Shown here piece after piece: positions 1-11,067 of a stretch of 11,067 nucleotides of DNA. The DNA comes from an uncultured archaeon. GTDB taxonomy: Archaea; Hadarchaeota; Hadarchaeia; Hadarchaeales; Hadarchaeaceae. The notes beneath the pieces are model-generated. The model was not told the DNA's origin. It saw nothing but the letters and a program-made list of their open reading frames with translations, and ran no database searches. The DNA lies in contig CAKZTQ010000027.1 in NCBI GenBank assembly GCA_937921735.1, positions 1-11,067 of the forward strand, in the 5' to 3' direction. Every line of letters starts with the position of its first letter. Position 1 is the first letter of the stretch. Both the position numbers and the translations under genes were made by a program.

Positions 1-394
1 CCCGATCGTTGGTGAGGAAAGCTGTGGCTCCCGCAACCCTCGCTGTGGCTAGATGCAAGGCATCTGGGGTGCGCAACCCGTAAGCTGCTCGAAGCCGCGC
101 CGCCTCCGCCGCCACCTCCACCTCCGGCGCCACATATCTGAGGTTGGGGATCCCCAACAGGTGCCTCAGGGCCTCGCGTCCGCTCTCCTCCCCTTTCTCC
201 CAAGGCTTCGCCAAGAACTCCGTAATACACAATGTCGAAGCCACAACATCCACCTCGCCCCTGGCCAGGGCAGCAAAGAGGGCCTCAGTGAACGCAGAAT
301 AAGGCGGTACGTCCTCGAAGTGGTAGATGAGAAGAGAGGTATCCACCGCGAGAATCTTGTGCTTCTTAAGGATCTTCCTCAGGACATCTTCCAA
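1..394 (-). CDS. vapC: PIN-domain VapC toxin (3' end runs off the window)
   Basis: Not in the ORF track; manual translation from TTG at 394 (GGAG upstream): MEDVLRKILKKHKILAVDTSLLIYHFE...STLCITEFL...AARLRAAYGLRTPDALHLATARVAGATAFLTNDR. Has the PIN acidic motifs VDT, E, DAL and TND, and overlaps the antitoxin stop. Confidence 0.92.
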   Translation of the reverse strand, partial: MEDVLRKILKKHKILAVDTSLLIYHFEDVPPYSAFTEALFAALARGEVDVVASTLCITEFLAKPWEKGEESGREALRHLLGIPNLRYVAPEVEVAAEAARLRAAYGLRTPDALHLATARVAGATAFLTNDR

Positions 395-627
395 GAGTCG
401 CGCTCCGCCTGGAGATAGGCCTGGATGGCCTCCTTGGTGCCGAAGGTGCCCCGCAGGGCGCCGCGGCTCCGTCGCGCATACTCCTCGGGCGCGGTGAGGA
501 TCACCCTTCCTCCCTCCAGCCCCACAAGCAACCTGTCCCCTTCCTTAAGCCCCAAGGCCTCCCGGATCTCCTTGGGGATCACAAGCTGGCCCTTCCTCCC
601 TAGCTTGACCGTTTTCAGTTTGGTCAT
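379..627 (-). CDS. vapB: AbrB/MazE/SpoVT-family antitoxin (VapB), 82 aa
   Basis: MTKLKTVKLGRKGQLVIPKEIREALGLKEGDRLLV is the AbrB swapped-hairpin signature. Lies directly upstream of the PIN gene and overlaps it. Start taken as ATG 627 rather than 912. Confidence 0.92.
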   Translation of the reverse strand: MTKLKTVKLGRKGQLVIPKEIREALGLKEGDRLLVGLEGGRVILTAPEEYARRSRGALRGTFGTKEAIQAYLQAERDSWKMS

Positions 628-700
628 ACCGCTTAACCTTATTCTAACCATAGACAGCTGGCCTTGCCGCTCCAGCCGCGGTGCACTAAGGTTGCCCGCC
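628..700. promoter_or_regulatory. Divergent promoter region for vapBC and the resolvase
   Basis: + strand TTGCCG(664-669)-17 bp-TAAGGT(687-692), ending 8 nt before ATG 701 with no SD. - strand TAGAAT (646-641), 13 nt before ATG 627. Confidence 0.5.
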
Positions 701-1288
701 ATGAGGCTGATCGGGTACATCCGTGTTTCCTCTGTATCGCAAACCCAAGGCTTTGGTTTGGAGGTGCAGCGCCAAGCCATCGAGCAGTACTGCGCCATCC
801 ATGGCCACGAGCTCCTCGGTATCGAGGAGGAGGTCCGCTCTGCGGTCAAAACCCGCCCGATCTTCGACAAGGTCAAGGAGAAGGTCCTGAACGGGAAAGC
901 TGATGGGCTCATCGCTTATCGGCTGGACCGCATCGGTCGCTCCGTGAAGGACTTGGCTAACATCGCCGACGAGTTTCAAAGGGCTGGCAAGGCTCTTATC
1001 TTTGTGCAGAACGCCATCGACACCAGCACCCCGGAGGGGAAGCTTCTTTTCAACCTCCTGGCGGCCATTGCAGAGTACGAGCGAACCCTTCTCTTGGAGC
1101 GCACGAGGGCCGGCCGGGAGCTCGCCGAGAAGCAGGGCAAAATCTGCCATCGGCCCCGCACCCCTATCGACCCCAAGATCCTTGCGGAGATGAAGAAAAA
1201 GGGTGTGTCCCATCGAATGATGGCTAAAACACTGAGCATCTCCCGTACCACACTTCTGAAGCGTTTAAGCGAACTCGGGCTGCGTTAG
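701..1288 (+). CDS. Small serine recombinase (resolvase/invertase family), 195 aa
   Basis: MRLIGYIRVSS (catalytic Ser), YRLDRIGRS, IDTSTPEGKLLFNLLAAIAEYER, ERTRAGR, and a C-terminal HTH (SHRMMAKTLSISRTTL). Confidence 0.95.
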   Translation: MRLIGYIRVSSVSQTQGFGLEVQRQAIEQYCAIHGHELLGIEEEVRSAVKTRPIFDKVKEKVLNGKADGLIAYRLDRIGRSVKDLANIADEFQRAGKALIFVQNAIDTSTPEGKLLFNLLAAIAEYERTLLLERTRAGRELAEKQGKICHRPRTPIDPKILAEMKKKGVSHRMMAKTLSISRTTLLKRLSELGLR

Positions 1289-1315
1289 CGGCCTTTGTGC
1301 AAGGCCGTCCACCCG

Positions 1316-1343
1316 GCGGAGACGCGAAGGGTCCGCTTATTTT
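1316..1343 (+). terminator. Probable intrinsic terminator after the resolvase
   Basis: GCGGA(1316-1320)...TCCGC(1332-1336) stem followed by TTATTTT. A second hairpin CGGCCTT/AAGGCCG lies at 1289-1307. Confidence 0.45.
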
Positions 1344-1379
1344 CAGCATCTCCCTTGTTTCATTAGCGGCCGAGCAGTG

Positions 1380-1399
1380 AGAGCGACATATGTCGCTCT
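1380..1399. repeat. Perfect 20-bp palindrome AGAGCGACATATGTCGCTCT
   Basis: Exact self-complementary sequence in the resolvase-HTH intergenic region; function unknown. Confidence 0.9.
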
Positions 1400-1413
1400 T
1401 TTCCTATCAGCAC

Positions 1414-1466
1414 TTGCACATTGTGCAGCGACGACTACAATAATTTTCAAAAAATCTCAAAGGAGG
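1414..1466 (+). promoter_or_regulatory. Sigma70-type promoter, operator-like inverted repeat and RBS for the main operon
   Basis: TTGCAC(1414-1419)-16 bp-TACAAT(1436-1441). TGCACA-T-TGTGCA (1415-1427) overlaps the -35. AGGAGG at 1461-1466. Confidence 0.6.
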
Positions 1467-1471
1467 TGACT

Positions 1472-1678
1472 ATGCAGGTGTACTCTATACCTGAGATTGC
1501 CCAAATGCTTGGGGTGCACCGGGCTACTGTGCACCGCTGGGTTCAAAAAGGGTTCCTCCCCGCAATCCGCGTGGGCACAGGCCGCAAGATCTATCTCCTT
1601 CCTGAAGAAGCCGTTCAAGCCGTCTGGCTTAGTAAGCCCCGCCTGCAGAGGAAAAGACAAACGCTTAAGCCATCTTGA
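1472..1678 (+). CDS. Excisionase-like/MerR-type HTH (HTH_17) DNA-binding protein, 68 aa
   Basis: YSIPEIAQMLGVHRATVHRWVQKGFLPAIRVG matches the xis-like HTH pattern; strong AGGAGG RBS before ATG 1472. Confidence 0.88.
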   Translation: MQVYSIPEIAQMLGVHRATVHRWVQKGFLPAIRVGTGRKIYLLPEEAVQAVWLSKPRLQRKRQTLKPS

Positions 1679-1684
1679 ACGCAG

Positions 1685-2221
1685 ATGTCTCTGATCATTT
1701 TGGTTATTGCTTCGGTGCTGCTCCTTTGGGCGAGCAGTGCATCTCCGCCCACCTTGGAGCTTGTTCTTACGGACACCCTAGGCCTTTACGCCCGTAACGA
1801 AGTCCAGTGGCCGGAGGGGACGCTTACGGTGCGCGCTGGCTTAGCTTGGGGCGAGAACGGTGCCTCGCCGGAGGTCCTCGTCTCCTACACCCCTTGGACG
1901 CCCATGGTCACTATTTCCTGGTCCTGCGACTCCCTCGCGTGCATCCTTGTCCAACCAGGCCAAGAAATCACGGAAGGCCAGCTCATTGGGTACATCTCGG
2001 CTAAAGAGCAGGCCCGTGCCGCGGCCCTCGCTGAGCGTCTGCCCCAGATCCAAGACGAACTCGTGGCCGCGGAAGTCCACGCAGAGCTAGGAAAGATCAC
2101 ACAAGAGAACGAAATCCGGGCTCTGGTGCCTGGTCGTGTCCTCCGGGTGGAGGTGGAGCAGCTTGGCCGCACTCTAAAGGTGCGCGTGCTGGTGTTATGC
2201 AAAATACAACGCACTTTGTAA
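1685..2221 (+). CDS. Secreted or membrane-anchored protein with a lipoyl-like/helical-hairpin (MFP/HlyD-like) domain, 178 aa
   Basis: Hydrophobic N-terminus (MSLIILVIASVLLLWASSA). ILVQPGQEITEGQLIGY half-lipoyl motif, then a helical stretch, then IRALVPGRVLRVEV as the second half-lipoyl motif. Confidence 0.65.
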   Translation: MSLIILVIASVLLLWASSASPPTLELVLTDTLGLYARNEVQWPEGTLTVRAGLAWGENGASPEVLVSYTPWTPMVTISWSCDSLACILVQPGQEITEGQLIGYISAKEQARAAALAERLPQIQDELVAAEVHAELGKITQENEIRALVPGRVLRVEVEQLGRTLKVRVLVLCKIQRTL

Positions 2222-3369
2222 GAGGGAAAAAATTTTTTGCTGAAATAGATTCTGCTCCGTCTGTCGCGGCCGGCCACCCGCCTCCACTCTCCCCTAAAGC
2301 CCAGAGGCTAGCAGAGATCCTGTTGGCCAGATCCAGGGCAGGGACGTGCGTCGTCTCCCAGTATGAGCTCTGCAGGCTGACGGGCTGGAGCCGTGTCACC
2401 GTCTGGCGCTACCTCACCGAGCTCAGGGAAAAGGGCCTCATCAGGTGGGACCGGCGGAAGAGATTGCCCAACGTCTACCGTTTCGCTGATCGCCTCATTG
2501 ATGCTAAAGCTGCTGAACATGAGGCGCTTTTGCCCCCGGCGCTGCGACAGGCCGTAACCCAGGGGCACAACGTGCTGATCCTTGGCCCAGAGGGGATCGG
2601 CAAGACGTTCCAACTTTCCCTCCTCTCCCAGGATGGTTTGAGCGAGCGTGTTGTGTTGCGCCTCCCCGGTGGCACCATCCGCGACGTCTTGACGTCCCTC
2701 TGGGACACGCTCGCCGAGCTAGAGGCCCAGAGGGACGTGGAGTCCACCCGCAAGACCGTGAAGGAGCTCGCAGCGGAAGTACTCTCTGCCCTGAGCCGTT
2801 CCCGCCGAACCTTCATGGTGCTGGCGGACGATGTGGACCGTGCACCACCCAGCTTGCGCCGCTTCCTTTTGGGTCTTCTCTCCCTCTACAACGTCCAGGT
2901 GGTGGCCACAGCCACAGACGAGGCCCAGGTGGCGGATCTGGTGGACCATTTCCTGGTCTTCCCGCTGCCGCCCCTGTCCCAGGAGCAAACAGCGCGCTGG
3001 GTGCGGGACTTCGTGGCCTCTCGGCGCATTCCTGTCCTCGGTGGGGAACGAGGCCTGAGCAAGCTCCAAAGACTGGTCTACCTCCGCAGCCAAGGTAACC
3101 CCCGCAAAATCCAGGCCCTACTTAAGAAGATCGAGGCCCAAGGCTATGTGGACCGAAGATCTCTCCGTGAGGAGCTCCTCGTCGGGGGACGCTTCCAATT
3201 TGTGGACATGACCTGGATCCTCATCCTCACTGCCGCCCTGGCCCTGGCCATCCGCTACCTCTCCTTGGGCTTTCACGACCGCACCCTGTACGTCCTGGCA
3301 GGTCTTACCTACGCAGCAGGCATGCTCATGCGCTGGTTCTCGTATCAGTGGAGGAGGAAGAAGAAATGA
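2197..3369 (+). CDS. Winged-HTH + AAA+ ATPase + two C-terminal TM helices, 390 aa (exact start uncertain)
   Basis: wHTH SQYELCRLTGWSRVTVWRYLTELREKGLI; Walker A GPEGIGKT; Walker B MVLADD; GNPR sensor-2-like motif. Hydrophobic segments WILILTAALALAI and LYVLAGLTYAAGMLM are followed by RRKKK. Confidence 0.85.
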   Translation: MQNTTHFVRGKKFFAEIDSAPSVAAGHPPPLSPKAQRLAEILLARSRAGTCVVSQYELCRLTGWSRVTVWRYLTELREKGLIRWDRRKRLPNVYRFADRLIDAKAAEHEALLPPALRQAVTQGHNVLILGPEGIGKTFQLSLLSQDGLSERVVLRLPGGTIRDVLTSLWDTLAELEAQRDVESTRKTVKELAAEVLSALSRSRRTFMVLADDVDRAPPSLRRFLLGLLSLYNVQVVATATDEAQVADLVDHFLVFPLPPLSQEQTARWVRDFVASRRIPVLGGERGLSKLQRLVYLRSQGNPRKIQALLKKIEAQGYVDRRSLREELLVGGRFQFVDMTWILILTAALALAIRYLSLGFHDRTLYVLAGLTYAAGMLMRWFSYQWRRKKK

Positions 3370-5309
3370 GGCTGCGCACGCATATGCTCAGTAGTCCCTT
3401 CTTCCTTGTGTTGGCGTCTCTTTTTGCGGGGACGCCTCTGGCGCCGGTCGGACCTGTGCTAGCCGCTACGACTGTTGGCGCAGCCTTGCCGGAGGTGGAT
3501 AAGCCTCACAGTCTAGTAGGCCGGCTCTTCCCTTTTTCCGCGTGGATCCACGAGCGCTTCGGCCACCGCGGCCTCACCCATTCTCTCTTGGGCCTGGCCT
3601 TGGTCGCAGGCTTGGCTGCGCCTCTTGCCCTCTTTGCCCGTTCTGTCTGGCTCGCCCTCCTTGTGGGCTACACCTCGCACCTCGTCCTGGATATGGCCAC
3701 GCTGGAGGGCGTGCCGCTCCTTTGGCCCAAGCGCACTCGCCATGTCTTCCCAGGCCGTGACAACCTCCGCATTGACCAATCCTCGCCCGCGGCGGAGCGC
3801 AAGGAGCTAGCCCTCTCCGCCATCATGGTAGCCGGAGCCCTGGCCCTGTGGCCGCTCACGCAAACCGGGCTCACCAGCACCCTCCGCCGCGCCCTGGGGA
3901 CGCTTCCGGAGAGCCTGCCCGAGTACCGCAAACTAGCGGGCGAGTACGAAGTCTTCCTCACTGGCACCTTACAGGATAGGTTGACCGGTCTATCCCACGA
4001 GGGTGAGTGGCCCATCGTGGGAACCTACGGCAATGGCTACCTGATCCGTGTGGGCGAAGAGCTACGGCTGGTGAGCGAAGAGGGCGGGAGCCTCCATCCA
4101 GTGCGTGTGGCTCTGAGGAAGGGCACGCCAATCCATGTCGTTGTGCAAGAGTGGTCCTTCACTGGCCCGATACACCGCCTCTTAGCCGGCATCGACGCCA
4201 AGGTCGAGCACTATATCACCGGCACCTTACGCCTGGATAGACCTGTGTCCTTGACCTTCTCGCCCGCAGCGTTCCCCACCATTCAAGGCCGCGAGCATCT
4301 GACTCTGACCTATGCCCGTACTCAGGACCTCGCAGCTTTGGCAGACGCTGGGGTGGTGGAGGGCCGACTGCAGGTGATATACCGCTTGCGGCCAGGCCAA
4401 AGCATCTCCGTAACCACGGAGGCCTCTCGGCCGCCCGAAGCGAGGCCTCTGGAGATGAAGCTGAGACTACAGTCCCTTTCGGACCTCTTGGTGGGTGAGG
4501 GTGATGTCGTAGCGGAGGGCGAGCTCATGGGCTACGCCTACGTGCCTGAGCTGGCACAGAAACGGCAAGAGCTTGCTCTCGCCCAGGAGCGCTACCAAGG
4601 AGGCCTTATCTCTGCGGTCGAGCTGGCGAAGCTCTCCGCAGAAGTGGAGGCCCTGGAGGAGCGCGCTGCCATATACGCCAAGTTTTCCGGGAAGGTGCGG
4701 GAGATCCGACTCCTAGGCGCAGACGCCGGAAGCGTAGAGGTTGTGGTGGTAATGGTGCCGTCCTCGGTAACAGAGGTAGTGGGAGGCAGGGTCTTGGGAA
4801 CCTCCGCCACCCCGAGCTCAGAGCTTTTGCCCTTCTACCGCGCGTTGCCGGAGCTGTCGGTGGATCACGGGGAAGTAACCTACGTGGTCAAAGCCATCGA
4901 CGGCGACACTGTGCAGATCCTCTACCAGGGGCGAGCACAAAGCGCGAGGCTAGTGGGCTTGGACACCCCGGAGACCAAGCATCCGCGCAAAGGGGTGGAG
5001 TGCTTCGGCCCAGAGGCCTCTCGCTACACCAGCACCACCCTGCCCCGCGGCACCGAAGTGCGCATCACGTTCAACCCCTTGGGCCAGAAGCGTGATAAAT
5101 ACGACCGGCTTTTGGTGTACCTATGGGTCCAGCTCGACGACGACGAGCCGCTAGAGCTGTTCAACGCCGCCCTAATCCGCCTGGGCTATGCCCGCATGTA
5201 CCCATTCTTCAAGTTCGACCGGGCCCAGGAGTTTCGGAACCTGGAGGACATGGCCCGGAAGGAGGCGCGCGGCCTGTGGGGAGCGTGCGGATATGAGCCG
5301 TACCGGTGA
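3366..5309 (+). CDS. Fusion protein: YdjM-family membrane metal-dependent hydrolase + MFP-like domain + thermonuclease (SNase), 647 aa
   Basis: ATGA overlap with the ATPase stop. YdjM motifs RTH, GAALPEVD, HRGLTHS, GYTSHLVLDMAT..GVPLLWP. MFP-like LLVGEGDVVAEGELMGY...IYAKFSGKVREI. SNase motifs IDGDT, RLVGLDTPE, DKYDRLL, ARKEARGLW. Confidence 0.9.
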   Translation: MRLRTHMLSSPFFLVLASLFAGTPLAPVGPVLAATTVGAALPEVDKPHSLVGRLFPFSAWIHERFGHRGLTHSLLGLALVAGLAAPLALFARSVWLALLVGYTSHLVLDMATLEGVPLLWPKRTRHVFPGRDNLRIDQSSPAAERKELALSAIMVAGALALWPLTQTGLTSTLRRALGTLPESLPEYRKLAGEYEVFLTGTLQDRLTGLSHEGEWPIVGTYGNGYLIRVGEELRLVSEEGGSLHPVRVALRKGTPIHVVVQEWSFTGPIHRLLAGIDAKVEHYITGTLRLDRPVSLTFSPAAFPTIQGREHLTLTYARTQDLAALADAGVVEGRLQVIYRLRPGQSISVTTEASRPPEARPLEMKLRLQSLSDLLVGEGDVVAEGELMGYAYVPELAQKRQELALAQERYQGGLISAVELAKLSAEVEALEERAAIYAKFSGKVREIRLLGADAGSVEVVVVMVPSSVTEVVGGRVLGTSATPSSELLPFYRALPELSVDHGEVTYVVKAIDGDTVQILYQGRAQSARLVGLDTPETKHPRKGVECFGPEASRYTSTTLPRGTEVRITFNPLGQKRDKYDRLLVYLWVQLDDDEPLELFNAALIRLGYARMYPFFKFDRAQEFRNLEDMARKEARGLWGACGYEPYR

Positions 5310-5670
5310 GCGTTTGCGTGGGTCCTTTGTGGTGCCGGGCCGGCCGGTGCCGGCCCAGCGCATGACCCGCTACGGCAAGTGGCGCGAGCGGGCCAAGAAG
5401 AGCCTGGAGTATCAAAAGCTCGTGGCCCTAACGGCCTGGGCCGCCCAGGTCCCACAGTTCACAGGCCCTGTGAAACTCACCTGCCGCTTCTTCTTCCGCA
5501 ACGGCCAGCACGGCGACCTCAGCAACCTTGTGAAGTCCATCGAAGATGGACTTCAGTACGGCGGGATCCTTGTGAACGACCGGCAGGTGATCCGGTACGG
5601 CGAAGGAACCGGGATTTACTTCGGCCCGGAGGAGCGGGCCGAGGTATGGATTGAGGAGGTGGACCCGTGA
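5293..5670 (+). CDS. rusA: RusA-family Holliday junction resolvase-like protein, 125 aa
   Basis: FVVPGRPVP..R, FTGPVKLTCRFFF, GDLSNLVKSIEDGL, ILVNDRQV and terminal ERAEVWIEE follow the RusA pattern. Confidence 0.8.
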   Translation: MSRTGERLRGSFVVPGRPVPAQRMTRYGKWRERAKKSLEYQKLVALTAWAAQVPQFTGPVKLTCRFFFRNGQHGDLSNLVKSIEDGLQYGGILVNDRQVIRYGEGTGIYFGPEERAEVWIEEVDP

Positions 5671-5939
5671 ACCGGCGGAAAGGATATCAGACCCGATGGA
5701 GGGCATTCGTGACCACCCGCGGCGAGCGCACGGAGTGGTTGCAGCTCCATGCCGGCCACTGGCGCTTGGTACAGCCTGAGGGAGACGCGCAGGTATTCCG
5801 TGGGCCCCGCGGCTGGGCCGCCGTCATAGGTGGGAAGTTTGTGGACTACTACCCTACGCGGGCCCTGGCCATGGAGGCGGCTTTGGAGTGGCTGCGCCAG
5901 CAGGCCACCCTGGCCGAGCAGGAACAGCCATGGACCTAG
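5667..5939 (+). CDS. Hypothetical protein, 90 aa
   Basis: GTGA overlap with the rusA stop and GAGGAGG upstream; operon-like packing; no family recognised. Confidence 0.7.
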   Translation: MNRRKGYQTRWRAFVTTRGERTEWLQLHAGHWRLVQPEGDAQVFRGPRGWAAVIGGKFVDYYPTRALAMEAALEWLRQQATLAEQEQPWT

Positions 5940-6235
5940 AGCGAGCAGTGTTTTTCCTGCTGATCTCTATAACCGTCGCTCTGGCCCTCCGCGCAGCACT
6001 CAACCCCGCGCCCGCACCGAGTGCAGCCGAGCGTGTGCTCCTCGACGCCCAACGAAACCTGGCCCGGATCCGCCAGCTTTCGGAGGATCCACCGCCCTCC
6101 TACGAGGAGGCCCTGGCCAGGCTGTCCCGCATCTACGAGCTGGCACATCGCGTACACGTCCTTTTGGCAAAGCTCGAGGTGCTCGTGGTACAATGCCCGC
6201 GGGAGGGAACTGGGGGACCCATGGACTCTCCCTAA
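5930..6235 (+). CDS. Small protein with N-terminal TM/signal segment and helical body, 101 aa
   Basis: MDLERAVFFLLISITVALAL hydrophobic anchor, then amphipathic helices. Overlaps the previous gene and is followed by a hairpin and T-tract. Confidence 0.7.
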   Translation: MDLERAVFFLLISITVALALRAALNPAPAPSAAERVLLDAQRNLARIRQLSEDPPPSYEEALARLSRIYELAHRVHVLLAKLEVLVVQCPREGTGGPMDSP

Positions 6236-6264
6236 CGTCTAGATCCTCCGCTCCTTCCCGCCAT

Positions 6265-6321
6265 GCTGACCGTGGGCGCCGGCTGCCATGCCGGCGCCCG
6301 TTGCACCGTCGGCGCTTTTTT
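6265..6321 (+). terminator. Probable terminator of the main operon
   Basis: GGGCGCCGGC(6274-6283)/GCCGGCGCCC(6290-6299) perfect 10-bp stem, outer GCTGAC/GTCGGC pairing, T6 at 6316-6321. Confidence 0.55.
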
Positions 6322-6324
6322 GAG

Positions 6325-6837
6325 GTGATCCTCGGCAGCTCGCCGGCCCCTCGGCAAATTGCTGCCGCAAATTGCCGGGCCGGCTCGCTTGCCTCGGGAG
6401 GCGGCGGGGCTTCGCCGGATCGGCCCGCGCGGCACCGGCGCAACACGTGCGTGCCCACGAGTTGCTGTGCCTTGCGCTTCGCGCATGCCGCGCGCGCCTC
6501 CCGGCTCATCCCCGCCGCCAAACCGCCTGATCACAAGCCGCGTTTAACACAGCCCGGCTAAAACCGCCGTAAATCGCCTCCGTCGAAGGACCATGGTCCC
6601 CCCCACCCGGAGGCCATTTTTGGGGCTCTTTATGGGGATAGGGGACGCGCTCGGCCCACGCTCGGCCACGCGGCCGTTTCGCGTCGGCCGCCCGGCCCTG
6701 GCGGGCCTTGGGCCTCGCGCGGTCCTCGCTTGAGCTGCGCGCGTCCTCGCGGGCCCCCCGTCCCCGCTCGGCCGCGCTCCGCAGGGCGGCGGAGCCTCCT
6801 CGCTGCGCTGCGGGGTCTCCGCCGCGGAGCTCCCTGC
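6325..6837. repeat. Two clusters of nested inverted repeats (multi-branched fold; sso/ssi-like or structured RNA)
   Basis: Pairs 6325-6330/6529-6534, 6342-6349/6377-6384, 6400-6409/6510-6519, 6427-6434/6486-6493, 6643-6650/6739-6746, 6776-6782/6824-6830, 6788-6794/6817-6823. No credible ORF here. Confidence 0.65.
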
Positions 6838-6874
6838 CGTCCTCCCCCACCCGCCCGCCCTGAGGAACGAAAAA

Positions 6875-7123
6875 CCTTTTCGGCCGGGCGCCCTATTTTG
6901 CGCGCCCGCCTGTGGCCCGCGGGCCCTCCCGGGGGGTGCTCGCCGCCCCCACGGGTCCTCCCGCGCCCTCCGGGCTGTCAAGCGCCTCGCCCGTGAAGTT
7001 GCGCACCTACGGCCCGCTAAAGGCGGGCGGTGCGCAACTTCCGGGCCGGGGACAAGCCCCACTCTGCGGCGCTTGACAGGGCCAGGCTGGGCGCGTTTCA
7101 CCCCAGGCGCCCGGCCGAAAAGG
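6875..7123 (+). promoter_or_regulatory. Large branched hairpin; putative Frpo-type single-stranded-DNA promoter
   Basis: Perfect stems of 18 bp (6875-6892/7106-7123), 12 bp containing TTGACA (6975-6986/7068-7079) and 13 bp (6995-7007/7029-7041). Unpaired region at the -10 position. AGGAGG and ATG 7142 lie directly downstream. Confidence 0.72.
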
Positions 7124-7141
7124 CTGGGCAAGGAGGTCAGC

Positions 7142-7450
7142 ATGGCGGCGTACTTTGGTGAGTTTGTCGTGTTGGGGGCCCAGGCCGAGGCCGCGGCCCG
7201 GGCCAAGGCCGAGGAACGTCTCAACCGGGAATACCAGCAGGAAGCCATGCACGCTACTGCACAGATTGAGGACGCCATCGAGAACCTCATCGACCTGGCT
7301 CAGCGACCGTGGCTGCGGCCAGTGCTGCTCCGCCACCTCCGGATCATCGAAAGCATGGTGGCAGAACTGGCCCTGGCTGTGGGCGATCCTCGTCTGGCTG
7401 AGCCAGAATGGCTCGGCCGCCCGGAGGAGGGGAGCCATGCGCGCGCCTGA
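7142..7450 (+). CDS. Hypothetical helical protein, 102 aa
   Basis: AAGGAGG RBS before ATG 7142; MAAYFGEF...; first gene after the hairpin promoter. Confidence 0.78.
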   Translation: MAAYFGEFVVLGAQAEAAARAKAEERLNREYQQEAMHATAQIEDAIENLIDLAQRPWLRPVLLRHLRIIESMVAELALAVGDPRLAEPEWLGRPEEGSHARA

Positions 7451-7721
7451 GCGCGCGCTGGCCCTGGCGGGGGATCCGGCCGACGCCCGGCCGGATCCGC
7501 AGCGGTGCCCGCGCTGCGGCGCATGGCTCCATCCCCTTTCGCCGGATCTTTGGTTTTGCCCTACCTGCAGCTTGCTTTGGCCCCCAGAGGAAACCAAGCC
7601 GACTCTTGGCATCCAGATTCCCTTGCCCTTGGACGTGATGGGGCTTGTGGGCTTTTTGGCGCCGCGGCCCCGGCGCTACTTCGACCAGCACGGAAATGAG
7701 GTCCTGAGGAGGGAGCCATGA
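7437..7721 (+). CDS. Zinc-ribbon protein, 94 aa
   Basis: GGAGGAGG RBS; CPRC...CPTC motif; overlaps both neighbours. Confidence 0.75.
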   Translation: MRAPERALALAGDPADARPDPQRCPRCGAWLHPLSPDLWFCPTCSLLWPPEETKPTLGIQIPLPLDVMGLVGFLAPRPRRYFDQHGNEVLRREP

Positions 7722-7915
7722 AGTGGTTCTTAGGGTTGGGTTGGGCCGTGGCCGCGCGGCTGCCGCGGCCCCTGCAGCTGCGCCGCTGGCTGCGGGAAAA
7801 AACGCGAGGGGTGAACTGCCAGCACCAATGGCACTTCATCGGCTGGCGCCCAGAGTTCACTGGCGCACGGCGCGTGTACCAGTGCCGCAAATGCCTGCGG
7901 TGCAAGGTGAAATGA
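7718..7915 (+). CDS. Small basic Zn-finger protein (CxHxW...CxxC), 65 aa
   Basis: ATGA overlap, GAGGAGG RBS, CQHQW...YQCRKC motif of the kind seen in small phage/MGE proteins. Confidence 0.72.
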   Translation: MKWFLGLGWAVAARLPRPLQLRRWLREKTRGVNCQHQWHFIGWRPEFTGARRVYQCRKCLRCKVK

Positions 7916-7926
7916 GGGGGTGAGCC

Positions 7927-8310
7927 ATGGCCATAAAAGGGACGGTCGTGTTTGTGGAGGCTCGCGGAAAGGCGGTGCGCGTGGGCGCGCGGTCCGAGGA
8001 TGGCTTGATGTGGTTTTGGACCACGACGGGCCCCGCTCCCTGCCGGGGCCAGGTCGTGGACATCCCCCCGGGCGCCAAGCCCGAGCCTTATCGGAGGAAT
8101 GGATCCGGGTTCGGGAAGGCCCCGGCGCGGCCGGAGGCCCCTCATTCGGCCACTCGCAGTGAAGAGGCCCTTCCGGAAGACGTGGCGCGCGTGCTCCGCG
8201 CGGTTGCGCTCAAGGCCGCGGCCGCGGTGTACTCCGGGCACGGGACCAGCGCTGTACCACTCGCGCTCCAGACCGCGGAACAATTTCTGGCCTGGCTGAA
8301 TGAAAAATAA
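7927..8310 (+). CDS. Hypothetical protein, possibly a phage-type ssDNA-binding protein, 127 aa
   Basis: Beta-rich N-terminus (IKGTVVFVE...VRV...WFW...GQVVDI), Pro/Ala linker, C-terminal RAVALKAAA...AEQFLAWL helices. The ORF is solid; the function is inferred. Confidence 0.55.
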   Translation: MAIKGTVVFVEARGKAVRVGARSEDGLMWFWTTTGPAPCRGQVVDIPPGAKPEPYRRNGSGFGKAPARPEAPHSATRSEEALPEDVARVLRAVALKAAAAVYSGHGTSAVPLALQTAEQFLAWLNEK

Positions 8311-8317
8311 ACCCCTA

Positions 8318-8346
8318 GGCCCGGGTGCTGCGCCCGGGCCCTTTTT
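8318..8346 (+). terminator. Intrinsic terminator
   Basis: GGCCCGGG(8318-8325)/CCCGGGCC(8333-8340) stem followed by CTTTTT, between convergent genes. Confidence 0.8.
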
Positions 8347-8378
8347 CCATGCCCGGGTGAGCCCACGAAGGCCTCAAG

Positions 8379-9131
8379 CTAGGTGGCTGAGTGGACAGGG
8401 CTTTTCTCCACAAGACCAACATCGCTCATATATAGAAGGACAGGTCGGGCCGTAGGGCCAAGCCGGTTTTTTACCACCTCAAGCACCCGCAGACCGTTCC
8501 CGACGTAAGAGAGTTTGAGCACCACATCTACTACGTGTTCCATCATCCTCGGACCCGCCAAGCCTTTCTTGCTCACTTGGGTTACAAGAAGGACGCAGGC
8601 ACCAGTTTGCCGGGCAAATCGCAGGCACTCCTGCCCCGCCTCTCGTTGGGCTTGGGGACTGCCCGGGGTCAAACTGGCCCGCACTGTCACCAAGGGGAGG
8701 GAGTCGACAATCAGAAGTTCCGCGCCTGCGGCCCGGCGCAGAGCCCGCCTTACCAGGAACTCTTCCAAAAATACAATGCCCGATGCGTCTTGAAGGACAC
8801 GCTTCGCTCGCTCCCGCACCACCTCGGCTCGCTCCTCCGCACACATGTACACCACCAGCCCGTACCGCCTAAAAACTCCCGCAACCTGTAGGGCTAGCGT
8901 GGACTTTCCCACCCCAGGCTCACCGCCCAGGAGAAGAACGCTCCCTGCGGGGAGGTCCGCAAAAAGGCCAAAGAGAGCAAAGCCTAGGGAAAATCTTTGC
9001 GGAGTCGCTCCAGGTTTTCTTTGGGTCTTTTCCTCCTCCTGGAATGGCAAAAACGCTCCCCAAGTGCCGCAGGAGGGGCAGACCGCAAGCGGCCCAGGTT
9101 CCACACGGCCACACCACCGGCAAAAGTACAC
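8379..9131 (-). CDS. radA: RadA/Sms-like protein lacking the C-terminal Lon-like domain, 250 aa
   Basis: YFCRWCG...CPSCGTW C4 zinc finger; GGEPGVGKSTL Walker A; YMCAEE; LLIVDS Walker B; LAGPRMMEHVVDVVL; KNRLG (compare RadA KNRFG). Confidence 0.85.
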   Translation of the reverse strand: MYFCRWCGRVEPGPLAVCPSCGTWGAFLPFQEEEKTQRKPGATPQRFSLGFALFGLFADLPAGSVLLLGGEPGVGKSTLALQVAGVFRRYGLVVYMCAEERAEVVRERAKRVLQDASGIVFLEEFLVRRALRRAAGAELLIVDSLPLVTVRASLTPGSPQAQREAGQECLRFARQTGACVLLVTQVSKKGLAGPRMMEHVVDVVLKLSYVGNGLRVLEVVKNRLGPTARPVLLYMSDVGLVEKSPVHSAT

Positions 9132-9148
9132 GCCAGATCTTAGGCTCC

Positions 9149-9445
9149 TCAGCCTGCCTCCTGCACGGCCTGGGCCAGGCGAACCAGATCGCCTTGGACG
9201 AGGCGAAGAGAAGCCTCCACGATGGCAGATTTGGAGGCCAGGGAGGGGGATAGACCCTGCTCCCGCCTTAAGCGAAGCCGCAGGTCCTCCAGGAGCTCTA
9301 CCGCTTTGGGGTTGAGGTAGAAGGTGACTTTCTGTTTCTCCGGTTTACTGGCTTGCGGTTTTGCTGGTATGCCTGCTTGCGGGCCAAGGAACACCGCCTC
9401 CAACCCCCGCAATTTCTCCTCATTAAGCGCCGCCCTTCTCGCCAC
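9149..9445 (-). CDS. Ribbon-helix-helix partition protein (ParG-like), 98 aa
   Basis: GTG 9445 with AGGAGG 9 nt upstream; overlaps the parA end. KVTFYL beta strand, then a helix, then the SKSAIVEASL helix; flexible N-terminal tail. Confidence 0.7.
   Translation of the reverse strand: MARRAALNEEKLRGLEAVFLGPQAGIPAKPQASKPEKQKVTFYLNPKAVELLEDLRLRLRREQGLSPSLASKSAIVEASLRLVQGDLVRLAQAVQEAG
9343..9382. repeat. Degenerate 8-bp tandem repeats (parC-like)
   Basis: GTTTACTG GCTTGCGG TTTTGCTG GTATGCCT GCTTGCGG within the linker of the parG-like gene. Confidence 0.5.
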
Positions 9446-10187
9446 GCCGCACCACCTCCTTGGCAATCCTTCTTAGGGCCTCGGCACCTTCTCCGTCAGG
9501 GTCGTAAGCGAGGATGGATTTCCTCGCCACCGGTGCCTCCCTGAACCGCACGCTCTTCCGCACCGGCGGAAGAAGAACTTCCTTAAACCGCTTCTCTAGA
9601 GCGTCCAATACTTCTTGAGCATGTAGGGTTCTTGCTTCATATAGGTTGGGAAGAACGCCGAGCAGGCGCAGGCCTGGGTTCAACCCGTCCTGGACCCGCC
9701 GGATCGTAGCGAAAAGCAAAGCTAGCCCCCGCAGGGCCAAGTACTCGCACGAAACGGGCACGAGGACGAAGTCCGCCGCTAGCAAAGCGTTGAGGGTGAG
9801 AAGGCCCAAGGAGGGCGGGCAGTCCACTAAGACCCAATCACGGCCGGGGACCTTGGCCAGAGCCCGGTGCAGCCGCTGGTGGCGGTCCGCAAAAGCAAGG
9901 AGTTCCACCTCCGCTCCCGCCAGGTCCAGCGAGCTCACGGCCACCTCGAATCCCTCGGCGCTTGTTAGGGTCGCCTCCCTCAGCTTTTCCGGCCAAAACA
10001 GAGCCTCATATACTGTCGCCCGCCCTTTGTGATCTTCCCCGAAAAGCCAGGCGGTGAGGGCCATCTGGGGGTCGAGATCCACCGCGAGGACGCGCTTTCC
10101 CATCTCGCTGAGCGCGGCAGCAAGGCCCACCACGGTTGTGGTCTTCCCCACCCCGCCCTTCTGGTTGGCCACCGCTAATACCGTCAC
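9423..10187 (-). CDS. parA: ParA/Soj-family partition ATPase, 254 aa
   Basis: VLAVANQKGGVGKTT deviant Walker A, VDLDPQ, DWVLVDCPPSLGLLTLNALLAAD, VRKSVRFREAP. Start taken as GTG 10187. Confidence 0.95.
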   Translation of the reverse strand: MTVLAVANQKGGVGKTTTVVGLAAALSEMGKRVLAVDLDPQMALTAWLFGEDHKGRATVYEALFWPEKLREATLTSAEGFEVAVSSLDLAGAEVELLAFADRHQRLHRALAKVPGRDWVLVDCPPSLGLLTLNALLAADFVLVPVSCEYLALRGLALLFATIRRVQDGLNPGLRLLGVLPNLYEARTLHAQEVLDALEKRFKEVLLPPVRKSVRFREAPVARKSILAYDPDGEGAEALRRIAKEVVRRGEKGGA

Positions 10188-10188
10188 A

Positions 10189-10360
10189 GCTTTCCAGTTT
10201 ACCAGAAAACTGGCTTTTTCACCTTCACCCCCGACCAGTTTACTATGTTCCTTTCGCCTTGCTGCCCATGCTTTGCACCGGCTGCAAGTGCATTGCCCAC
10301 CGGACGGGGCATGGCATGCGCTCTTACCCCTCGATGGCTTAACAGCATGCCAGCAAGCTG
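10189..10360. promoter_or_regulatory. Candidate centromere/operator repeats upstream of parA
   Basis: GCTTTCCA GTTTACCA GAAAACTG (10189-10212), GTTTACTA (10238-10245), GCTTAACA GCATGCCA GCAAGCTG (10337-10360). CCAGTTTAC occurs at both 10194 and 10235. Confidence 0.5.
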
Positions 10361-10445
10361 TCAAACCTTATAGGGTTGCTGTGGAGCAAGACGCGCTCGG
10401 TAAGCCCGTTTGCCCTCGTAGAAGCAAACAAAGGTGGAAGAGGAT

Positions 10446-10956
10446 TTACAGGATCCTGAAATCCGGAAATTTCCCGCGGGATCTAACAGAACGTGGACCG
10501 GTTAAGGGGCTCCATGGGCGACCGGCAAGGGTTGTTTCTGTGATCGCCCCAAAGTACGGCGATAGAACCTTAAGGATGTCCCCTGCTTCGAGGAGCTCCA
10601 GTCCGCGCACCCGGCTGAAGTGCTTGCTGTTCCGGGTAAGGAGCGGCAACCCTCTTCCCAGCCAACAGCCAGCGATTAACAAGTCCATCGCCCTTCGCCC
10701 GCAACTCACGATTGACCGCCCCAGCTCGCAGGGCTGATGGACGATCTGGGACCACGACGTGGACCGCTTGGGTTAAGAGCTCCGAGTCATGAAGCTGGTC
10801 AGGAGTCTGAGCACCGCAGGCCAACTCGAACAACGTTACGCTCGTCACGGCCAGCGGGACCTCTTGCAGGAGGTTCCTTGAGCACTTCCGCCGAGGGCGA
10901 TACCCCGGCAAAAAGTCGATCAGGATGTCCGTGTGTGCAACGACGTACCCGCCCAT
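10446..10956 (-). pseudogene. vapC: Frameshifted PIN-domain VapC toxin
   Basis: N-half (VVAHTDILIDFL...TSVTLFELACGA...ELRAKG) and C-half (MDLLIAG...LPLLTRNSKHFSRVRGL) are in different frames, switching near 10690. The first catalytic Asp position reads His. Confidence 0.8.
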
Positions 10957-11067
10957 TGCTTGCGGAGCTCCTCGATCGCAGCCCTGGTCCGCTTGGCTTC
11001 CTCCCGTGTCCGGGCCCCCTTCCGGTTCAGTAAGGCACGGCTGGCCTCCTCAGCCTCCGCATGGTCC
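10920..11067 (-). CDS. C-terminal part of a probable VapB-type antitoxin (5' end outside the window)
   Basis: Manual translation ...EEASRALLNRKGARTREEAKRTRAAIEELRKQWAGTSLHTRTS*; overlaps the start of the PIN gene as antitoxins typically do. Confidence 0.55.
   Translation of the reverse strand, partial: DHAEAEEASRALLNRKGARTREEAKRTRAAIEELRKQWAGTSLHTRTS

Follow-up and report, generated by a model that had tools for sequence, protein, structure and literature searches.

A conserved gene pair for a membrane-hairpin AAA+ ATPase and a long YdjM protein, found on a plasmid-like element and on plasmids typed as non-mobilizable

Analysis of the window, the whole stretch of 11,067 nucleotides studied here, identified a conserved module that is newly recognised here. 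It consists of two adjacent genes, ORF2 and ORF3, which encode an AAA+ ATPase with a C-terminal transmembrane hairpin and a long membrane protein of the YdjM family. No description of the module was found in the literature searched. The contig looks like a plasmid-like element of about 11 kb from a Bipolaricaulota MAG, and its features are the following:

701-1288, forward strand: small serine recombinase, resolvase type (Resolvase 6.3e-38)
1472-1678, forward strand: excisionase-type HTH gene (HTH_17 3.2e-12; TIGR01764 6e-11), ending 7 nt before ORF1
1685-2221, forward strand: ORF1, 178 aa, with an N-terminal hydrophobic anchor or signal followed by about 150 aa of a lipoyl/alpha-hairpin paralogue of the ORF3 module
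2197-3369, forward strand: ORF2, 390 aa, with wHTH (~2287-2490), AAA+ (~2536-3174) and transmembrane hairpin (~3193-3363)
3348-5309 as listed, likely 3366-5309, forward strand: ORF3, membrane protein with a C-terminal nuclease; YdjM five-helix membrane domain (3366-3860), beta domain (3933-4400), lipoyl/alpha-hairpin module (4437-4766) and SNase (4866-5306)
5293-5670, forward strand: RusA-like Holliday junction resolvase (RusA 1.1e-7; phrog_140 3.7e-14)
5667-5939, forward strand: o5667, conserved 90-aa ORF
6975-7079, no strand assigned: conserved structured non-coding element inside a GC-rich gene-free stretch (6236-7141)
8379-9131, reverse strand: Zn-ribbon and RecA-fold ATPase (AAA_25/KaiC/RadA/DnaB-like), a core gene of the element
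9149-10364, reverse strand: ParA partition ATPase (AAA_31 3.2e-48) and a small downstream partner ORF

The first-pass annotation had described three overlapping genes in 1685-5309, and the ORF coordinates agree with this. The end of ORF1 extends 25 nt into ORF2. The start of ORF3 is likely the ATG at 3366 rather than the listed 3348; this codon is located 3' of GGAGGAGG and forms an ATGA overlap with the stop codon of ORF2. The chain of overlapping genes runs past 5309: RusA shares 17 nt with ORF3, and o5667 shares 4 nt with RusA. Also the proposed make-up of a DNA-binding membrane ATPase, a polytopic membrane domain and a nuclease was upheld by profile, fold and helix evidence.

The wHTH of ORF2 matched HTH_Crp_2 (E 2.4e-8) and MarR_2 (5.6e-7) in Pfam, and it resembles the wHTHs of phage replication initiators (~3e-5) and also DnaD-like wHTHs. 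ORF2 is an AAA+ ATPase by both motif and fold: Walker A (GxxGxGK), Walker B (DD.D) and a sensor-2-type GNPRK are kept across the alignment of the family, and Foldseek matched the fold with RFC, gamma complex, TnsC and Orc1/Cdc6 (E 5e-8 to 8e-7). No AAA+ subfamily was assigned, because the scores of AAA_22 (3.3e-5) and AAA_16 (9.4e-5) were both below the Pfam cut-offs. The AAA+ is of the switch/loader kind, to which clamp loaders, ORC, TnsC and STAND belong, and is no known translocase, being neither FtsK, HerA nor VirD4. The C-terminus is formed by two helices (residues 333-356 and 363-389), and this transmembrane hairpin is the best-conserved part of ORF2 (column identity 0.80), with a motif common to the relatives across phyla. 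Fusion of a wHTH to the ATPase was seen in the family of the window, and most ATPase homologues have no DNA-binding domain at all.

ORF3 matched YdjM (PF04307) at residues 7-144 of the 653-aa form (E 4.3e-23; 82.1 bits, cut-off 29), and the same family was matched by 82 of the 86 long relatives. No variation was seen at H6, D45, H67, H72, H105 and D109 among 12 sequences, and the last five are at least 90% conserved among the 86 long relatives; judged from this conservation, the His/Asp cluster is a putative metal site. The side of the YdjM helices on which the N-terminus lies had a mean of 11.6 K and R residues, the opposite side 4.2. By the positive-inside rule the cluster would then be cytoplasmic and the remainder of ORF3 is predicted to lie outside the membrane. 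The YdjM of E. coli and S. aureus is a LexA-regulated inner-membrane protein of about 200 aa, stand-alone and chromosomal. The N-terminal 165 residues of ORF3 match this family with the conserved H, D, GHR..THS and SH...D motifs retained, whereas ORF3 has about 480 extra residues, predicted to be extracytoplasmic, and is always paired with the AAA+ ATPase.

The C-terminal part of ORF3 matched SNase (PF00565; E 3.3e-18; 66.5 bits, cut-off 21) and, in phmmer, staphylococcal nuclease over 139 residues (E 2e-27, ~39% identity). The DGDT, R, DTPE and second R (YxR) positions, which we take to be the catalytic and Ca-binding sites of staphylococcal nuclease, are retained, giving an active-looking nuclease of the staphylococcal type, and two Cys are conserved in all 11 SNase-type members. 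Unlike free secreted staphylococcal and plasmid nucleases, it is tethered to a polytopic membrane protein.

In the structural model, residues 358-467 of ORF3 form a beta sandwich into which a helical hairpin is inserted. The model matched the adaptor proteins EmrA, 4l8j, Spr0693 and MacA-MexA with VIA Z scores of 5.7-7.2, and NusG-DII, RNAP inserts and NqrA with similar scores, all of these falling below the caution line of 8. A profile of ORF3 residues 170-470 retrieved ORF1 of the window (E 9e-9). No Biotin_lipoyl/HlyD-type Pfam match was obtained for ORF1 or ORF3, and neither protein showed the beta-barrel and membrane-proximal domains that true MFPs have (no HlyD_3 or HlyD_D23); among the 86 long relatives, Biotin_lipoyl_2 was present in eight and HlyD_3 in one. 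The earlier claim of two MFP-like lipoyl-hairpin domains is borne out in part: the modelled sandwich with its hairpin and the paralogy of ORF1 agree with it, and the likeness to MFPs is tied with that to non-MFP sandwich hybrids. The module would resemble the MFPs of tripartite pumps and type I secretion that work with TolC (HlyD, EmrA, MacA) in its modelled lipoyl-type sandwich, inserted alpha-hairpin and inner-membrane anchoring, in the family matches of its relatives, and in the TolC-family protein of the Thermus operons. It differs from them in the modest fold scores, in having no ABC, RND or MFS partner gene on the contig, in its anchor, which is the YdjM domain, and in its presumed energiser, the AAA+ protein with its transmembrane hairpin.

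In a set of 5.8 billion proteins, 12 ORF3-like and 16 ORF2-like proteins were found, which together with their conserved synteny is more than chance would give. ORF2 was located directly 5' of ORF3 in all 10 related metagenome or MAG loci whose sequence extends far enough upstream, ORF1 was 5' of ORF2 in 8/8 loci reaching that far, and RusA was 3' of ORF3 in 8/8 loci running past its end. The module belongs to the core genes of an element of 9.5-11 kb, and serine recombinase copies 90% identical to that of the window precede it in three related loci (L098, L103 and L110). A fused nuclease was present in 13 of the 86 long relatives (SNase in 8, PLDc_2 in 4, Endonuclease_1 in 1) and absent from 73; PLD takes the place of SNase in P0012/L106 and in G001.

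Profile searches of 16 window ORFs detected no relaxase, VirB4 or coupling protein, consistent with the earlier statement that no known transfer gene is visible. VirB4 (PF03135) and T4CP (PF02534), the two families searched in the MAG (83% complete), were not found either, and the searches identified no Rep among the remaining genes of the element. The putative ssDNA promoter of the earlier annotation corresponds to a genuine non-coding element whose structure is conserved, with compensatory changes in 8 of the 38 pairs in four sequences and no Rfam match. ComEC exceeded the cut-off in 0/66 genomes of the host phylum. Thermotogae-type outer-membrane tethering proteins are reported for Bipolaricaulota in a preprint (bioRxiv 10.1101/2021.05.31.446380).

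When ORF3 residues 1-470 were used in tblastn, 34 plasmid records were found, dominated by two genera (Thermus 10, Synechocystis 7), and all 34 were typed as non-mobilizable, a typing that depends on known relaxases. The Nitrosococcus ATPase retrieved 18 plasmid records, all included in the same 34. Among cultured organisms, the pair was carried by plasmids of Thermus, Nitrosococcus, Allochromatium, Methylobacter, Synechocystis PCC 6803 and other cyanobacteria, Bacteroidota, a spirochaete and, as the sole archaeon, Thermococcus. The ORF2 homologue adjoined the YdjM gene in 13 of the 14 inspected plasmid loci and in the remaining one was about 4 kb away behind an IS110. These results, together with the 10 loci above, bear out the suggestions that the ATPase gene and a long YdjM gene occur together and that they do so on elements without a recognised relaxase or T4SS. 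Outside plasmids, the pair was also encountered in one gammaproteobacterium, 3.16 Mb into a contig of chromosome size; no copy was present in 50,697 phage records.

The genes accompanying the pair varied between lineages. The Thermus operons contain a TolC-family protein (OEP 1.7e-9) and a putative lipoprotein, and an exported thermonuclease adjoined the pair in both Thermus loci seen. A TrwB_AAD_bind/DUF87 ATPase (TrwB/HerA-like) was found beside the pair in cyanobacteria only, directly 3' of it in Synechocystis, Gloeocapsa and Anabaena; the Gloeocapsa protein gave a weak sub-cut-off GIY-YIG match, and in Stanieria the corresponding site has a gene that by annotation is a GIY-YIG nuclease. 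Cyanobacterial operons also include a separate lipoyl/hairpin-half protein (E 4.8e-8, 1.2e-7 and 3e-6). In a Flavobacterium plasmid a Phage_integrase (tyrosine recombinase) domain is fused to the AAA+ according to Pfam, and the ATPase match was carried also by a Spirosoma recombinase gene and by the 'site-specific integrase' genes of two Haliscomenobacter plasmids. Further nucleases near the pair were an SNase with a lipobox-like N-terminus in pSYSX, a DNA/RNA non-specific endonuclease in Thiospirochaeta and a PLD-like protein in Thermococcus; the partner nucleases of the relatives begin with a signal-like hydrophobic stretch or contain a lipobox or an Excalibur domain. The inspected gammaproteobacterial loci had no nuclease, T4CP-like ATPase or adaptor-like module.

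The explanation that we prefer, with a probability of roughly 0.35, starts from the observed domain make-up, gene coupling, pair conservation and plasmid habitat and takes ORF1-ORF2-ORF3 for an ATP-dependent, envelope-spanning DNA-handling or DNA-transfer machine of a small plasmid. ORF2 would bind DNA through its wHTH and cycle ATP by its ORC/clamp-loader/STAND-like AAA+, while the conserved hairpin would anchor it in the membrane and probably dock on the five-helix YdjM domain of ORF3. The beta domain, the adaptor-like lipoyl/alpha-hairpin and the nuclease would all be outside the cytoplasmic membrane; the charge distribution around the YdjM helices, the two conserved Cys, the export features of the partner nucleases and the tethering proteins reported for the phylum are in line with this topology. 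ORF1 would add another copy of the adaptor-like module with an anchor of its own, in which case ORF1 and ORF3 may oligomerise into a periplasmic ring or duct. Plasmids without relaxase or T4SS would thereby have a route to release or pass on DNA, at the outer end of which DNA would be processed or cleared by the exported nuclease.

Of the DNA-transfer reading as first proposed, the habitat on plasmids lacking relaxase and T4SS stood and was joined by the TolC-family protein of Thermus and the TrwB/HerA-like ATPase of cyanobacteria, with the wHTH and recombinase fusions on the ATPase and the separate lipoyl/hairpin proteins of cyanobacteria as further DNA-related or conduit-like parts in its favour; the switch/loader kind of the AAA+ and the many relatives without nuclease speak against it, and export itself is conjectural. 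DNA movers other than T4SS include Thermus TdtA transjugation, archaeal Ced and Streptomyces TraB, and by their general description the module is like these in combining a membrane machine and an ATPase on elements without relaxase. The cyanobacterial module further resembles type IV coupling proteins in its TrwB_AAD_bind/DUF87/FtsK-like ATPase, but the element of the window has no such ATPase. Several observations count against transfer: relaxase, oriT and known translocases are all absent from this element, exported DNA would not survive a non-specific nuclease at the exit if nothing controlled it, the fused nuclease and the TrwB-like ATPase are restricted as described, R-M/TA genes are neighbours in several plasmids, and one chromosome-sized contig carries the pair. 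DNA released for natural transformation would have no known receiver in the host phylum because of the missing ComEC.

Nearly as likely as transfer, though likewise tentative, is exclusion or defence by a surface nuclease, the alternative named in the first-pass annotation and about equally supported. Here a cytoplasmic STAND-like NTPase would sense or regulate, and the YdjM/adaptor scaffold would hold a non-specific periplasmic or surface nuclease that destroys incoming foreign DNA (rival plasmid, transforming or phage DNA), protecting the resident plasmid. Three unrelated exported nuclease folds fused at one place and the extra nucleases beside the pair agree with this, as do the nSTAND1, AAA_16 and NACHT signals of the ATPases (nSTAND1 in Nitrosococcus 32.1 bits, cut-off 27.1) and the R-M, Vsr and TA genes adjoining the module in pL4C, pNHAL01 and pTthSNM7-6d. 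A precedent comes from Campylobacter, in which periplasmic DNases encoded on genetic elements block natural transformation. Exported plasmid nucleases include ParB of RP4 and Nuc of pKM101, and nucleases of the SNase and PLD types both occur on conjugative plasmids; the relatives of the module have the same two kinds as alternatives. Compared with the STAND/nSTAND NTPases that act in conflict systems, the module ATPases are nevertheless very short (300-390 aa), lack sensor repeats and have a membrane hairpin. PADLOC-DB 2.0 (2023 library) returned no system, and for ORF2 and ORF3 only a bare SNase-domain match (C3a212, 5.7e-30) and weak HTH matches. Also the predominance of relatives without fused nuclease and the absence from phage records argue against defence, a core gene set of so small an element suits a selfish plasmid function better, the DNA-binding and recombinase fusions on the cytoplasmic ATPase are left unexplained, and a host phylum without ComEC has no transformation to block.

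The fused or adjacent recombinases and the coupling of RusA to the operon are in line with plasmid maintenance, in which ORF2 would be a membrane-tethered initiator, loader or segregation ATPase fixing the plasmid for replication, dimer resolution or partition, with the YdjM protein as membrane receptor. The initiator- and DnaD-like wHTH, the likeness of the AAA+ to Orc1/Cdc6 and clamp loaders, the lack of another recognised Rep gene, and ParA/ParB beside the module in Gloeocapsa, Stanieria and Thermus plasmids point the same way. We nevertheless consider maintenance unlikely: plasmids of Methylobacter (RepA) and Haliscomenobacter (replication initiation protein) have the pair and their own annotated Rep, most ATPase homologues are without a DNA-binding domain, and the model leaves the TolC-family partner, the exported nucleases and the large portion outside the cytoplasm without a role. 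In a further reading the ATPase/YdjM pair would replace an ABC transporter in a type-I-like system that secretes or displays a nuclease for extracellular-DNA feeding or biofilm remodelling; the adaptor-like module together with the TolC-family protein of Thermus, and the export of the nuclease, agree with it. This is the least probable of the readings, as the nuclease is covalently fused in the family of the window, the core pair occurs also without nuclease, adaptor-like module or outer membrane (e.g. Thermococcus), and a near-exclusive plasmid habitat would be unexpected for a nutritional trait.

Returning to DNA transfer, a wider and more doubtful proposition is that a so far unrecognised T4SS-independent DNA-transfer apparatus has the AAA+ hairpin ATPase and the long YdjM protein at its core, is common to plasmids from at least six bacterial phyla and Thermococcus and is completed by lineage-specific adaptor-like, TolC-like, coupling-ATPase and nuclease parts. 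If true, such an apparatus would explain the movement of many 'non-mobilizable' plasmids between cells, and the Thermus and Synechocystis plasmids make the function of the module testable.

The three overlapping genes proposed as a DNA-transfer module in the first-pass annotation were recovered in the same place (1685–5309). The preferred start of ORF3 is the ATG at 3366, which has GGAGGAGG upstream and an ATGA overlap with the ORF2 stop.

Features of the window in gene order
2–621, minus strand: PIN toxin and AbrB/MazE antitoxin
701–1288: small serine recombinase
1472–1678: excisionase-type HTH
1685–2221, plus strand: ORF1, directly after the excisionase-type HTH
2197–3369, plus strand: ORF2
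3366–5309, plus strand: ORF3
5293–5670: RusA, followed by two small ORFs
6236–7141: gene-free stretch with a GC content of 0.69–0.74, followed by four small ORFs
8379–9131, minus strand: Zn-ribbon and RecA-fold ATPase of the AAA_25/RadA/DnaB kind
9149–10364, minus strand: small ORF and ParA, followed by a second PIN gene

The ORF2 product carries a wHTH at residues 31–98 (HTH_Crp_2, 2.4e-8) and an AAA+ domain, which scored slightly below the Pfam cut-offs and has the Walker A, Walker B and GNPRK motifs kept in the family. Its predicted fold (pLDDT 80) resembles clamp loaders, TnsC and Orc1/Cdc6. The most conserved part is the C-terminus with its two membrane helices, where column identity was 0.80 vs 0.61–0.75 for the AAA+ domain.

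The structure model of ORF3 was built from 12 sequences, with a mean pLDDT of 71.7 and the SNase part poorly modelled. It included a YdjM domain of five helices (residues 1–165), a well modelled beta domain (190–345) and a sandwich with a helical hairpin (358–467). Over its first 78 residues, the beta domain could be superposed (Z 11, rmsd 1.8) on part of the sugar-binding domain of TrmB, namely the C-terminal beta subdomain. Also the nuclease announced for the third gene was found: it is of the staphylococcal type, shares about 39% identity with that of S. aureus, and retains the catalytic positions. Residues 358–467 resembled the lipoyl/hairpin part in EmrA, 4l8j, Spr0693 and MacA–MexA, with Z values of 5.7–7.2. 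Because these values tie with those of other sandwich-hybrid proteins and lie below the caution line of the tool, the region is here termed MFP-like, not MFP. The module has a paralogue in ORF1, whose residues 85–157 tblastn ties to about 345–461 of ORF3, and a profile of ORF3 170–470 recovered ORF1 homologues at 1e-7 to 1e-14. The two lipoyl-hairpin (MFP-like) domains of the first-pass annotation are partly confirmed. A phmmer search of the YdjM domain against PDB sequences gave only a chance match to FlhB (E 0.017), and in the search of the wide ORF3 alignment profile against the PDB the matches were dominated by SNase entries.

The loops between the YdjM helices of 12 close homologues had on average 11.6 lysines and arginines on the N-terminal side vs 4.2 on the opposite side. 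Judged from this charge distribution, the His/Asp cluster of YdjM would be located at the cytoplasmic face and the remainder of ORF3 after helix 5 would be extracytoplasmic. Such an outside location agrees with the exported nucleases and the TolC-family protein that occur as partners, as well as with two cysteines conserved in all 11 SNase-type members. The orientation of ORF1 was deduced from its homology to the ORF3 module, since its anchor lacks a charged N-region. According to the available text of a preprint, outer-membrane tethering proteins of the Thermotogae type have been reported in Bipolaricaulota (bioRxiv 10.1101/2021.05.31.446380), which makes a periplasm-like space plausible.

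A collection of 5.8 billion proteins included 12 ORF3-like (51–76% identical) and 16 ORF2-like proteins. One homologue of each was labelled Candidatus Bipolaricaulaceae by NCBI, and one further ORF2 homologue was labelled Thermococci archaeon. Among 66 genomes of the host phylum, full-length ORF3 was present in two, the host MAG and G001 (40% identity), the remaining ORF3 matches being free-standing SNase genes. The 14 related loci fetched, thirteen metagenome contigs and one locus from G001, showed a constant order: ORF2 was upstream of ORF3 in all ten loci with sufficient upstream DNA, and ORF1 preceded ORF2 and RusA followed ORF3 in 8/8 loci each. In two lineages (P0012/L106 and G001) a PLD-type nuclease occupied the position of the SNase.

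The host MAG (1.06 Mb, 60 contigs, 83% complete) includes the window as an entire contig, whose GC content is 0.628 vs about 0.55–0.61 in the large contigs. Domain and family scans recognised no replication initiator among the genes of the element. The Zn-ribbon RecA-fold ATPase (AAA_25, RadA and DnaB_C signals) is a core gene in all related elements and the sole helicase-like candidate. In line with the first-pass annotation, which had seen no relaxase or VirB4/VirD4, the same scans detected neither capsid nor terminase genes in the window and none for a relaxase, VirB4 or a coupling protein, and the remainder of the MAG gave no match to the VirB4 and T4CP families. Neither plasmids nor phages gave a megablast match to the whole window, and Rfam and tRNA scans of the window found nothing. 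A membrane-containing virus was rejected as the nature of the element: PHROGs gave no capsid, terminase or portal signal, ParA and toxin–antitoxin genes are present, and the element is absent from phage records.

The gene orders of L104 and L108 are circular permutations of that of the window, and in L098 and L103 DNA matching the right end of the window directly precedes the recombinase found near its left end. Both arrangements fit a candidate circle of about 11 kb. The window has no exact terminal repeat. It was present in two DNA sequencing runs of one study, labelled marine metagenome, and in no RNA run listed; among the contigs of these two runs, all of them short, none bridged its two ends or spanned it. 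The right end of the contig breaks within an antitoxin gene at a high-depth repeat: word depth in 10702–11067 was about 636 vs about 17 over the remaining contig (run X1), and this repeat, common to other DNA, is probably the reason why the contig stops there. L106 contains a direct repeat of 5.7 kb (7631–13377 and 17143–22889; period 9512 bp, 99.8% identity) that takes in the RecA-fold ATPase and ORF1–ORF3. The repeat is a tandem copy, or else two strain variants of an element of roughly 9.5 kb form a concatemer here.

The gene-free stretch includes a structured non-coding element (6975–7079) with an outer stem of 12 bp, each arm of which contains TTGACA, and with a hairpin inside it whose arms are roughly 30 nt long. 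No other DNA of the element is as well conserved (81% to L106), and of the 38 pairs predicted for the structure, 8 showed compensatory change among four sequences only. No Rfam match was obtained for it. Possible identities are an origin, a site of single-strand initiation or a single-strand promoter, and a small RNA.

A search of 1.84 billion cluster representatives with the profile of ORF3 170–470 produced 260 proteins at E ≤ 1e-3, of which 116 reached E ≤ 1e-10. The majority have about 550 aa, with the match beginning near residue 170. Among the 150 matches listed, 85 were at least about 470 aa long and formed, together with the protein of the window, a set of 86; the 65 shorter ones, probably partial, were dropped. 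YdjM was matched in 82 of the 86, Biotin_lipoyl_2 in eight, and HlyD_3 and HlyD_D23 in one. Nuclease matches were SNase (8), PLDc_2 (4) and Endonuclease_1 (1), a nuclease head being present in about one long relative in seven. From these counts the architecture is YdjM and a beta domain, often with a lipoyl/coiled-coil hairpin. The ESM Atlas gave, as a lead only, two YdjM clusters of 559–575 aa (scores 0.80–0.81), commonest in Bacteroidota. A word-index search with the wide ORF3 alignment returned the close family and two weak MFP matches, and a scan of viral contigs one generic YdjM only. Scanning genome contigs with two YdjM motifs yielded 74 short generic loci and no long form, a result uninformative on the chromosomal frequency of the latter. 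YdjM is a family of SOS-regulated membrane proteins in E. coli and S. aureus, and its H..D..H / HxxxD pattern may be akin to the first half of the phospholipase C / P1 nuclease zinc site. Weak Zn_dep_PLPC matches were obtained for two of the 86 relatives and for the pL4C protein (5e-4). The family has been called a possible phospholipase in the available text of PMC11442139.

With tblastn, ORF3 1–470 matched 34 plasmid records and, at E ≤ 1e-6, none of 50,697 phage records. The plasmids were from Thermus (10), Synechocystis (7), Nitrosococcus (3) and Haliscomenobacter (2), with single records from Allochromatium, Methylobacter, Gloeocapsa, Anabaena, Moorena, Stanieria, Thermococcus, Thiospirochaeta, Flammeovirga, Spirosoma, Flavobacterium and Jeotgalibacillus. 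The Nitrosococcus ATPase as query found 18 plasmid records, every one within the 34. In a neighbourhood survey of the kind suggested in the first-pass annotation, of long YdjM proteins next to AAA+ membrane ATPases, the two genes were adjacent in 13/14 plasmid loci inspected, the exception being Thiospirochaeta, with the ATPase about 4 kb off behind an IS110, and all 34 plasmids were typed as non-mobilizable. The C-terminal hairpin motif was common to these ATPases, across phyla; the wHTH was mostly absent.

The genes around the pair differed between lineages. The operon seen in two Thermus loci comprises the ATPase, small ORFs, a protein of the TolC family (OEP 1.7e-9), a putative lipoprotein and a coiled-coil ORF. 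The YdjM protein of these loci is long and has a long hairpin, and their thermonuclease, convergently encoded, has a signal-like N-terminus and, in pL4C, an Excalibur domain by Pfam. In Nitrosococcus, Allochromatium and Methylobacter the ATPase is followed by YdjM and the beta domain only, and in the latter two a coiled-coil protein with a hydrophobic N-terminus stands first. Synechocystis pSYSX, Gloeocapsa and Anabaena continue after YdjM and the beta domain with a TrwB_AAD_bind/DUF87 ATPase (in two of the three, 31–39 bits vs a cut-off of 20.5), after which Synechocystis and Anabaena have a separate protein recognised by the lipoyl/hairpin half of the ORF3 profile; about 4 kb downstream, pSYSX further encodes an SNase whose N-terminus is lipobox-like. 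In Stanieria the pair is followed by a gene annotated as a GIY-YIG nuclease (L188:9151–10611) and by a protein recognised by the same half-profile. This gene sits where Gloeocapsa has its TrwB/HerA-like ATPase (L185:8047–9462), which itself gave a weak GIY-YIG match of 21.8 bits, below the 22.6 cut-off. In Thermococcus barophilus pTBMP1 a PLD-like protein and three ORFs stand before the ATPase and YdjM, after which comes a large surface protein of the NEW3/CARDB type. In Thiospirochaeta a DNA/RNA non-specific endonuclease, its N-terminus signal-like, is encoded two genes downstream. In Flavobacterium pA5BP1 a Phage_integrase domain is fused ahead of AAA+ (Pfam), and in Spirosoma and two Haliscomenobacter plasmids the ATPase match lies within genes annotated as tyrosine recombinase or site-specific integrase. 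The Bacteroidota fusion of a tyrosine recombinase to the AAA+/hairpin ATPase would be a membrane-anchored recombinase.

Loci of the recombinase–ATPase fusion in Bacteroidota
L182:6019–7593
L187:5239–6744
L191:6337–7854

In a sample of 400 genomes from the class of Pseudomonas flectens, eight had a match at E ≤ 1e-5, and one of these genomes (G208) was used in the count only; one further genome was left unscored. About half of the matches span the hairpin half only and may be ordinary adaptor proteins. One genome had two copies, at 3.16 and 3.91 Mb on one contig, the former with an adjacent ATPase homologue (E 1.5e-94). From the plasmid records and this sample, the pair is rare and mostly plasmid-borne in the data seen, not strictly confined to plasmids. 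Regarding the objection that the homologues might not co-occur or might be chromosomal core genes, co-occurrence holds and the genes are mostly plasmid-borne among the records seen, although a copy on a chromosome-sized contig exists.

Four facts have to be explained jointly. A cytoplasmic switch-type ATPase always accompanies a polytopic YdjM protein. On the cytoplasmic side, domains that bind or break DNA have repeatedly been gained (wHTH, tyrosine recombinase, TrwB-like ATPase). On the outside, the repeated gains are envelope-spanning and DNA-degrading: hairpins of the adaptor-like kind, a protein of the TolC family and non-specific nucleases of at least four kinds. The home of the module is plasmids without known transfer genes, and it belongs to the invariant core of the Bipolaricaulota element. 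DNA traffic across the envelope fits these four best, and we give it a probability of roughly 35%. A tethered-nuclease barrier against incoming DNA, serving exclusion or defence, would account for the outside parts and the swapping of nucleases, and STAND-like signals in the ATPases and neighbouring restriction–modification and toxin–antitoxin genes point the same way; it does not account for the DNA-binding fusions on the cytoplasmic side or for the majority of relatives, which lack a nuclease, and we regard it as nearly as likely as DNA traffic.

Membrane-tethered maintenance of the plasmid explains less than either DNA traffic or a barrier and appears improbable; nuclease secretion, which also explains less than those two, is more improbable still. 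ComEC (PF03772) exceeded the cut-off in none of 66 genomes of the host phylum, 26 of them at least 90% complete, vs 10 of 14 controls, and DprA was not found in the host MAG. The canonical DNA-uptake channel seems to be absent across the phylum, and the lack of ComEC weighs in this host against both DNA release for transformation and a block to transformation.

For about half of the plasmids sequenced, no means of transfer is recognised, and it is almost solely on such plasmids that the module was found. It has been kept from Bipolaricaulota to Thermus, cyanobacteria, gammaproteobacteria, Bacteroidota and one archaeon, probably spans the envelope, and is linked to domains that bind DNA, to recombinases and coupling-type ATPases, and to nucleases that are exported. 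The full-text literature search, which covered the main text of open papers, gave no account of the pair or of long YdjM proteins, and the available parts of the pL4C and pTBMP1 texts name only partition, integrase and replication-family features. This seems to be a recurrent plasmid function that has so far gone unnamed, be it in moving DNA, in excluding it or in anchoring the plasmid. For the YdjM family, the module would also provide a first functional context. Ordinary genetics could be applied to it in Thermus thermophilus, which has copies on plasmids, and in Synechocystis PCC 6803, through pSYSX.

Follow-up and report, generated by a model that had tools for sequence, protein, structure and literature searches.

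The 11,067-nucleotide contig analyzed here as a single stretch (the window), which belongs to the bin of an archaeal metagenome-assembled genome (MAG) and is a fragment of a mobile element, carries a branched inverted repeat of 250 nt (6874-7124) located directly 5' of four small genes. With a little less than even confidence, we consider that this hairpin is best read as a promoter existing only in single-stranded DNA, of the kind of Frpo, ssi and ssp and unrelated to them in sequence. This reading is based on the structure itself, the geometry of the motifs within it, the fact that two related loci have kept this architecture, and a search of the regions of the three loci that found no double-stranded promoter of the sigma70 type.

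Structure and promoter-like geometry of the hairpin

A branched hairpin of 249 nt had originally been predicted at this place, and the inverted-repeat search recovered it at 250 nt, with perfect arms of 18 nt (6875-6892/7106-7123) and 12 nt (6975-6986/7068-7079) and, in addition, a pair of 30-nt arms with a 77% match (6985-7014/7022-7051). The annotation of the element and its surroundings is given in Table 1. The hairpin is located in a non-coding region of 900 nt with a G+C content of 70-77%. When the minus strand of 6860-7145 was folded with DNA parameters, as the original prediction had proposed, the energy was -111.5 kcal/mol (z -9.65) and 0 of 200 shuffled sequences folded as well. The plus strand of the same segment yielded -112.5 kcal/mol as DNA (z -9.64, 0 of 200 shuffles) and -198.6 kcal/mol as RNA (z -7.81); thus, the two DNA strands are not told apart by their fold energies. 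When the contig was folded in sliding segments of 300 nt, those covering the hairpin were among the strongest outliers after G+C correction, with a residual z of about -4 on both strands. No other inverted repeat of this kind was present in the 1.06-Mb genome, whose other long inverted repeats (C16, C17, and C45) are operator-like palindromes unrelated to the hairpin. A search of the whole window, on both strands, gave no match in Rfam 15 at E ≤ 1. The contigs of three DNA runs showed no variant within the hairpin, the listed pieces breaking around it. A G-quadruplex motif on the minus strand (6844-6860) is absent from the two related loci described below and was treated as incidental.

Table 1. 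Positions of the hairpin elements, genes and transcription signals in the window.
Feature	Positions	Strand	Remarks
Terminator-like hairpins with T6	6274-6320	+	after upstream gene 5888-6235; isolate the operon from transcription arriving from upstream
Basal stem	6874-6893/7105-7124		20 bp: 18 perfect pairs and 2 G-T
Basal stem, non-template arm of folded minus strand	6874-6893	-	proposed downstream duplex
Internal loop, non-template side	6894-6900	-	minus strand CAAAATA (complement of 6900-6894)
Spacer stem, non-template side	6901-6918	-	18 nt, 2-nt bulge, pairs with 7079-7095
Side branch, small hairpins	6919-6975	-	57 nt, from the non-template arm; three-way junction between -35 and spacer stems
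-35 stem, non-template side	6976-6986	-	minus strand GGCGCTTGACA; TTGACA is the complement of 6981-6976
Distal hairpins	6988-7066	.	13+6+5-bp stem 6989-7046 and 5-bp hairpin 7047-7061
-35 stem, template side	7068-7078	+	plus-strand TTGACA 7073-7078
Spacer, template side	7079-7095	+	17 nt
Internal loop, template side	7096-7104	+	plus strand reads TTTCACCCC
Basal stem, template side	7105-7124	+	putative start site near 7109, 7 nt past the -10-like hexamer
Shine-Dalgarno AGGAGG	7131-7136	+	5 nt ahead of ATG 7142
Gene 1	7142-7450	+	102 aa, no family
Gene 2	7437-7721	+	94 aa, zinc-ribbon-like (CPRC...CPTC)
Gene 3	7718-7915	+	65 aa, C-terminal CxxCxxC
Gene 4	7927-8310	+	127 aa; small beta-barrel, linker, helical hairpin (model pLDDT 78.6)
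Terminator-like hairpin with T run, operon end	8318-8349	+	hairpin 8318-8340

Read along its non-template arm, the folded minus strand presents a paired TTGACA, 17 template nucleotides, an unpaired CAAAAT, a duplex of 20 bp, AGGAGG and the ATG at 7142. In the fold ensemble, the bases of TTGACA were paired with probabilities of 0.97-1.00 and CAAAAT was mostly open, with per-base pairing probabilities of 0.36, 0.31, 0.03, 0.06, 0.05, and 0.22. This hexamer is -10-like, its second base being A and its sixth T, and lies in a 7x9 internal loop in which the minus strand opposite CAAAATA reads GGGGTGAAA (complement of 7104-7096). The spacer stem (6901-6918/7079-7095) comprises 16 bp and two bulges. 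The double-stranded form reads otherwise: TTGACA at 7073-7078, the sole occurrence on the plus strand of the window, is followed 17 nt later by TTTCAC (7096-7101), a poor -10 element in which position 2 is not A and position 6 is not T. These boxes, as well as AGGAGG and the ATG, are present in the sequence as the original prediction described them, and the paired TTGACA with an open CAAAAT that it placed in the folded minus strand is found in the fold ensemble and has counterparts in the two related loci. Its view of TTTCAC as non-consensus in double-stranded DNA agrees with the promoter search, in which no sigma70-type promoter with at least 8 of 12 matches was detected on either strand in the three loci regions.

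Each of the two arms may be read as non-template on each of the two strands. Among these four readings, only the 3' arm of the minus strand gave a hexamer that combines A at position 2 with T at position 6. It did so at all three loci, and this reading faces the operon, with the Shine-Dalgarno sequence and the ATG 18-48 nt past the stem. On the plus strand, the remaining arms give TTTCAC, TTTTTG or TCTTTT, and on the minus strand GTGAAA, TCAAAA or GAAAAG. It must be noted that the plus-strand complement of the loop motif is itself -10-like (TATTTT in the window and in one relative, L019; CATTTT in the other, L018).

According to the mechanism that we propose, the minus strand would fold once it is single-stranded, and pairing of the distal arm with the template would rebuild TTGACA as a duplex -35 element. 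The 16-bp spacer helix would stack on this duplex, the 57-nt side branch being pushed out on the non-template strand, and the -10 position would be a pre-opened bubble with CAAAAT on the non-template side, followed by the 20-bp basal stem as downstream duplex. A holoenzyme of the sigma70 type could then start near 7109, giving a 33-nt leader that includes AGGAGG, and transcription would continue through the four small genes (7142-8310) to the terminator at 8318. After synthesis of the complementary strand, the -10 would read TTTCAC and the promoter would be off. In this scheme we infer the recognition by RNA polymerase, the start site and the single-stranded stage of the minus strand.

Downstream genes and related loci

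The segment 7142-8310, whose immediate expression the original prediction proposed, is not a single gene and contains four. The only match of the first among 5.8 billion proteins was itself; no match was found in genome contigs, and 65 other genomes of the phylum provided a single marginal one (E 0.0082, 2 stops). Two relatives of the second, with 55-57% identity, are encoded on two Logan contigs, and its alignment retrieved nothing from metagenome, genome or viral contigs. The fourth belongs to a small family (16 proteins at E ≤ 0.001) and had no match in viral contigs (alignment search), PLSDB or phages. None of the four could be assigned to a Pfam, NCBIfam or PADLOC family, the weak matches obtained being to PHROGs of unknown function, and no establishment or anti-defense gene (ssb, psiB, ardA, klcA, methylase) was recognized among them.

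Scanning with gene 4 revealed four metagenome loci, two of which, L018 and L019, include upstream DNA. Both contain four small genes in the same order, with a hairpin directly 5' of the first. The hairpin is evolutionarily conserved across the three loci, a set of three sequences in which L018 and L019 are 72% identical to each other. Genes 1-3 of the window showed marginal similarity to those of L018 (E 0.033, 31, and 0.039, respectively), and the upstream modules of the window are not conserved in either locus. The fold of the hairpin had a z of -6.64 in L018 (0 of 200 shuffles as good) and -2.90 in L019 (1 of 200), and the basal stems were of 15-19 bp. At the equivalent place, the non-template loop reads TAAAAT in L018, with the T paired and AAAAT open, resembling a fork junction, and CAAAAT in L019. 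The -35-like hexamers, TTGTAG in L018 and TTGAAG in L019, precede these loops by 17 and 16 template nt, respectively, and are weak and only partly paired. Weighing against the promoter reading, like these weak hexamers, is that the non-template spacer of L018 would have to extrude a bulge of 11 nt and that of the window its 57-nt branch. As regards the compensatory changes that the original prediction had suggested looking for, stem sequences vary among the loci with complementarity retained, and one G-C pair of the basal stem is exchanged for T-A between L018 and L019. The second stems of these two loci are wholly different and their alignment with MAFFT was unsuccessful; therefore, no pair statistics of covariation are claimed.

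The plus-strand complement of the loop raises the option of a conventional double-stranded promoter with TATTTT (6894-6899) as its -10, a start near 6906 and a leader of about 235 nt. This hexamer is the sole plus-strand TANNNT in the 820-nt non-coding region 6321-7141 and recurs in L019, and promoters with only a -10 element are common in many G+C-rich bacteria. We find this option improbable, given that there is no -35 element at 15-19 nt in the window or in L019, that L018 reads CATTTT, and that half of the 15-20-bp basal stem would lie outside the transcript, which would leave its conserved perfect pairing without explanation.

Since the plus strand matches the minus strand in folding, both as DNA and as RNA, it must also be considered that the hairpin could be a structured plus-strand RNA, a leader or non-coding RNA transcribed with the operon and acting on translation, stability or termination, with the U-rich internal loop as a contact site for protein or RNA. 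Its position immediately before the Shine-Dalgarno sequence and the ATG would suit such a leader, and conserved pairing is expected for RNA as well. Nevertheless, this seems unlikely to us. No promoter-like site was found on the plus strand between the terminator ending at 6320 and the hairpin, and in L018 a terminator-like hairpin with 29-nt arms (1-62) adjoins the element (61-193), so that room for a promoter is left only inside the hairpin itself. The search in Rfam gave nothing at the threshold indicated above. Moreover, both relatives fold slightly worse on the plus strand (-64.7 vs. -67.3 for the minus strand in L018, and -34.3 vs. -38.1 in L019), and the GAA/GAA loop that they share, purine-purine on the minus strand only, would become UUC/UUC in the RNA.

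Origin of the contig and proposed single-stranded stage

Across the genome, no excess of TANNNT was observed 16-18 nt after TTGACA, and the bin proved to be mainly archaeal. Alongside its main rRNA operon, which is archaeal, the bin has a complete bacterial one, and TTTAAT-like boxes precede its tRNA genes by 25-30 nt. If the contig were archaeal as well, the T-rich box at 7096-7101 could act as a weak TATA box for transcription starting about 26 nt further on, where the inverted repeat ends; the archaeal rRNA operon and the tRNA boxes would be in line with this, as would the distance of about 25-30 nt between the T-rich box and the end of the basal stem at all three loci. We regard this as highly improbable. 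GTTTCAC is not TATA-like, the bin also holds the bacterial rRNA operon, and the gene-4 family was not found when the 65 other genomes of the phylum were searched. The contig itself has, ahead of an HTH gene at 1469 and after an intrinsic terminator, a sigma70-type promoter-like site composed of TTGCAC, 16 nt and TACAAT, followed by AAGGAGGTG, with a strong Shine-Dalgarno sequence. It also encodes RusA and a RadA/Sms fragment of bacterial type, 30-35% identical to bacterial radA. On the basis of these signals and proteins, and not of linkage, the contig is probably from a bacterium and misbinned.

The original prediction had the element enter cells or replicate as minus-strand single-stranded DNA. 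The 11-kb contig showed no relaxase, coupling protein or rolling-circle Rep, and such a stage is therefore unsupported, although the contig is incomplete and their lack is not proof of absence. Likewise, no oriT-linked gene was found in this incomplete and probably misbinned contig, and the bin had no match to PF03432, PF02534 or PF08751. The 18-nt arm motif had 23 exact matches in viral contigs, all in unrelated contexts and lacking the partner arm; the RadA-like protein led to one unrelated locus in viral contigs, and the only match from a DNA search of 40 relatives was a chance one of 30 nt.

A further explanation sees the hairpin as a signal for replication or priming, either a single-strand origin or ssi-type site at which RNA polymerase or a primase would make a primer on the displaced strand, or part of the origin of a plasmid-like element. 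According to PMC12672017 and bioRxiv 10.64898/2026.01.09.698686, Frpo both transcribes and primes, a double role that speaks for this explanation. In the window, genes for partition and recombination (encoding ParA, a RadA/Sms-like protein and RusA) are located near the hairpin, two 9-nt palindromes are present at 6354-6375, and further hairpins of the G+C-rich non-coding region fold better on the minus strand (for 6316-6600, -97.2 with z -7.14, vs. -86.6 with z -4.86 on the plus strand). On the other hand, the window yielded neither a rolling-circle Rep nor a primase, its upstream modules are not shared with the related loci, and the fixed place and orientation before the Shine-Dalgarno sequence and ATG at three loci fit a promoter better. 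A replication or priming role as the main explanation is thus rather unlikely in our opinion, and it is compatible with the reading of the hairpin as a single-strand promoter.

Relation to known single-strand promoters

To our knowledge, single-strand promoters have been proven only for the F and IncI1 plasmids of enterobacteria, in which they control the timing of the earliest gene expression once the DNA has entered. Frpo1 and Frpo2 of F and ssi1-3 of ColIb-P9 constitute class 1, whose defining features are given in PMC9849209, PMC11541004 and PMC12672017. The last of these calls single-strand promoters by a large stem-loop below -75 kcal/mol within 300 nt, rebuilt -35 and -10 boxes and a location upstream of an operon, and the hairpin described here has these properties. 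Its template strand forms a large stable stem-loop, as do those of the relatives, and -35 and -10 boxes are rebuilt in it, spaced as in a promoter and directed toward the genes, with a weak -35 in both relatives. The likeness to Frpo and ssi extends to the size of the template-strand stem-loop (250 nt here and about 320 nt for Frpo2 in our fold), to the rebuilt -35 and -10 boxes, to the position of the stem-loop 18-48 nt before the Shine-Dalgarno sequence and ATG of a small-gene operon, and to the predicted inactivity of the element once double-stranded. The Frpo-like logic of the original prediction is upheld in this promoter-mimicking geometry and does not extend to the sequence, given that blastn (word 11) of 6200-7500 against 72,556 PLSDB plasmids including F retrieved no match. 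The window element also differs in its G+C content of 74%, in having a three-way junction from which a side branch leaves the non-template arm, in that no oriT, relaxase, ssb, psiB or ardA is found near it, and in its host, an uncultivated marine organism instead of an enterobacterium.

A similar lack of Frpo homology is reported for ssp2 and ssp3 (class 2/3, pESBL/F), which, according to PMC12672017 and bioRxiv 10.64898/2026.01.09.698686, are located upstream of klcA/ardA and M.EcoGIX and are defined by structure and rebuilt boxes. Single-strand promoters therefore arise in unrelated sequence families; the difference is that the start sites of ssp2 and ssp3 have been mapped and that the regions they occupy are proven leading regions. 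We also put forward, somewhat more tentatively than the reading of the hairpin itself, that the three loci may represent a family of promoters, previously unrecognized, that work only as single strands and are carried by G+C-rich mobile elements of uncultivated marine bacteria. Members of this family would have a bubble with non-template yAAAAT followed by a duplex of 15-20 bp, a -35 helix brought in through a three-way junction and a -10 disabled in double-stranded DNA. A structurally analogous yet unrelated element would suggest a widespread strategy that has arisen repeatedly. If the reading is correct, the minus strand of the element would be single-stranded at some stage (conjugation, transformation, rolling-circle or lagging-strand exposure), and the four small zinc-ribbon and beta-barrel proteins would be its immediate-early functions and, as such, candidates for early establishment or anti-defense. 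The hairpin would then also offer a compact natural bubble-promoter scaffold for the reading of folded single-stranded DNA by RNA polymerase.

Folded single-stranded DNA that mimics a promoter for the host holoenzyme is also found in ssoA and ssoU of rolling-circle plasmids and in the minus-strand origin of filamentous phages. RNA polymerase-dependent sso elements give short primers with no Shine-Dalgarno sequence or operon after them, whereas the window hairpin precedes both. In addition, sso elements accompany a rolling-circle Rep, and no match to a Rep family was obtained among the window proteins, the contig being incomplete.

The Frpo2 hairpin of F, used as a calibration case, folded with a z of -6.12. 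A linear scan for sigma70 boxes found no site in it reaching 8 of 12 matches and, under a relaxed threshold, only two weak ones; in the absence of clear boxes, the motif criteria are uncalibrated on a known promoter. By eye, in our own reading, Frpo2 has TGGACA within a duplex, and its TATCAG is part of an internal loop.

Hairpin structure and layout of the folded minus strand

The repeat search of the window revealed a branched inverted repeat at 6874-7124, upstream of four small genes. Folded as DNA, 6860-7145 reached −111.5 kcal/mol (z −9.65) on the minus strand, a value equalled by 0 of 200 shuffles, and so bore out the minus-strand hairpin of the original prediction; the plus strand gave −112.5 kcal/mol (z −9.64) and the plus-strand RNA fold of the hairpin a z of −7.81. 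When the contig was scanned by a 300-nt sliding fold, with z regressed on G+C, the residual z values of windows 6826-6876 lay between −3.7 and −4.4 for each strand, equalled elsewhere in the contig only in a second structured block (approximately 6250-6330). No second copy of the element was found in the 1.06-Mb genome (only chance matches of 14-38 nt), a genome-wide search for inverted repeats with perfect arms of 14 nt or more detected no other element of this kind, and the Rfam search gave no match at E ≤ 1.

Features of the element, its minus-strand fold and the neighboring genes
Feature	Position	Strand	Basis or remark
Perfect 18-nt arms	6875-6892/7106-7123		Repeat search
Perfect 12-nt arms	6975-6986/7068-7079		Repeat search
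Imperfect 30-nt pair	Middle of element		Repeat search
Basal stem, 20 bp	7105-7124/6874-6893		Gene side of minus-strand fold
Internal loop	Template side, 9 nt, complement of 7096-7104; other side, 7 nt, CAAAATA		Fold
Spacer helix, 16 bp, two small bulges	7079-7095/6901-6918		Fold
Three-way junction, side branch exits	6919-6975		Fold
Helix of 11-12 bp, non-template strand TTGACA	7068-7078/6976-6986		Fold
Distal hairpins	Above TTGACA helix		Fold
Shine-Dalgarno AGGAGG	7131-7136	+	
Start codon ATG	7142	+	
Gene 1	7142-7450	+	Frame, codon-position G+C
Gene 2, zinc-ribbon-like	7437-7721	+	Frame, codon-position G+C
Gene 3	7718-7915	+	Frame, codon-position G+C
Gene 4	7927-8310	+	Frame, codon-position G+C
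Terminator-like hairpin with T run	8318-8340		Closes four-gene set
Terminator-like structure	6274-6320		Closes upstream gene

In the folded minus strand the two hexamers are 17 nt apart on the template. The partition function agreed with the prediction of a paired TTGACA (P 0.97-1.00) and left CAAAAT mostly open (P paired 0.36, 0.31, 0.03, 0.06, 0.05, and 0.22). The double-stranded form of the same site reads TTGACA, 17 nt, TTTCAC, the non-consensus hexamer that had been noted; an automated promoter scan of 5800-8500 returned 0 sites, and a scan of both strands that required A2, T6 and a minimum of 8 matches in 12 found no double-stranded promoter. A caveat on such box criteria is that, applied to the hairpin of the known single-strand promoter F Frpo2, a box scan recovered no clear boxes.

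The block at 6316-6600 is also strongly structured, with hairpins at 6337-6392 and 6396-6520 (125 nt), and its fold clearly favors the minus strand (−97.2, z −7.14, against −86.6, z −4.86, for the plus strand), a bias shared by all modules of 6321-6873. It is not conserved in the related metagenome loci L018 or L019. Hairpin 6337-6392 includes two copies, 13 nt apart, of the 9-nt near-palindrome GCAAATTGC (6354-6362 and 6367-6375), a possible operator or iteron-like site. In addition, the window has a single G-quadruplex motif (minus strand, 6844-6860; four G3+ tracts, 1-nt loops), which lies 14 nt from the hairpin base and is absent from L018 and L019.

Downstream genes and related loci

The single frame proposed for 7142-8310 resolved into four genes by codon-position G+C and reading frames, each preceded by a strong Shine-Dalgarno sequence. 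None matched Pfam, NCBIfam or PADLOC, and two had weak matches to PHROGs of unknown function. In the gene 4 model (pLDDT 78.6), residues 1-54 form a small N-terminal beta-barrel, which is followed by a disordered linker and, at the C terminus, by a helical hairpin with the invariant motif VAL-AAA. Structural matches of the model were weak (eS28 and Mop-type barrels, E ≥ 0.037), and a nucleic-acid-binding, OB-like role is possible for the modelled protein.

Gene 1 is an orphan in the protein set and genome contigs searched, gene 2 has two relatives, and gene 4 has 16 at E ≤ 0.001 among 1.84 billion representatives. The gene 4 alignment retrieved four loci from JGI metagenomes (L016-L019); L016 and L017 come without upstream DNA, and the hairpin comparison therefore comprises L018, L019 and the window. 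Both loci carry four or five small genes arranged as in the window (helical protein, zinc-ribbon proteins, gene 4). Clear homology to the window is limited to gene 4, as the counterparts of genes 1-3 gave E values of 0.033, 31, and 0.039 in single pairwise comparisons. At 1054-1401 (minus strand) of L018, the end of an IS3-like transposase gene truncates gene 4, a call based on a C-terminal motif judged by eye (no Pfam match at E ≤ 0.001).

The hairpin is real and conserved: one lies immediately upstream of the first gene in both L018 (61-193, z −6.64) and L019 (383-499, z −2.90), built as in the window from a basal stem, an A-rich internal loop and a second stem. The G+C-rich basal stem measures 19 bp in L018 and 15 bp in L019. 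The non-template side of the loop reads TAAAAT in L018 (T paired at P 0.96, AAAAT open) and CAAAAT in L019. The hexamers TTGTAG (L018) and TTGAAG (L019) stand 17 and 16 template nt above the −10-like hexamer, assuming that a non-template 11-nt bulge (L018) or small bulges (L019) are extruded. In both loci a GAA/GAA loop and a 2-bp GC clamp separate the A-rich loop from the basal stem, and therefore the unpaired stretch spans roughly −11 to −2. The two hairpin regions are 72% identical, with one G-C to T-A exchange in the basal stem. Their second stems share no sequence relationship, although each is self-complementary; no MAFFT alignment of these stems was obtained as a base for pair statistics. 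The stems of the window differ again and are perfect.

The element as a candidate single-strand promoter

The best available interpretation, which we advance tentatively and at slightly less than even odds, is that the hairpin is a promoter active only in the single-stranded minus strand. A hexamer with A2 and T6 occurs in just one of the four arm/strand readings, in all three loci, and faces the operon; this geometry and the lack of a double-stranded promoter suggest such a role. The basal stem would supply 15-20 bp of downstream duplex, about as much as RNA polymerase holds. The slight minus-strand folding advantage in L018 and L019 also counts in its favor. Against it, the two strands of the window fold equally well, the −35-like hexamers of the relatives are weak, and the sequences are three in all.

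A further point against it is that on the plus strand the loop motif reads TATTTT or CATTTT, which is itself −10-like and is the only TANNNT in the 820-nt non-coding stretch of the window; a conventional double-stranded promoter could use it. However, the 5′ basal arm would then sit upstream of the start, and its perfect complementarity to the 3′ arm would be left unexplained. Also in favor of the single-strand promoter, L018 has no room for a promoter further upstream, because a terminator-like hairpin (1-62, 29-nt arms) abuts the element.

Frpo is described as a non-coding leading-region sequence that, when single-stranded, folds into a stem-loop rebuilding the −35 and −10 boxes and recruits RNA polymerase, until complementary-strand synthesis switches it off (PMC9849209; PMC11541004). 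For pESBL and F, three classes unrelated in sequence are reported, which came from a sliding fold at −75 kcal/mol combined with prediction of the boxes and which 5′ RACE confirmed (PMC12672017; bioRxiv 10.64898/2026.01.09.698686). Of the Frpo logic first proposed for the window, the structural part held, as in known single-strand promoters, while a search of PLSDB plasmids gave no sequence homology and a leading-region context is hypothetical. On paper, then, the element is ssDNA-promoter-like and outside the Frpo sequence family; if true, it would be a single-strand promoter of a variant not belonging to that family. The minus-strand single-stranded life stage also proposed found no backing: no relaxase, coupling protein or Rep was present among the proteins of the window (an incomplete contig), and the bin had no match to PF03432, PF02534 or PF08751.

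Origin and other features of the contig

The bin (1.06 Mb, 60 contigs, with the window as the whole of contig C27) is mostly archaeal. It is mixed, since it holds an archaeal 16S-tRNA-Ala-23S operon (C55:6927-12000) and a complete bacterial 16S-tRNA-Ile-tRNA-Ala-23S operon (the whole of C24); its taxonomic label should not be applied to C27. The tRNA genes on large contigs have TTTAAT-like (TATA-like) boxes 25-30 nt upstream. The bacterial-type signals of C27 include intrinsic terminators and TTGCAC, 16 nt, TACAAT, then AAGGAGGTG before an excisionase-like gene at 1469. Its truncated RadA/Sms is 30-35% identical to bacterial radA, and it also encodes RusA, a YdjM-nuclease fusion, a Soj-type ParA, a resolvase and VapBC pairs. 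Gene 1 and the gene 4 family were not found in 65 other genomes of the phylum. From these signals and absences, C27 is probably a piece of a plasmid-like or integrated bacterial element.

The RadA/Sms-like gene (8379-9131, minus strand) is convergent to the operon and beside ParA; its product has an N-terminal zinc ribbon and an ATPase domain (KNRLG motif) and lacks the Lon-like domain. Two other genes overlap head to tail: 2197-3369 (winged helix and P-loop ATPase, two predicted C-terminal membrane helices) and 3348-5309 (YdjM membrane hydrolase with a fused nuclease of the staphylococcal type, the latter matching PADLOC PDLC01096 at 5.9e-30). Summed contig depth in sequencing run X1 was about 938 at 10702-11067 and 17-40 over most of the contig; this end is probably a repeat common to abundant organisms, which would explain the assembly stop. 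Finally, two archaeal contigs of the bin (C16:14462-14584 and C45:28417-28663) carry paired 16-nt palindromes of type TGACATACGTGTGTCA, probably operator sites.
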